A DNA stretch of 64,000 nucleotides from Vulcanimicrobiota bacterium (GCA_963833095.1 CAWHWQ010000004.1:32001-96000); one strand, 5' to 3'; counted from the stretch's first letter, positions 1 through 64,000 are shown. Program-made: numbers and translations. Notes: generated by a model not told the origin, from the sequence alone.

Positions 1-230
1 GTCTCACGATGCTTGCTCATGCCGCAATGCAAGAGGCCTGCGATCGGGCGAGCACGCTGATCAACGAGGATCATGTCCGCTCGGCCATGCTGGTACGCGG
101 CATCACACCGCGGCCGGCTGCCGTGGTGGCGCGGTCGGAAAATGGCGTTGTCGACGCCCCAGAATCCGACAACGAACCAGCACCGTGGGGTCTGCTCAGC
201 CGGCTGTTCGCCCGGCGCTCCTCGTCATGA
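1..230 (+). CDS. 3' end of a gene, possibly an ExeA/AAA-type ATPase (partial, starts before window)
   Basis: C-terminal LAHAAMQEAC...LINEDHVRSAM resembles the AAA+ lid region; TGA overlaps the next ATG (ATGA 227-230). Confidence 0.45.
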   Translation, partial: LTMLAHAAMQEACDRASTLINEDHVRSAMLVRGITPRPAAVVARSENGVVDAPESDNEPAPWGLLSRLFARRSSS

Positions 231-1696
231 ACCGCGAGCCCGACTTCGAATCAAGCGCGGACATGCGCCTGCTCGAGTTGCAACGCACGTCGCTAGGCCT
301 GGTCGCTCCCGAGCGCGCTTCCTGGGAGAGCCGGTATGCCGTCGACTCAACACCCGGCATCGAAGAGCCGGCGGAAGCGGCGAGCGCCCGGAGCGCGATG
401 CTGGCCATCACCTTGACCGCAACGCCACCCGGTGAGGTGATTCCCGGTACCGTCGTCACCTATGCGCTGAGCATCGTTAACGAAGGCGCTGCACCCGCAA
501 ACGGGGTCGTTGCCGGAGTGCCTTTGCCGGGCGGCGTCACCTATCGCCTCGGATCGCTCCAGATAAATGGGCGCGCGGCCGACGATAGCGCCGCCGACGC
601 GCTCTTTGGAGCGGGTCTGGATCTTCGCACCATCGCCGGCGGAAGCCGTGCCGCCCTTATGTGGAAAGTCGGCGTCCGGATGGGCACCAAGCCGCTGCTG
701 ACGATCCCCCAAGTACGCGCGCGCGATGCCGCCGTCATCGGCGGGGGTCCGCTCACCGTCGAGCGACGAGGCACCCTCGGCGCCTTTGCCGGCGAACTCG
801 CCGCGGCCGACCGCGCGCTTTTTGAGCCAAGACCGCTGATCCCAGTCGAGATTCCCACCTCGGAGCTGCCGATCTACGAGCTCGACGCAGAAGAGCAGAT
901 CGTCTACGAAGCCGCCGACGCAGCCCTGTCCGACGCCGCCGCGCGGCCTGCTCCTGCGCCTGAACCGATTTTGGAAACTCTCGCCGAACCGGAACCCAAA
1001 CCGGAACCTGAGCCGCTGCCTGAGCCGTTGCCTGAGCCGCTGCGCGAAGCGGTCGTGCTTTATGGCGGACTCGATCGTCCCACGCTCGCGTTTTTCGAGC
1101 GTGTATTCAACGGATCCAAAGAGCCCACGATCCTCCAACACTGCATATTCGCAAGCGCCTTGGCCTGCGCGGTCGACGTCGACGGGAAAGACGACCTCGG
1201 GCTCAAGGCACACCTTGCGGCGCAATCGCAGATTCTTCATCGCGTCTCGTTGCACGAAAAGCTCGGTAAGAAAGAGCCGATCAGCGAATATTCGGGCCAG
1301 CTCCTCGCCGCTATCGCCGCGATCGCGCCTCGTCCCGTGCGGCCAATCGAATTGCCAAGCAACGAGCGGGTTACGCTTGCCAACGAACTGCACGAGCCCG
1401 CGCTCGCCGTGGTGCGCAAGATCGCCGAAGAGCGCGACCGTTGGGATTTCGTCAAAGCACGCCAACTCACGCTCGCCCTGCAGGCTCAGCGCGCGCTCAT
1501 CGACGACGACGCGCGCGCCGCTTCAATCGACAATGCCCTGCGCTCCTATGCGCAACACTCGATGACCGTATTGCAAAAGCTCTTTGTGCGCTTGCGTATC
1601 GATCGGACCACGGGCGTGCTCTTCCAAACGGATACGGCTCTTGACTCCGCCGCTCGCGTACTGCTCGCCGCATTGGCTGCCGCGCTCACGAATTGA
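227..1696 (+). CDS. DUF11-like (conserved repeat domain) protein with Pro/Glu linker and helical C-terminus
   Basis: PGTVVTYALSIVNEG...LPGGVTY..GSL.ING is a DUF11-like signature; start placed at the ATGA overlap. Confidence 0.6.
   Translation: MNREPDFESSADMRLLELQRTSLGLVAPERASWESRYAVDSTPGIEEPAEAASARSAMLAITLTATPPGEVIPGTVVTYALSIVNEGAAPANGVVAGVPLPGGVTYRLGSLQINGRAADDSAADALFGAGLDLRTIAGGSRAALMWKVGVRMGTKPLLTIPQVRARDAAVIGGGPLTVERRGTLGAFAGELAAADRALFEPRPLIPVEIPTSELPIYELDAEEQIVYEAADAALSDAAARPAPAPEPILETLAEPEPKPEPEPLPEPLPEPLREAVVLYGGLDRPTLAFFERVFNGSKEPTILQHCIFASALACAVDVDGKDDLGLKAHLAAQSQILHRVSLHEKLGKKEPISEYSGQLLAAIAAIAPRPVRPIELPSNERVTLANELHEPALAVVRKIAEERDRWDFVKARQLTLALQAQRALIDDDARAASIDNALRSYAQHSMTVLQKLFVRLRIDRTTGVLFQTDTALDSAARVLLAALAAALTN
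1007..1042 (+). repeat. 3 x 12-bp in-frame tandem repeat (PEPL)
   Basis: cctgagccgctg cctgagccgttg cctgagccgctg. Confidence 0.9.
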
Positions 1697-2460
1697 AGCT
1701 GCTTCTCGGAATCCCGAGCGCCGGTTCGCCGGTCGCGCCGTTCCTCGAGAGCGTCGCCCAGCTTCGCCTGCCGCCGTCCGTCACCGTGCTCGAACGCGTG
1801 CTTATAACCGGAAACTTCGTTCCTGCGCAGCGCGATCTCATCGTCGAGCGCGCGCTCGAACGCAATGCCGACGTGCTAATCATGTGCGACGACGACATGG
1901 TGCTCTCGCCCAACGCGTTGGTCGATTTGTGCGCCCTGCTCGAAGCGGATGCGCGCAATGCTCTCGCCGGTGCTCTGTATTACTCGCGGGACAGTTTTCG
2001 TCCGATGGTCGTTGACCGTTGGGACGAAAACGACACGCGCACGGCGGTGATTCCCGCGTTCGATCGTGAGCCGGTTCCCGTCGACGGTGTCGGCTTCGGC
2101 TGTGTGGCGCTACGAGTGAGTGCCCTGCGCGAGCTGATGCCGCCGTATTTCGCGGCCCACGTGTTCATCGAACGCAGCGCCGGCAGGGTGCGCGTATGCG
2201 ACGAGGACTATCTCTTCTGCGCGCGCCTTCGGAAAGCTGGGCATCGCGTGTTTCTCCACCCCGGCGTGCGCTGCGGTCACTACGATCGCCAGTCGAGCGC
2301 CATTGCGCCCAAGGCCTGGGAGCCGCCGGAAATTACGCGACGGGAACGCATGGCCGCGCTGGTTGACGGCCACCCGGTGCTGGTCGAAGCAAGGCCCGCG
2401 CCCACCAGCACGACCGAATCGCACGTTCGCGCGAACGTAGACTACGTGATTGTTCCCTAG
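1693..2460 (+). CDS. glycosyltransferase family 2-like protein
   Basis: DDD motif (MCDDDM), GVGFGC and DEDYLFC motifs; TTG start overlaps upstream TGA. Confidence 0.75.
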   Translation: MKLLLGIPSAGSPVAPFLESVAQLRLPPSVTVLERVLITGNFVPAQRDLIVERALERNADVLIMCDDDMVLSPNALVDLCALLEADARNALAGALYYSRDSFRPMVVDRWDENDTRTAVIPAFDREPVPVDGVGFGCVALRVSALRELMPPYFAAHVFIERSAGRVRVCDEDYLFCARLRKAGHRVFLHPGVRCGHYDRQSSAIAPKAWEPPEITRRERMAALVDGHPVLVEARPAPTSTTESHVRANVDYVIVP

Positions 2461-2834
2461 CGGATTTCGCTGAAAAGCGCCGCCTGATTGCGGCGTTTTC
2501 CGGCAACCGAACGCGCGTAGGACTTCCAACGCGAAATAAGTTGCAAGCGCCCGCCGACCTCATCGTTGAATCGCTGGAGTCGCTTGAGTTGCCACTCCCG
2601 GTACTCTAGGACTCGGCGAACGCGCCCCGCGATTTCTTCGTCGAACTCGGGCGTACGCTCGGGCTGCGCCTCCACCCAGGCGTTCATAACGACGTGGCGC
2701 GCATGGCCCATTGCGGAAAGCAGCGCTTCGAAGGCCGCCCAATCGCAGCGATCGATCAACGGCCCGAGTTCTTTACACTGCCCCTCGAGCATCGCGACGC
2801 CGGAGCGAACTTCATCGAGCAACTTGCTAGCCAA
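2457..2834 (-). CDS. FliT/FlgN-like flagellar chaperone (hypothetical)
   Basis: 125-aa helical protein directly after fliS; position-based inference. Confidence 0.5.
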   Translation of the reverse strand: MASKLLDEVRSGVAMLEGQCKELGPLIDRCDWAAFEALLSAMGHARHVVMNAWVEAQPERTPEFDEEIAGRVRRVLEYREWQLKRLQRFNDEVGGRLQLISRWKSYARSVAGKRRNQAALFSEIR

Positions 2835-3276
2835 CTGCAGCGAACGTCGACGTCACGCCGTCGCCCCCCGAAAGATTCTTTTGCGCGCGGCGCTGCGCTT
2901 TGAATTGCGTCACCGCGGTGCTCCACGTCTCGCGATATTCCCGGGCGTAGCCCAGAATGCGTTCGACACGTTCGGGATCCTTACGCATATTGGCCATGAC
3001 GAGTTCCTTGTGCCAAAAGCCGTAGACGCGCAGGAGATTCTCTGAAAGTTCGCCGCCGATCTCCATATTCAGCGAACTCATCAGCACCGTACACGCGCGT
3101 TGGGCGCGCAAAAGCGCTTTGTGAATCCCCTCGATGTCATCGCGCTCGTTCACCAGCTTGTCGTGAGCTTGCTGTGAAGCGATGATCAATACGTCGAAGA
3201 TTTTGACGATCAGATCCTCGGGTGCGGCCGTGAGAATCGACGTCTCGAGATAGGTCTGCTCGTTGTTCTTTTTCAT
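2827..3276 (-). CDS. fliS: flagellar export chaperone FliS
   Basis: Y.ETSILTA.PE.L, L.SSLNMEIGGELSENL..Y, RETW motifs. Confidence 0.92.
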   Translation of the reverse strand: MKKNNEQTYLETSILTAAPEDLIVKIFDVLIIASQQAHDKLVNERDDIEGIHKALLRAQRACTVLMSSLNMEIGGELSENLLRVYGFWHKELVMANMRKDPERVERILGYAREYRETWSTAVTQFKAQRRAQKNLSGGDGVTSTFAAVG

Positions 3277-3285
3277 GATGGTCCG

Positions 3286-5298
3286 CTAGGCGCCCGAACT
3301 CGAAGAACTGCTGCTGCTGGTGGTTGAGAACCCAAAGACCGACGCCAACTCCTGTTGTTCGGCCTGCAGTCCAGCGATTGCCGTTTCACTTGCCACAAAC
3401 CCGTCGCGCAGGGAGGTGGCTTGCGCGTTGGCCTCGTCGGTGATCTGCGAAACCTGCTGCTGGAGGGTCGTAATCGTGTCGGTGTTGCCGTTTTCGAAGT
3501 TCTGAATGAGCGATACCGCCGGTACATACCCCACCGGCCCGCTGTTGAGGAGCGTCGGACTGCCGGTCACCGATGCAAGATACGATCCGAGCTCTTGGGT
3601 CAAGCTGCTGGCGCCGACGAGCAGGTTCTGCACGGCATTGGGATTGCTCGCGTACGCGTGCAAGAACGCCGAAACGTTGAGCGGCGCGAGCGTTCCGTTC
3701 GCTCCGTCGACGGTTTGGTTCTGGACGGGCGTGCTGTTCGGACCGCCCTGCTGGTCGATACTCGTCGCCTGCACCGTCGTAAACGAGCTGGCGAGCAACA
3801 GACCCGCCTGCGCGAGCGAGTTATAACTCTTATCGGTGCCGAGGAAGCCGCCAACGATGTTTTCGAATTCCGAAATGATAGAACCCACATCGGAATTGCC
3901 CCAGAGGACGCCTCCGGGCACGGATTGCGCGGTGGCGTTCGTGCCGGGCTGAATCGCGAGGACGATCGGCGGCGCGGTCGCCGTATTGATTTCGTTGACC
4001 GCCGCATTGTACGTAGAAACGAACGCTTGGAGCGTCGAGACCAGTAACGTCGTATTCTGCGTGACATCGAGCGTGAACGCGGAAGTCGTGTTGCCGGTAA
4101 TCGAAAGCGAGAGCCCCGGAAGCGCGTTGGTGACCGTGTTCGAGTTTCCGTAATAGGTACTCGACGTCCCGTCGGGATTCTCGACCGTGATCGCCGACTG
4201 CTGACCCACGGTCGTCTTCGCGCCGCTCGCCGCCGTCAAGCCCGATGCAGTCAGGAAATTGCTGGTATCGCCGGATGCCCCGAGCACGATGCTCTGCGGC
4301 CCTGAGTTGGCGTTCGTGAGCTGGATCTGACCGGTTACGGAGTTGAAGACCGCGGTCACGCCGGCGGTACTGCTGTTGATTGCGCCGAGGATATCGCGGA
4401 GGTTCTCGGTTCCCGACACGCTGATCTTGACGCCATTGATGGTGAACGTCCCGGACGTCACCGGCGTCACAAAACCGGCGTTCGCTCCCGAATTGAAGTC
4501 CGCGTCCGGATTGATCCCACCGACGTTACCCGTACCGGAAATCGAGGCCGAACTGCCACTATTGAGCAACTGCGCATTGCTCAACTGAAGAACGCTGAGC
4601 AAATTCCCTTGATCCTGATTACTGCCGAGGGAAATCTGCTGGTCACTCGAGGTAAAATCGACGACGCCGTTAACGAGGGTCGCTAGGAAACCAGCATCCG
4701 CCTTCGAGTCCACCTGCGTCGTGATATTGTGCAAAATCGCATCGAGCGACTGCGAATCGACGTTGTAAGAAATCTGCACGCCGTCGACCGTGACCGATCC
4801 GTTTCCGTTGGTCCCGTTCTGCGGCACGACTCTTGCGTAGGAATAGGCGAGCGGCACCGTGTCGGATGCCTGACCGGCGTACGTTCCGCTGGTAATCGTG
4901 TCGGTGATCGAGTGCCCGGCGCTCGCGCTGGAAAGTATCGACGTGTTCGTCGCTGCTTTGACGCTGTCGATCGTGTAGAGTCCCGGCGTGGCGGTCACGC
5001 CCGGAATGCCGGTGGCCGTCAGCGCCCCAGTGTCGCCCGAGCTCGCTTGATAGGTCGAGAACAAGTTGGGGTCCGAAAGATTGCCGAGAGCGTTTTGCAC
5101 CGACGCGACGAGATTACTGATCTTGATCAGTTCGGCGTTGGCATTATTGAGCGTCGCGATCTGCGCGTTGAGCAGAGTCGTCGGCGCAAGGCTCAACTGC
5201 GTCAGTTTGGAGATGATCGCGTTGTAATCGATGCCGGAAACGATCCCGGGGAACGAGATCGGAGCGGTGGTGCCGTAGACGGGGCTATTGCTTGACAC
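3286..5298 (-). CDS. fliD: flagellar filament cap FliD
   Basis: N-terminal GIVSGID...IISKL, FV.TYN; position between flaG and fliS. Confidence 0.92.
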   Translation of the reverse strand: MSSNSPVYGTTAPISFPGIVSGIDYNAIISKLTQLSLAPTTLLNAQIATLNNANAELIKISNLVASVQNALGNLSDPNLFSTYQASSGDTGALTATGIPGVTATPGLYTIDSVKAATNTSILSSASAGHSITDTITSGTYAGQASDTVPLAYSYARVVPQNGTNGNGSVTVDGVQISYNVDSQSLDAILHNITTQVDSKADAGFLATLVNGVVDFTSSDQQISLGSNQDQGNLLSVLQLSNAQLLNSGSSASISGTGNVGGINPDADFNSGANAGFVTPVTSGTFTINGVKISVSGTENLRDILGAINSSTAGVTAVFNSVTGQIQLTNANSGPQSIVLGASGDTSNFLTASGLTAASGAKTTVGQQSAITVENPDGTSSTYYGNSNTVTNALPGLSLSITGNTTSAFTLDVTQNTTLLVSTLQAFVSTYNAAVNEINTATAPPIVLAIQPGTNATAQSVPGGVLWGNSDVGSIISEFENIVGGFLGTDKSYNSLAQAGLLLASSFTTVQATSIDQQGGPNSTPVQNQTVDGANGTLAPLNVSAFLHAYASNPNAVQNLLVGASSLTQELGSYLASVTGSPTLLNSGPVGYVPAVSLIQNFENGNTDTITTLQQQVSQITDEANAQATSLRDGFVASETAIAGLQAEQQELASVFGFSTTSSSSSSSSGA

Positions 5299-5306
5299 AG
5301 TATCCC

Positions 5307-5684
5307 TTAGACTTTGCGGTCGAGAGTGACGCCGTCGATTTGATCGAAGAACTCAGCAAGTCCGATCAGCTCCTGCGGCGGAAATTGCGCGACCTCTTCA
5401 CCCGTCTGCGGATTAGTGAAGACGGTCACGACGAGTTGAAGCTCGCTAACGTACTTATACGAAATCGCGAGCTGCGGTTGACCCGAAGAGCCTGATGAAA
5501 CGTTGTATAGCTTTGCGACTGCGGCTGCAATCGTCGATCCTTCAACAGGCTTAGGCTGTTGTGGGCCGGCGGACGGCAAACCCGAAGAGGTCGCCGGCGC
5601 CTGTGGCGCAGCAGCAACACCTGCAGTTTGGGCAGTGCCTTCGCCAGGCCCGCTCGTGGCCGGGGCGACGGTCGGAACGTCCAT
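5307..5684 (-). CDS. flaG: FlaG family protein
   Basis: C-terminal TGEEVAQFPPQE...G.TLDRKV; lies upstream of fliD. Confidence 0.8.
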   Translation of the reverse strand: MDVPTVAPATSGPGEGTAQTAGVAAAPQAPATSSGLPSAGPQQPKPVEGSTIAAAVAKLYNVSSGSSGQPQLAISYKYVSELQLVVTVFTNPQTGEEVAQFPPQELIGLAEFFDQIDGVTLDRKV

Positions 5685-5826
5685 GTTTACAATCCTTTTC
5701 CCGCTACTATACGTCTTCGACCCATGCGAGGGACTATATTAGCCGTGGTCCGGCGGCGCGTCCCGGGGCCGCCCAAAAGCGGCTGAAGGCCTGGAGCACA
5801 GGATGTGCGTCCGACCCGAACCATCT

Positions 5827-7803
5827 CTATACCGTCTTGACCGCCGCAGCCTCCGCGTAAGCCCCCAAAACACCCTGGAGAGAGCGGAGCGGGTCGCACA
5901 GTTGGGTGGTCCGTTCGGCGACCTGGTAGCCTACCGCGGGAGCTCGCATCCAAGCCTGGCGCAGCACGGTCGTCGCACTCTCGAGCGATGCGGGGTCGGC
6001 CCCTCCGGCCAGCTCAGGCCAGAGTTCGCTGAGGGCGAGTGCCGTGGAGAGGACCGGCATGACCCCGTGGCTTGCAGCTCGGACGATGCGTGCGGCCCCG
6101 TGTCCTGCCCACCCAAGGTCAGCATAGACGCGCGCGCCGCCATAGAGCGCTTCGAGCTGTCCGGCAGAGAGCGATTCATCCGGGAGCCAGATCACGCCGG
6201 GTCCGGCCGCTTCGAGAAGGCTCTGGTAATACTCGGCATTCTCGACGGTTCCCACGAGGACGCACGCAGCACCGATCGAGGCCGCAGCGCGCATCGCGAT
6301 CCACTGATTTGCTCGGGGTTCGACCGCCGCATGGATAAGGACGTATTCATCCGTGCCGCACAGGGCCCCGATAGGCTCGGGAGCCATTGGGGGCGCGGGA
6401 ACGCAGGGTACCAAGCGGGATGGACCGGCAAAGCCGAAGCGCGAGCGCACTTCCGCTTCCTCGGCCCGGGTTGCGAAAATCGCCGCTCGGCACTGCGCGA
6501 ACATCCTTCGCAAGAGCGCATCATCGTAAGCGGGCTTCCCTCGTGCCGAATCCGCATCGGTCACGATCAGACGAGCGGCCAGTCCGCGCTCGATCGACTG
6601 CTGCGTCGCCTCGTCGCGGATGCCCGAGAGCATCGTGCGAATTGCCGACGTTCCCCAAAGCGACTCGTTGGCAAAGTCGTCGAACAACGGCGTCGCCACA
6701 ATGGGAATGTCGAGACGTTTCGCTTCGCCGAGCATGTATTCGAACTGCTGCACGTGACGATGTCCGAAGAAATGGACCAAGTCGCATCCTTCCGCGCGCG
6801 CGGCCGACGCAACGGTCAATCGCGCATCGAATCCCTGGGCTTGCAACGCTTCGGCGAGAGCGCGCGCTTGGTCAACGTCGGCCTCGGGCGCAATGAGTCC
6901 GTCATCACGAATCACAATAGCGATACGACCTGCGGAGCCGCCGATAACCGGTGCGGCGCTCAGCCGGTTCGCACGCAAAATCGGGTCGCGGGCGCGAACG
7001 AAGAAGCGCCGCGCCGGCGCTGCATCGGCAACGTCGAACGAACATGCGAGCAACGGAAAGACGGGCCGCGCGAGCGTAACCTCAGTGTCGCCCTCCATCG
7101 GTGCTTCAAGAGCGATCGATACCGTCGAGCTACTCGACCCAGCCGCAGAAATGTCGACGTCAAAGCTCGCGCGCGGGATCTCACCGTAGATGCCGATCCC
7201 ATACCACGATCGCGCGAGTTCGTTACGCGCCGCCGAGCCAAGATCCGCGTGCACGGTGTTTGCGACGCGCGCCAGCAACGAGGCCCCAAAGGATCCGTCG
7301 TCCGATGAAATGCCGACGCGCCTCCCCGTAGCGAACCGCTGCGCGTACACGTAGGGCGCAACATCGGTCAACACCTCATCCACCGGGGCGGCGCAAAGGA
7401 AACGCGCCGCTCGAGCCGACTCGAAGATTGCGCGCGCCTGCGCATCGTCAGTAAAGAACCCGATGACCTCCTCTTCGAGTGATCCGAGCAGCGTATGCGC
7501 GAGCAGCCACGGCTCGAGCAGCGCCTCTAAGGCCGCCACAGCCAGGGCTTCGCACGGAAGCCACAACGGCCAGATGAACGGGCTTGCCTCACGAACGAAG
7601 ACCATCGGCGGATCGATTTGCACAAACGGAAGCAGCGCGATTTCGCCGTCACGCGAAAAAACGAGATCGATCCAGCCCTCGCCCCAAGGATAGAACGACG
7701 GCTGCAATCGGGCGGCGACCAAGTATGGCGCGCCCACGACCCGGGCAAAACGGCCCGGCTCGATAAATGGCGCGAAGCGCGAGAGCAGCGCGTGACGCCT
7801 CAC
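5827..7803 (-). CDS. glycosyltransferase (GT-B/GT4)-like protein with degenerate methyltransferase-like region
   Basis: VEPRANQ...VLVG and LYGGARVY...W motifs of GT4-like proteins; located in flagellin glycosylation cluster. Confidence 0.55.
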   Translation of the reverse strand: MRRHALLSRFAPFIEPGRFARVVGAPYLVAARLQPSFYPWGEGWIDLVFSRDGEIALLPFVQIDPPMVFVREASPFIWPLWLPCEALAVAALEALLEPWLLAHTLLGSLEEEVIGFFTDDAQARAIFESARAARFLCAAPVDEVLTDVAPYVYAQRFATGRRVGISSDDGSFGASLLARVANTVHADLGSAARNELARSWYGIGIYGEIPRASFDVDISAAGSSSSTVSIALEAPMEGDTEVTLARPVFPLLACSFDVADAAPARRFFVRARDPILRANRLSAAPVIGGSAGRIAIVIRDDGLIAPEADVDQARALAEALQAQGFDARLTVASAARAEGCDLVHFFGHRHVQQFEYMLGEAKRLDIPIVATPLFDDFANESLWGTSAIRTMLSGIRDEATQQSIERGLAARLIVTDADSARGKPAYDDALLRRMFAQCRAAIFATRAEEAEVRSRFGFAGPSRLVPCVPAPPMAPEPIGALCGTDEYVLIHAAVEPRANQWIAMRAAASIGAACVLVGTVENAEYYQSLLEAAGPGVIWLPDESLSAGQLEALYGGARVYADLGWAGHGAARIVRAASHGVMPVLSTALALSELWPELAGGADPASLESATTVLRQAWMRAPAVGYQVAERTTQLCDPLRSLQGVLGAYAEAAAVKTV

Positions 7804-10397
7804 GACGCGCGTTCCCGCACGATTCGGCGTAGGGCGCTTGGACTGCGATCGGTGAGCGACGCAATGTCGATCCAGCGAGCATCATCGGCATACGCAGCCC
7901 ATTCCCGGTCGTCGTCGTAATCGGCGATGTCGATGTCCGCGCAGTCTTGGGCAGTCACCTCAGCCTTTTCGAGAATGCGTTCGACGCGCGCGGCAATCGC
8001 ATGCGCGTGGGGCTCGCCGAAGGCACCGATAGCCAACAGGACGCCGTCGTCGACTTTAAACGCGGTCGCGAAGCGGCGCACGAATTGAGCCGCCGCGTTC
8101 CAATCTGCCTCGTTGCGAACGGCGATCCCGAAAACGGTCCGGGCCGACGCAAAACCGGCCGGCTCGGTGGCAACCGCGGTTGCAACCTGGGGCTCACGTT
8201 CTTTGGGGAAGGGCAGGAAGTGCTCGGAGCGCACGAACCCGCGGGCATGTATCTGCGCGCCGCGATAGCCCTGGGCGGGAATGGGACCACTCATGCCCCA
8301 TTTCTTCGCAAACCGCGCCCAGTTTTCGTTCATCGTAGCGCGGTAATCGACGTTATTTGCGGCAAACGAGCGGCTACCAAAATGGTGGATGAAGACGTCG
8401 TCGCACACGTAGATCCAATATCCGGCGGCACGCACGCGCATGCAATAATCGTCGTCCTCGAAATTGCCGATAGCGTAGCGTTCGTCGAGTGCACCGACTT
8501 GCTCGAGCACCTCTCGGCTAATGCACCAACAGAACCCGATCGCTCGATCGGTGATGTAGCCCTTCTCGGCGAATTCCCGCCGGCGCTGCAACGAGAATGC
8601 TTGCATCTCGGATTCATCGCGGTACTGGACGCTGGGAAGCTGTTGATCGCCCGTCACGAGATTACTGCGCGGCGCCGAAATGCCGAGACCGGGCAAACGC
8701 CTGAACGCATCGACGAGGCCGTCGGCCCAACCCGGCGTCACGATGACGTCGTTATTGAGGACGATCACGTAATCGCCACGCGCGTGCGCGATCCCGTCGT
8801 TGTTCCCTCCGGAGAACCCGCGATTGGTCTTGTTATAAATGATGCGCACGTGCGGATCGTCGATCGTCGCCAGCGCTTTGAGCGTCTCGGGACCCGACCC
8901 GTTATCGACGACGATCACTTCGTACGGCTCCGCGGTGTGCTCCCGAATCGACTGCAGGGCCTTGATCGTAAACTCCGGCGCGTTCCAACTCAACGTAACG
9001 ATCGAAACGAGGCCGCGCTGAAATGCCGGCCTTCCCCGTAGAACTCGCTCGATCGCCGCCGGATCGCGGTCGAACGCGTCAGGATGCGCAGTCGGTCCCA
9101 TTGTTGCCATCGGCCGGACGCCGATCGTGCCGCGTTCGCGTTGCAGCGACCGCGTGAGCAGATCGACCATTGCAGCATCCAGCGTAAGCCCTTCACGCAG
9201 CTCCAGGCCTTGCGGAAACTGCCGTAGACGCAGCAGCACGCAGCGCGCGTCGCTTGCAACGAGCGGCTGATGCGGATCGCGCTCGACGCCCTCGGCGAAG
9301 GTTGCAGCCGCGGCGTTGATCGGCGTCGTCACGCGCGCGAGCAGTTCATCGAGCCATCCCGGTTCCACGTGCGTATCGGCGCGAACCAGCGCCACGAACC
9401 GCTCGCCGCGTAGTTCCATCAATGCGCGCGCGCGCTCGACCGCATCGCGCTTCCCAGCCCAATGCACTTTACCAATCGGTGTGCGAACCGCGCGCAGCCG
9501 GCGCTCAAATTCGGGCCGGTTGAATTCCTCGGATACGTCGTGAACCAGAACCTCAACCGGGTGCTCGACCGGCCACAAGAACAGGCTCATGCCACCGTTC
9601 CCACTCCGTCGTAGCCCCTCGATCTTGCCTGAATCCACCCAAGCCCGCGGTGCGTCGTGGGCAACGCGATCGCGCCAGCGCTCGGCCAGGAGCTGCAGGT
9701 TTGCCTGCGTGCGGCGGAAGCGCTGCGATCCGGATTTCGATTCGTAGTGGAAGAGCGTCGCGGCCGGCTCGTACACCACGCGCAGCCCGCGCTTGCGCAC
9801 GTTGAGACAGTAGTCGACGTCTTCGTAGCCGTTCCAGTACGCCTCGTCGAGGCCGCCCAGGTCGAGATAGAGCGCGCGCGGCGTCGCCATGCAGGCGCCG
9901 GTCACGATCTGATAATCGCGCCGCACGTTCGCTTCGGGTGTGTTCCCCGGCTCGTGGACGAGATAATGAAACGGATAGAGCCCGGATGCGCTAAACGGCC
10001 ACCAGCGAACCAGAACGCCGGCGTGTTGGATCGTTCGGTTCTCAAAGAGCAGCTTTGCTCCAACCACACCGACGGCCGGGTCGTCAAACAAGCGCATCAT
10101 CGGCGTGAGCCACTGAGTGATCGGTTCGGTGTCGTTGTTGAGTAGCACCAGGATGCGCCCGCGCGCTTCGCGCGCGCCTTGATTGTTTGCCCCGGCGAAA
10201 CCGAGGTTCTTCTCGTTGTGAATCACCCGGATCCAGGGAAAGCTCGCGAGCACTTCCGGCGTGTGATCGGTCGACGCATTGTCGATGACAATTACTTCAC
10301 CATCACCCGCTCCGGCGAGGGAGGGCTGCAGCTTGGCCAGGCAATTGCGGGTCAGTTCCGCCTTGTTGAAGACGGGAATGATGATCGAATAGTCCAC
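7800..10397 (-). CDS. tandem GT2 glycosyltransferase (two GT2 domains)
   Basis: two copies of SI.I...N, V.DN.S, N.GF.G.NN.G, LNND, G.LDE.Y..G..ED.DYC. Confidence 0.92.
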   Translation of the reverse strand: MDYSIIIPVFNKAELTRNCLAKLQPSLAGAGDGEVIVIDNASTDHTPEVLASFPWIRVIHNEKNLGFAGANNQGAREARGRILVLLNNDTEPITQWLTPMMRLFDDPAVGVVGAKLLFENRTIQHAGVLVRWWPFSASGLYPFHYLVHEPGNTPEANVRRDYQIVTGACMATPRALYLDLGGLDEAYWNGYEDVDYCLNVRKRGLRVVYEPAATLFHYESKSGSQRFRRTQANLQLLAERWRDRVAHDAPRAWVDSGKIEGLRRSGNGGMSLFLWPVEHPVEVLVHDVSEEFNRPEFERRLRAVRTPIGKVHWAGKRDAVERARALMELRGERFVALVRADTHVEPGWLDELLARVTTPINAAAATFAEGVERDPHQPLVASDARCVLLRLRQFPQGLELREGLTLDAAMVDLLTRSLQRERGTIGVRPMATMGPTAHPDAFDRDPAAIERVLRGRPAFQRGLVSIVTLSWNAPEFTIKALQSIREHTAEPYEVIVVDNGSGPETLKALATIDDPHVRIIYNKTNRGFSGGNNDGIAHARGDYVIVLNNDVIVTPGWADGLVDAFRRLPGLGISAPRSNLVTGDQQLPSVQYRDESEMQAFSLQRRREFAEKGYITDRAIGFCWCISREVLEQVGALDERYAIGNFEDDDYCMRVRAAGYWIYVCDDVFIHHFGSRSFAANNVDYRATMNENWARFAKKWGMSGPIPAQGYRGAQIHARGFVRSEHFLPFPKEREPQVATAVATEPAGFASARTVFGIAVRNEADWNAAAQFVRRFATAFKVDDGVLLAIGAFGEPHAHAIAARVERILEKAEVTAQDCADIDIADYDDDREWAAYADDARWIDIASLTDRSPSALRRIVRERAS

Positions 10398-10404
10398 GGA
10401 TTCG

Positions 10405-12264
10405 TTACTTCAAGGCGCGGTCCGCGACGGCTGCCGCCTCGGCGAATCGTTCGTTGCGCAGGTAATACAGCGAGAGCGCGACGCTCGACCGAACGGGGTC
10501 GATCTCGCGCGCCCGTATTAGCGACGCCTCTACCCCGGCAGGCGAGGCCAACAATTCGAGCGCTCCGGCCCGGGTCATCAGCATGTCGAAGCTCCTCGGA
10601 TCGAGCGCAAGCGCGGCATCGACGGCGGAAAGCGCGGCTTCGGCACGCTGTTCGTCGAGCGCGCGTCGCGCGCGTTGGCGCCACTCTTCGAACGTCTTGG
10701 GCGTTGCCTGCCGCTCGCGCAGAAGTTGCAACTCCTGGGCATGCCCGCGCGCTTCGAGGACGCGCTCCAAGTGCTGCGTCGCCTTTTCGGATTCGGGATC
10801 CAGCTCGACGGCGAGACGCAAAAAATATTCCTCTTTCCCGAGCTCGTAACGCTCTGAGACTCCCGCGGCGCTTACGAGCAATTCGCACGCTTCGGCCGGC
10901 TTGAGGCGCGGGTACCACTTCTCGACGATGTCGATCGCCTCGCCACCCCGCTTCATGCGCAATAAGAAGTTCACGAAGTGCAGCATCGCCGGCGAGCTTT
11001 CGTGGGTATCAAGAACGAGCTTGTAGGCATCGTACGCCTCGCCGAAGCGCTGCAGGCGCTCGAACGCCTTCGCTCGGTTGAGCATCAACGGCTCGACGGT
11101 CGGCGCATTGGCCAAGCCGCGCTCGAACCATTCGAGCGCCTGGGCGTCGTCGCCCTGAATGGCATAACTCGAGCCCATCTCCGAGTGCGCCTTCCAGATA
11201 TACACCTGGTCGTCCACGATGAACTGTTGTTTGGCAAAGGCCTGGTCTTCGATTGCAGCCGCAAAGGCCTCGCGCGCTTCGTCAAAGCGCTTCTGCGCGA
11301 CTAGCGCCTTCCCGAGCATCATGTGCGCGTTCGCGTAGTGCGCGCTACGCCGCAACGACTGACGCGACATCTCTTCACCCTTGACCGGATCCTCGAAGTG
11401 ATCGCAATAGAGGTCGCCGAGTAAAGCGAGTCCGTTAGGCATGAATGCGCGCGGCGTATCCCCGACTAGCTCAAGCATCTTCAAGAGCGAACTCAGCGCG
11501 AGGCCATAGTCTTTATTGAGATACGCCGTGGTCCCCAAGTTGTACCAGTGGTAGGCGTTCTCGGGATCGTTCTGCGTTGCCGCGAGCAGAATTTCGAGAT
11601 TGCGTTGTCCCTTGTTCCGCTCCGCGACGACTGTGTTAACGTAGCCGTGATGGATCAGCGTTATCGCGCTTGCGACGGCGTCGACGCTGAGGCTGGTTCC
11701 GTCGAGCGCCGGGTACTCGTGTATCGGACCAAAGAATCGGATTCGCTCGTCGTTGGGAAAGATGCGAATGACGTGATGCGAAACGTCGCCCGAGCCGCGA
11801 TAGTCGTCGGTGCGATTGACGATGCGTGTATAGAGCGCCGTGACATATGCGGGAACGTTCTTGAGCGCAAGCAATGCCGCGCGCGAGTCCTCCGCCAATT
11901 CCTCGTCGGCGTCTAGGAAGAAAATCCATCGCTTGGTGGCCATCTCGATCGACTTGTTTCGCGACCACGAAAAGTCGTTGCGCCACGGATCTTCGATCAC
12001 GGTGGCCCCGTAGGAGCGCGCGATCTCGATCGTGCGATCCTGCGAGCCGGTGTCGCAGATGATGATCTCGTCCACGTAATCCTTCACGCTTGCCAGCGCT
12101 TGCGGCAGAAACTTCTCTTCGTCGCGCACGATCATGCACAGACTCACGCCGGCGGGCTTCTGAGGATATCCCGGCGGCGGCGGCGGAAGCGGCGGGGCAT
12201 TCGCCCCGGCCGGCTGAGAAGTCGGCTCTGGTTTCGGTCGACGAGACCGGACGTGAATCGGCAT
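10405..12264 (-). CDS. GT2 + TPR glycosyltransferase, likely flagellin-modifying
   Basis: SLCMIVRDEE, DTGSQD, W.NDFS..RN, LDADE, IHE, HHGY followed by TPR helices; directly downstream of flagellin; start set at MPIHV. Confidence 0.88.
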   Translation of the reverse strand: MPIHVRSRRPKPEPTSQPAGANAPPLPPPPPGYPQKPAGVSLCMIVRDEEKFLPQALASVKDYVDEIIICDTGSQDRTIEIARSYGATVIEDPWRNDFSWSRNKSIEMATKRWIFFLDADEELAEDSRAALLALKNVPAYVTALYTRIVNRTDDYRGSGDVSHHVIRIFPNDERIRFFGPIHEYPALDGTSLSVDAVASAITLIHHGYVNTVVAERNKGQRNLEILLAATQNDPENAYHWYNLGTTAYLNKDYGLALSSLLKMLELVGDTPRAFMPNGLALLGDLYCDHFEDPVKGEEMSRQSLRRSAHYANAHMMLGKALVAQKRFDEAREAFAAAIEDQAFAKQQFIVDDQVYIWKAHSEMGSSYAIQGDDAQALEWFERGLANAPTVEPLMLNRAKAFERLQRFGEAYDAYKLVLDTHESSPAMLHFVNFLLRMKRGGEAIDIVEKWYPRLKPAEACELLVSAAGVSERYELGKEEYFLRLAVELDPESEKATQHLERVLEARGHAQELQLLRERQATPKTFEEWRQRARRALDEQRAEAALSAVDAALALDPRSFDMLMTRAGALELLASPAGVEASLIRAREIDPVRSSVALSLYYLRNERFAEAAAVADRALK

Positions 12265-12272
12265 CGTTACGG

Positions 12273-12280
12273 TTATCGGC
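12273..12280 (-). promoter_or_regulatory. sigma-28-type -10 box 8 nt upstream of ATG (no matching -35)
   Basis: minus strand GCCGATAA-CCGTAACG-ATG. Confidence 0.5.
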
Positions 12281-12316
12281 AGAAAAGCAACGAGGACCCG
12301 CCGGAGCGGGCCCTCG
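12281..12316 (-). terminator. putative intrinsic terminator after flagellin
   Basis: CGAGGGCCCGC-TCCG-GCGGGTCCTCG followed by TTGCTTTTCT. Confidence 0.6.
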
Positions 12317-12349
12317 AGGAAACGACCGTGCGGTTGCCCGCAGAATCGA

Positions 12350-13612
12350 TTATCGGAACAGCGTGAGGACCGACTGCGCGTTTGCGTTCGACTGCGCCAG
12401 AACCGACGTGCCGACTTGAACGAGCAGTTGTAGTTTCGTGAACTGCGTCGTTGCTTGACCCACGTTGAGGTCGGCGATGTTCGATTGCGAGGCTTGCAGG
12501 TTGACCGCTGCGGTATCGTCGTTCTGCTGGTCGATGCCGAGGCGAACGACAACGGCGCCGAGGTCAGCTTGCTGCGTGTTGAGCGTCTGCAGCGCAATGT
12601 CGAGCTGGCCGATCGCGTCTTCCGCCGCGAGCGACGGATTCGACGAAGAGCTAACCGCGAGATTGACGTTCGATAGGCGCAGCGTATTGGTGTTCGTCGC
12701 TGCGATACCGAGCTGAATCACGTCGCCTTCATCAGCGCCCGACTGGAAGTTGAACGCCGGAGCAGTCGCAAAGTTCGACGGCTGGACGTACTGCGAGATC
12801 TTGACGTATGCGGTTTGACCGATATCGCCAAGCGTCGGGGTGCTGAAGTGCAATGTCACGCCGGTGTTGATTGTCGCCAGCGTGTACGACGTTGCCGCGC
12901 CGAGCGACAAGAACGTCGAGAACGAAGCCGAGGTCGAGCTGTTGAAGGTCGTGATTTCCAGCTCGGGGGTCGCGGCCGTCGGGTTCGCGGTGTTGGCGAT
13001 GACTTGGATTTCAATCGTCTCGTCGCCCGTATTGGTCGACGTGAAGAAGTTGCCCGCCGCGATGCCGATGCTGGCAACGAGGAAGCCGGTCGACGTACCG
13101 ATCGCTTGCGCACCGCTCGAAAGGAGCGCCGCGTTTGCAGTGATCGTGTAGTACGCTTCCGCGCCCGCTTGGTCGCCCTGGTGGCTTCCATTGAGCAGCG
13201 CTTGACCGTTGAAGTTGGTGTTTTGCGCGATGCGGTTGACTTCGAGCAAAAGCTGCGAAACTTCGGTTTGCAGATTCGCGCGATCGCTCGAGCTGTTGAC
13301 ATCTGATGCCGCCTCAACCGCGAGAACGCGGATGCGCTGCAGAATGTCAGTTTGCTGGGTCAACGCACCCAGCGCGACCTGCGCAGCGTTATTGGCGTTC
13401 TGCACGTTTTGCGACGCTTGATTGAACGCTTCATACTGCGAGGTAAGGTTGGTTGAGATCGCGTTACCAGAGGGGTCATCCGCAGCGGTGTTGATCCGCA
13501 GACCGGACGACAGTTGGGTAACGACGTTTTGAAGTTGCTTTTGGTTGTTGTCGAGGTTCAGCTGAACTGAATTCGACAGCAGATTCGTGGCAATGCTCAG
13601 GCCTGTAGCCAT
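12350..13612 (-). CDS. fliC: flagellin
   Basis: LSSGLRINTAADDPSG, T.FNG..LL, FQ.GA, S.IADL, SVLAQ.N. Confidence 0.97.
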   Translation of the reverse strand: MATGLSIATNLLSNSVQLNLDNNQKQLQNVVTQLSSGLRINTAADDPSGNAISTNLTSQYEAFNQASQNVQNANNAAQVALGALTQQTDILQRIRVLAVEAASDVNSSSDRANLQTEVSQLLLEVNRIAQNTNFNGQALLNGSHQGDQAGAEAYYTITANAALLSSGAQAIGTSTGFLVASIGIAAGNFFTSTNTGDETIEIQVIANTANPTAATPELEITTFNSSTSASFSTFLSLGAATSYTLATINTGVTLHFSTPTLGDIGQTAYVKISQYVQPSNFATAPAFNFQSGADEGDVIQLGIAATNTNTLRLSNVNLAVSSSSNPSLAAEDAIGQLDIALQTLNTQQADLGAVVVRLGIDQQNDDTAAVNLQASQSNIADLNVGQATTQFTKLQLLVQVGTSVLAQSNANAQSVLTLFR

Positions 13613-13686
13613 TTTTCCTCCATGATGTGGTGCTCAGAGGCACCGATACGTATCCTATGGGGGAAGAGTGTCCGTTCTCCCCCTAA
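13613..13686 (-). promoter_or_regulatory. flagellin 5' UTR with CsrA-type sites
   Basis: ACGGA in the loop of a GGGGGAGA/TCTTCCCC hairpin (13660-13683); ATGGAGGA overlapping the SD (13616-13623). Confidence 0.7.
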
Positions 13687-13692
13687 AAGATG

Positions 13693-13719
13693 ATATCGGC
13701 CTGTTTTTACAGGACTTTA
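13693..13719 (-). promoter_or_regulatory. sigma-28 (FliA/SigD) promoter of flagellin
   Basis: TAAA-N15-GCCGATAT; the -35 overlaps the csrA stop codon. Confidence 0.9.
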
Positions 13720-13965
13720 GTGAGGGGGCTTGGCTCTTGGACGCAGCGTCGCACGTTCGGGTTTACCGGTCGTAGCCGGGGCCGCGCCTAAGGCCTCTTG
13801 ATTCGCCCTCCGGATCTCTTCGTAGACCTCGGAGCGGTGGACGGGAACGGCGCGGGGCGCCTCGATCCCAAGCTTCACTTGGTCGCGGTCAACCGCGACG
13901 ATCACAATGCGAACGTCGTCACCAATCATAATGGATTGATTGATCTTACGGCTCAGAACCAGCAT
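13717..13965 (-). CDS. csrA: carbon storage regulator CsrA
   Basis: MLVLSRK..QSIMIGDD...VKLGIEAPR.VPVHRSE plus C-terminal extension typical of FliW-associated CsrA. Confidence 0.97.
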   Translation of the reverse strand: MLVLSRKINQSIMIGDDVRIVIVAVDRDQVKLGIEAPRAVPVHRSEVYEEIRRANQEALGAAPATTGKPERATLRPRAKPPH

Positions 13966-14007
13966 CGAAGGCCCTCCTTGGCGATTAAAGAGGGGCTTTC
14001 GGCAGGG

Positions 14008-14484
14008 TCAGGCGCTCTTACTGCTCGCTGGCATCTTCTCTGCAGCTTTGCGCGGCAGCGGTTCTCGCGGCGAATAGCTCGAGCCGTCGAGCATGATCTG
14101 GCGTCCTTTGCGGGTCCGCAAGTTGACGATCACGGGCGCCATGAGATTGATCGTCATCTCCTCCGCGTCGGGAGTCACGACGACCACGCAGAGGGTCGCA
14201 AAATCGGTTGGCTCGCGGATCTCGAGCGAGGTGAATGCATAGGCGGGCAGCTTGGGTTCGTAACTCTCAAAGACCATCCACGGATCGACCGCCGGAAGCG
14301 CTACCGACGGATCGTCAAGGCTCTGCAGCCAGACGAAGGTCGGATGGCTGTCAAGGTTGAGCGGAAGCCATCGGTGCAGGTCTGGGAAGCCCGGCAAGCC
14401 CCACGGAAACTCCAGAACCTCGCTTGCTTCAAAGGTACAAGGTCCGAATCGGGGGAGATCGACGGTGATCTGTTCTTGTTCCAT
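14008..14484 (-). CDS. fliW: flagellar assembly factor FliW
   Basis: RFG...FP.GLPGF, WLQS, P...F..Y, TINL.APVIVN. Confidence 0.95.
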   Translation of the reverse strand: MEQEQITVDLPRFGPCTFEASEVLEFPWGLPGFPDLHRWLPLNLDSHPTFVWLQSLDDPSVALPAVDPWMVFESYEPKLPAYAFTSLEIREPTDFATLCVVVVTPDAEEMTINLMAPVIVNLRTRKGRQIMLDGSSYSPREPLPRKAAEKMPASSKSA

Positions 14485-14508
14485 TGTGGCTCCGCTATTC
14501 AAGCTGCG

Positions 14509-15828
14509 CTATCCGTTCGGGAGGTAGGTAAAGAGGTCTTCCTGCTCGAGCCGGGTCGTCGTTTGGTAGGCCGCTTGCAAGGCGGTCTGGCTCAAGCTGA
14601 ACTCGCTGGTCACCTTAGCAATATCGGTATCTTCGAGGCCCGATTGCACTTGGGTATCGCTGGTTCCGCGTGAAGATTCGATGGAGGAGAGCGAACTGAC
14701 CGTCTGAACGGTCGCTCCCACCAAACCGGCTGCGTTGAGCGTCACGGTGAGGGCATTGTCGATGTCGCCCAATTGGGTGGAGAGGTTGTTCACCACGTCA
14801 CCCGTCGACCCCAGGAGGAAGGCATTGGTAAAATTGCTCGCCAGGGTCGCCGGCGGGGCGGCGACGTTGCTCACCAGGAAATTTTGATTCCCGACGTCGT
14901 TGAGTGAGAGCCGCTGCGTTTGGTAGTCGAAGGACGCGACCACGCCGGTCGCGGTCGAGGCGCCGTTGATCGCAGCGATGACGTTCTGCATCGACTCTCC
15001 GACGGTGAACATGATGGTGGTGCCGGTCGGCGAGAGCGACGATGCGATCGAGAATGCCACGTTGCCGCCTCCGACCGAGGCTAACGGAATCGACAGCGGT
15101 GACGTCGCGGACTCGAGCTGCCCGATGGTTGTGCCGGTCGTGACCGCGTGGTAGCTGAGGTTGACCTGCGTGCTGCTTTCGTCCGTCGTCTGGCTCTGCT
15201 CGAGCGTATCGCGCAGGCGAATGAGCATGTTAAAGACGCTCGGCGAGCCGTTGGCGGCGTTCACATTGAAGGCTTGCTGCAAGGTCACGTTGGTCGGGAC
15301 TTGCTGGCCGTTGGGCAACTGCTCGGTCTGCTGAACGATATTCGACTTCGCCGTAACGCCCGACGGTGGGTTGCCCACTGCGGTAACCAGCGATGAACCC
15401 GCCGCAGCGGCCGTACCCGAGAAGATGTATTTGCCGTCGTACTGCGTGTTGGCCAAACCAATGGCTTGCTGCAGCAACTGATTGACTTGTTGCCCGATCG
15501 ACGCGCGTTGCGCGGGCGTAACCGTATCGCTTGCGCCCTCGATCGCGAGATTGCGCGAGCTCTGCAGCAAGGTCGTCAGGCTCGAAAGCGTGCTGTCGGT
15601 CGTCGAGAGCAAATTGTTCAACCCAGTTAGGTTCTGCCCTACCTGCGTCGTGACGGCCGAATCATTACGAACCGAAAGATCTTGCGCAATGATCGTCGGA
15701 GCGTCCGACGGTTCGTTGAGCGCGATTCCGGTCGAAAGTTCTTGCCCTTGCTGTTGATATTGCGATTCCAGATTCTCGATCGCGAGCGTCTGGTTGGAAT
15801 AGATCGTCGAGGTTGCGATGCGCATCAT
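14509..15828 (-). CDS. flgL: hook-filament junction protein FlgL
   Basis: MRIAT, LSTG...PSDAP, ANTQYDGKYIFSGT, LEDTDIA. Confidence 0.93.
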   Translation of the reverse strand: MMRIATSTIYSNQTLAIENLESQYQQQGQELSTGIALNEPSDAPTIIAQDLSVRNDSAVTTQVGQNLTGLNNLLSTTDSTLSSLTTLLQSSRNLAIEGASDTVTPAQRASIGQQVNQLLQQAIGLANTQYDGKYIFSGTAAAAGSSLVTAVGNPPSGVTAKSNIVQQTEQLPNGQQVPTNVTLQQAFNVNAANGSPSVFNMLIRLRDTLEQSQTTDESSTQVNLSYHAVTTGTTIGQLESATSPLSIPLASVGGGNVAFSIASSLSPTGTTIMFTVGESMQNVIAAINGASTATGVVASFDYQTQRLSLNDVGNQNFLVSNVAAPPATLASNFTNAFLLGSTGDVVNNLSTQLGDIDNALTVTLNAAGLVGATVQTVSSLSSIESSRGTSDTQVQSGLEDTDIAKVTSEFSLSQTALQAAYQTTTRLEQEDLFTYLPNG

Positions 15829-15849
15829 TGCTGGTTCTTCCGCCTCTCC

Positions 15850-18054
15850 TTAGGATCCGACGCCTAAACCGTTGACCACGGTGTCGAGCAGCTGATTCAG
15901 CGTCGAAATGGTCTTCGCGGCCGCCTGATAGGCCGTCTGGTACTTGATGAGGTCCTGTGTCTGCTCGTCGATGTTGATACCGGCGATACTCTGGCGCTGT
16001 TGGTCGATCGATGAAGCCAGATTGGTTTGCGTAGTGGTGCCGGTGTTCGCAGTCTGCGTGTCGAGCCCGACTTGCGTCACCAGTTGGCCGTAGTATTGTT
16101 GAAACGTCTGCGTCTGCGCCGAAGTGATCGTGTAATTAGCGCCATGATTTTGCTGGGGCGTGAAGGTCACCGATTCGACACCGTTGGCATTGACGCTCAC
16201 TGCAGACACCGTAACGTTCTCTTGCGGCAATCCGCCGCCGATCTGCGCGTCGATCGTCAGCTGTTGGCCGACCTGAACATCATTTACGCCCTTCGGCAGC
16301 GCAATCGTCGTTGCCACGCCCGCCGTTGCGGTCACGCCCGCGCCGCTCGTGGTCTCGAGCGCCGGAAAACCGACGGTGCTTTGAAACAGGCTGGTCAGCG
16401 AATTTGCGACGCCGTTGTCGGCTTGACCGTAAGCGTTGCTCGCATTCTGCTGCACGGCGCTGATATTGCCGGCGCCGAGCGCGCCGAGAATCGACGTGTT
16501 GGGCGTCGCGGCGTTATATTGGTTATCGGCTATCGTAAACGAAGGTGTCTCCAAAGCGCCTTGCTGCGCGCCGCGCAACGCCAGACTTTCGTTCGACGGA
16601 TCCCTCGCGAAAACGATCTCCTGCGATGCCGAGTCATAGGACGCCGTTACACCGGCTTGCAATGCGTTGAAGCTGGACACGAAGTCGCCGACGTTGTCGG
16701 CGTAAATCGTTCCGGCAAGCGGCGGCGAAGGCGGGGCCGCCGACGTATACCCGAACGTTTGCGCAACACCATCAACCGTGATCGTTAACTGAGAGCCGGC
16801 GGCGAACGCTGCCGTAGGCGCATTGGCGAGCGCACCGTTGTTGATCAACGCTTGCGATGTATCGACCGTATTATTGGCCGAGTTCATCGGAACGATGCCG
16901 GTCAGAGCATTTGTGTTTGCCTCGGTGTTTGCAAGGACGATAGGCAACTGAGTCGCGACGGTGATGCCGGCCTTGATATTGCCGGCCGAGATCGGCAGCT
17001 GAGCGTCGATCGGCTGAAACAATGCCGTGCCGGGCTGACCATTCGAATCGTAGCCCGATTGGGTGATTCGGTTGACCTCGTTCGCGAGACTCGAAGCAAA
17101 CTGATCGAGTTGCGTACCGTAGCTGCTCAGCTTGTTGTTGTAGAGATCTTGCAATGCCGCAAGCTGCCCGCTACCCAGCGCGACGCTGGGCGAACTCGGC
17201 GATTGCGGCGGATTGGTCGCGAAGTAGACGTTGAAGCTCTGCGACCCGTTGGATGAGGTGCCGACCACCGGCGCCGCAAGATGATACGCGACCGTATCGT
17301 TGACCAGCGCTTGACCGTTGACCATGACCAGCACCGAGCCGTCAGGCTGCACCGACGTTTGCGTCGAAATGTACTGCGAGAGCTGATCGATGTCGTAGTC
17401 GCGCTGATCCTCAAAGGTGTTCGGGTTGTCTCCCACCGCGGTCGAGGAACGAATCTGCCCGTTGAGCGCCGCGATTTGATCAAGCAGTCCGTTGACGGAC
17501 TGTACGATCGTCGCGCCCTGGGAGACGGTTTGGTTCTCCGCGTTGGAAACGGCGGAGGACGAGTTGCCCAACGCCTGCGCGAGCGACTGCGCGGTGGTCA
17601 GCACGCCCGACGACGCGGAGAGCGTGCTACCGGTGGGGCCAGCATTGACCAGATTCGTGATCGCCGTCTGGAAATTGTTAAAGGCCGTGCTGACGCCGGC
17701 AGTCGGATCGCCGAGCTGTGACTGGACGCTGTTGAGGATCTGCTGCTCGGTCGTATAGTAATTTTGCGAAGAACTCGCGCCGCGAAATAGCTCGTCGTAA
17801 GCCTGGATGTTCACGCGCTGAATCTGCGAAACGATCACGCCGTCGCCGGCGGTCCCCGGAACCTGCGTCGACTCAAACGGTGACCCAACCACAGGAGGAG
17901 CTTCGGTAAGCACGACCTGTTGCTGCGTTGCCCCGGGCGTGTTGACATTGGAGATGTTGTCGCCCGTCACGTTCTCGGCCACCGAGAACGATTGGAGCGA
18001 CGTCGACATCAAGTCGAGCCCGAAAAAAGTGCCTTGCGGGAAGAAACTACTCAC
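15850..18054 (-). CDS. flgK: hook-associated protein FlgK
   Basis: VTGDNISNVNTPG, DQRD..IDQLS, GINIDE...LIKYQ.AY.AAAK. Confidence 0.95.
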   Translation of the reverse strand: MSSFFPQGTFFGLDLMSTSLQSFSVAENVTGDNISNVNTPGATQQQVVLTEAPPVVGSPFESTQVPGTAGDGVIVSQIQRVNIQAYDELFRGASSSQNYYTTEQQILNSVQSQLGDPTAGVSTAFNNFQTAITNLVNAGPTGSTLSASSGVLTTAQSLAQALGNSSSAVSNAENQTVSQGATIVQSVNGLLDQIAALNGQIRSSTAVGDNPNTFEDQRDYDIDQLSQYISTQTSVQPDGSVLVMVNGQALVNDTVAYHLAAPVVGTSSNGSQSFNVYFATNPPQSPSSPSVALGSGQLAALQDLYNNKLSSYGTQLDQFASSLANEVNRITQSGYDSNGQPGTALFQPIDAQLPISAGNIKAGITVATQLPIVLANTEANTNALTGIVPMNSANNTVDTSQALINNGALANAPTAAFAAGSQLTITVDGVAQTFGYTSAAPPSPPLAGTIYADNVGDFVSSFNALQAGVTASYDSASQEIVFARDPSNESLALRGAQQGALETPSFTIADNQYNAATPNTSILGALGAGNISAVQQNASNAYGQADNGVANSLTSLFQSTVGFPALETTSGAGVTATAGVATTIALPKGVNDVQVGQQLTIDAQIGGGLPQENVTVSAVSVNANGVESVTFTPQQNHGANYTITSAQTQTFQQYYGQLVTQVGLDTQTANTGTTTQTNLASSIDQQRQSIAGINIDEQTQDLIKYQTAYQAAAKTISTLNQLLDTVVNGLGVGS

Positions 18055-18530
18055 GCTTTACTACTCACCAGAACGCTGTTCTGCGGAGGCGGAACGAAAC
18101 CGCGGCGCTTATATGTTTGGGGAGCATCGCTGGCCGCGCGCTGCAACGCCGTCGTGATCTTGACCAATCGCTGCATACCGCTCTGAATCAACGCCTTGTT
18201 GTTGTTATTGGTGATCCGCAGGCCGATCGAGGTCGTGGTCAGTTCGACCAAACGCTGATTGAGCGTCGGCCACATCTGCCGCGGCGCATAGAGACACACT
18301 TGGCGTAGCGTGAGCGCGCCGAAGCCGCGGATCTGCATACCGCGACGCTTGCCGGAGGCCGAGTGATACGCGCGCCGGGCCGAATCCAGACCGCGCTCGC
18401 ACTCGAGAATTTCGGTTGCATCGCTCTTGACCAGCGCTTTGGTGAGCAACAGAGCCGCCTCATGCGTGCGCCGGAGCAGCAGTGATTCTTCGTGCAATGC
18501 GCTCGCGAAAGCTTCCCACGAATCGCTCAC
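18051..18530 (-). CDS. flgN: FlgN-like export chaperone
   Basis: helical 159 aa between flgJ and flgK; N..N..LI motif. Confidence 0.65.
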   Translation of the reverse strand: MSDSWEAFASALHEESLLLRRTHEAALLLTKALVKSDATEILECERGLDSARRAYHSASGKRRGMQIRGFGALTLRQVCLYAPRQMWPTLNQRLVELTTTSIGLRITNNNNKALIQSGMQRLVKITTALQRAASDAPQTYKRRGFVPPPQNSVLVSSKA

Positions 18531-18898
18531 GGTTCGATCCTCCGGTCAACGTCGACGTTAGCCTCGTGACTTGCGTCACCGAGTACTTGATTGCGGAACT
18601 GACTCTCGAGCTGCTGCGCGAGTCCAAACGAGCCGCTCTTTGCCATCTGCTGCGAGCGCTCGTCGTTGAGCATGCTTTGCCAGGTCTGTTCGGCCGAGTT
18701 ATCTCCACCCATGAGCGTCTGCTGCGGAACGGTCTCTTGCATGGCGTTCATCAGCATCTCGATGAAGACGCCTTCGAATTGCGTCGCCGCGTCGTGCAGC
18801 TTCGCCAGAGCCTGCTTTTGCTGGGGCGTGAGCGGCTGCTGCGGTTTGACGCCGGAGGCTTGCTCATTGCCGGCGGTAGGGTCGATCGGCGATGCCAC
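18527..18898 (-). CDS. flgJ: short FlgJ (rod-binding domain only)
   Basis: L..AA.QFEGVF...M..AM.ETVP; GSFGLA; no muramidase domain. Confidence 0.88.
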   Translation of the reverse strand: MASPIDPTAGNEQASGVKPQQPLTPQQKQALAKLHDAATQFEGVFIEMLMNAMQETVPQQTLMGGDNSAEQTWQSMLNDERSQQMAKSGSFGLAQQLESQFRNQVLGDASHEANVDVDRRIEP

Positions 18899-20022
18899 TA
18901 GATGATCTCCAAGTCAGCCTGGAGCGAGCCGGCCGTGCGCAGCGCCTGCACGATCGCAATCAAATCCCGCGGCGAGACGCCGAGCGCGTTGAGCGCACGA
19001 ACGACCGACGAGAGCGTGGCTGCGCCGGCAACGAAGGTGAGTTGGTGGCCCTTCTCCGCGGCGTTGACCGAGGTGTTGCGCTGGACGGCGGTGTTGCCGG
19101 TGGCAAAGGCGTTGGGCTGAACGACTTGATTCGTCGTTGTGATGGTGATCGAAAGATCCCCCGAGGCGATCGCGCATGGGGCGAGCCGAATGTTACCACC
19201 GAAGACGATCGTCCCGGTACGCTCGTTCATCACGACTTTGGCAAGTTCGTCCTGATTGAAGCTCAGGTCCGACGCGTCGGCAAGAAACTGCACGGGGTTG
19301 CCGCTATACTGCGGCGGCAGGTTGACGTGGACCGTTTCGGCGTCGTTCGCAAACGCAGTCCTCGCTCCGAACCGCGCGTTGAGCAGCGCGGCGAGATTGG
19401 CGGCGGTCTTGAAATCCGGCGTCGTCAGGACATAGTTGAACCCGCTGGGCGAATTCTGAATCGGCGTGACCATGTCGCGCGCGATCACCGCACCGTTGGG
19501 GATGCGGCCCGCACCGGTGAAATTCTTGTTGACGGTCGATCCGCCAAAACCCGCGACGAAGCCGCCGACGGAAAGCGGCCCTTGCGCGGTTGCATAGACG
19601 AGGTTGTTGGCCGCTTTGAGCTGGGTTAGCACGAGCGTGCCGCCCTGCAAACTCGTCGAGTCGCCCATCGCCGAGACGTCGACGTCGACGTTATCGCCGG
19701 AATGCGCGAAGGGAGGCAGCGTCGCGGTCACGATCACGGCGGCGACGTCGCGCGTGCGCACTTCGGTCTGCGTCACCGTCAGTCCAAAGGACTGCAGGAT
19801 GTTTTGAATCGTCTGGCTGGTGAAAATAACCGAGGTGGAATCGCCGGTGCCTTGCAAGCCCACGACGACGCCGTAGCCCACGAGCTGGTTGCCGGTCACG
19901 CCTTGCACGTGCGCAATATCTTTGACCAGCACCGGCTTTCCGACGGCTTGCGCCCACGCGCTCGATCCTGCGCAAACGAACGCGAGAATCAGCGCCGTCA
20001 GCGAACGTGTTAGAATAGCCAA
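18898..20022 (-). CDS. flgI: flagellar P-ring protein
   Basis: KDIA.VQG...NQLVGYG.VVGL.GTGD; SLQGGTL; NERTGTIV. Confidence 0.97.
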   Translation of the reverse strand: MAILTRSLTALILAFVCAGSSAWAQAVGKPVLVKDIAHVQGVTGNQLVGYGVVVGLQGTGDSTSVIFTSQTIQNILQSFGLTVTQTEVRTRDVAAVIVTATLPPFAHSGDNVDVDVSAMGDSTSLQGGTLVLTQLKAANNLVYATAQGPLSVGGFVAGFGGSTVNKNFTGAGRIPNGAVIARDMVTPIQNSPSGFNYVLTTPDFKTAANLAALLNARFGARTAFANDAETVHVNLPPQYSGNPVQFLADASDLSFNQDELAKVVMNERTGTIVFGGNIRLAPCAIASGDLSITITTTNQVVQPNAFATGNTAVQRNTSVNAAEKGHQLTFVAGAATLSSVVRALNALGVSPRDLIAIVQALRTAGSLQADLEII

Positions 20023-20603
20023 CTTAGTATCCTCGACAAGAGACCTTTGCTCTTCTGATCGTCGCCTTTAAAGACGCCCTGGACGTTCGCGACGCGCGAA
20101 GCAAGCACGGTGTCCGTGCTGTCGATGTCTTCAGGGCGAATCATTCCGGTGATGTGCAGGGTCTGCTGGCGGCCGTTGATGGTCATGCCTTGATCGCCCG
20201 CAATCTGGAACGCGCCGCTTGGCATCACGCTGGTCACCGTCGCCATCATCGTCGCGGTAAACGCGTCCGCGCCCGTGGCGCTTTGAGCGACGCTCGCCGC
20301 CGTCTGTCCCGAGACGCCGTTGTTGAGCCGAACAAGCGGAATGCCGAAGATGCCGGTGCCGTTGCCGCCGCTAACCGACGCGGACTTCGTGCTCGAGTAA
20401 TTGTTGGTATGCGAATTCGCATCCGCGATGTCGAACTGGACGTAGACCAGATCGCCGATTTGCGCAGCGCGATGATCGTTCATCAAATTCAGCGGATGAC
20501 CGGGCGCCGCGGCGGGCGGGGGAGGCTGGTAGAGTGAGTCTGCGGATGCTGCGACCGGAGCGAGCGCAAGCAACGCGAGTGCGGCAAGCAATGTGCGCAT
20601 CAT
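20010..20603 (-). CDS. flgH: flagellar L-ring protein
   Basis: D.RA..IGDLV; G.IRPEDI....V..SRVAN; terminal LF. Confidence 0.93.
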   Translation of the reverse strand: MMRTLLAALALLALAPVAASADSLYQPPPPAAAPGHPLNLMNDHRAAQIGDLVYVQFDIADANSHTNNYSSTKSASVSGGNGTGIFGIPLVRLNNGVSGQTAASVAQSATGADAFTATMMATVTSVMPSGAFQIAGDQGMTINGRQQTLHITGMIRPEDIDSTDTVLASRVANVQGVFKGDDQKSKGLLSRILSWLF

Positions 20604-21316
20604 AATGTGTCTCCCGACAGGTTCAGTTCGACGCGGTCCGGACCGACGACGGTTCCCGTTAAGGTCTTGTTGGTAAGCGGATTGAAGACGTTCACTTGTT
20701 CACCGAGTCCACCGCTCGTGCGCGCGACCACGTCGGCCGCGACGCGCACGCCGTCATTGTCGACGATCAACGTGACGGTATTGCCGGCTTTGACGATTTG
20801 ATCGACCTGCGTGCCTTCGATGGTCAAAGGCGCGCCGGAGCGAACCGCGGAGATCACGCGCCGTCCGACCAGTGCCGCGGTGCCGTTGGTGCGCTGGCCT
20901 ACGAAGACCATCCGCGCCATCTTGAGGTCGCTCGCTGCAAGCACCGCGCCGGGGAGAAGATCGTGCGTCGCAACCGCGGTCGAGACATAACGCTGGACGC
21001 GATAGCCCACGAAAATCTGGCGGAGGAAGCGCCCATCGAGATCGATCTCGATCGGCACGTTGACGTAGGACGGCGTCACGATCGCGCTCTGCACGACCAA
21101 CGACACTCGGCCGGGCGGAACGACTTGATCCGGAATCCGGTACGATTGCACCAGCACGGCGTCGCCTTCCAAGCGCACGCCCTTGGTAATCGGCGCGGCG
21201 AGCGCTTCGAAGCGCGCTCCAGAGAGCACCTGCATCGCCGTGGCGCGCGCCATCCCCGCGTCGCATCCGAAGAACGCGAGCACGAGGAGGAGAGCGACGG
21301 CGAACGAGTGCTTCAT
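20600..21316 (-). CDS. flgA: P-ring formation chaperone FlgA
   Basis: SAF-like region, VKAG..V, G..GEQV.V.N....K.L.G.V.G. Confidence 0.88.
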   Translation of the reverse strand: MKHSFAVALLLVLAFFGCDAGMARATAMQVLSGARFEALAAPITKGVRLEGDAVLVQSYRIPDQVVPPGRVSLVVQSAIVTPSYVNVPIEIDLDGRFLRQIFVGYRVQRYVSTAVATHDLLPGAVLAASDLKMARMVFVGQRTNGTAALVGRRVISAVRSGAPLTIEGTQVDQIVKAGNTVTLIVDNDGVRVAADVVARTSGGLGEQVNVFNPLTNKTLTGTVVGPDRVELNLSGDTL

Positions 21317-21324
21317 CCAGGCGC

Positions 21325-22116
21325 CTATTGGAACGGCGAGAGCTGGACGGCGGTTTGGAGCATCTGATCGGCGGCCCCGATCGCCTTGGAATTGGCTTCG
21401 TAAGCGCGTTGCGCGACGATCATGTTGACCATCTCGTTGACGACCGACACGTTGGAATTTTCCAAGTAGCCGTCTTCGAGCACGCCGGTGCCGTTGAGGC
21501 CTGGGGTGCTGACGATCGGCGGACCGCTCGCAGCCGTCTCGACGTAGAGGTTGTCACCAGTCGGCGTGAGACCGGCCGGATTCACGAAGCGCGCGAGCTG
21601 TAACTGTCCCAGCGTCTGCGGCTGAACGCTGCCCGGCACTTGCGCGGTTACCGTACCGTCCGGACCGATCGAGACCGAGACCGCGTTCTGCGGAATCGTT
21701 ATCTGCGGCTGGACGAAGTAGCCTTCGGCCGTAACGATCGAGCCGTTCGCGTCTTCTTTGAACGAACCGTCGCGCGTATAGCCGGTCGTGCCGTCAGGCA
21801 GGGTAATCTGGAAGAATCCGTCGCCCTCGATCGCCGCGTCGAGATTATTGCTGGTTTGGACGAGCGAGCCTTGTGTGAAGATCTTCTCCGAATCCGAGAC
21901 CTTCACGCCAAGACCAACTTGCTGACCAACCGGCACAATCGACGCGCCGACCGGTGCGCCCGGCGCTTGAATTTGCTGATAAACCAGGTCCTGGAAACGG
22001 GCCTGATTGCTCTTGAATCCCTGCGTGTCGACGTTCGCGAGATTGTTGGAAATCGTGTCCATGTTGTACTGCTGGGCTTCCATGCCGCTTGCAGCCGTAT
22101 ACAGTGATCGCATCAT
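21325..22116 (-). CDS. flgG: distal rod protein FlgG
   Basis: MRSLYTAASGM.AQQ..D.ISNNLANV.T.GFK; YTRDGSF; LE.SNV..V.EMV.MI.AQRAYEANSK. Confidence 0.97.
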   Translation of the reverse strand: MMRSLYTAASGMEAQQYNMDTISNNLANVDTQGFKSNQARFQDLVYQQIQAPGAPVGASIVPVGQQVGLGVKVSDSEKIFTQGSLVQTSNNLDAAIEGDGFFQITLPDGTTGYTRDGSFKEDANGSIVTAEGYFVQPQITIPQNAVSVSIGPDGTVTAQVPGSVQPQTLGQLQLARFVNPAGLTPTGDNLYVETAASGPPIVSTPGLNGTGVLEDGYLENSNVSVVNEMVNMIVAQRAYEANSKAIGAADQMLQTAVQLSPFQ

Positions 22117-22137
22117 GTCGGTTCGTTCACTCCTGGC

Positions 22138-22962
22138 CTAGGCCGTCTTTGCGACGACCGAGATCGCCGTGTTGGTAGCATCGTCTTGGGTCTTGATCGA
22201 TTTCTCGTTTGCGTCAAACCAGCGCTCAGCGGTGATGAGATCGACCATCGATTTCACCACGTTCGCGTTGCTCGTTTCGACTGAACCTTGTTGCACGGTC
22301 ACGCCGGTCGCCGTCGTGGGCCCGGCGTTACCACTGATGGCGTAGTTGTTCAGGCCTTCGGGGCGCAAGTTCAACAGGCTGTTGAACTGCGTCAACTGAA
22401 GTTGGCCGACGACCTGCGAACTCTGCGCGTTGTTGAGGCCGCCGTTTTGCACGATCGTGCCATCCTGTTGGATCGTAACGGGGCCGGACGTATTTTGCAG
22501 CTGGATCTGCTGGCCTTGCGTATTCAACACGGTGTTGCCGTCACGCGTACGAAGAATGCCCTGCCCATCCTCGGCGAACTCGCCGTCGCGGGTGTAGCGA
22601 ATGCCGTTCGGCGTCTGGATGGTGAAAAAGGCGTTCGGGGTGCCGGTGATCGCGACGTCGAGCGGATTGCCGGTCTGCTGCAACGAGCCTTGATCGTAAT
22701 TTGTCGGCGTGTCATAGACCAGCGCGCCGGTACCGAGTTGCCCGACTTCCTGCGCAACAGGCGTACCAGCAAGCGGATTGGAGGCGGTCTTGCCCGGATC
22801 CGTTTGTATACGATAGATGTCAAGCGACGGAGCCGACTGAATTTGGAGCAGCGTCTGTTTGAAGCCGCTCGTATCAACGTTGGCGAGATTATTCGCAACG
22901 TTGTCAGCCATACTCTGAGCTACGAGCGCGCCGCTCGCAGACGTGTACAGGCCACGTACCAA
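22138..22962 (-). CDS. flgF: rod protein FlgF (FlgF/FlhO-like)
   Basis: RGLYTSASG...ANNLANV.TSGFK; YTRDGEF; TTG start after GGAGG SD. Confidence 0.9.
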   Translation of the reverse strand: MVRGLYTSASGALVAQSMADNVANNLANVDTSGFKQTLLQIQSAPSLDIYRIQTDPGKTASNPLAGTPVAQEVGQLGTGALVYDTPTNYDQGSLQQTGNPLDVAITGTPNAFFTIQTPNGIRYTRDGEFAEDGQGILRTRDGNTVLNTQGQQIQLQNTSGPVTIQQDGTIVQNGGLNNAQSSQVVGQLQLTQFNSLLNLRPEGLNNYAISGNAGPTTATGVTVQQGSVETSNANVVKSMVDLITAERWFDANEKSIKTQDDATNTAISVVAKTA

Positions 22963-23100
22963 AAGAAAAAACCTCCGCACGAACAGGTTCCGGTTTCCCG
23001 GTTCTTCGCAAGACCGTCAATCAGTCGGGTCTCGCTCCGGCCTTCCACCCTTCGTGCGAGGTAGTCCAGGCCGCAAGTGCCAGCGAGCGCTGGTACTCCA
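22963..23100 (-). promoter_or_regulatory. structured 5' leader of the flgF operon, SD sequestered in a long-range stem (unassigned riboswitch-like RNA)
   Basis: ACCTCGCACGAAGGGT (23047-23062) pairs with ACCTGTTCGTGCGGAGGT (22971-22988); internal hairpins. Confidence 0.55.
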
Positions 23101-23105
23101 TTGGG

Positions 23106-23132
23106 GTTTCGGCAGACTGGGGCAAAATTTGA
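23106..23132 (-). promoter_or_regulatory. putative sigma-28 promoter for the flgF operon
   Basis: TCAA-N15-GCCGAAAC. Confidence 0.65.
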
Positions 23133-23152
23133 GGCCGACTTCGGGCCTATGG

Positions 23153-23257
23153 CCCTGGAGCAGCATTGCCCCTCGCTCAAAGCCTCGCGTCTCGGACAGT
23201 GAATGTCAGGGTCCTCGCCGCTTCGGCTAATCCGCTCGGAGCGAACGCTGCTCTGGA
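23153..23257. repeat. dispersed long hairpin element, copy A (similar to 40004-40075)
   Basis: closing stem gagcagcatt/aacgctgctc; shared blocks gcctcgcgt, tgtcagg, ctcgccgc, tcggctaa. Confidence 0.75.
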
Positions 23258-23259
23258 CC

Positions 23260-23285
23260 AAAGAAAAAGCCGCCCCGGGGCGGCT
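23260..23285 (-). terminator. intrinsic terminator after flgBC-fliE
   Basis: AGCCGCC-CCGG-GGCGGCT followed by TTTTCTTT. Confidence 0.85.
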
Positions 23286-23378
23286 GAAAGATGGATAGCA
23301 GATTTTTTCCTGGTTAGGCACGGCGGGCCGAAGTGTGCTTCGCACTCGAGGCCCGACGTAACGGCACCAGGGGGAAAT

Positions 23379-23735
23379 CTAGAACTGCATCTGAGCGATT
23401 TCGGTGTAGGCGGACATTATTTTATTCCGCACCGAGAGGGTCATCTGCATCGCCAGGCCGGCCTCTTCGACCGACTTGACGGTCCCCTCGAGGTCGTTGC
23501 TCTTGCCCAGTGCGTAGTCGGTCGACTTCTGCTCGGCGTCGTTCATCTGGCTGTTGACGTTGGTGAGCATTCCCGCGAGCGTGTCCTTGAACGAGACGCC
23601 GGCCCCTGCGCCGGCCCCGGCCACGCCCATGTCATCCGGCAGCGGCTCGGACTGCGGTCCCTGCGGGCTGATGTCCGGAACGAAGGTCCCGGGCGAGACT
23701 TTGCTCATCGCATCGCCGTAACTGTTGATTTCCAT
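23379..23735 (-). CDS. fliE: hook-basal body protein FliE
   Basis: SF.D.L...L..VN; A.LAMQMTLSVRNK.MSAY.EI..MQ. Confidence 0.95.
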   Translation of the reverse strand: MEINSYGDAMSKVSPGTFVPDISPQGPQSEPLPDDMGVAGAGAGAGVSFKDTLAGMLTNVNSQMNDAEQKSTDYALGKSNDLEGTVKSVEEAGLAMQMTLSVRNKIMSAYTEIAQMQF

Positions 23736-23747
23736 GTATCTCTTCTG

Positions 23748-24239
23748 CTAGCTCTTGAGGATCGAAAGGTCTTGCGCGCCCATGTTCTGCGAGGCGGTGA
23801 TTGCCGCGACGTTGGCCTGGTAGGCGCGCGAGGCGGCCATCAGGTCGACCATCTCTTTGACGATCTCAACGTTGGGGTAGTGCACGTAGCCGCGCGGGTC
23901 GGCTTCGGGATTGTTCGGATCGAAGACCAGGCGGTCGGGAGTAGGGTCATCGGTGATGCCCAGCGCCTGCACGCCCTCGACGTTAGCCGGCTGCGAGGAC
24001 GCCGGGTCAAACGGATCGGGCGGGGCGAAAGGGTCGCTCGATCCCGAGGATCCGACTTGGTCGCTGCCGCTCGGGGCTGCGGGTTTCTGGGCGAAAATGA
24101 CCAGTTGGCGCTTGAAGGCGCCGCCTTGCGGGGTGCGAGTCGTATTGGCGTTGGCAATGTTGTTGGCGATGACGTCCATCGCCAGACGCTCCGCCGAAAG
24201 ACCCGACGCGCTGATCTCGACTGAATCGTAATAGCCCAT
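23748..24239 (-). CDS. flgC: proximal rod protein FlgC
   Basis: ISASGL.AER..MDVIANNIANANTTR; DP.NPEAD..GYV.YPNV..V.EMVDLM.ASRAYQAN. Confidence 0.97.
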   Translation of the reverse strand: MGYYDSVEISASGLSAERLAMDVIANNIANANTTRTPQGGAFKRQLVIFAQKPAAPSGSDQVGSSGSSDPFAPPDPFDPASSQPANVEGVQALGITDDPTPDRLVFDPNNPEADPRGYVHYPNVEIVKEMVDLMAASRAYQANVAAITASQNMGAQDLSILKS

Positions 24240-24240
24240 C

Positions 24241-24678
24241 TTAGTTCGGCTGCTCCGTCGCGGCTTCGCGAATAAACTTGTACTGCTCTTGCAAGAGCTG
24301 GGATACCGTCTCCTGATAGCCCGTGTTCTTCGAGAGTTGCGCCATCTGCTGATCGATATCGACGTTGGATCCGTCGACGCGCATCTGCGTGGTGGTATCG
24401 ACTTGCGCCTGCGGATCGTAAGGCACCGGCGCTGCCCCGTCGCCGATCGCGAATTGCCGGTCGTCGTCGGTGGCCATCGCCAGCTCGTTCGGATCGGGCG
24501 GCACGCCCAGGCTGTCCTGCAACGCCGACTTGAAATCGACGTAAGAACTACGGAACTCGGGCGTGTTGACATTCGCGATGTTGTTCGCGATCTGTTTGTG
24601 TTCCATACTTGCGCCCTTGGCCGCCTCGCCCAAAAGCGTGGTCGCTTGTCCAAGCGGAAGAATGCTGAAATCAGCCAT
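24241..24678 (-). CDS. flgB: proximal rod protein FlgB
   Basis: IANNIANVNTPEF; R.DGSNVDID.QMA.L.KN...Y. Confidence 0.96.
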   Translation of the reverse strand: MADFSILPLGQATTLLGEAAKGASMEHKQIANNIANVNTPEFRSSYVDFKSALQDSLGVPPDPNELAMATDDDRQFAIGDGAAPVPYDPQAQVDTTTQMRVDGSNVDIDQQMAQLSKNTGYQETVSQLLQEQYKFIREAATEQPN

Positions 24679-24686
24679 CTAAAGGT

Positions 24687-24713
24687 CTATCGGCCTCCCG
24701 AGGGCGCAGCTTA
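24687..24713 (-). promoter_or_regulatory. putative sigma-28 promoter for flgB (leaderless geometry)
   Basis: TAAG-N15-GCCGATAG, then 8 nt to ATG, no SD. Confidence 0.7.
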
Positions 24714-26465
24714 AGCAGAAAATTGCGCTGCATGCAAGGCGGCGTATGCGCCTCCCTGAGCAAGCAGCACGTCGTGCGAGCCGGCCTCGAGCACGCGTCC
24801 GCCTTCGATATAAAGGATCGTGTTTGCGCGGCGGATCGTCGAGAGCCGATGGGCGATGATCAGGGTCGTCCGTCCGGGGAGCAAGCGATCGAGCGCCGAT
24901 TCAATGAGGGCCTCCGAGTGACGGTCGAGCGCGCTGGTTGCCTCGTCCAAAATGAGAATGCGCGGGTCGCGCACGATTGCGCGCGCAATCGCGATGCGCT
25001 GGCGCTGGCCGCCGGAGAGGCGAACGCCACGCTCGCCCACCTCGGTCGCGTAGCCCTCGGACAACGTCTGCACGAACTCGTCGGCATTCGCCTCGACCGC
25101 AGCGCGGCGAACGTCATCGTCGCTCGCGTCCAGACGGCCGTAACGAATATTTTCCGCGATCGAGGTCCGGAAGAGTTGCGGATCCTGCGGAACGATCGCG
25201 ATCTGCGAACGCAGATCGCCCAGGCGCACTCCGGCGATGTCGATGCCGTCGATCAAGACCCGGCCGCGTTGCGGGCGATAGAAACGTGGGATCAAGTTGA
25301 CCAGCGTCGTCTTGCCCGCGCCCGACGGCCCAACCAGCGCGACGATCTCGCCCGCTTCGATCGCTGCGGTAACATCGGCGAGAGCCGGTGCTTCTTGCTC
25401 GTCGTACGAGAACCACACACGGTCGAACTCGATGCGTCCGGCGATACGCGCCATCGGGGCTGGATCCGCAACGGCTTCTTCTTCGGCCGGTAGATCGAGC
25501 AATTCGTATGCGCGTCCCGCGGAGACGAGCGCTTTGCTCAAATCGCCGACAAATGCGGCGATACGATTCATCGGATTGACCAAATTGACGACCAGCAACC
25601 AATAGGTCATCAGCAAACCGCTGTTGAGATGGCCCACCAAGACCTCGCGAACGGAAAGCCAGATGATCGCGATCACGCCGCACGTCAGAATCGACGAAAT
25701 CACGACCGGCTGCATGAACACGAATTGATTGAGTTTCATGAACGCGCCATAGTAGTCGTCGTTACGATTGCGAAAACGCTTCGACTCGAAGTCCTCGCGC
25801 CCGAACGCTTTCACGACCCGCTGCGCTTGGAGAATTTCGGTCAACGTCGAAGAAAGGTTCGCGATACGCGATTGCGAGCGCGTCATGCTGGTCGAAATCA
25901 ACTTCTGAAAACGCGAAACCGCGACCGACATCAGCGGCGCGATCACGATCAGCACGAGCGTGAGCAGCCAGTCGATCCAGATCATTGCAATGAACGAGCT
26001 CGCAAACGTCAGCGTTGCGTTGATAAGTTGCGGCAGCGAAACGCTCACCGCGTCGCTCATTACTTGGAGATCGCTGTTGAAGCGCGCGATGAGCTCACCG
26101 GGCCGCCAGCGGTCGAAAATCTGGATCGGCAGGCGAAGCAGCCGGTCGTAGAGTCTCTGCCGCAGCTTGGCAAGGAAGCCTTGCCCGCACAAGGTCGTGA
26201 TGTAGTTCGTTCCGTAGGTCGCGAAATTGGAGAGCACCAGCGCAACATAGGTTGCGCCCAGCGCCAGATAGAGCACGCGCAGATCGGGCGGCGCGCCGGT
26301 GTGCGCGGTCGCTGGGACGATGACGCGATTGAAGATGACGCCCAGCGCCCATGGTCCGACCAGCACGAGCAGACTATTGAGAGCGCCCAAACCGATCGCT
26401 ACGAGCAACCGGGGGTAGTAGGGACGCCCTTCACGCGCCAAACGCGCGACCGTGGATTGCGCCAT
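24711..26465 (-). CDS. MsbA-like ABC exporter (TMD+NBD)
   Basis: TM helices, Walker A GPSGAGKT, LSGGQRQR, ILILDEATSALD. Confidence 0.93.
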   Translation of the reverse strand: MAQSTVARLAREGRPYYPRLLVAIGLGALNSLLVLVGPWALGVIFNRVIVPATAHTGAPPDLRVLYLALGATYVALVLSNFATYGTNYITTLCGQGFLAKLRQRLYDRLLRLPIQIFDRWRPGELIARFNSDLQVMSDAVSVSLPQLINATLTFASSFIAMIWIDWLLTLVLIVIAPLMSVAVSRFQKLISTSMTRSQSRIANLSSTLTEILQAQRVVKAFGREDFESKRFRNRNDDYYGAFMKLNQFVFMQPVVISSILTCGVIAIIWLSVREVLVGHLNSGLLMTYWLLVVNLVNPMNRIAAFVGDLSKALVSAGRAYELLDLPAEEEAVADPAPMARIAGRIEFDRVWFSYDEQEAPALADVTAAIEAGEIVALVGPSGAGKTTLVNLIPRFYRPQRGRVLIDGIDIAGVRLGDLRSQIAIVPQDPQLFRTSIAENIRYGRLDASDDDVRRAAVEANADEFVQTLSEGYATEVGERGVRLSGGQRQRIAIARAIVRDPRILILDEATSALDRHSEALIESALDRLLPGRTTLIIAHRLSTIRRANTILYIEGGRVLEAGSHDVLLAQGGAYAALHAAQFSA

Positions 26466-26556
26466 CGGGCCCGGTCTTGCGGCCCGCCGCGGATGAAACC
26501 TGCACCCGCGCGCAGCAGTACACGAGGGTGTAGGATTGGAGCCTGAAGCAAGGATT

Positions 26557-27117
26557 ATGGACTGCTACTTTCACTCAAACGTTCCGTCGATAGCGCCGTG
26601 CGCGCATTGCGGAAAGTCGATTTGCGCAACCTGCCGTGACGAGCAGGGCGGATGCCCAAGCTGCCGTTTGGGACAGAAAATCGATGCTACCGTCGCCGAA
26701 CCCAAGCAACTGTGGGGCAAAGTTCCCCCGCGCCCGAGTGCGCCGCCGCAGACAACGGCCTCGGCAAAGGTAACGACCGTGTCGGACGATCCCGTCGAAA
26801 GCCGCGCCCTGGTTGCGCTGGGCTATCCACTCTGGCCGCTCGCGCTCCTCGGGCTGCTCGACTCCAAGAAATCGAACTACATCAAACGCCAAGCGCTGCA
26901 AGCGCTCGGTTTTAACGTGGGCTTCGCCGCCTTCTGGGGTCTTCTCGAATTGACGAGTCAGATTCCGGTGCTGGGTTGGTCGTCGAGCTTCGTGCTCTTG
27001 ATGATGCTGCCGATCTTTCTGGTCGCCAGCGTCTTCTTCGGCATCAAAGCCTGGCACGGCGATCCCGTTCGCGTGCCCATCATAAGTGACTGGCTCGACG
27101 AACGAATGCCCGCCTAG
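26557..27117 (+). CDS. B-box-like zinc finger + DUF4870/Tic20-like membrane protein
   Basis: C..H......C..CGK.IC..C......C..C followed by three TM segments with ALQAL and P+I motifs. Confidence 0.7.
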   Translation: MDCYFHSNVPSIAPCAHCGKSICATCRDEQGGCPSCRLGQKIDATVAEPKQLWGKVPPRPSAPPQTTASAKVTTVSDDPVESRALVALGYPLWPLALLGLLDSKKSNYIKRQALQALGFNVGFAAFWGLLELTSQIPVLGWSSSFVLLMMLPIFLVASVFFGIKAWHGDPVRVPIISDWLDERMPA

Positions 27118-27123
27118 GACAAA

Positions 27124-28551
27124 TCAGAGCTTCCTCTGCACAAATTCTTTGTATCTTTCTAAAAAGGTCCGGGCTTCGCGCCCGTGATCGACCACCGCGC
27201 TTGGATACGCATCGCGCGTAAAGAGCGGAAGCATCGGTTGATACTCGTCGACGCGTGCGCCCCAAGCGCTCATCGGTAACTGCGCAAGCTCGGGTACCCA
27301 GCGCTTGACATAGGCGCCGCTTGGATCGTAGCGGCGCCGCTGCTTTTCAGGGTTGTAGATGCGCGGGTATTGCGCCATGTCGGCGCCGACGCCGGCGATC
27401 CACTGCCAATTGCCGCTCGCGAGCACGGGATCGTCCTCGGTTAGCCAGCGTTCCCACTCGTCGCGTCCCACGCGCCAGTCGACCCCAAGATCGAAACAGA
27501 GAAATGAGGCGACCACGGAACGCACGTGCGGATGCATCCAGCCGGTTTCGTGCAATTGGCGCACACCGGCGTCCACCAGTGCAAAACCGGTTTTACCGCC
27601 GCGCCACCGATCGAGAGCCGGGTGCGAACGCGCAAACGGAAAGCCGCGCATCTTGACCTGCAGCGCTTCATCGTCGAACGGTCCGTAGAAAAATCCCAGT
27701 TGCAGGAAGAAATCGCGCAGCGCGAGCGAGCGCACGAAGAGCCGCAGCGACACCCGCTCTTCCGTCAGTAAAAACGAATCTTCTAAGCGCGCAAGCGTGG
27801 AACGAAGCACCGTGCGCGACGCGATAGTGCCAAACGAAAGATGCGCGGCGAGGTGCGAGGTGCGATCGTCGCTCGGCACGTTCATCGCGACGGCATATTG
27901 CACCGCGGAACCGTTCAAGAAACGATCGAGCGTGGCTGCGGCAACCGCGGGGCCGGCCTCAATCTCGCGTTCCCCCGCTCCGAACTCGTGCGGCAGCGGG
28001 AGCGGCTCGCTCTGTAATTCGCTCGATGCGAAACGGACGAGCAGCGGCGCGTCATACATTGTCGGCCGTAACGAGCGCCAGACGTCGTAGTAGGGAGCAA
28101 ACGCGCGATATCCGTCGCCGCCGCTGGGTCGCGCAGCAGCCGTCTCCTCCGGCGGTATCGCCGGCGCATCATGGACCAGCGCGGCACGCAAGCCCGCTTC
28201 CTCGAGTTCGGATTGCACGCGCGCGTCGCTCGTCGCGCCGGCACCGTCGTAACTCATGCTCCAGGCAACGCCGCCGGCCGCGCAAGCGCGAGCAATATTT
28301 TTTAGCGTCGCTCCGGTAGCCCCGCGTCGCACGATCAGACGCGCGCCCCGTTCGCGTAGCGCGCTATCGAGCGCGGCGACGGCGGAACAAAAGAATGCCG
28401 CGCGGCGGGGTGAACGCGCGAGTCGCGCTTCCGTCGCGCGATCGATCACGAGCACCGGAAGGACGTCACCGAGCGAAGCGGCTTGCGCCAAACCCGCATG
28501 GTCCTCAATACGTAGGTCGCGCGTGAAGCGGTAGATGAACGGCGCCGCCAT
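27124..28551 (-). CDS. DNA photolyase/cryptochrome family protein
   Basis: RDLRIEDH..L, TSHL..HL.FG, W..GKTG...VDAG.RQL..TGWMH...R, GNWQW.AG.G.D. Confidence 0.95.
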   Translation of the reverse strand: MAAPFIYRFTRDLRIEDHAGLAQAASLGDVLPVLVIDRATEARLARSPRRAAFFCSAVAALDSALRERGARLIVRRGATGATLKNIARACAAGGVAWSMSYDGAGATSDARVQSELEEAGLRAALVHDAPAIPPEETAAARPSGGDGYRAFAPYYDVWRSLRPTMYDAPLLVRFASSELQSEPLPLPHEFGAGEREIEAGPAVAAATLDRFLNGSAVQYAVAMNVPSDDRTSHLAAHLSFGTIASRTVLRSTLARLEDSFLLTEERVSLRLFVRSLALRDFFLQLGFFYGPFDDEALQVKMRGFPFARSHPALDRWRGGKTGFALVDAGVRQLHETGWMHPHVRSVVASFLCFDLGVDWRVGRDEWERWLTEDDPVLASGNWQWIAGVGADMAQYPRIYNPEKQRRRYDPSGAYVKRWVPELAQLPMSAWGARVDEYQPMLPLFTRDAYPSAVVDHGREARTFLERYKEFVQRKL

Positions 28552-28565
28552 GGTTCCCTTCTAGC

Positions 28566-28898
28566 CTAGAGCGTCTTCACGTAGGCGGCAATGTCGGACA
28601 CGTCCTGATCGGTGAGTGTACCCGGATACAGCTTGGGCATCGGCGGGTCGGGCTCTTCGATCGCGCGCACGATCTGCGCGAGCGTTCTTTTTCGGCCTTC
28701 GCTCGCAAGCGACGGACCGATACGTGCAGAGTCAAGAGAGGAATTGTGACAGACCTGGCAATTTTTTGCAAAGAGCTCCGCTCCCCGGCCTCGATTTGAA
28801 CTCGCCACGGTGGCGCGCTGATGCGAACAGCCCACGTTCGTAAGTCCCGTAAGGATTACGACGACCGCAGCGAATACCAGGCGACGGCGGGTGTGCAT
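28566..28898 (-). CDS. monoheme cytochrome c, probable lipoprotein
   Basis: CQVCH heme motif, distal MP, NVGC lipobox-like site; start uncertain. Confidence 0.85.
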   Translation of the reverse strand: MHTRRRLVFAAVVVILTGLTNVGCSHQRATVASSNRGRGAELFAKNCQVCHNSSLDSARIGPSLASEGRKRTLAQIVRAIEEPDPPMPKLYPGTLTDQDVSDIAAYVKTL

Positions 28899-28959
28899 TG
28901 CTGGGCGGGCGTTTCGTCTGAAGAGCCCGTTTCTCCCCACTTGGGAATCGAAAGGCGAC

Positions 28960-29451
28960 GTGGCCCGAAAGATCTTCCTGCGGTTTGGACAAACGAACGA
29001 TATCGAGCGCCTCACGAAAGAAGGCGTTCTTACCGGCGCGCCCTCTCCGCGGGAAAGCTGGACAACACGGATGACGATGTGCCTCGGCGAACAAAAAGCC
29101 GGCCGGCGCGTCATTCTTATTGCCGAAGACCAAAGCGGACTTTTGGGGATGGTGCAGCTCGTCTTCAAGCTGCCGCCTGGCTACGACGATCCCGAGGCCG
29201 CCAACGGTATGGACGTCGCGATGATGGAGAGTCTGCGCCTCAAGCCCAACGCGCCGCCGGAGATTGGAAACGAACTCGTAGGCGAAGTGCAGCGGCTCGC
29301 GATGAAGCGCAAAGTCAGGACGCTGACCTTCTTGATCTCAATGAACAACACGCGCGGGATCAATCAGGCCAAGAGCTGGGGCTTCGAAGAATTCCGCATC
29401 ATGCCTGAGGCCGACAAGATGCTCGCCTTCTTCCGCAAATCCATAGATTAG
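28960..29451 (+). CDS. GNAT-like hypothetical protein
   Basis: GAAAGG SD then GTG; IGNEL...V...N.RGI......GFE resembles a GNAT C-terminus. Confidence 0.5.
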   Translation: MARKIFLRFGQTNDIERLTKEGVLTGAPSPRESWTTRMTMCLGEQKAGRRVILIAEDQSGLLGMVQLVFKLPPGYDDPEAANGMDVAMMESLRLKPNAPPEIGNELVGEVQRLAMKRKVRTLTFLISMNNTRGINQAKSWGFEEFRIMPEADKMLAFFRKSID

Positions 29452-29453
29452 CA

Positions 29454-29474
29454 GGATTCAGCTTCGCTGAATCC
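29454..29474. repeat. palindromic hairpin between convergent genes
   Basis: ggattcagc-ttc-gctgaatcc. Confidence 0.6.
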
Positions 29475-29533
29475 GTGGCGTTCGAGCGCTTCCGCGCCCG
29501 ATCCGCAGGATCTCGGCGAAAGCGAAGCATTTC

Positions 29534-30523
29534 TTACTGCGGGATTCCGGTGTCCTCGTCTGAGGCCGCCCGGAAAGTAAACGCGTCGCGATAGAGGCCA
29601 ACCGTCGGTTTTCCGTTGACGAGACGCGGCGAATAGCGCGCGGTCATCGCCGCTTTGCAGACCGCGACGTCGAGCGCAAGATATCCCGACGATTTGGTGA
29701 TCGTACACTTGGTGGGTAGGCCGCGTTCGTCGACCAACACTTCGAACGCGGTTGTTCCTTGCGCATTTTCCGCATACGCAATCGGGGCCGGTCGCGGCTT
29801 GATCGCCGCATCGCCGCCAAGCGGAACGACATCACGTACCGTAGTCAGCGGCGCCACCGCAATTGACTCCGCGCGGCCGGCCAATACCGGCACGGCGGTG
29901 GTCTCGGCTTGGGCGCCCTTTTGCGACGGCATTGCCTCGTCACGTCGCCAGATCGGCACGTTTGACGCGGGCGCCGTCACGCGCGGTATCGGCGCTTGCG
30001 CGACGACCGTCGTTTGCGTAGTCGTCTGCGTTACCTTATTCCCGTGCCGCTCGACAACGTTGTGAATGACCACCATGCTGCGCGGCGCAGGCGAAGGTTT
30101 GGCCGCCGGCGGCTGCGCCGTGGGGGCGATGCGCGGGCGATGTTCGAGCGCAACGTGAAACGTCGTCGTGTGTTCGGCGTCGGCAACCTTCGGTTCGATC
30201 GCGGGGGGCGCAACCACCGCCGCGAGCATCGCATGCACGCCAAACGAAATCGCGATCGCCGCAGCGAGCACCGCTGCGCCGGTGCGCCACACACCCGCGC
30301 GCGAACCCGACATAACGCGAGGCAGAGGCTCCCACGTCTCGCTGTCACGCGCGTGCGCAATCGTCGACATGACGCGTTCGATCTCGCGCTCGCCGCCCAG
30401 GGCGTTGAGACACGACGCGCAGGTCGCGATATGCTTACGATATTCTTCGCGCTCGGTTTGCGTCGCTTCGCCGAGCGCGATCGCTCCGGCGAGGATCTCC
30501 GTGCGCGAACATTGGTTGGTCAC
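29534..30523 (-). CDS. zinc-binding anti-sigma factor fused to a TonB C-terminal domain
   Basis: HIATCASC (HxxxCxxC), one TM, Pro/Thr-rich linker, QG...VLVDERG....I.KSSG...LD......RYSP...NGKP. Confidence 0.8.
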   Translation of the reverse strand: MTNQCSRTEILAGAIALGEATQTEREEYRKHIATCASCLNALGGEREIERVMSTIAHARDSETWEPLPRVMSGSRAGVWRTGAAVLAAAIAISFGVHAMLAAVVAPPAIEPKVADAEHTTTFHVALEHRPRIAPTAQPPAAKPSPAPRSMVVIHNVVERHGNKVTQTTTQTTVVAQAPIPRVTAPASNVPIWRRDEAMPSQKGAQAETTAVPVLAGRAESIAVAPLTTVRDVVPLGGDAAIKPRPAPIAYAENAQGTTAFEVLVDERGLPTKCTITKSSGYLALDVAVCKAAMTARYSPRLVNGKPTVGLYRDAFTFRAASDEDTGIPQ

Positions 30524-31041
30524 AATCGCTCCGTCATCACCGACCGCAAGATCTTCATGGCCCGGCAGACGCGTTGACGAACGGCGTCGGGCGAGGTTCC
30601 GAGGATCGTTGCAGCCTCATTGGAGGAGTAGCCCGCATAGCTGGTCAGTAAGACCGCCGCCGCCTGCTCGGGCGGCAACTTCGCAATCGCCGCTTGCAGG
30701 TCGACCGACGACGCACTGCGTTCGTCGATCCGCCACGACCGGTCGTCGCTTTCGCGATCGAGCGGGAGCATGCGGATGATCTTGCGTCGTCGCAGGTGCG
30801 AAATCGCACCGTTCGTCGCAGTCTTATAGAGCCACCCCGCGGTCAGCGGTCGATCCGGATCGCGCTGGAGCGTCCGAAACGCCGCTAAGAACACGTCCTG
30901 CGTCAGATCGAGCGCGAGCTCGCTGTCGCCGACCATGCGCCGCAAATAGCGCGCCAGCTTGGTTTGGTATTCGCGCACGAGTGCTTCGATCCGAAGCTGC
31001 ACGCCGGCCGCCGATTGCGTGGTGAGGTAGACCTCCTCCAT
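30520..31041 (-). CDS. ECF-type RNA polymerase sigma factor
   Basis: DLTQDVFL, WLYK.A.N, LP.EQ..AVLL....GYS..EAA.ILG.S..AV. Confidence 0.93.
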   Translation of the reverse strand: MEEVYLTTQSAAGVQLRIEALVREYQTKLARYLRRMVGDSELALDLTQDVFLAAFRTLQRDPDRPLTAGWLYKTATNGAISHLRRRKIIRMLPLDRESDDRSWRIDERSASSVDLQAAIAKLPPEQAAAVLLTSYAGYSSNEAATILGTSPDAVRQRVCRAMKILRSVMTERL

Positions 31042-31063
31042 GCGTTCTGGTCCCCCTTTGCCA

Positions 31064-31105
31064 TACAACGGGGTCATGGGGGTGGTTGTGACCGAATTTT
31101 GGTCA
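31064..31105 (-). promoter_or_regulatory. putative ECF-type autoregulated promoter overlapped by an inverted repeat
   Basis: GTCACA-N16-CGTTGTA; palindrome TGACC-N7-GGTCA at 31089-31105. Confidence 0.45.
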
Positions 31106-31174
31106 GGTCGAGGAAGCGCGCCCCGAAGTTTGCTCTAGCAAATGAGGGGCACGCTGACGACGACCGGGACAAAA

Positions 31175-32188
31175 TTAGCCGCCGATTTCGGAGAAGGCGC
31201 GCATTCGGGAGCTAGCCTCGCCCAGGCGGAGGTGATGGCGCTCGGGTTTGATCGCCATGCTGGCGGTCAGCAAGCCGGCGATCTCGTCCGTAGAAGCGCC
31301 CGCTCGCAGCGGCGTGCGCAGGTCGACGTGCTGATCCCCAAAGAGGCACAGGCGCAGCCGCCCGTCGGCGGTGAGACGAACCCGGTTGCAACGCTCGCAG
31401 TAGTCGTGCGAGAGCGGGCTGATGACGCCGACGGCGCCAGCAGCGCCGGGGTAGGCGAAGTAACGCGCCGGACCGTTGCCCGGCGGTCCGGGCACCGGCT
31501 CGATCCGCTCGACCGCCGCGACCCGTTCGAGAATTTCATCGGATGACACGTAGCTATCGCGCTGCAACTCGAGGTTTTCATGGACAGGCATTACCTCGAT
31601 GAAGCGTACGTACACAGCGCGTTCGCGCGTCAGGGCGGCAAAGTCCGCGATCTCGTCGTCGTTTTCCCCGCGCATGACGACGCAATTGAGCTTGACCGGG
31701 CCCAGGTTTGCCGCGATCGCGGCGTCGATGCCGCGCAGCACCTTGTCCAACCCGGGCCGGCGCGCGATGCGGACGAAACGGTCTTCGCGCAGGGTATCGA
31801 GCGAGATATTCACGCGCCGCAAGCCGGCAACCACCAGCGCATCGAGCTGCTCCTCGAGTAACACCGCGTTGGTGGAGAGCGCAATGTCGTCGATGCCGTC
31901 GATGGCGTTTATACCGGCAACGAGGCGATCGAGATCGCGACGGACCAGCGGCTCGCCGCCGGTCAAGCGAATCGTACGAACGCCGACTTGCGCGGCCGCT
32001 CGAACGATTTCCACGATCTCCTCGTAGCGCAGCAAGTCTTCGCGCGCGAGCCACGGCAGCCCGGATTCCGGCATGCAGTAAACGCAGCGCAGATTGCATT
32101 TGTCGGTCACCGAGACGCGCAAATAGGTAATCGGCCGATTGAAGGTATCGGCTAATGGCTCGCGCGTGAGGTCGACCGTAGTTTTCAT
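31175..32188 (-). CDS. moaA: GTP 3',8-cyclase MoaA
   Basis: YLRVSVTDKCNLRCVYCMP; C..CNRVRLTADG.LRLCLF; terminal IGG. Confidence 0.97.
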   Translation of the reverse strand: MKTTVDLTREPLADTFNRPITYLRVSVTDKCNLRCVYCMPESGLPWLAREDLLRYEEIVEIVRAAAQVGVRTIRLTGGEPLVRRDLDRLVAGINAIDGIDDIALSTNAVLLEEQLDALVVAGLRRVNISLDTLREDRFVRIARRPGLDKVLRGIDAAIAANLGPVKLNCVVMRGENDDEIADFAALTRERAVYVRFIEVMPVHENLELQRDSYVSSDEILERVAAVERIEPVPGPPGNGPARYFAYPGAAGAVGVISPLSHDYCERCNRVRLTADGRLRLCLFGDQHVDLRTPLRAGASTDEIAGLLTASMAIKPERHHLRLGEASSRMRAFSEIGG

Positions 32189-32197
32189 GGCACCTTG

Positions 32198-32773
32198 TTA
32201 CTGCGTGAACAGCGAATCGGGCAGATTCGGATTCAGCTGGTAGCCCGAGAGGGTCGCGGTGACGTCGCCCTTGTAGCTGGGCTCTTCCACATGACCGGTC
32301 TGCGACGTGACCAGAGCATTCCCTTGTATGACGCTATAGCGGTTGTCCACGGACGCCCAGCCGCCGTTGGCGTAGTCCCAACGCTCCGCGCCGATCGTGG
32401 CGGTCGCGTCATCGACGGTCACCGTGATCTTGCGGACGTTTCCAACTTCACGCGGGACCAGCGCGAAGGTCGTAGTGTGGCCGTCGTCCGCGGTCTGCGT
32501 CACTTCGTAAAGTGTGTTCCAGCGCGCCGGCGGCTCGATCCGCGGGAAGAGCTGCGAGAATCCCTGCGCAATCGCCGGCATTCCGCTGGTGACCGCGACC
32601 TTGTTGAGATCGGGGTCCTTGTGATAGTACGTCGCGACGAGGTCGGTTGAGAGAAACGGAAACGTTTCGAGCGCGACGTGCGCGTGCATCGTGGCCGAAT
32701 AGCTGTGCAGATCGGGATTGAGTCCGATCATGCGCGCAAGCAGATCGGCCAGTAGAATGACTAACAATTTCAT
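32198..32773 (-). CDS. hypothetical exported protein, possibly LolA-like fold
   Basis: beta-rich, ends Y.LN.NLPDSLF. Confidence 0.45.
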   Translation of the reverse strand: MKLLVILLADLLARMIGLNPDLHSYSATMHAHVALETFPFLSTDLVATYYHKDPDLNKVAVTSGMPAIAQGFSQLFPRIEPPARWNTLYEVTQTADDGHTTTFALVPREVGNVRKITVTVDDATATIGAERWDYANGGWASVDNRYSVIQGNALVTSQTGHVEEPSYKGDVTATLSGYQLNPNLPDSLFTQ

Positions 32774-33891
32774 GGAAGTGCTGCGGAGATCTCCTCTAGG
32801 ACGCTGGCTTCGGTTTCAACCGTGGCGTGTACTTGCAAGGCTTCGATCGCTCGCGGCGCGGCGATGCGTCCGAGCGCCCAGGCTGACGCACCGCGCACCA
32901 TCGGATGGGGATCGCGTTGCAGGGATTGCACGAGTGCAGGGATAGCCGAGCGATCCAGCGCGTTTCCAAGCCCGATTGCTGCGTTACGCCGCAACACCGC
33001 CGCGCCGCGCCACCCCATCGCCGTGCGCGCATAGCGCCGCTTGAATTCTCCACTGCGAAGCTGGAGAAGCTCTGTGAGCGCGGGCGCCGCGCTCGCAGCA
33101 TCGTAGGGTACGAATGCGTCGCTCCCTTGGTTTCCGGCATTGCGAGTCGGCGGGCAGACGGTCTGGCAGATGTCGCAACCCCAAATCCAATCACCGAGCA
33201 ATGCGCGCATTTCGCGCGGTATTGGATCGGTTCGTTGGGTAAGGTCAGCGATGCAGCGTGTGGCATCGATCGTGTAGTCGCCGCGCAGCGCACCCGTCGG
33301 GCATCCCTCGATGCAGCGCACGCACGAACCACAACTCTTGCGCAGTGGTGCATCAGGCTCAAGCGCGAGCGTGGTCACGATCTCGCCAAGAAACACGAAC
33401 GACCCAAGTTCCGGCGAGATCAGGTTGGTGTGCTTGCCGATCCACCCCAAGCCCGCGCGCGCCGCAAAGGCACGCTCGGCGATCGGTTTTGTATCGCAGG
33501 CGATGGCGGTCACCGCTGCGTTGGCGGCGCGGTCGACCTCCGCCGCCACCCTCGAAAGCAGCTCACGCAGGCGGGTGTGATAGTCAGAGGACCACGCGTA
33601 GTTCGAAACGCGCCCATGTAGGGGTGGCCGGGTTGGCTCTGCGGTTGCATACGGGACCGCGATACAAATGATGCTGCGCGCACCAGCGAGTATGACTTGC
33701 GGATCCGCTGCCGCCCGCGCGTACTGCGCGTCGTAACCCCACGTGGCCAGGTCGCCGCGATCGAAGGATGCGCGCATGCGCTCGCGCGACTCGGGATCTT
33801 CGCGAGCATCGACGACGCGCACGTCGCCGGCGCCAAGCGCTCGCGCGCGCTGCGTCGCGAGCTCCTTGATCGCACCGAGCTGCGCGATCAC
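32770..33891 (-). CDS. queG: epoxyqueuosine reductase
   Basis: DYH, AGLGWIGK, CGSC.RC...CPTGA, GCDICQ.VCP, HEAT-like C-terminus. Confidence 0.95.
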   Translation of the reverse strand: MIAQLGAIKELATQRARALGAGDVRVVDAREDPESRERMRASFDRGDLATWGYDAQYARAAADPQVILAGARSIICIAVPYATAEPTRPPLHGRVSNYAWSSDYHTRLRELLSRVAAEVDRAANAAVTAIACDTKPIAERAFAARAGLGWIGKHTNLISPELGSFVFLGEIVTTLALEPDAPLRKSCGSCVRCIEGCPTGALRGDYTIDATRCIADLTQRTDPIPREMRALLGDWIWGCDICQTVCPPTRNAGNQGSDAFVPYDAASAAPALTELLQLRSGEFKRRYARTAMGWRGAAVLRRNAAIGLGNALDRSAIPALVQSLQRDPHPMVRGASAWALGRIAAPRAIEALQVHATVETEASVLEEISAALP

Positions 33892-34739
33892 AGGGTCGCG
33901 AGCGGTCCCTTGCGCCCCACCGGAAAGGCGGCGTCGATCGCGTCGATGTCACTTGCATCGAGATGAAGGTCCCCTGCCCCGGCATTCTCCTCGACGTGCC
34001 CAACGCTCGATGACTTGGGAATCGTAAACACGTTGGGCTCGCGGGTGAGAAACGCCAAAATCACTTGCCGCGCCGTCGCTCCATATTTTGCTGCAATGCG
34101 CTCGAGCACGTCACCGCCGTTACTCGATGAGCGCGGGAACTGGCCGCGGCCAAACGGCGTATAGGCAACGATCGCGACATCCGCGGCGAGCGCGGTTGGA
34201 ATAAGGTGATGCTCGATCCCGCGCTCTCGCACATGATAGAGCACTTGATTGCACGCAAGCGGGATCTCGCCAAGAAGCCGGCGGGCTTCGAGCATCTCGT
34301 CGACGTCGAAGTTGCTTACCCCGACGAAACGCGTCTTGCCTGCATGAACGAGATCGCCGAGCGCGCGCATCGTTTCGTGCAAGGGAACCGCACTCGGCCA
34401 GTGCAGCATATACAGATCGAGATGGTCGAGACGAAGGTTGTTCAGACTGCGCTCGCAGGCTTCGATCGTACCTTTATAGGTTGCGTTGCCCGGCAAGACT
34501 TTGCTGGCGACAAACAGCGAGTCGCGCGCGATGCCGGCGATCGCCTCGCCCAAAATGCGCTCCACGGCGCCCGCGCCGTACATTTCCGCGGTGTCCAGAT
34601 GCGTCATGCCGAGCTCGACACCGCGCCGGAGCGCGCGAATCGCCTCGGTCTTGCGCGCGCCGCTCTCGGGAATATCCCAGGTTCCCTGCCCGATCACCGG
34701 AACCGAAACGCCGGTTGCACCAAAGACTTTGTGCTGCAT
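33888..34739 (-). CDS. aldo/keto reductase
   Basis: IGQGTW, DTAEMYG, DLYMLHWP, GVSNF, IPKSS. Confidence 0.95.
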   Translation of the reverse strand: MQHKVFGATGVSVPVIGQGTWDIPESGARKTEAIRALRRGVELGMTHLDTAEMYGAGAVERILGEAIAGIARDSLFVASKVLPGNATYKGTIEACERSLNNLRLDHLDLYMLHWPSAVPLHETMRALGDLVHAGKTRFVGVSNFDVDEMLEARRLLGEIPLACNQVLYHVRERGIEHHLIPTALAADVAIVAYTPFGRGQFPRSSSNGGDVLERIAAKYGATARQVILAFLTREPNVFTIPKSSSVGHVEENAGAGDLHLDASDIDAIDAAFPVGRKGPLATL

Positions 34740-34753
34740 ATTTCGACTCTACC

Positions 34754-35857
34754 TCAAAAAAAGTCGAATGACTCGTGCATCGCCGCATAGGCAAGCAGAC
34801 CACCGTGGAGATGGCGGATACGGGTGAACCCGGCGTCACGCAAACGCCGCACCGCCCAGAGCGACTTAGCGCCCACTCGGCATGCCACGATGTAGGTTTG
34901 GGCGCTATCGAGTTCGTGCAGCCGGGCTTCGAGTTGCGACGCTGGGATGTGTAGCGCGCCTTCAACTATTCCCAGTACCGCTTCGTGCGGCTCGCGTACG
35001 TCGAGAAGCGTTGCGCTCGCGAGCGCATCGTCCAATTCCGCCGGACCGAGATCGCTCTCGTCTTCGCTCTCGTCGAGTTCGGTCTCGACAGCCTCGAGAA
35101 TGGTGGGGCGCTGCGCGCACACTGCGCAGCGCGGATCGCGCTCGAAACGCACCTCCCGCGTGCGCGCGCCTAAACTTTCGATCGAGCAGGAGACGCCCCG
35201 CGAGCGGTTCGCCGATCCCGAGCAGCAGTTTGAGCACTTCGTTTGTTTGCCACGTACCGACCAGCCCGGCTAACACGCCGAGCACGCCGCCTTCCGCACA
35301 GGTCGGCACCGCGCCGGCCGGCGGCGCATCGGGATAGAGGCAGCGGTAACACGGACCGCCCTTGTAATTAAAGATCGCTGACTTGACCGTCGAACCGGAA
35401 GATCGATGCGTAGACGTCGGGCTTGCCCTCGAGGACGCAAGCGTCGTTGATGAGGTAACGCGTCGAAAAACGATCGGTGCAATCGACGACGACGTCGTAA
35501 AGGCGCACGAGCTCGCGCGCATTGCTCGTATCGAAGCGGCGTGGGATCGCATCGATCGCTATCGATGGATTGATCGCCTGCACGCGCTCGGCCGCGACCG
35601 TCGCTTTACGCTTGCCGACATCGACGGTTGCAAAGATGGTTTGCCGTTGCAGGTTCGTGAGATCAACCACATCGTCGTCGACGATGCCGATGCGACCGAC
35701 ACCCGCCGCGGCCAAATACTGTAGCACCGGCGAACCAAGCCCTCCCGCGCCAACGACGAGCACGCGCGCAGCGGCAAGCCGCTCCTGACCGGCTAAGTCC
35801 GACTTCGGGGATCAGCAGGTGACGGCTATAACGGCGCAGCTCGGAGCGACCGGCCAG
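34754..35857 (-). CDS. moeB: MoeB/MoeZ adenylyltransferase with rhodanese domain; frameshifted as assembled
   Basis: RYSRHL, VGAGGLGSP, NLQRQ, PCYRCL, C.E.GVLG, DVREP.E, CRVG spread over several frames; start approximate. Confidence 0.85.
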
Positions 35858-35859
35858 GC

Positions 35860-36583
35860 TTAGGCGCGCGGGTGCAGGTCGATTCAGCCATTGCAGCACT
35901 TCACCGCGAGCATGTTCGCCCGCATAGGTGTGATCGCTTTCGATCGATGCAAAGCTCTTGGGTTCGGGAGCGCGGTCGTAGAGCTCGCGCACGCTTGCAG
36001 GCGAGACCATCGCATCGTGCGCCGCCGCGACATAGAGCGCGGGCCGCCCCCGCAACTTCGGCAGCAATCGTTCGAAGGATGCGTCGATACCGTCGAGCAG
36101 TGTGGGCAAATCGACGCCGTCGACGTAGGACGAGCGAAAATCCGTGGCTCCCGCGGCGCGCAGCAGCATTCAGTGCGCTTGGCCGCCCGTATCCGGTGGC
36201 GATGGCGACCGACCCGGCGATCGTACGATCCGCCGCGGCGACAAATAGCGCGGTGATCGCGCCCATGCTGTGGCCCATCGTATAGAGCGGCTCGTTGCCG
36301 CGTTCGCGCGCCGCTGCAACAACCGCAGCCATGGCGTCGACGCAGTCGTCGAATCCGCGTAGCTCACCGCCGCTCGCGCCAAGCTTGTGTCCGGGAAAAT
36401 CGAGGTTATAGACGCGAAATCCATGGCTCTGCAGAAACGCGCACAGAAAGTCGAGATTGTGCTTGCTCGATGAATAGCCGTGTCCGGCGACAATCGAGAC
36501 GTTGCGCGGACGGCGCGGTTCGTAGACGCAGCACCGCGACGTCGTTGTGCTGCGCGCAGACCCGGATGCAGTTCGAGGGGCAT
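35860..36583 (-). CDS. alpha/beta hydrolase; frameshifted as assembled
   Basis: GYSS, DFPGH, GHSMG nucleophile elbow, D.MV, SDH in different frames. Confidence 0.75.
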
Positions 36584-36596
36584 CAGCTACACGGCG

Positions 36597-37022
36597 CTAG
36601 CACGCGTTGGCGACCCATTCCCCGGTTCCGTCGGCGTAGCGTTCCTTCTTCCATATCGGAGCGCGCGCTTTGAGTTCGTCGATCGCGTAGCGGCAGGCAT
36701 CGAACGCGTGCGCGCGGTGCGCCGAAGCCGCACAGACCGCGACGGCGATCTCGCCGATGCGCAGGTCGCCGACGCGATGCACGATCCCAAGCCGTACGCC
36801 GCGGATAGCGTTCGCCAGCCTCGCCTGCGATCGCGGCGAACTCGGCCAACGCCATAGCTTCGTGCGCTTCATAGAGAGGCCGGTCACGGGACGCCCGTCC
36901 TCCGCGTGCTCGCGCACGACGCCGAGAAAGATCGACGACGCCGCCGAACTTGTCAGTCGCGCACCGCGCGCCTCGAGCGTGCGCGGATCGATCGGATCGC
37001 GAACGATCGCGAAGAGCGCCAT
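36597..37022 (-). CDS. moaE: molybdopterin synthase catalytic subunit; frameshifted as assembled
   Basis: FLGVVRE, HRVG.L.IGE, HR..AF.ACRY.IDELK...PIWKKE. Confidence 0.9.
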   Translation of the reverse strand: MALFAIVRDPIDPRTLEARGARLTSSAASSIFLGVVREHAEDGRPVTGLSMKRTKLWRWPSSPRSQARLANAIRGVRLGIVHRVGDLRIGEIAVAVCAASAHRAHAFDACRYAIDELKARAPIWKKERYADGTGEWVANAC

Positions 37023-37024
37023 CG

Positions 37025-37274
37025 CTATCCGCCGCCTACCGGCGGAAGCAGCGCGATCTCGTCGCCGTCGCGACCCGCTCCTCGAGCAGAGCGGCAACGC
37101 GGCCGTTGCGCGCCATGCGGGTGACCGATGCGAGCGAATCGACCCGATTGTTACGCGTACGAGCGCCTCCCAGCAATCGACCAGCGTTGCGCCGTCGGGC
37201 ACGACCATATCGAATTCACTCTCCCCAAGCAGTTCGCGCATTCGCGCGAAAGCACGCACGCGAACCGTTAGCAC
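37025..37274 (-). CDS. moaD: molybdopterin sulfur carrier; frameshifted as assembled
   Basis: VRAFA..RE..G start; C-terminal DGDEIALLPPVGGG. Confidence 0.85.
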
Positions 37275-37278
37275 CGAG

Positions 37279-37536
37279 TCAAAATCCTCCGATATCGCTG
37301 GTGTAGCCATTTTCTGCTAGCCAGGCCCGCGCCTGCGCGTGATCGGCAAGCATGTCGATACGATTGCAAATCAGTTTATGCAACATCACTTCCCAGAAGT
37401 GCTGATCCTTAGCGTACACGTCGTCAGGTATTTCATTTTCGGCGCGCGTAAACTCGCGCAGCGCTTGCCAATCGCGATCGCTCAAAATCTTGCGCAAGCG
37501 CGCTTCATATTCGGGGGTCGGTACGCCTTGCATCAT
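37279..37536 (-). CDS. hypothetical protein (85 aa)
   Basis: overlap-coupled ORF between the Cof hydrolase and moaD. Confidence 0.65.
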   Translation of the reverse strand: MMQGVPTPEYEARLRKILSDRDWQALREFTRAENEIPDDVYAKDQHFWEVMLHKLICNRIDMLADHAQARAWLAENGYTSDIGGF

Positions 37537-38351
37537 GCGCTGCGCTTCCGACCCTCGCGCGGCTCGAGCACGAAGCGTTCGATCGCGCGTGCGACGCCGT
37601 CGTCGTCGTTGCTAGCCGTCACGAACGGTGCGGCCTCGATGACTTCGGGCAGCGCATTGGCCATCGCCACTCCCACGCCCGCCCATTGCAGCATCGGCAC
37701 ATCGTTACGCGAATCGCCGATAGCCATGACTCGGGTCTTATCGACATGGAGATCGCTGCAGAGTTCGGTCAGCGCGCGTTCTTTGGTTGCCTCTTCGCTG
37801 GTGATCGCAAGCTCTTCGAAATCGCCCCAGGTTTCAAATTTAAAGTGCACCGGCAGATCGTTAAAGCGCGCGCTGATCGCATCGACCGCCGCTTTGCCGA
37901 AGAAACGAATAAAGGTCGAGTCACGCTCGGCGAGCGGGGTCAGATCCGGCACGTCGACCCAAAGCGGACCCTGCATGTCGTCCATGTAGCGCGGCGCGCC
38001 GGCGATACGATGGAATCGTTCGCCGGTGTACACAGCAGTATCGAGGCGATGTTCCTGCGCAAATTCAATCAGGGGCGTAGCGTATTCACGCGGAACGGCG
38101 AGATGGCGCCGCTCGCGGCCACTCGGGCAATCCTTGGTGAGCGCCCCATGCGCGCAAATGATCGGGTCGGTCAGGCCGAGCTCGCGCCCAAAGACAAGTG
38201 GGGCGTCGGCGCCACGGCCCGTGATGAGGACGATATGCACGCCCAGAGCCTGGGCCCGCTTGATGGCGCCCCGGTTTGCCGGAGAGATCGCTTCGGTGGA
38301 GTCGAGGAGCGTGCCGTCGAGATCGAGGGCGACGAGTTGGATGGCTGGCAC
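37533..38351 (-). CDS. Cof-type HAD hydrolase
   Basis: DLDGTLL, TGR, GDS.ND..ML..AG.GVAM.NA, DGVA. Confidence 0.93.
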   Translation of the reverse strand: MPAIQLVALDLDGTLLDSTEAISPANRGAIKRAQALGVHIVLITGRGADAPLVFGRELGLTDPIICAHGALTKDCPSGRERRHLAVPREYATPLIEFAQEHRLDTAVYTGERFHRIAGAPRYMDDMQGPLWVDVPDLTPLAERDSTFIRFFGKAAVDAISARFNDLPVHFKFETWGDFEELAITSEEATKERALTELCSDLHVDKTRVMAIGDSRNDVPMLQWAGVGVAMANALPEVIEAAPFVTASNDDDGVARAIERFVLEPREGRKRSA

Positions 38352-38475
38352 CCCCCCAGCATAGCGCGGGCCGTCAAGCGACCCCTCTCGATGGGGACCG
38401 CCGGCGCAACCGCTCAACCCGAGGAAGCGTTAGGGAAAACGTTATGCGCTGTCGATGTTCGGAGCTACTTTAACC

Positions 38476-39927
38476 ATGCCATGTACGGCCCCGGTGCCGA
38501 ACCTCACGGCTCGTGAACAAGCGCAGTTCATCCACGAAGCGATACCGCCCGGACTCTTCCGGATCGACGACGAGAGCGAACGTATCCCATGGCGCGTCAG
38601 CCCCGAACCGTTTGCGCTGACCGCGAAGCACCGTCGACGAGATCGAAGAGCTCGGCCACGACCTCCTCGCCTTCTACCGGGCGCTCAACAGTCTCTACAA
38701 TCGCAGCGCGCGCGGAACGGCGCCGGCCTTCATCGCCGAGTATCTCGATCACGGCAAGCCCGAGCAGATCGTGAAGCTGGCGCGCCAGAATCGCTTCAAG
38801 CAAGAATTCCGGGCGTGATTCGTCCCGATCTCATCATCACCGACGACGGCTTCGTCGCCACCGAACTCGATAGCGTGCCGGGCGGCATGGGGTTCGTCGG
38901 CGCGATGGCCGAGGCGTACTGCAGAGCCGGGATCGAGAGCGTCGGCGGCATCGACGGTATTCCGCGCGGCGTTCGCCGCGATGCTCGCGCATGCGAGCGG
39001 CAAAGAGAACCCGACGCGTCGCGATCGTCGTCTCCGACGAATCGGGCGACTACCGCGGCGAAATGACGCTGGCTCGCCGCGGCGGTGCGCCGCCTCGATC
39101 TCGCGAAGCGTGCGTGTGCGAGCCGCAAGACGTGATCTTCACCGAAGACAGGCGCTCTTTGTGCGCCTCGAAGACGGGCGCGAAGAAAAGACTCGACGTC
39201 GCTCTACCGCAACTTCGAACTCTTCGATCTGCTCAACGTTCCCAAGCAAGAGCTGATGCTCTACGCGGCGCGGCACAACCGCGTGCAAGATGACGCCGCC
39301 TCCCAAAGCCAACCTCGAAGAGAAGCTCTCGTTCGCGCTCTTCCATCATCCACGCGCTCGCGACGCTGTGGCGCGACGAACTCGGCAAAGACGACGTTCG
39401 ATCGTCTGCCGCGACGATGATTCCGCAGACGTGGGTGCTCGATCCGCGCCCGCTGCCGCCGCAAGGCGTCATCGCCGGGACTCGAGAGCCGGCGGCGTGC
39501 CGGTCACGGATTGGCGCGCGCTCATCGACCTCGGCAAAAGCGAACGCGACTACGTCGTCAAGCCGTCGGGATTCTCCGAACTCGCGTGGGGTTCGCGCGG
39601 CGTCAAGATCGCCAACGATCTCACCAAGGACGACTGGACCGCCGCGATCGAGAAGGCGCTCGAGTTCGTTCGATACGACGCCGTACATCTTGCAGCGCTT
39701 CCACAAGAGCAAACGCTTCGCATGCCCTACTTCGACCGCGCGAGCGAAGCGAGATCAAAACGTTCGACGGCCGCGTGCGACTGTGCCCGTACTATTTCGT
39801 GACCGGCGAAACGACCGTCCAGCTCGGCGGAATTCTCGCCACCGTCGCACCCGCCGATAAGCGGTTGATCCACGGCATGATCGACGCCGTTATGGCCCCG
39901 TCATTCGTAAAAGAGAATGGCTATTAA
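38476..39927 (+). CDS. ATP-grasp-like protein (glutathionylspermidine synthase / circularly permuted type); frameshifted as assembled
   Basis: IRPDL...DGF..TELDSVPGG.G, YR.FELFD, EEKL.FAL, YVVKPSGF..AWGSRGV, ILQRF, RVRLCPYY across frames. Confidence 0.55.
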
Positions 39928-39931
39928 CCCT

Positions 39932-40141
39932 TTGTCATCCCGAGCGTAGGCGCGTGGCGCCGTAGTCGAGGGACCGCCTAACGTCTCTGCCTCCGACATT
40001 CGGCCTCACTAAGCGCCTCGCGTTTCGCACAAAAGCTACACTGTCAGGTGCTCGCCGCTCGGCTAACCCGTTCGGCCGACCGGCGGAGGCGAGCCGTTGC
40101 GGCGATCCCTCGACTACGCTTCGCTACGCTCGGGATGACAA
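39932..40141. repeat. REP/BIME-like long inverted repeat enclosing hairpin element copy B
   Basis: ttgtcatcccgagcgtag...cgtagtcgaggga pairs with tccctcgactacg...ctacgctcgggatgacaa; lies between convergent genes. Confidence 0.88.
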
Positions 40142-40145
40142 CGCG

Positions 40146-40805
40146 CTAACGCTGGCGGGTGACTGTTAGCCCTTGGGCAGTTACATCGATTTCGTCGGGC
40201 AGATTGGTCGCGGGATCGTACCAGATGGTAAACGGTGCGTCGCCGCTGAACACGATCGCCACATCCGCCGTTGGGATACCGGCCGGCCGTTGCGGTGTTG
40301 CCGAGGTGTCGGGAACCAGCGGTGCCGACCGTCCAAGTTCGGGTACGACGACAAGGAAGGGCGCGTTATTCCACGCGCGCATCTGAGCCGGAAGCGGCAA
40401 AAGCCCGGCGAAAAGGCCGAAATCGGCGACCACAAAGTGCTTGGTGCTCGCAGGCAAATCGAACGATGCGTTCTTGCCGTGCACGTCGGTCACCGATGCC
40501 GTTGCGTTCTGGATGCGAGCTGAGTCTTTCAATGGAGAGCCGTCTTCGGTTGCGTTCATCTGATAACTAAGCGGAGCAAGATCCGCATCAAGGATCAACG
40601 TGTCGTTCGCGCTCGCCGCCGAGCCGCTGAGCGCGCCCTTGACCTGCTCATCGATCACCGTCGTCGCACCGACGTTCCGAACCGTGAGGGTCGAGGTGCC
40701 GACGTTCGCGCCGCCCATCGTTGCGGTGTACGTGTACGTTCCCGGCGGAATCGGCGGCACAGGCGCGGCCGCGACTAGTCCGGTCGCAAGCAAGAGTCCA
40801 ATCAC
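40146..40805 (-). CDS. hypothetical secreted protein
   Basis: signal-like N-terminus, beta-rich body. Confidence 0.65.
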   Translation of the reverse strand: MIGLLLATGLVAAAPVPPIPPGTYTYTATMGGANVGTSTLTVRNVGATTVIDEQVKGALSGSAASANDTLILDADLAPLSYQMNATEDGSPLKDSARIQNATASVTDVHGKNASFDLPASTKHFVVADFGLFAGLLPLPAQMRAWNNAPFLVVVPELGRSAPLVPDTSATPQRPAGIPTADVAIVFSGDAPFTIWYDPATNLPDEIDVTAQGLTVTRQR

Positions 40806-40815
40806 GGACGGTCCT

Positions 40816-41958
40816 TTAAGCGGTGAGCGATCGCGCGTGCTCCGGCACGAGTCGCAAGAGCGTATCGATCTCGTCGTGCGTGTTGTATCCGTGCGGCGAA
40901 ACGCGAATTCCGCTTGACCGCCAGGTCGTAACGACGCCTTCCGATTGGAGCGCACGTCCAAGCGCGACGGGATCGACCCCAGGGAGCGTGAACGTGACGA
41001 TGCCCGACGAGATTCCGGGCCCTCGCAGCGTCCGAAGGTTGGCGCCACACGCGCGCAGCCCCTCTGACAAATGGTCGGTCAGCTCCAGAACGTGAGCTCC
41101 GATCGCCTGGGTGCTTGCGGCCTCAATCACTGAGATCGAACGGTCGAGTGAAACAGCCCCGATAAAATTCGCGGTGCCGCCTTCGAACCGCGATGCATTC
41201 GCAGCGAACGGCTGGTCATAATTGAGAAAATCCCATACATCGCCCATCGAACGCCAGCCAGGCGAACCGGTCATCAAGCGGTCCTGTAACACGTCGCGCA
41301 CGTAGACGAAGCTTACGCCCTGCAGCGCGAGCAGCCACTTCTGACCGCCGCTAAACAGCAGATCGATGTCGAGCGCACGCACGTCAAGCGGAAATGCGCC
41401 GAGTCCTTGGATCGCGTCGACGCAGAACCATGCGCCGCGTTCGTGCGTCACTTTCGCCAACGCTTCCAGATCGTGACGATAACCGTCTTCGAAAGACACC
41501 CATGACACCGTAACGACGCGCGTGCGATCGGTCATTCTCGCTCGCAGTACGTCGGGCGTCATCCGTTCGCGCGAGGTATCGATGAAGTCGATCTCCACGC
41601 CGAGGCGTCGCAGCGCAAGCCACGGAATCGCATTGGCGGGAAATTCGTTGTCGGAAAGAATCACCCGATCGCCGGGTTGCCAGTCAAGGCCTTGCGCGAC
41701 GACGTTCGCACCGTCGCTGGTATTGCGCAGTACGCCGATCTCCGAGCCGGTCGCGCCGATGAAACGCCCGATGTGCTCCCGATAGGCGGGCATCTTCATC
41801 TCATAGCGTGCGACGCCGACGACGCCCTCGTTTGCTTGCGCGTCAAGAAACGCCGCCAGCGACTCATGCGTTTGCTGCGGCAAGATGCCCGTTGCCGCGT
41901 GGTTGAGGTAGACGTAACGCTGCGTTACGAAAAACTGCGAACGGGGAAGAGGGGTCAC
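40816..41958 (-). CDS. class V PLP aminotransferase (cysteine desulfurase-like)
   Basis: YLNHAA, NTSDG, VDAIQ..G, GG.KWL, FEGGT, IRVSPH.YN. Confidence 0.92.
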   Translation of the reverse strand: MTPLPRSQFFVTQRYVYLNHAATGILPQQTHESLAAFLDAQANEGVVGVARYEMKMPAYREHIGRFIGATGSEIGVLRNTSDGANVVAQGLDWQPGDRVILSDNEFPANAIPWLALRRLGVEIDFIDTSRERMTPDVLRARMTDRTRVVTVSWVSFEDGYRHDLEALAKVTHERGAWFCVDAIQGLGAFPLDVRALDIDLLFSGGQKWLLALQGVSFVYVRDVLQDRLMTGSPGWRSMGDVWDFLNYDQPFAANASRFEGGTANFIGAVSLDRSISVIEAASTQAIGAHVLELTDHLSEGLRACGANLRTLRGPGISSGIVTFTLPGVDPVALGRALQSEGVVTTWRSSGIRVSPHGYNTHDEIDTLLRLVPEHARSLTA

Positions 41959-42590
41959 TCGGTGCCGATCATGTCCTTCGTGTGCCAGGCGATATTGCCG
42001 GCGCGATCGCCCACGCGTTCGAGCGAGGCGAGCACGAAAAGGAAGCGCGTGCCGGAGCGCACCAGCTCGGGATCCGCCTGCATTTCTTCTTGCAGAAGCT
42101 TGATGCTGCGCTTATAGAGCTTATCGACTTCGTCATCGCGATCGATGACTTCGCTCGCAAGATGCGCATCGCGCTCCGTATAGGCGCGCATGGCGTCGAG
42201 CAGCATGCCGTGCGCGACGCTTGCAATGCGATCGATCTCGACCTTATGCGGGCGCAAGGATTGATCCGAAAGTTTGATTGCGTTCTTGGCGATGTCGACC
42301 GCGTAGTCGCCGATCCGCTCGAGATCCGTCGCGATTTCAAGCATTGCCGCAATCTCGCGCAACTCGCCGGCAACCGGCTGCTGCCGCCAGATCAATTCGA
42401 TGCAATGCGATTCGATGCGCCGCCGCAAGTCATCGACCGAATCGTCGCCCGCGACGACGCGCGCGCCGGCTGTCGCGTCGCGGCGTTCCAGCGCTTCGAC
42501 CGCGACGCGAATCGCGTCGCCGCAAAGCGCACCTAAGCGCACGACGTCTAGTCGTGTCGCCTCGAGCGCCTCGTGATAGGCGGTCCGCAC
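41955..42590 (-). CDS. phoU: phosphate signalling protein PhoU
   Basis: QQPVA.ELR, DLERIGDYA..IA, LERVGD.A.NIA. Confidence 0.96.
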   Translation of the reverse strand: MRTAYHEALEATRLDVVRLGALCGDAIRVAVEALERRDATAGARVVAGDDSVDDLRRRIESHCIELIWRQQPVAGELREIAAMLEIATDLERIGDYAVDIAKNAIKLSDQSLRPHKVEIDRIASVAHGMLLDAMRAYTERDAHLASEVIDRDDEVDKLYKRSIKLLQEEMQADPELVRSGTRFLFVLASLERVGDRAGNIAWHTKDMIGTE

Positions 42591-42694
42591 TTCTACGCAT
42601 CCTCCCTCTGGGCGTAAGTCAAGCGGAAGTAAGTCTACCGCAAGACAGAGAAAGCCCCTGCGCTCTTTATGAAATCATAAGATAGGGGATATGA

Positions 42695-43552
42695 ATGGCG
42701 GATGAAATTCGCACCGTAGGCGTCTGCGGGGCGGGACTCATGGGCAACGGCATCGCGCAGGCCTGCGCGGCCGCCGGTTTCAACGTCGTCCTGATGGAGG
42801 TGGCCGACGAGCCGCTGCGCCGCGGAGTGACGAGCATCACCAAATCGCTCGACAAATTCGTGGAAAAAGGGAAGCTACAGCAACAGGAACGCGATGCCGC
42901 CATTGCTCGGATCAAGCCGACAACCAAGGTCGCGGACCTTGCTGGGTGCGATCTCATCATCGAAGCTATCGTCGAAAACGTGGACGTCAAGACCAAGCTC
43001 TTCACCCAGCTCGACGACCTGCTCGCGCCGCATGCAATCATCTGCACGAATACCTCGAGCCTCTGCGTGATCGAGCTGGCGGCTAAAACCAAGCGCCCGA
43101 ACCGTGTGGCCGGCTTGCACTTCTTCAACCCCGTCCCGATCATGAAGCTCGTCGAAGTGGTCAAGACCATTGCCACGACCCAGGACGTGATCGATTCACT
43201 CTTCGCCTTTGCCAAGAGGCTCGGCAAGGAACCGATTCTGGCTCAAGACACGCCCGGGTTCGTGGTGAACCGGCTGCTGATCCCGTATCTGCTCTACGCG
43301 ATCCGCTGCTACGAGGGCGGCCTAGCCAGTAAAGAAGACATCGACAAAGGCATGAAGCTAGGCTGCGGGTATCCGATGGGCCCACTCGAGCTACTCGACT
43401 TCGTCGGTCTGGACACGACGTATTTCATCGCCAACATCATGTTCGACGAATTCAAGGACCCCGCGATGGCGGCGCCGCCGCTGCTCAAGCGCATGGTGCT
43501 CGCCGGCCGCTTCGGTCGCAAGAGCGGGAAGGGTTTTTACGATTATGACTGA
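42695..43552 (+). CDS. hbd: 3-hydroxybutyryl-CoA dehydrogenase
   Basis: GAGLMG.GIA, IIEAIVEN, NTSSL, GLHFFNPVP, PGFVVNR, PMGPL.L.D.VGLD. Confidence 0.95.
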   Translation: MADEIRTVGVCGAGLMGNGIAQACAAAGFNVVLMEVADEPLRRGVTSITKSLDKFVEKGKLQQQERDAAIARIKPTTKVADLAGCDLIIEAIVENVDVKTKLFTQLDDLLAPHAIICTNTSSLCVIELAAKTKRPNRVAGLHFFNPVPIMKLVEVVKTIATTQDVIDSLFAFAKRLGKEPILAQDTPGFVVNRLLIPYLLYAIRCYEGGLASKEDIDKGMKLGCGYPMGPLELLDFVGLDTTYFIANIMFDEFKDPAMAAPPLLKRMVLAGRFGRKSGKGFYDYD

Positions 43553-44339
43553 GTCGATCTTCGAGACGATCCTGGTCGACAAAGACGGCGCGCTCGGCAT
43601 CATTACGCTCAACCGCCCAAACGTGCTCAATGCGCTCAACACTAAGTTGCTCGCGGAGCTTTCGTTTGCGCTGTTGGAACTCGAGCGTAACGCAGACGTG
43701 CGCGCGATCATCGTCACCGGAGCCGGCGAGAAGGCGTTTGCAGCCGGCGCCGACATCTCCGAGCTCAACGCCCTGCCGAGCGCTATCGCAGGTTCGGATC
43801 AAGCGCGGATGGGCCAATCGATCACGCGTCAGATCGAACGCCTGCGTACGCCGGTGATCATGGCGGTCAATGGCTTCGCGCTCGGAGGCGGCTGCGAGAT
43901 CGCGATGTCGGGCGATATTCGGATTGCGAGCGAAAATGCCAAGTTCGGTCAACCCGAGGTCAATCTTGGGATCATGCCCGGCTACGGCGGATCACAACGA
44001 ACGACCCGGCTCGTTGGTAAGGGCATGGCGATGTACCTGTGTCTGATCGGCGAGATGATCGACGCCCACGAAGCACTTCGCGGGGGCTTGGTGGAAAAGG
44101 TCGTGCCGCTTGCCGAGCTTTTGAATGAAGCCAAACGCATCGGCAACGCGATCGCTGCGAAAGCGCCGCTTGCCATCGCCGCAACCAAACGCGCGATCAA
44201 CAATGGCGCACATCTGGCCATTGACGATGCGCTCGAACTCGAAGCGCTCGAATTCGGCGGCCTCATCAGCACGCAAGATTTTAAGGAAGGCACGAGCGCT
44301 TTTCTCGAAAAACGCAAGCCCGCCTGGAAAGGCATGTAG
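43545..44339 (+). CDS. crt: enoyl-CoA hydratase (crotonase)
   Basis: LNRP..LNAL, AFAAGADI, VNGFALGGGCE, FGQPEVNLG..PG.GG.QR. Confidence 0.93.
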   Translation: MTESIFETILVDKDGALGIITLNRPNVLNALNTKLLAELSFALLELERNADVRAIIVTGAGEKAFAAGADISELNALPSAIAGSDQARMGQSITRQIERLRTPVIMAVNGFALGGGCEIAMSGDIRIASENAKFGQPEVNLGIMPGYGGSQRTTRLVGKGMAMYLCLIGEMIDAHEALRGGLVEKVVPLAELLNEAKRIGNAIAAKAPLAIAATKRAINNGAHLAIDDALELEALEFGGLISTQDFKEGTSAFLEKRKPAWKGM

Positions 44340-45212
44340 ATGCGGGCCACGCTCGGTGCGCTTCTTCTCGCGCTCGCAGCGTGTCCGCTTGTTGCACGCG
44401 CGGATGACGTCGGACCATCGCGCGACATCCGTGCCATCCATCACGACCTTCCGATTCTCCTAATGCGAGATCTCCGCGCCCACAACATTTCGCCTTCGGC
44501 AGTAAGACTCGACGGCGTTGCTATCTCCGGCGATCTTGCCATGGTGCAATGGCACGCGGAGAAACGCTCCGGTATCGTCGGCATGGAGCTACGCTTCGGT
44601 CGCTGGTGGCTCGATCAGCGTGCGCCGGTCGACGCCCCCATCGATTACGCAGGGTACGGTTGCGCCGGCCTCCAGGCGCCATTTCAAGCGCTTGTGCCGG
44701 TTGCACGAGATCATCTTCCCGCAATCGATGCGATGATCGCACGACAGGCACAAGCGCCAAAAGGGGGAGCCATGGGAATCCCCGATTGTCCCACCATTAT
44801 TCATTCCTGGTTTCCGGCCCCCACGATGCTTGCTGCACCGTACGAAGCAACGATCGCCTTCGCGAAGACTGACGTCTATCCCGAAACCGGCGCTAGTCTC
44901 GAAGACCTCAACGGACGCGCCCCGACCAAAGCGGAGAGTTGGATCACGCCGGGCGGCAACAGTTACTTTTTCTTCTCGGGCACGGTGAAGGCGGAGCAGC
45001 CGGTGCACGTGCAGGCCGGCACGACGCTCGACGTATGGTTCCCGTTCGTCCTCGATCCGCCCATAAAATATAGCCTCACAATCGGCGGCGCGGGATTCAC
45101 CCCGATCGGTCCGATCGACGGGACACTTTCCGACAACACGCTGCACTTCATCCTGCCGGCCTTCACGGCGCCGCCGGGCGTCGACGTGATGGGTGAGATC
45201 GAAAGCGATTGA
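44340..45212 (+). CDS. hypothetical secreted protein
   Basis: signal peptide ending ARA; no family recognised. Confidence 0.65.
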   Translation: MRATLGALLLALAACPLVARADDVGPSRDIRAIHHDLPILLMRDLRAHNISPSAVRLDGVAISGDLAMVQWHAEKRSGIVGMELRFGRWWLDQRAPVDAPIDYAGYGCAGLQAPFQALVPVARDHLPAIDAMIARQAQAPKGGAMGIPDCPTIIHSWFPAPTMLAAPYEATIAFAKTDVYPETGASLEDLNGRAPTKAESWITPGGNSYFFFSGTVKAEQPVHVQAGTTLDVWFPFVLDPPIKYSLTIGGAGFTPIGPIDGTLSDNTLHFILPAFTAPPGVDVMGEIESD

Positions 45213-45227
45213 TCCCCTCGGTCCCTC

Positions 45228-45300
45228 GCCCTTCGAGGCTCGCGCTTACGCGCTCGCACCTCAGGGTGACACACTTCCCTAGGCGCGGGATGACAAAGGG
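45228..45300. repeat. REP-like palindromic elements
   Basis: cccttcgaggctcgcgcttacgcgctcgcacctcagggtgaca; gggatgacaaaggg is the reverse complement of 39928-39941. Confidence 0.7.
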
Positions 45301-45780
45301 TTACTGCAACGTTTTTTGCGCGTGCGCCATCGCGAGTTCGATCGCGGGATTGAAGCCCGACCAGGTTGCACGAATACGTCCTTGCGGATCGATCACCACG
45401 ATCGTCGGGAAGCCTTCGATCTGAAAAAATCCCTGCGAGCTACTGGTTGGGTCAAGCACCACGTCGCGTAGGTGCATGCGCTGCGCGTAACGCGCCGCGA
45501 CCGCAGGAGGTTCGCCAACGTCGATAGGTATCACCACGACATTGGGATGCGCGTGGACGTAATGTTCGACGAGAGGCGCCTCCAGCCGGCACGGCTCACA
45601 CCACGACGCAAAGAAGTCGAGAAAGACCACGCGCCCGTGCTCGTCGCTGATATGAAACGTCCCGCCGTCGAGCTTAGAATACGCGATGCGCGGCGCGGGA
45701 TAGGCGTTCGCAACATTCAGCGCGCGCGGCGCGAAGAAGATCTTCCACCCGATGAACGCGACCACGCACAGCGCGAGCAC
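45301..45780 (-). CDS. TlpA/ResA-family thiol-disulfide oxidoreductase
   Basis: N-terminal TM, FFASWCEPC, GFPT..ID..G.I. Confidence 0.92.
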   Translation of the reverse strand: MLALCVVAFIGWKIFFAPRALNVANAYPAPRIAYSKLDGGTFHISDEHGRVVFLDFFASWCEPCRLEAPLVEHYVHAHPNVVVIPIDVGEPPAVAARYAQRMHLRDVVLDPTSSSQGFFQIEGFPTIVVIDPQGRIRATWSGFNPAIELAMAHAQKTLQ

Positions 45781-45799
45781 GTCAAAGACGCGCCCCCAC

Positions 45800-47005
45800 T
45801 TAGTCGACGAGAAGAACCGCCGCGATGCCTTGCCCTCCGCCGATGCACGCCGACGCTATGCCGTAGCCGCCGCCGTGCGCGCGCAAATCGTTGAGCGTGG
45901 TAAGCGCAAGGCGCGCGCCTGATGCGCCGAGCGGATGCCCGAGCGAAATTGCGCCGCCGTGCGGATTGAAACGCACCCCATTGCTCCCCATTTCCTTCAT
46001 ACACGCGAGCACTTGCGGTGCAAAGGCTTCGTTGATCTCCATCACCCCAAGATCTTTTTCCGCGATGTTCGCGCGTTGCAAGGCTTTGGGAATCGCGTAG
46101 GCCGGTCCGATGCCCATGATCGAAGGGTCGACACCGACCACGCTCGAGCTCACCAGCCGTCCGAGCCAGGTCAGTCCGTCGGCCTTCGCCTGCTTCACCG
46201 TGGTCAGTACCACGGCGGCCGCACCGTCGGTCAGTCCGCTCGCGTTTCCCGGCGTCACGACGCCGTCTTTCACGAACCGCGCCGGCAACTTGCTGAGCTT
46301 CTCCATCGAGAGGCCGGCGCGCGGACCTTCGTCCTTATCAATGACATTCTGCGTGCCTTTGGGACCGCTGACCGTAACCGGCGCGATCTCATCGGCAAAG
46401 TATCCACTCGCCTGTGACTCGAGCGCGCGCGACTGACTTGCGAGCGCAAACTCATCGCAGGCTTCGCGCACGATGCCATACTTCTTGGCAAGGTTCTCGG
46501 CGGTTATCGCCATCGGCGTATTGGCATACGAATCGGTGAGCGCGCTCCACAGCGAATCCTCGAACTGCACGTTGGCACCAAAGGGAAAGCCGCGGCGCGC
46601 GCCACGGACCACGTGCGGCGACTGCGTCATGTTTTCGGTGCCGCCGGCGAGTGCGTAGGTGCTTTCGCCCAACCGCAGCGAGCGCGCGGCGGAAAGGATC
46701 GCCTCGAGCCCCGAGCCGCACAGCCGGTTCACCGTCACCGCCGCCACCCCGACGGGCACGCCGGCGCGCAACCCAACGTGGCGCGCCAGGTAGATCGCGT
46801 CGGCGCTGGACTGGATGACGTTGCCGAACACGACGTCGTCGATCCGTTCGGCGGGAATGCCGCTGCGCTCGATGGCGGCTGTCGCGGCTGCGACGCCCAG
46901 ATCGGTAGCGGTGAGGTCGGCGAGGGCTCCGCCCAGGTTGCCGAAGGGCGTGCGGGCGCCCGCAACTATAACGATATCGCTGTCGCTTGGTGCTCTACTA
47001 GCCAT
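45800..47005 (-). CDS. acetyl-CoA acyltransferase (thiolase)
   Basis: RTPFG, NRLCGSG, GNASG.TDGA, NEAFA, GHPLGASG, CIGGGQG. Confidence 0.96.
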   Translation of the reverse strand: MASRAPSDSDIVIVAGARTPFGNLGGALADLTATDLGVAAATAAIERSGIPAERIDDVVFGNVIQSSADAIYLARHVGLRAGVPVGVAAVTVNRLCGSGLEAILSAARSLRLGESTYALAGGTENMTQSPHVVRGARRGFPFGANVQFEDSLWSALTDSYANTPMAITAENLAKKYGIVREACDEFALASQSRALESQASGYFADEIAPVTVSGPKGTQNVIDKDEGPRAGLSMEKLSKLPARFVKDGVVTPGNASGLTDGAAAVVLTTVKQAKADGLTWLGRLVSSSVVGVDPSIMGIGPAYAIPKALQRANIAEKDLGVMEINEAFAPQVLACMKEMGSNGVRFNPHGGAISLGHPLGASGARLALTTLNDLRAHGGGYGIASACIGGGQGIAAVLLVD

Positions 47006-47059
47006 GGGCCGGGGGTATTCCCAGGAAGTTCCAGGGAGCACCCCTAACCTTCGCGGGTC

Positions 47060-48006
47060 ATGCCAATGAAACGACCTGCCGCCATTACGCTCGATGCCCG
47101 GTCGCTGTCGCCTGCGAGTAAGACCGAACAGATCCTCGAAGCGTTCGACAAGCTGCAATCGGCGGCGCCCTCGAAATCAACGAAGAGAGCGATCCTCGCG
47201 CGTTGCGCAACGAGATGACGCAGCTGCGCCCGGGGCGTTTCTCGTGGGACGCGCGCAACCTGGGCGGAAGCCGCTGGACGATTCGCCTCGAGCGGATCGA
47301 CGAGCACGCCGACGGTGAAACCTTCCTGGCGCACGTCCCGCAGTTCACGCAAGCCAAGGCCCCGACCATCAAGGAACTCGCCACTCAAATGAGCGAGCGC
47401 AGCTACAAATCCGGCGACACGATTTTCGACGAGGGCGAGATGTGGCCGTATCTCGGCATCGTGAAGAGCGGCAAAGTGATCTACACGCTGCTCTCGCCCG
47501 ACGGCAAGACGCACACGATCGGCGAGCGTCTCACGCACGACACGCTCAACGAGAGCGGCACTTTCGACGGCGGCGGCGCCACGACGCGCGCCGAAGCGCT
47601 CACCGATGCTACCGTTGTCACGCTTCCGAGCGAAGCGGTGATTCACGCGGTGCGCAACGACGCCGAACTCGCGCTCGGGTTCTTGATCGCCGCCTCGCAA
47701 GCGCGGCGCCGTTCGATCGACACGATCGCCGATCTCGCGTTCGCCCACGTGCTGCAGCGCGTCGCAAAGTTCTTGCTCGGCTACGCGCGCGCATCGGTCG
47801 GCATGACGCGCGGACTGCCCGGCGTCGAGAATCTCTCGCAGGCGCAGATCGCCGCGGCCGCCGGAACCGTGCGCGACATGGCGGCCCGCGCGCTGCTGCG
47901 CTTGAAGAACTCGAACGCCGTCGAACTCGATCGCGGCCGCGTCAAGGCGATCGACCGCGCGCGGCTCGAAGCCTTCGCCCACAACGTTCAAGCCCCACCG
48001 GTTTGA
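47060..48006 (+). CDS. DUF2249-Crp/Fnr family regulator; one apparent frameshift near 47155
   Basis: LDARSL.P......EAFD.L..G.ALEI..ESDPR.L...PGRFSW (DUF2249-like), cNMP-type barrel, HTH LSQAQIA...GTVRD...R.L. Confidence 0.8.
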
Positions 48007-48560
48007 TCGAACACCTTCCCGCACGCGAATACGCAGAACAGCCTTGGAAAAACGGCGGCGGTCTCACACGAGAGATCGCCGTCGCCCTTTCCGACGAAGT
48101 AACGCCGCGCGTGCTGTGGCGCCTCTCCCTCGCCACGATCGATCGCGACGGGTCCTTCTCGCCGTTTCGCGGCTACGACCGCACCATCGTGGCTATTGAC
48201 GGCGGCCCAGTCGAACTGGAGGTCGAGGGCCAGAACGTTTTGCTTGACCGCGGCGAGCCCTACGCGTTCCCCGGCGAAGCCCAGGTCACGTGCCGGTTAC
48301 GCGCCGGCGCGGCGCGCGATCTCAACGTGATGACGCTGCGTGACGATTATGCGCACGACGTGGAGATCGTGACGTCGATCCAACGCTTCGTGCTCGACGA
48401 AGACGAAATCGTGTTCGTCTACGCGATCGAGGGGGAAGCGACCGCGTTAAGCGCTGCATGCGCGCAGGGCGATACGCTTGCGCTTCAGGCCGACGACGAC
48501 GATACCATCGAGGTACGCACCGCCGGCCTCGCGGCCGTCGTCCGAATCACCTCGCTCTAG
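48003..48560 (+). CDS. HutD/Ves family protein
   Basis: PWKNGGGLTREI, WRLS.A.I...G.FS.F.GYDR, DLNVM. Confidence 0.9.
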   Translation: MIEHLPAREYAEQPWKNGGGLTREIAVALSDEVTPRVLWRLSLATIDRDGSFSPFRGYDRTIVAIDGGPVELEVEGQNVLLDRGEPYAFPGEAQVTCRLRAGAARDLNVMTLRDDYAHDVEIVTSIQRFVLDEDEIVFVYAIEGEATALSAACAQGDTLALQADDDDTIEVRTAGLAAVVRITSL

Positions 48561-48622
48561 GCATCGAATTGGAGCGCATGATTCGTAGTGCGGTGCGGGG
48601 CGTTCGCGCCTACACTAAGGTC

Positions 48623-49090
48623 ATGAACAGCTCTGTACAACTCGCCCTCGCCTATCTTCCGATGCCCGTCGAGATCGCGGCCGAGGCCCGCCGAACGCTA
48701 CGCGATCGGTTTGGGCACCAGCTCCAGGTGGAGCGGAACCAAGCTCCGTGTCGCTCGTGTCTACGAATATCGAAAGAACCCGAGGATCTGATTCTGCTCT
48801 CCTATCAGCCGTTGCCCGATACGAATCCCTACGCCGAAATTGGACCGATCTTCATCCACGCGCGCGAGTGCGTGCCGTACCACTCAGGCGACTTCCCGGC
48901 GGACTTCCTTGACCGCGAGTTGGTGGTTCGTGCCTACGGCCACGACGGGCGAATCGCCGACGCGCTGGTCGCCGCGCCGGGAGACGCCGAGGGCGCTGCG
49001 GCTGGCTTTCTCGCAAACGACCGCATCGCCGAAGCGCACGTGCGCCATCGCAGCTACACATGCTTCGATTTCAAGATTGTGCGCGCATGA
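48623..49090 (+). CDS. DUF1203 family protein
   Basis: PCRSCL, L.SY.P, PY.E.GPIFIH, RAY, HVR....CF; TACACT 6 nt before ATG suggests a leaderless transcript. Confidence 0.85.
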   Translation: MNSSVQLALAYLPMPVEIAAEARRTLRDRFGHQLQVERNQAPCRSCLRISKEPEDLILLSYQPLPDTNPYAEIGPIFIHARECVPYHSGDFPADFLDRELVVRAYGHDGRIADALVAAPGDAEGAAAGFLANDRIAEAHVRHRSYTCFDFKIVRA

Positions 49091-49968
49091 ACACCCCGTC
49101 CTTCTACGGCGTAAAGACGACCGGCATCTACTGCCGCACGGGCTGCGCCAGCCGAAAGGCACTCGCGCGCAACATGCGATTTTTCAACGACGTGCAATCT
49201 GCACGTGATGCCGGCTTTCGCGCATGCAAGCGCTGCCGGCCCGATGAGGCAGCGTCGATCGATTCGCGTATCGTGCAAGCCTGTCGCTTACTCGATAAAG
49301 CCGGCGACCGCATAACGCTCGACGAACTCGCGCGGCGCGTGACCTTGAGTCCGGCGTATTTCCAGCGCCTCTTTACACGCACGATTGGGATCTCGCCGCG
49401 CGCGTATGGAAAGCTCGCGCGCGACAATCGCTTCGAGCGGCCGCGCGGTGGCGGCAAAGGCAAACAGGTTGCTTATGCGATCGTCGATTCGTCGCTTGGT
49501 CGCGTGCTTGTCGCCGCCACAGCACGCGGAATTTGCCGCGTCGACATCGGCGGGAGCGACAAGGCCCTCGAGCTGCGCCTTCGCGAGGCCTTCCCGCTCG
49601 CGCAATGCGAACGCAGCGACGACAGCCTCGAAAGCGCAACCTCGCGCATCGTCGCCTATCTCGCGAACGATGGGCCGTGGCCCTCGCTACCGCTCGACGT
49701 GCGCGCAACCGCGTTTCAAATGCGCGTGTGGGAAGCGCTGCGAACGATCAAGCCCGGCAAGACAATGCAGTACGCGGAACTGGCTCGCGCGATCGGCTCT
49801 CCTTCAGCGGCGCGCGCCGTAGCGCGAGCATGCGCGACCAATCCGGTCGCGCTGCTCATTCCGTGCCATCGCATCGTTGCGGCAAGCGGCGACGTTGGCG
49901 GTTACCGCTGGGGTGTGAAGCGCAAGGAGCGCCTACTCGCTAATGAACGAGCGTATAGTCGCCGGTGA
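49087..49968 (+). CDS. ada: Ada bifunctional regulator / O6-methylguanine methyltransferase
   Basis: TTGIYCR.GC.SR, GFRACKRCRP, AraC HTH, IPCHRI. Confidence 0.95.
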   Translation: MNTPSFYGVKTTGIYCRTGCASRKALARNMRFFNDVQSARDAGFRACKRCRPDEAASIDSRIVQACRLLDKAGDRITLDELARRVTLSPAYFQRLFTRTIGISPRAYGKLARDNRFERPRGGGKGKQVAYAIVDSSLGRVLVAATARGICRVDIGGSDKALELRLREAFPLAQCERSDDSLESATSRIVAYLANDGPWPSLPLDVRATAFQMRVWEALRTIKPGKTMQYAELARAIGSPSAARAVARACATNPVALLIPCHRIVAASGDVGGYRWGVKRKERLLANERAYSRR

Positions 49969-50353
49969 TCGCGGGATTGACCATTGACGTGTGCAGGCGC
50001 GGCCCACTGCATTCGGTTCCAGGGTGAACGCGTAGATTTTCGCGCGTCACGCCGTTGTCGAACACGTCGTCAACGCGGCAATCGCCCGCCCTGTGCGAGG
50101 TCGCAACCGCTACCATATACCGGCCCGGCTGTAGCGCGAGCTTAGAGTAGTATCCCTGGCCGTCGGTCGTCACCGTCGCCACTGCGGAGTCCACGTAATG
50201 CAGAGGCAAGCGAAAGAAGGCGACCTGCGCGCCGTTGAGCGGGCGTCCGTTCGCGTCATAGACGTGTCCGATGAAACCGCCCGTGCCGTTAGCAGCCGCA
50301 ACCGGAATCGCCGTGGCGACCAGCAGGCTGAGAATTCCAAGTAGCTGTCTCAT
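49940..50353 (-). CDS. secreted carboxypeptidase-regulatory-like domain protein
   Basis: signal peptide; G.V.D..GRPL.GA.V...TTD.QG.Y....L.PGRY. Confidence 0.75.
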   Translation of the reverse strand: MRQLLGILSLLVATAIPVAAANGTGGFIGHVYDANGRPLNGAQVAFFRLPLHYVDSAVATVTTDGQGYYSKLALQPGRYMVAVATSHRAGDCRVDDVFDNGVTRENLRVHPGTECSGPRLHTSMVNPAITGDYTLVH

Positions 50354-50396
50354 GGCGACCCCGTACCCACGACCGCCGAGTGCTAACCGGTTCGAT

Positions 50397-50933
50397 CTAC
50401 GCCTTCACGGCATCCACGGACTCAAGCTCGCTCGTCTCTTCGTTGGTATGCAAGTCGAACGCCGCACGCTTGCTCTTTGCCGCCGCGTCTGCGAGCGGCT
50501 GTTGCTGCGGAGCGGCTGCTGGTTTGGGCGCATTAGCAAGCGCAGCGCGCCCCTTTTGCACCGAGCCGAGCGCGGCTGCAAGACGACCTTCCATTTCGGC
50601 GAGCACTTGCGTCGCGTAGTTATCCGCGCCTTCGCGGATCTTGCGCGCACGTTCTTCGGCTTCACGCAGGACGACCTCAGCGGTCGTACGCGCGCGCTGC
50701 ACGATTTCATGATCGTCGATCAATTCGTCGGCTTTTTCTTGCGCTGCACGCATGACACGCTCTTGGTCCTTGGCAATGATCTGCGCGCGTCCGACTTCTT
50801 TGGGAAGCGTAGAACGAATCTTCTCTACGAATTCCACGAGACGTTCCTCGGAGAGAACGCGGAAACCGGCGGGAAGCCAAGTTCCCTCATGTACGTAGCT
50901 CTCGAGCTTATCCAACACGCGATAGACCGACAT
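50397..50933 (-). CDS. coiled-coil protein typically found after coaD (DivIVA/ATP synthase b-like)
   Basis: LDKLE..V, IR..LP.E...A..I, GAD.YA..VL. Confidence 0.7.
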   Translation of the reverse strand: MSVYRVLDKLESYVHEGTWLPAGFRVLSEERLVEFVEKIRSTLPKEVGRAQIIAKDQERVMRAAQEKADELIDDHEIVQRARTTAEVVLREAEERARKIREGADNYATQVLAEMEGRLAAALGSVQKGRAALANAPKPAAAPQQQPLADAAAKSKRAAFDLHTNEETSELESVDAVKA

Positions 50934-50945
50934 TACGAACCTCCG

Positions 50946-51449
50946 TTACGCTTGCTTGAGTGCGGTGCGCTTCGTCGACATGACATTGAGTACCGGGACC
51001 GGTACGAACGGTGCGACGTCGCCACCGAGAAAGAAGACTTCTTTGACGAGGCTCGAGCTGACGAACGAATAGCGAGCATCCGACATCAGGAAGAGCGTAT
51101 CGACATTGGAGAGCGACCGATTCATGAGCGCGGTCGACATCTCGGTTTCGAAGTCGGAGACAACGCGAAGTCCCTTGACGATCACGTCGCCGTCCTGTGC
51201 TCTGACATAACCCGCAAGTAGACCTCGGAAGTGATCGACGCGCACGTTAGGGAGGTGCGCGACGCACTGCTTAAGCATGTGTTCGCGCTCGTCAAGCGTG
51301 AACATTGGATTGCGTTTTTGCGGATTGACGACAACGGCGACGATGAGTTCCCCGAACGCAGCGGCGGCTCGTTCGATGACGTCGAGGTGACCGTTCGTTG
51401 GTGGATCGAACGATCCCGGGTAGATGGCCCGCGTGACTCGGGGAGTCAA
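50946..51449 (-). CDS. coaD: phosphopantetheine adenylyltransferase
   Basis: AIYPGSFDP.TNGHLDVI.RA; KGLR.VSDFE.E; SSSLVKE. Confidence 0.97.
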   Translation of the reverse strand: MTPRVTRAIYPGSFDPPTNGHLDVIERAAAAFGELIVAVVVNPQKRNPMFTLDEREHMLKQCVAHLPNVRVDHFRGLLAGYVRAQDGDVIVKGLRVVSDFETEMSTALMNRSLSNVDTLFLMSDARYSFVSSSLVKEVFFLGGDVAPFVPVPVLNVMSTKRTALKQA

Positions 51450-51991
51450 CCTACGGTGAAGAACGCCAGAGCGACATCGCCGTAGACTTCTTCGCGTGTC
51501 GAGCGATACCCCGGTATGTCGGGAAGAATCCGTTTCGCGGCGTGTTCGTACACCACGAGCGCATCCGGCGCCAAGAGCGAACGCTCCAAGAGCAACCGGA
51601 AAATCTGCTGCGGCACCTCGTTCGCGTAGGGCGGGTCGAGATAGACGATATCAAACGGTCCCTCAATGCGATAGAGCGCGCGCTCGGCCGGCGCCGCGAC
51701 GACGCTCACGCGATCGTCGACCTCGAGGTCCTTGGCCGACTCTTCGATCGCCTGTGCCGTTTCACGATGCGCCTCGACGCTCACCACACGAGCCGCGCCG
51801 CGTGACGCGGCCTCAAAGCCGATCGCGCCGGTGCCGGCAAAGAGATCGAGCACGTTCGCGCCTTCGATCCGAGACATCAGGATCGAAAAGAGCGATTCTT
51901 TGACGCGGCCCGGCGTCGGACGCACGCTCATCCCCTTGGGCGACTTCAATTTTCGGCTCCCCAGCTCGCCGCCGGTGATCTTGGGACTCAA
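51446..51991 (-). CDS. rsmD: 16S rRNA m2G966 methyltransferase
   Basis: RPT..RVKESLF, LDLFAGTGA.G.EA.SRGA, DPPY. Confidence 0.96.
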   Translation of the reverse strand: MSPKITGGELGSRKLKSPKGMSVRPTPGRVKESLFSILMSRIEGANVLDLFAGTGAIGFEAASRGAARVVSVEAHRETAQAIEESAKDLEVDDRVSVVAAPAERALYRIEGPFDIVYLDPPYANEVPQQIFRLLLERSLLAPDALVVYEHAAKRILPDIPGYRSTREEVYGDVALAFFTVG

Positions 51992-52683
51992 ACTCCTGCC
52001 TCCGCAGCAACAAGTGTAAGGACCTCATCGAGCGAGTGGACCACGTGGGTCGGTGACGGGAGGTCCGCGGGGTAGCTCTTCCCTTCGTGGTCGAGCCAGA
52101 CCGCCTGGAACCCAGCTCCGAGCGCGCCGGCCACATCACTTCGCGGGTCGTCTCCGACATAGAAACAACGAGCCGGATCGGCCCGCAGTTCACGCGCCAG
52201 CGCCTCGAAAGCTACCGGATTTGGCTTTTGCACCCCGAGGTCGGCGCTGGCCAGCACTCTGCCGCCGAAGCCCGCCAGGCGCGCCTTGGTGACCTGGAGA
52301 GGATTCCAGCCGTTGCTGAGCACCGCGACGGGAACGCCGTCTCGCTCGAGCGCGGCGATCGTGGGTCTCGCGCGCGGATCGGGCACGATAAAGCTCTCCG
52401 CCATCGACAGCGCCACGTGTTTGAATCCTTCGACGTGCGCCTGCGTCGGTGTGACGCCGCGCTCGCTTACGAAGCGTCGCACGGCCTCTTCGATCGAGCC
52501 GCCGCCGCTGCGAGCAAAGACCAGCAGCGCATCGATGTGTTCGGTCTCCTGGGCCAAACTCCCGAGGCAAATCCCACCGTCGTCGATCACGCGACCGAGT
52601 AAGTGCAAGAAGGCCACGCGCTCGAGCTTATTATCGATGCACAATGTGTGATCGATGTCGAAGCCGACGGCGCATTCGGCCAT
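51988..52683 (-). CDS. HAD family hydrolase
   Basis: FDIDHTL, LSNG, KP.P..F, YVGD....DV.GA..AG. Confidence 0.9.
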   Translation of the reverse strand: MAECAVGFDIDHTLCIDNKLERVAFLHLLGRVIDDGGICLGSLAQETEHIDALLVFARSGGGSIEEAVRRFVSERGVTPTQAHVEGFKHVALSMAESFIVPDPRARPTIAALERDGVPVAVLSNGWNPLQVTKARLAGFGGRVLASADLGVQKPNPVAFEALARELRADPARCFYVGDDPRSDVAGALGAGFQAVWLDHEGKSYPADLPSPTHVVHSLDEVLTLVAAEAGV

Positions 52684-55340
52684 TACTTCGGGCCCGGACC
52701 GGTGACGATGCGCACGAAGGCGGTCGGGCGAATCCACTTCGCGAACGCCGCCTGCACTTGCGCCGCGGTCGCGTTGAGATAGTTCTGCGCGTCACGTTGA
52801 TACTCGTCGAGTGGAAGTCCTTGGGAAGAATAGCGTAAGAACATCGTGCTGACGCCGCTGTAGCTCGCCTGCTGAATCGGGACGTCGCCCAACAGCAGTG
52901 CCTTGGCCCGCAAAAGATCGGTCTGCGAGAGCGGCGAGGTTTGCAAGCGCTGGAGGTCCGCGACGACGGCGGCCTGCGCCGGCACGATGTTTTGCGGATC
53001 GCAAGCATAGTCACGTGGAAGCTCGAGCGCATTTTTCCGGTACGAAGGGCGCTCCGACCGAATACGCGTAGCCGTGCACTTCGCGCAAATCGTGATACAG
53101 CAGCGAGGAGTAGAAGCCGCCCGTGAGCACCGTGTTGGCAACCTGAAGCGGCGCCCAAGCCGGATCGGTGCGGCGCACGTCGTCGATTCGACGAGCTGCA
53201 CCGACGACTGCACGCGGCCGTTGGCCGGAACCAGAGCTTGCGGCGGCGGTTGGCCGGCGCGGCCGGCGGATAGACGTTCGGTTTCGGTCCGGTTGCCGTC
53301 CAACCGCCGAAGTATTTGCTACGACGGCTGGGCTGCTCGGGTGTCGTCGCCGGTGACGACGATCGTCGTCAGGTCTGGACGATACGCCGCGGCGTACCAG
53401 CCCTTGACTTGTCCAGCGTGACGCGCCCGCGGACTGCGGCGATGCAAAGCTGCGGTCGGATCGCCGGCGGGATAGAGCGCCTTGTTGAGCGCGACATCGG
53501 TCAGATGGTCGGGCGACGTCACTTCGCCGTGAGCGAGCCGACGGTTTGCTTCTGAACGATGGCAAACGCTTTCGGATCGAAGGCCGGATGCAGCTCCTCG
53601 TCGGCGAGCAATTGCATGCTGCGGTCGAAATCCCCCGAGAGCGCCTCGACGCCGAAATCGGTCCGGCGCTGGTGGTCGCCGCGATTTTATCGAGTTCGGC
53701 TTGAAACTGCGACGCGATCGTAGGTGGTCGTGCCGAACGGCAAGAGCTGCGTGCGATATCGGCGAGCCGCCCTCTTCCGCGGGCTCCTGAACTTGCGGGT
53801 TGTTGAGAATCTCGCCGCGTCACGACGACGGTCCGGTGATGTGTTCCGGCTGCACGATCAAGCGCAGTCCGTTCGGCAGCGTCGTGTCGGTCGGGCAGAG
53901 CGAGCTCGGCGGCACGGCGAGATGCGAGAGAATCGCTTGCGCGAACGCGGGCAGCGGTTCGTGCGTGTTGGGGGGAAGCCGTTGTCTTCTTTGCCCATCC
54001 GCTGCCGCCGGAGCTGGTCGCTCCGGAGTTCTTCGGCACCGCGTACGCCGCAACAACTTCGATTGTTGTCGAGGTACGTGCGCAGCACGCGGTTCACATC
54101 GGCAGTGGTCACCTTGGCGAACTGCGCTTTCATCGAATCGGGCGACGCGACGCCTTGCACGGCGACCGCCTGGCTCCACTGGAACGCCAACCCTTCGATC
54201 GAGTTGCCGTTGAATTCGAGTTGCGAGATTTCGCGCAGCTTCGATGCCGTCACCGAGATCGTCGGGTACGCCGCTCTTCGCGTACGCGGCGAAGTCGTCG
54301 CGCATGGCTCTTGTCGAGCGTCTCCGGCTTGCTGGTGACGGGAACGATCGCCGAAGACGATACCGACGCCGGCGTGCTGAAACGCTTGGACTTGGAACTG
54401 GCGAAGAGCGCTTTCCCTTCGTACGGCATCGAGCCGAACGTGCTGCGCGAGTTGTTGAGCACGTCGGCGAGGATTTGTCCGGCCGCATAGTCCGGGCTGT
54501 CGTAGCCGGGCATGCGATAGCCGAGAAGCACGACGGTGAACGGCTGGTCCGACGTGTCGTGATAGGTCGCTCGCGGTGACGGGCTTCAACTTCACCGGCG
54601 GGCGAACCGGAAGTTTTGCGGCGGGAAGATCGCCGAACAGCGCCTTGACCTTGGCGATCGGTCGACGGGCCGTCGACGTCGCCGACGATCACGTAGGTCG
54701 CGTTGTTGGGGTGATACCAGGTGCTGTAGAAGTTCAGCAGGTTCTTGCTGTTCACGTCGTGGGCGAAGCCGCTAACCGTCCCAAGGCCGTTCTTCGCGTA
54801 CGGCGTTCCCGCGACCAAACGGATCCGACATCTTCTCGTAGAGGCGGTAGATTGCGTTGCTGTTATCCTGCGTCACTTCTTGCGTGATCGCGCCGCGCTC
54901 CTGATTCCACTAGCGACTGCGACATCAGCAGGCCGGCCGCGCGCGAGCGTTCGAGTTTGAGCGCGACGTCGAGATACTGCGAGGGCAGCGTGAAGAAATA
55001 TTGCGTTACCGCGTCTTGCGTGTCCGCGTCGAAATCGCCGCCGGTGAGACTAAGCGTATCCATGAACTGCGCGGACGAGACGGTCTTGCTGCCGCGGAAC
55101 ATCATGTGCTCGGTCGCATGCGCGAGTCCCGTCGACAGTCTGGTCGTCCGAACCGGACCGATAGTTCAGCATCGTGGTCACGACCGGCGCGAGCGGGTTG
55201 TGGACGACGATGATCTGAGGCCGTTGGGAAGCGTGGCGCGGGTCACGTCGACTCCGGCGGCCGCGGAACTGCCGGGGCAGAACAAAGACGGCTGGGGCCA
55301 CCGCAATCGCGGCAGCGAAACGATTCGCACAATAACGCAT
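52683..55340 (-). CDS. M16 (pitrilysin/PqqL-like) zinc protease; heavily frameshifted as assembled
   Basis: TLPNGL (twice), [12 protein letters not shown] (HxxEH), [10 protein letters not shown]...IVGD, SLLY..LRE..G.AYSV in different frames. Confidence 0.85.
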
Positions 55341-55374
55341 CCGCCGCCGTATTCGCGGCGGAGCCCCGCTTCCC

Positions 55375-57430
55375 TCACGAGGAGAGCAACGAGCGCCTGC
55401 GTGCTCGGGCGGCGCTCCAAAAGCGCCCGCAGCCCTGCGTGCTCGGGTCGCGCACGTGCGGGTCGGCGGCGACGATCTTCTCGGCGGCCGGCCTTGGCCG
55501 CAAGGTAGATTTCGAAGTCGCGCACCAGGTCGGCGACGTCCAAGTCGGCCTGCGCCCGCCTGCAGCGTGCCCGGAAAACTGGCCGGCGCCGCGAATTCGC
55601 AGATCCGCTTCGGCGATCTTGAAGCCGTCGGTCGACTTGGTGAGGATGCTGAGCCGCTCGGTCTCGCCCGCATCATCGGGATAGACCAGATGCAGTACGA
55701 CTTCGCGGCGCCGCGGCCGACGCGGCCGCGCAGCTGGTGGAGCTGCGCGAGACCGTAGCGCTGCGCATCCAGGACGACCATCACGCTGGCATTGGCGACG
55801 TCGACGCCAACCTCGACGACCGTGGTCGAAACCAGCACATCGATCTCACCGCGGGCAAACCGGCCCATCACCTCATCTTTCTCCCGGCGGGTGAGCCGCC
55901 CGTGCAGCAGCCCGAACGGCGCAAGTCGGGGAAGACGTCGTTTTTCAAGCGCTCCGCTTCGGCCACGACGCTGGTGAGATCGCTCTCGCCTTCCTCGATC
56001 GCGGGTGCGACGACGTAGGCTTGTGCGCCGCGCTCGACGATCTTGCGAACGAACTCGTACGCCCGCTCCAAACGGCTAGGTGCGCATCGCGAACGTTTCG
56101 ATCGGCGTGCGGCCCGGCGGCAGCTCGTCGATGATCGAAACGTCGAGATCGGCGTACTTCGATTGCGCGAGCGTGCGCGGAATCGGCGTCGCCGTCATGT
56201 GCAGCGTGTGCGGCGCGACGCCCTTGGCGCGCAGCCGCGCGCGCTGCTCGACGCCGAAGCGATGCTGCTCGTCGATGACCACCAGTCCGAGGCGTTTGAA
56301 ATCCACGCCTTCGGTGAGCAGCGCGTGCGTGCCGACCGCGACCCAGCGCTTCGCCGCCCGCGATCTTGCCGCGCGCCGCGTTGCGCGCCGCGCGGCCTTG
56401 GCTGCCGAAGACCGCTTCGAGCGTAACGCCGAACGGCAGCAGCAGCGGGGCGAGTTTGCTCGCGTGCTGCGACGCGAGAATCTCGGTCGGCGCCATCAGC
56501 GCCGACTGCACGCCGTTGCGTGCCGCAAGGACGATCGCGGCGGCCGCGACCAGCGTCTTTCCGCTGCCGACATCGCCCTGCAGCAGGCGATTCATCGGGA
56601 TGTCGCGCGCCATATCGTGCCAGATCTCGCCGATTGCGCGGCGCTGCGCGCCGGTGAGCGCGAACGGAGCGAGTGCTTCGAATTCTTCGAGAGACCGTGC
56701 GGAATGCGCAGCGCGCGCGCCGCGTTCGACGCTCGCGCTCGGCCCGGCGCAGCTGCGCCGACGCCGCGAGCGCCAAGAACTCGCCGAAGATAAAGCGTTC
56801 GCGCGCGCGCTCCGCATCTTCGGGCGTCTGCGGCTCGTGCACGGCACGGTACGCTTCGTCGGACGATTTGTAGTACGCGGCTTCGCAGCGGGCTTCGGCG
56901 GGAAGCGGATCGTCGCCGGCCAGCATCGAGCAGGCGCGCAAGGTTCTTGCGCACGACCTTGGCAATTTTGCGCGTCGCCAGATCCTTGCTGGCGCGGTAG
57001 ACCGGTTCGAGTTCGCCGCGATACGATTTCCCCGTCGCGAAGTATCGCATACTGTCCGACATTGATGACGGCGCCGGCGAGCGTGCGCTCCACGCGGCCG
57101 CGCACGAAAAGGCGCATGCCGTCTTTGAATCGCCCGTACACGTACCGGTTGCGGCCGATCCATTTCGCGGTGAAATCGCGCCTTCGTCGTCGCGCAAACG
57201 CGCTTCGACGATCTCGAGGCCGCGAACGCGGCGCTCCTTGACCGCCGTCACGTGCCGACGGCATTCTCCTCACCACCGGCTCGTCCCGAGGCGTTCGACG
57301 GCGTCGGCAAACGCAAATCCTCGTAACGGAAGGGCAAATAGTCGAGTAAGTCGCGTGAGGTCTCGATCCCGAGCTCGCGAAAGAGCGGCGCGCTCTTCGG
57401 GCCGACGCCGGCGAGTTCGCCGATCTTCAC
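55375..57430 (-). CDS. recG: ATP-dependent DNA helicase RecG; heavily frameshifted as assembled
   Basis: [78 protein letters not shown]. Confidence 0.93.
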
Positions 57431-58377
57431 GAAAACGCGTTCGTTCGTTCGCGCAGCTCGTCGTAGACCGCGCGCAAATGGGGAACCGGCACACCCAAAT
57501 CTTCGCCCAGCTCGACTACCGCGCCGACGATCGGATCCAGTTCGAGCGGGCGACGCGCTTGCAAATCCTGCAACATCGAGGTCCGCACGTCGGTGAGACG
57601 CTGCGCGTACGTCATGCGCGCGTCCAGGTCGACGTCCTCCACCACCCCGAGCTTGCGCCCGACCGCGACGGTCTCGAGCATCAGCTGCCGTACTTCTTCG
57701 CGCGTGACCGGATTGGCGAGCATTTGATGGATCGTGAGCTCGTGAATCGTGCTTACCGGATTGAGACCCGCATTGTTGATGAGCTTGAGCCAGGTGAAGT
57801 GGCGAATGTTCGGCTCGACTTCGGGCTGCAGTCCCGCGTCGCGCATCGCGGTCGTTAATCGCGCCAAAGGCTCGTCGACCGTAGGATCCATGGCACCCAG
57901 AATGAAACGGCCGCCGCCGCTTTGACGGATCTTGCCGGGCTCGGCGATGTTTCCGGACACGTGCACCACGCCGCCGATCGTTTGCTTATCCGGGATCAGT
58001 GCGCCGATAGAACCGCTTGGATCGACGGTCTGCAGCGGCGGCGTGCGGCGAAACCAAAATGGCACGCCGTTTTGCAGCGTGACGATCGTGGTGCCGGCCT
58101 CCACGGCGGCCGCGACTTGCGGAAGGAACCCCGGCCATTGGTGTGCCTTGAACGTAAGGAGCGCAAAATCAAATGTCTCAAGCGAACGAAGATCGTCGCT
58201 CACTTCGACGCGTGCGGCGAACTCCCCGAGATCGCTCGAGAGTACGGTGATGCCATCCCGGCGGATCGCTTCGAGATGGGCGCCGCGCGCGATGGCGCCG
58301 ACAGCCACCCCGGCGCGCGCCAGCGCGGCGGCGATGTACCCGCCGATGGCGCCCGCACCTACGATAACTATGCGCAT
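57427..58377 (-). CDS. panE: 2-dehydropantoate 2-reductase family protein
   Basis: GAGAIGG, LQNG, W.KL..N...NP, TSMLQD....R.LE. Confidence 0.88.
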   Translation of the reverse strand: MRIVIVGAGAIGGYIAAALARAGVAVGAIARGAHLEAIRRDGITVLSSDLGEFAARVEVSDDLRSLETFDFALLTFKAHQWPGFLPQVAAAVEAGTTIVTLQNGVPFWFRRTPPLQTVDPSGSIGALIPDKQTIGGVVHVSGNIAEPGKIRQSGGGRFILGAMDPTVDEPLARLTTAMRDAGLQPEVEPNIRHFTWLKLINNAGLNPVSTIHELTIHQMLANPVTREEVRQLMLETVAVGRKLGVVEDVDLDARMTYAQRLTDVRTSMLQDLQARRPLELDPIVGAVVELGEDLGVPVPHLRAVYDELRERTNAFS

Positions 58378-58390
58378 TTGGAAGACATTC

Positions 58391-58462
58391 AGGCGACGGG
58401 CAGATTCGAACTGCCGAATGGGGCTTTTGCAGAGCCCTGCCTTACCACTTGGCTACGTCGCC
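58391..58462 (-). tRNA. tRNA-Cys(GCA), CCA not encoded
   Basis: GGCGACG/CGTCGCC acceptor stem, GGGCT-CTGCAAA-AGCCC anticodon arm, TTCGAAT T-loop. Confidence 0.95.
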
Positions 58463-58499
58463 GCATTCGATGAAACAAACGATTCGGGGCCGCGGTTGC

Positions 58500-58573
58500 T
58501 GGAGCGGGTAGTGGGAATCGAACCCACGCATCAACCTTGGGAAGGTCGCAGGCTACCATTACATCATACCCGC
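58500..58573 (-). tRNA. tRNA-Gly(CCC)
   Basis: GCGGGTA/TACCCGC-TCCA; anticodon loop TTCCCAA. Confidence 0.95.
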
Positions 58574-58635
58574 GAACCACAGCAGCCGCCGATTCGGTGC
58601 AGGCCGCGACGCGTCCTGGCGGAAGTGGTGCTCCA

Positions 58636-59490
58636 ATGACGTGGGTGTACGAGATCCCTGCCTGGCTGGTGTGCATTCTCTTCATTGGCGGGATGAGCGC
58701 GCTCGCCGCGGCGGGCCTGCTGCTTGCGCGAGGCCGGCACACGGGCAAGTTTCGCGCCGGCGCCAATGACTTCGCCGGCCCGATCATGGCAACGCTCGGC
58801 ACGATTCTGGCCGTCATGCTCTCGTTCATGGTCGTGACCGTATGGCAAGAGTACGACCAATCGGCGCTGATCGTACAAACCGAAGCCGACGAGATCTCCA
58901 ATCTGTATCATGAGGCCTCGGTCTTTCCGCAGCCCTTGCGGAACCAACTCCATGCCGCCATCGAGAACTACGTGGACGTCGTCATCGATCGCGAGTGGCC
59001 ATTGATGCGCTCAGGTAAATCGAGCGCGATGGCGCATCGCGCCGCGGCCAACGTCGTCACGCTGATCGAATCGTTTAACCCAGTAACCTTGGGGCAGCAA
59101 ACGGCGCAAGCCGATGCGCTGCATCATGCGCATGCGTTCATGGACGCGCGGGGCAACCGCCTCTATCAAAATCAAGAGTCGGTACCGGCGCTGGTGTGGG
59201 TGATGCTGATCTTCATTGCCATCGTGACGCTCGGGTCCTCGTATTTTTTCTTCGTCGAGGACGCCCGCGCCCATATTCTGATGACCGCCGCCGTCGGCGC
59301 GGTTATCGGAGCGATCTTCGTCGTCATTGCCGAACTGGATCTCCCGTTTCGCGGCGATCTTCAAATTCCGCCGAGCGCGTTCACGCACGACTATACCACT
59401 TTCCTCGACGATCCCGTTCCGACGCCGACCCCGAAGGCATCCGCTAGCTCAGAATATTCACCGAGCGCGCCAAAACCAGCGCGACGGTAA
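58636..59490 (+). CDS. DUF4239 (bestrophin-like) membrane protein
   Basis: four TMs; AV.L.F.VV.VW..Y..A...V..EA; Y...VI..EWP.M; LD.PFRG. Confidence 0.8.
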   Translation: MTWVYEIPAWLVCILFIGGMSALAAAGLLLARGRHTGKFRAGANDFAGPIMATLGTILAVMLSFMVVTVWQEYDQSALIVQTEADEISNLYHEASVFPQPLRNQLHAAIENYVDVVIDREWPLMRSGKSSAMAHRAAANVVTLIESFNPVTLGQQTAQADALHHAHAFMDARGNRLYQNQESVPALVWVMLIFIAIVTLGSSYFFFVEDARAHILMTAAVGAVIGAIFVVIAELDLPFRGDLQIPPSAFTHDYTTFLDDPVPTPTPKASASSEYSPSAPKPARR

Positions 59491-60106
59491 CAAACGAAAT
59501 TAGTGACTCGCCTAGCATCAGCATCTTGGCTGTTCGCGTGATCGGCATGACGTCGGTCGGGCTGAAGGCCAACGCGTTGGTGAACGAAAGATAGAGATAG
59601 TCGAGAAACATCGGCTTCCAATTGTTCGGAATGCCTTTGATCCGCGTGCGATCCATCGACATCTGCGGGAACAGAAAATCGATCGAGGGGGTATCGCATG
59701 CTGAGGGAAACCGGTCGCGGTCGAACGGGCCGTCGCCGTCGAGCTCCCAGAACCACAGCGCAAAGATAATCACGTTGGTGATCCAAATCGCTCCGCCGGA
59801 CGAAAGTAGCTCTTGCGCGGTGAGGTTGGTGTGACCGGCCGCGTGTACGTTGAGGAGATCGTTGATCAGCAGCAAGACCGATGCGACGTTGAAAATATTG
59901 AGCGTGGCGACCAAGCCAATCGTAAGGGCGCGCATCACGTGTAGGTCTCGCGTCCGAGTCGGTATCATGGCGACGAGCGGTATTAAGAAGACGGCGACGA
60001 TGACCAGCACGACCCAAACCGGGCCGAGCACCAACTTGGGCGGCAAAATGAGGTTGAGCGCAACCGCAACGAGCACCGCAACCCGAGCCTGATATCGATC
60101 CTTCAC
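59444..60106 (-). CDS. DUF1345-like membrane protein
   Basis: W.TNVI.FALW.WELD..GP..R; DFLFPQ; W.P.F.DYLYLSFTN..AFSPTD.MP. Confidence 0.8.
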   Translation of the reverse strand: MKDRYQARVAVLVAVALNLILPPKLVLGPVWVVLVIVAVFLIPLVAMIPTRTRDLHVMRALTIGLVATLNIFNVASVLLLINDLLNVHAAGHTNLTAQELLSSGGAIWITNVIIFALWFWELDGDGPFDRDRFPSACDTPSIDFLFPQMSMDRTRIKGIPNNWKPMFLDYLYLSFTNALAFSPTDVMPITRTAKMLMLGESLISFVTVALVLARSVNILS

Positions 60107-60165
60107 GCGGCGTCGGTTCGAGCGCGCCCGGCAACCGCCTTCGGTCCTCACGCGTTCTAGGAAAT

Positions 60166-60519
60166 ATGGCTACTGATTTTCGAGACGGCAAGACCTTTCC
60201 ACGGCGCGGCCGCGATGCAATCGACGGCGTCCTGTGGCTCAAACGGGTCTCGGACAAGGCGCGTGCCGCTGCCGCCGGCACGATCTTCGACTACATCTAC
60301 CCCTGCCCCATGGATAAGGGCGTCATGGAACGCTGGGGCATCACGCCCGGCGAATTCGACGCTGCGATTTCGAAGCACGCAACCGATGCGGAGCTACTCG
60401 CGTGGCTGCGCAAGCGCGTTTCCCAAGACCGCGTCGAACGTGCAAACGAGTGGCTGCTGAACGAGAAAATTGAGAATCTCGATCGGCAAGATTCCGAGGA
60501 AGGAGTCGCAGTTGGCTGA
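60166..60519 (+). CDS. DUF5069-like protein
   Basis: PR......G..WL.R..DKARA...G....Y.YPCPMD. Confidence 0.75.
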   Translation: MATDFRDGKTFPRRGRDAIDGVLWLKRVSDKARAAAAGTIFDYIYPCPMDKGVMERWGITPGEFDAAISKHATDAELLAWLRKRVSQDRVERANEWLLNEKIENLDRQDSEEGVAVG

Positions 60520-60520
60520 G

Positions 60521-61201
60521 ATGATCGAGTTTCCGCGTCCGGACGGGAAGACCGCTCCTGGATATTACACGGCACCGCCCGGCGCGGCGAATGCGCCGGG
60601 AGTCGTGATGCTTGAAGAGTGGTGGGGCGTCACCGATCATATCAAACACACTGCCGACGAATTAGCGGCAGCCGGCTTTCGCGTGTTGATTCCGGACCTT
60701 TATCGCGGCCGCGTGGCCGCGGTCGGCGACGAAGCCAACCACCTCATGGAAGGTCTGGACTTTGGTGATGCGGCTACGCAAGACGCACGGGGCGCCGCGC
60801 AATATCTCAAATCGACCGGATCGAAAAAAGTCGGCGTCATCGGCTTTTGCATGGGCGGCGCGCTCGCCTTGCTAGGCGCGATGCACGATCCCGAGTTCGA
60901 CGCGGTAGTGACGTTCTATGGCTACCCTCCGCGCGAAGGTGGCGATGTCGGCACGATCAAGATCCCGGTGCAAGGGCACTGGGCGACGCGCGACGCGTTC
61001 TTTTCCATCGCCGGAGTCGATGCCATGGAAGCTCGGCTCAAAGAAGCAGGCGTGCCGTACGAATTCCATCGCTACGACGCGGAGCACGCGTTCCACAATC
61101 CCAACGAGCCCGGTCACGCCGGTCTCGGACACTACGATGCGGACCTCGCTAAGCTAGCCTGGGGGCGCGCTGTCGAATTCCTCAAATCGAAGCTCGCGTA
61201 G
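60521..61201 (+). CDS. dienelactone hydrolase family protein
   Basis: EWWG, PDLYRG, GFCMGG, AEHAF.N. Confidence 0.93.
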   Translation: MIEFPRPDGKTAPGYYTAPPGAANAPGVVMLEEWWGVTDHIKHTADELAAAGFRVLIPDLYRGRVAAVGDEANHLMEGLDFGDAATQDARGAAQYLKSTGSKKVGVIGFCMGGALALLGAMHDPEFDAVVTFYGYPPREGGDVGTIKIPVQGHWATRDAFFSIAGVDAMEARLKEAGVPYEFHRYDAEHAFHNPNEPGHAGLGHYDADLAKLAWGRAVEFLKSKLA

Positions 61202-62020
61202 CTACTTACTGAACAAAGTTCCGGCATTAATGGGCGCGCTGCGAAGCGCGCCCTGTTCAAGTCCCCACTTCTTCAGTAGTGCATCGTAGGTGCCGTCGGA
61301 AATCACTGCGTGAAGCGCGCTGACGATACGGGCGCGCAGGGCCGTGTTGCCCTTAGGCACGGCGATGCCGTAGGGCACGAGATCGAATTGGCGCCCAGCG
61401 ACCTCATATCGGTGATCGTTGGTTTTTGCAAGATAGGCAACCACGGGAAAATCGGTCACGTGCACGTCAGACTTGCCATCTTGAAACGCCGTGAACGCTT
61501 GGTCGTCGGTTGCGAACTCGATCAGCTTGATCGGCGCGAGACCGACGCTCGAGCAATGCTTCGAGGTTTCGTTCAGTTCGGTCTCTTGCGATGTGCCCCG
61601 CTGCACATCGACGCGCAATCCGCATAAGCCGCTCACGTCGAAGATGTGCTTCGGATTCCCCGCCGGCACGAGCATGCCGCTCCCCGCAAGCAGATAGTCC
61701 ACGAAATCGACTTGCGCTTCGCGCGCTCGCGTGTCCGAAATCGCCGAGATACCGACGTCGAAGGTGCCCATGCGCACCGCGTGGAGCAAACCGTCGAACG
61801 TGTAGTTGCTCATCACGACCGGCTCGCCAAGTTGTTTGGCGAGCGCCTGCGCCAGATCCACATCGAAGCCTTGCATGCGATGGCCCGGGCCATAGAACTC
61901 GAGCGGAGCATAAGAGACGTCGGAGCCGACTTTGAGCTCGCTGGAAGCTAGTGCGGTGGTGACGCTCAGACAAAACAGCGCCGCCACTATGGCGACGATC
62001 GTGCGTGAGAAACGTGTCAT
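61202..62020 (-). CDS. amino-acid ABC transporter substrate-binding protein (SBP family 3)
   Basis: signal peptide, YAPLEF, GFDVDL, T..RE..VDFV, DGTY..LL.KWG. Confidence 0.92.
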   Translation of the reverse strand: MTRFSRTIVAIVAALFCLSVTTALASSELKVGSDVSYAPLEFYGPGHRMQGFDVDLAQALAKQLGEPVVMSNYTFDGLLHAVRMGTFDVGISAISDTRAREAQVDFVDYLLAGSGMLVPAGNPKHIFDVSGLCGLRVDVQRGTSQETELNETSKHCSSVGLAPIKLIEFATDDQAFTAFQDGKSDVHVTDFPVVAYLAKTNDHRYEVAGRQFDLVPYGIAVPKGNTALRARIVSALHAVISDGTYDALLKKWGLEQGALRSAPINAGTLFSK

Positions 62021-62035
62021 GCACGGGTTATCGGC

Positions 62036-62069
62036 AAGACAAAGACCCGGCACATCTGCCGGGTCTTTT
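62036..62069 (-). terminator. intrinsic terminator of the tRNA operon (possibly bidirectional)
   Basis: aaagacccggca / tgccgggtcttt inverted repeat. Confidence 0.8.
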
Positions 62070-62075
62070 CCAGAA

Positions 62076-62151
62076 TGGTGCCAAGGGCCGGAATCGAACC
62101 GGCGACACCGCACTTTTCAGGCGCGTGCTCTACCGACTGAGCTACCTTGGC
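62076..62151 (-). tRNA. tRNA-Phe(GAA)
   Basis: GCCAAGG/CCTTGGC-ACCA; anticodon loop CTGAAAA. Confidence 0.96.
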
Positions 62152-62257
62152 ATATTGCCATCGCCACTCCGTGACGACCGCCATCCTGGCTTGGCAACAG
62201 CATCCGCTTCCTGCGGATGCATAGGGCGCTCTCGCTTGCGCGGAGCGCCCCTCGAAG
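62152..62257 (-). ncRNA. structured tRNA spacer with three GGA-loop hairpins (candidate CsrA-binding RNA)
   Basis: GCATCCGC-AGGAA-GCGGATGC; GCC-AGGAT-GGC; TCGTCAC-GGA-GTGGCGA. Confidence 0.45.
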
Positions 62258-62334
62258 TGGCGACGCTGATGGGGCTCGAACCCACGACCTCCGCCGTGAC
62301 AGGGCGGCGCTCTAACCAACTGAGCTACAGCGCC
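62258..62334 (-). tRNA. tRNA-Asp(GTC)
   Basis: GGCGCTG/CAGCGTC-GCCA; anticodon loop CTGTCAC. Confidence 0.96.
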
Positions 62335-62360
62335 ATGCCGGCGCTCCGAAGTTTAAAAAA

Positions 62361-62432
62361 TGGGCACGATAGGGCTCGAACCTATGACCCTCCGCGTGTG
62401 AAGCGGATGCTCTCCCACTGAGCTACGCGCCC
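62361..62432 (-). tRNA. tRNA-Val(CAC), CCA not encoded
   Basis: GGGCGCG/CGTGCCC-A; TCCGC-TTCACAC-GCGGA. Confidence 0.95.
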
Positions 62433-62531
62433 ATGACCGGCCCGCGACCGGCTCGCATGCATTGGACAAGCCGAGAGTTTATCCTACCCGGGGGCATGTT
62501 GTCTAGCCACCTCGGTCGAAACGGCCAGCCC

Positions 62532-62963
62532 ATGCTCGAAGGCTTTCCTCTCGTGACGCGTTTCACGATCCCGTTTTCCGACATCGACATGCTGCAGCAC
62601 GTCAACAATCTGGCGTACATTCGCTGGTGCGAAACGGTGCGCACCGAGTACTTTGCGACGGTCATGCGCTCGGATATCACCAGCGAACGCGGCATGATCC
62701 AAGCGAACATCAACTTCACCTACGAACGCCAACTCAAATTTCGCGAATCCATCGCGGTGGGCGTGCGGGTCTCGCGTCTTGGAACGAAATCACTCGATTT
62801 CAGCTATGAGATCTGGAGCGAAACGCAGGGCCATCGTGCGGCTCACGGCATCACCACCGTGGTTGCGTACGATTTCGTCAACCACCGCACGATCGAAATC
62901 CCGCAGGAGTGGCGCGAATGGATCGATGAGGCCGAGCGGGGCCCGCAACGCTCGTTCGTCTAG
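62532..62963 (+). CDS. acyl-CoA thioesterase (4HBT/YbgC family)
   Basis: F.DID.LQHVNN..Y..W.E..R. Confidence 0.9.
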   Translation: MLEGFPLVTRFTIPFSDIDMLQHVNNLAYIRWCETVRTEYFATVMRSDITSERGMIQANINFTYERQLKFRESIAVGVRVSRLGTKSLDFSYEIWSETQGHRAAHGITTVVAYDFVNHRTIEIPQEWREWIDEAERGPQRSFV

Positions 62964-63601
62964 AGCGTAAAGGCAACGATCGAGGTGGTCTTGGGATCGT
63001 TGCACCAGAAGCGTTGTCCGTCGTGCGCGAGTGAGATCGCTGCGAACGGCAGGGAAGCAACGACATCGACGCTATCTCCGTTCACCCGGCCGAGTTTTGG
63101 GCCGCCCTCTTTTCCGTACCAGAGCGACGCGTAGAGCCATCCGTCGACAAAGGTGATTCCGAGAATCTGCCCCCCAGCCGTAATCTCCCGACGAATGTTC
63201 GCGTTTGCGTCGAGTAAGAGGATGCGCCTGTTGAAGCGTTGGCTGAGCCAGAGTGACTCGCCGTCGTAAGCCAGAAATGATCCGGTGTCATCAGGACACG
63301 CGATCTTATCGCGCTCCTTGAAGCCGTGTCCGGGAATGTAACGCCTGATGAAGCGATGGTCGTCCTCGCCGCCCTCGCTCAGCACACCGCGCAGCTCTTC
63401 GCCGACGGCAACCAAGCTCACCGGCTTGCCCGGCGCGGGACGCTCCTCGAAGACAGTGAAGTGCGCGCGATCGATTCCGTAGATGCGCTGCGTCTCCCAT
63501 GAACCCATCCAGAGATGCTCGCCCGCGCACGCGAGCGCCTGAGGCGCTGGCGCCGGGGAGGGCATGCGCAGAACTTCTTCAATCGTCGTCGCTTGTTCCA
63601 T
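62960..63601 (-). CDS. hypothetical beta-propeller-like protein
   Basis: repeated LA.DG..LW-type blades. Confidence 0.6.
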   Translation of the reverse strand: MEQATTIEEVLRMPSPAPAPQALACAGEHLWMGSWETQRIYGIDRAHFTVFEERPAPGKPVSLVAVGEELRGVLSEGGEDDHRFIRRYIPGHGFKERDKIACPDDTGSFLAYDGESLWLSQRFNRRILLLDANANIRREITAGGQILGITFVDGWLYASLWYGKEGGPKLGRVNGDSVDVVASLPFAAISLAHDGQRFWCNDPKTTSIVAFTL

Positions 63602-63665
63602 GAGGCGCGCTTCGACTCGAGGTCACCGTCCCCCGCAGGTACGGTCCGCTCCCGGGAATAATCGT

Positions 63666-63694
63666 TTGACGCCGCCAGGGGCCTTTGCTATAGT
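63666..63694 (+). promoter_or_regulatory. sigma-70 promoter of tRNA-Val(GAC)
   Basis: TTGACG-N17-TATAGT with extended -10 TG. Confidence 0.85.
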
Positions 63695-63777
63695 CTTGCG
63701 AGCCCGAGGCGCATCTGCAGGATGCAGATGCTGTTTTCAAGCCACCAGGGCGGTCCCGCGAAGCGGAATGAAAATAC

Positions 63778-63852
63778 GTGCGTGTAGCTCAGTGGGAGAG
63801 CACCACCTTGACACGGTGGGGGTCGTAGGTTCAATCCCTACCACGCACACCA
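63778..63852 (+). tRNA. tRNA-Val(GAC)
   Basis: GTGCGTG/CACGCAC-ACCA; CCACC-TTGACAC-GGTGG. Confidence 0.96.
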
Positions 63853-64000
63853 TTTCATCGGTCCTTCGGACCGAACGACATCCTGTCTTGACATTCAGCG
63901 TCGCCTTCCAAGGGCGACACACCATTTCATCGGTCCTTCGGACCGAACGACATCCTGTCTTGACATTCAGCGTCGCCTTCCAAGGGCGACACACCATTTC
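63846..64000 (+). repeat. 72-bp perfect tandem repeat starting in the tRNA 3' end (2 full copies plus a partial third, runs off window)
   Basis: units at 63846-63917, 63918-63989 and 63990 onward. Confidence 0.95.

Follow-up and report, generated by a model that had tools for sequence, protein, structure and literature searches.

The hairpin before tRNA-Val(GAC) is the first stem of a larger, dispersed four-helix repeat

The window, a stretch of 64,000 nucleotides from a Vulcanimicrobiota bacterium of soil (GCA_963833095.1 CAWHWQ010000004.1:32001-96000), carries two similar hairpins close to tRNA genes. The hairpin GCATCTGC-AGGAT-GCAGATGC occupies 63711-63731 on the plus strand, in the leader of tRNA-Val(GAC), and GCATCCGC-AGGAA-GCGGATGC occupies 62200-62220 on the minus strand, in the tRNA-Asp/tRNA-Phe spacer. 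Do they form a motif that is dedicated to tRNA transcripts and selected as RNA, as an earlier note on this DNA proposed, or do they belong to something wider? The descriptive part of that note is confirmed: both hairpins are present, they differ by one C-G to T-A pair and one loop base, the plus-strand hairpin lies between a promoter-like site (63666-63694) and tRNA-Val(GAC) (63778-63852), and both are in sense orientation relative to their tRNAs. A degenerate pattern of the hairpin has two exact matches in the window versus 0.03 expected by chance, and none of 100 shuffles reaches three. The whole 2.8-Mb, 8-contig assembly yields the same two matches only, with up to two mismatches allowed.

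Overlooked by that reading is a similarity which runs for about 45 nt beyond the hairpin. It takes in three further helices and stops 3 nt short of each tRNA. The hairpin before tRNA-Val is the first stem (P1) of a larger dispersed four-helix repeat and not a tRNA-specific signal.

The four-helix unit and its copies in the window

The copies in the window and the features around them are the following.

63711..63731, plus strand: P1 hairpin of the tRNA-Val(GAC) leader copy, with an 8-bp stem and the loop AGGAT
63709..63777, plus strand: whole element in the tRNA-Val(GAC) leader; covariance model match of 54.5 bits; ends 3 nt before the tRNA +1
Helices of the Val copy, plus strand: P1 63711-63731; P2 63734-63739 with 63769-63774 (TTTTCA/TGAAAA); P3 63741-63751; P4 63756-63766
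62152..62222, minus strand: whole element in the tRNA-Asp/tRNA-Phe spacer; covariance model match of 59.7 bits; ends 3 nt before the tRNA-Phe +1
Helices of the Phe copy, minus strand: P1 62220-62200; P2 62197-62192 with 62160-62155 (TTGCCA/TGGCAA); P3 62190-62180; P4 62176-62162
63666..63694, plus strand: sigma-70-like promoter of tRNA-Val(GAC), TTGACG, 17-nt spacer, TATAGT; kept at the loci of 11 relatives
63778..63852, plus strand: tRNA-Val(GAC)
62076..62151, minus strand: tRNA-Phe(GAA)
5763..5831, plus strand: degenerate third window copy, 31.8 bits; P1, linker, 5' strand of P2 and P3 kept, P4 lost
63846..64000, continuing to about 64070 in the contig (L035 3307-3531), minus strand: reverse tandem array of a diverged element, 72 nt x 3.1; model matches of 27.4, 23.7 and 16.8 bits

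The unit measures about 66-78 nt and comprises four helices: P1, followed by P2, which encloses P3 and P4. From 5' to 3' it consists of P1 (5-8 bp, loop A-S-G-A-W), a linker that is usually UGAAG, the 6-bp P2, and the tail CGTC. P2 closes a three-way junction with P3 (GCRC-AGGAU-GYGC) and a variable P4. The commonest form away from tRNAs contains (G)TA, a P1 with the loop ACGAU or AGGAU, the linker UGAAG, the P2 pair GUUCGG/CCGAAC, an invariant A, the P3 hairpin GCRC-AGGAU-GYGC, GA, the variable P4, and the tail CGUC followed by UA. The junction base A is invariant in 60/60 copies, and the linker reads UGAAG in 39 of the 60.

In the two leader copies of the window, the P2 strand TTGCCA or TTTTCA pairs with TGGCAA or TGAAAA just 5' of the tRNA and constitutes a second covarying helix. 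Their P3 is GCC-AGGAT-GGC or GCC-ACCAG-GGC, and their P4 is CGTCAC-GGA-GTGGCG or CCGC-GAA-GCGG. The minimum-energy fold recovers the four-helix architecture for the Phe copy (-36.1 kcal/mol, z -4.7) and most of it for the Val copy (-27.0 kcal/mol, z -2.9), and both strands fold about equally well (z -2.6 to -4.9). Both are diverged members of the family, with 59.7 (Phe) and 54.5 (Val) bits versus 80-95 for canonical copies.

The degenerate third copy at 5763..5831 lies next to a 658-aa opposite-strand ORF, which stops 5 nt after it. The array at 63846..64000 has its tail end facing the 3' end of tRNA-Val(GAC), and each of its units starts with the last 7 nt of the tRNA (CACACCA) and the native 3' flank. 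The tRNA is bracketed in this way by inverted element copies, one in the leader and the array on the 3' side. The array is absent at all 10 relatives' loci inspected, and it recalls the repeats 3' of tyrT in E. coli.

Another structure in the same operon lies between tRNA-Asp and the element, at 62223-62257 on the minus strand. This conserved hairpin, GAGGGGCGCTC...GAGCGCCCCTC, is kept in the Asp-Phe spacers of nearly all species, including the 'empty' ones of 41-47 nt, and may serve the tRNA operon in processing or as a spacer.

Distribution, placement and turnover of the family

The genome of the window is referred to as G000, and its relatives from the same genus as G001, G002 and so on. 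A search with the P3 motif found the four-helix unit at many non-tRNA loci, and nhmmer independently returned 43 matches at E<0.01 in G000. A covariance model, R1, was built from 35 copies, which match it by construction. It gives 46 matches at E<=0.1 in G000, or 39 loci after two tandem arrays are collapsed, one with six units before tRNA-Gln(UUG) and one with three units at C5:214197-214410. The former, at C3:91894-92336, is made of 73-nt units, and the start of each (TGGGGTCGCC...) resembles the 5' end of the tRNA itself; the latter consists of 69-nt units and lies between two opposite-strand ORFs.

All 17 other genomes of the genus match the model, with 1-28 matches each among the candidates scored, and several of these genomes are incomplete. 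Outside the genus, none of 23 genomes (7 from other genera of the family, 5 from the order, 11 from the class) has a match among the candidates scored. An exact scan for the core pattern, with one genome per species and 185,579 species, found 40 stretches. Records titled Candidatus Eremiobacteraeota, Eremiobacteria or Aquilonibacter account for 33 of them, and the other seven come from metagenome bins with other submitter labels. By the model searches, the family is confined to one genus. A comparison with Rfam 15 passes only tRNAs in the window at 61800-64000, and it assigns no family to 20 canonical copies, which have four chance-level hits with E values of 0.51-4.9. A literature search listed, among its best matches, no paper on repeats in the Aquilonibacter/Eremiobacter lineage. 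The element is regarded here as an undescribed REP-like structured repeat.

Placement in G000 was scored with crude gene calls, based on ORFs and a codon-usage score. Eight of the 39 loci are at tRNA 5' ends, all in sense and ending 1-5 nt before the tRNA. Inspection by eye of the 41 tRNA genes called by ARAGORN likewise finds an upstream element at eight, namely Phe, Val(GAC), Leu(CAG), Ser(CGA), Arg(CCG), Lys(UUU), Ser(GGA) and Gln(UUG). The motif is therefore not tRNA-specific, since 31 of the 39 loci are away from tRNA 5' ends, and this part of the earlier claim falls. At 13 of these 31 loci, the stop codon of an opposite-strand ORF lies 3-5 nt beyond P2. Of these flush stops, ten are TAG, two TAA and one TGA, compared with 865 TGA, 717 TAG and 702 TAA genome-wide by the same calls. 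At the P1 end, about five loci have a same-strand ORF that stops there at TAG or TAA. The rest of the G000 loci lie elsewhere between genes or at doubtful sites.

The 30 best copies of G002, G006 and G015 behave similarly. An opposite-strand ORF stops right after P2 at 18 of them (TAG 16, TAA 2), in 17 of the 18 cases at 3-4 nt, and a same-strand ORF stops at the P1 end in six. Five of these six are flush on both sides, and the element there spans the gap between convergent genes from stop to stop. One copy in G002 is antisense and flush with the 3' end of tRNA-Ser(GCT). Across the four genomes, TA-containing stops are near-exclusive at flush junctions, with about 28 TAG or TAA versus one TGA. 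Placement is polar: the P2/tail end, at a distance of 1-5 nt, faces either the start of a same-strand tRNA or the end of an opposite-strand gene, which is a TAG/TAA stop or a tRNA 3' end. The earlier note had expected a mere DNA palindrome to occur in random orientation at many non-tRNA loci. The many non-tRNA loci were found, and this expectation is largely borne out, except that the orientation is polar and not random. The strands of the matches in G002 and G006 also hint at a replication-strand bias, which is confounded with gene orientation.

Within the genus, the element has been gained, tandemly duplicated, truncated and lost at individual sites. In the Asp-Phe spacer, it is full in four of 16 species, six have a 41-47 nt spacer without the element, and the rest are truncated, replaced or otherwise expanded. 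In the Val(GAC) leader, it is full in four of 11 species, reduced to P1 in G009 and to P4 and the 3' strand of P2 in G007, and the leader is short in the others. A copy is detected in the Ser(CGA) leader of 7/15 species and in the Arg(CCG) leader of 2-3/16. Species thus differ in what they carry at one and the same tRNA, and the leader copies are dispensable. The site C1:98117 is filled in G000 only, out of 14 genomes with both flanks located, and C1:461346 is filled in G000, G009 and G015 only, out of 17 genomes. Both have clean empty sites in the genus, and at both the native stop codon of the neighbour is retained and abuts the element. Among 26 copies of relatives whose flanks align to G000, G000 shares about eight and has a shorter site for about 14; in most of the latter, an internal deletion has spared half of P1 and the tail. 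Since many 'empty' sites of G000 are such remnants and not clean empty sites, a large part of the family may be old. In public metagenomes, contigs from related organisms bridge both window copies, in keeping with empty or short alleles.

Two further observations concern the tRNA loci. The Asp-Phe spacer of G002, G010 and G006 (L036, L038, L053) is 450-550 nt longer. It contains a terminator-like hairpin 3' of tRNA-Asp, what looks like an ORF on the reverse strand and, ahead of the element or of what is left of it, a new AT-rich stretch that resembles a promoter; tRNA-Phe has thus been uncoupled from the Val-Asp operon there. The 3' strand of P2 was considered as the native target of the element. 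The Val leaders of G001 and G007 suggested it, and the empty sites at tRNA-Phe do not bear it out.

Covariation and the competing explanations

Four genomes supplied 77 copies (74 distinct) for assessing the structure, all of them aligned to the model. Such an alignment is fitted to the model and favours structure, but the margin is large: in the 74 distinct copies, 95.8% of the cells hold standard pairs versus 77.2% in shuffles. Two-sided changes occur at 19/22 pairs, and 247 cells are compensatory versus 61 in shuffles, with none of 500 shuffles reaching 247. In a control with the partners slid by 1-3 columns, pairing is 28-46%. This pattern strongly supports the predicted four-helix structure. 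By type, 1496 pairs are Watson-Crick, 32 G-U, 24 A-C, which is G-U on the other strand, and 43 other. Since G-U is about as frequent as A-C, there is no signal of RNA selection on one strand.

Orthologous copies show the same tendency site by site. Among sister species, P1 of the Val(GAC) leader copy reads CTGC/GCAG, CAGC/GCTG or CAAC/GTTG. Eight pairs of orthologous copies are 77-98% identical, similar to their mostly coding flanks, and contain 12 two-sided compensatory changes, two one-sided changes and 17 broken pairs. Compensation in these copies appears to exceed neutral decay; gene conversion between copies could mimic it. Together with the invariant junction A, it speaks for selection site by site, something that purely selfish DNA would not lead one to expect. 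The earlier claim of selection at the RNA level is accordingly retained in one respect and lost in another. The helices are kept by compensatory change, both family-wide and between the leader copies of sister species, but the lack of a sense-strand wobble bias (32 G-U versus 24 A-C) does not single out the sense RNA.

The best explanation, to which we give a probability of about 0.6 for all its parts jointly, is a REP-like structured repeat that is a passenger in tRNA leaders and has no tRNA-related function. The element would spread, or would have spread, as DNA into the few A/T-containing gene-boundary positions of a GC-rich, tightly packed genome. It would persist where an insertion does no harm: behind stop codons, and in the leaders and trailers of tRNAs. 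The two window copies would be co-transcribed with their tRNA, from the tRNA promoter or operon, and RNase P would cut them off with the rest of the leader. Behind the C-G to T-A change would stand a need, common to the whole family, for helices that form on both strands; their likeliest use is as hairpins where transcripts end or as a recognition structure. The symmetric Watson-Crick constraint would fit an element that lies between convergent genes and is read from either side. Such an element may work as a hairpin or insulator at 3' ends, or its structure may be recognised in DNA. REPs are known as 3'-end hairpins or insulators, and an effect on translation is reported for REPs near stop codons. 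Several findings count against this explanation: no mobilising enzyme came to light, terminal inverted repeats are missing, a TA duplication is clean at one site only, many sites hold old deletion remnants, and there are the signs of selection at each site. Nor does survival at harmless sites alone account for the strict sense orientation at 8/8 tRNA genes.

With regard to processing, RNase P RNA (RF00010) was not found in G000, an 80.7%-complete assembly, or in G001, and it is present in four of five relatives searched (G002, G006, G010 and G015). Its absence from G000 is most likely an assembly gap, and in view of its presence in the four relatives a protein-only RNase P was rejected as the reason for the odd leaders. 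A search of public sequencing runs returned DNA contigs and one RNA run with 6% of the query words.

The movement of the element was approached through candidate enzymes and the element ends. A RAYT or IS200-type Y1 transposase (PF01797) has no match in 17/18 genomes of the genus, including two single-contig genomes with 27-28 copies. The one match, of 23.6 bits, is in G013, and the control search is positive in 6/14 reference genomes. The IS630-type DDE_3 domain (PF13358) occurs only in G015 (two copies), one of 18 genomes. In the five genomes searched for them, DDE_Tnp_1, IS110 and TnpB turn up sporadically or as single copies, away from element copies. An IS200/605 element or a REP with a RAYT was rejected because 17/18 genomes lack the Y1 transposase, and an IS630 MITE because DDE_3 is restricted to G015. 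Separately, a single-copy TnpB-like ORF (Cas12f1-like_TNB domain, 331-438 aa) is present at C5:1235-1435 of G000, with counterparts in G002, G006 and G015 and no Y1 TnpA.

The ends share only TAG/CTA and 2-3 further bases, and no terminal inverted repeats are seen by eye on the consensus. At the tRNA-Phe site, TAT flanks the element on both sides versus a single TAT or TAC at empty sites; this is the one site with a clean TA duplication. The pattern at C1:98117 is compatible with TA duplication, and none is present at the clean site L075. TA is found at the 5' end in 22/60 copies and at the 3' end in 32/60. The TA-containing stops and the terminal C (C + TA = CTA, which is TAG on the other strand) fit insertion at TA, and TA targeting is a lead rather than a result.

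These data bear on two other accounts of the family. One holds it to be purely selfish DNA: a transposable element, non-autonomous and without any RNA-level or host function, with hairpins that some enzyme, perhaps since lost, would recognise in single-stranded or cruciform form. Copy numbers of 1-46 among the species of one genus, lineage-specific filled sites, tandem arrays and frequent internal-deletion remnants would suit such an element, and so would the polar flush junctions by TA-containing stops and the symmetric Watson-Crick pairing. However, no cognate transposase correlates with the copies, terminal inverted repeats are lacking, and the orthologous compensation and the conserved junction and loop bases suggest constraint at each site, subject to gene conversion as a possible mimic; a purely selfish origin is rather unlikely. 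A tRNA-specific RNA leader module, in which the folded leader aids or regulates maturation or transcription of the tRNA, is clearly less probable. As part of this account, the fold could present the 5' end to RNase P, or it could act as an attenuator, as P1 is followed by UGUUUUC in the Val copy. It draws on the sense orientation of all eight upstream copies adjacent to tRNAs and their ends 1-5 nt before +1, on the retention of P1 through compensatory changes in orthologous leader copies, and on a subtype at Phe, Val(GAC) and Leu(CAG), with the linker CUG/CAG and the P3 GCC-AGGAU-GGC, which is absent from non-tRNA loci. Against it, 33/41 tRNA genes have no element, the same tRNA is found with or without it depending on the species (Phe 4/16, Val(GAC) 4/11, Ser(CGA) 7/15, Arg(CCG) 2-3/16, full or detected copies), 31/39 loci lie away from tRNA 5' ends, and wobble pairs show no bias towards the sense strand. 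In a check for intrinsic terminators or attenuators, only P1 of the Val(GAC) leader with its TGTTTTC was flagged as terminator-like; most copies have no U-tract after P1, the linker of the family being UGAAG (39/60 copies).

It is highly improbable that the copies are CsrA-binding modules, with C-AGGAU-G loops that would titrate, or else recruit, the window's own FliW-type CsrA and with leaders and arrays as predicted decoys. The P3 loop with its closing pair is CAGGAUG, the P1 loops of the window copies are CAGGAUG and CAGGAAG, and these match the CsrB repeat. CsrA is encoded in 18/18 genomes of the genus, two loops about 28 nt apart could suit the dimer, and arrays of three and six units exist. 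On the contrary, GGA is present in the P1 loop of only 27/74 copies and in the P3 loop of 54/74, 13/74 have it in neither, and the commonest P1 loop is ACGAU. Moreover, most non-tRNA copies are antisense to the adjacent gene, so that the mRNA would carry UCC and not GGA, and no promoter or terminator marks an sRNA gene. The csrA gene of the window belongs to a minus-strand cluster at 12350-18054, flgK - flgL-like - fliW - csrA - flagellin, which is the arrangement of a FliW/CsrA partner switch. The flagellin leader at 13613-13716 contains AUAGGAUA and a GGAGGA Shine-Dalgarno sequence.

A ribozyme or riboswitch was rejected, as the copies have no Rfam hit, no particular gene recurs downstream of them, and their neighbours mostly run antisense to them or converge on them. 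Inspection by eye saw no hammerhead, twister or HDV cores. A tRNA-like fold was likewise rejected, as ARAGORN calls no extra tRNA or tmRNA at the copies.

It is also conceivable, yet on balance unlikely, that the family is one more member of an unrecognised class. Its small structured elements would settle at gene boundaries in a fixed polarity, without a known transposase, and would be kept foldable on both strands at each site. If true, it would imply a new mechanism of insertion, host- or RNA-mediated, and/or a general double-stranded 'gene-end' signal, with the leader copies as the same device in sense.

Under the preferred reading of a REP-like repeat, a dedicated tRNA-leader motif is replaced by a documented repeat family, and a false call of a 'novel cis-regulatory RNA' is avoided. 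The family is informative for its four-helix structure, its polar placement at 1-5 nt, its strong preference for TAG/TAA over TGA, and the lack of a RAYT or IS630-type partner even in two closed genomes. It poses the testable question of how repeats without a RAYT move and why they stay folded. The annotation of Eremiobacterota genomes is also affected, in that repeats on stop codons and tRNA ends break assemblies.

Comparison with known repeats and RNAs

REP/BIME/REPIN: The REP, BIME and REPIN sequences of Proteobacteria are mobilised by RAYT, a Y1 HUH transposase. Like them, the element is short, GC-rich, hairpin-forming and extragenic, has tens of copies, and keeps its stems by compensatory change. 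It also lies at gene ends near stop codons, many copies have a 5' (G)TAG by the first hairpin, and the copy number varies between close relatives. In contrast, a REP is one imperfect palindrome, whereas the element has four helices, a three-way junction and invariant junction bases. The REP head is a conserved 5' GT[AG]G, and that of the element is xTA in 22/60 copies. Unlike the inverted doublets of REPs and REPINs, the arrays of the element are direct, and no two copies in G000 are inverted within 200 nt except across tRNA-Val(GAC). RAYT is missing from 17/18 genomes, and the placement, unlike that of REPs and REPINs, is strictly polar and flush with gene boundaries.

TA-targeting MITEs: Bacterial MITEs that target TA, such as Correia and RUP (IS630/Tc1-like), are about 70-150 nt long, fold into hairpins, and insert at gene boundaries with TA junctions. 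The element resembles them in size, hairpins, boundary insertion with TA, co-transcription with neighbours, and presence or absence between relatives. It differs from them in that it has no terminal inverted repeats, shows a clear TA duplication at only one site, and has DDE_3 in only 1/18 genomes.

CsrB/RsmZ RNAs: The CsrB repeat CAGGA(U/A/C)G lies in hairpin loops and is close to the SELEX consensus (PMC7652899). The element shares with CsrB and RsmZ this motif in the loops of short hairpins, the repeated units, and a CsrA encoded in the genome. On the contrary, GGA is lost in many copies of the element, there is no sRNA-gene organisation, and the copies are dispersed at gene ends in both orientations. 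The organism has the FliW-type CsrA system, for which there is no established sponge RNA (PMC7652899).

Bacillaceae-1 RNA: This RNA (RF01690) forms two hairpins, and UCCU in their loops gives them a likeness to P1 and P3 read on the reverse strand. However, this best Rfam match is 19.1 bits with an E value of 1.6, compared with a gathering score of 35, and is on the opposite strand with a different architecture; the element is not a member of this family.

Among the known systems, the element is most like a REP or a small MITE, yet it departs from both in the features that define them.
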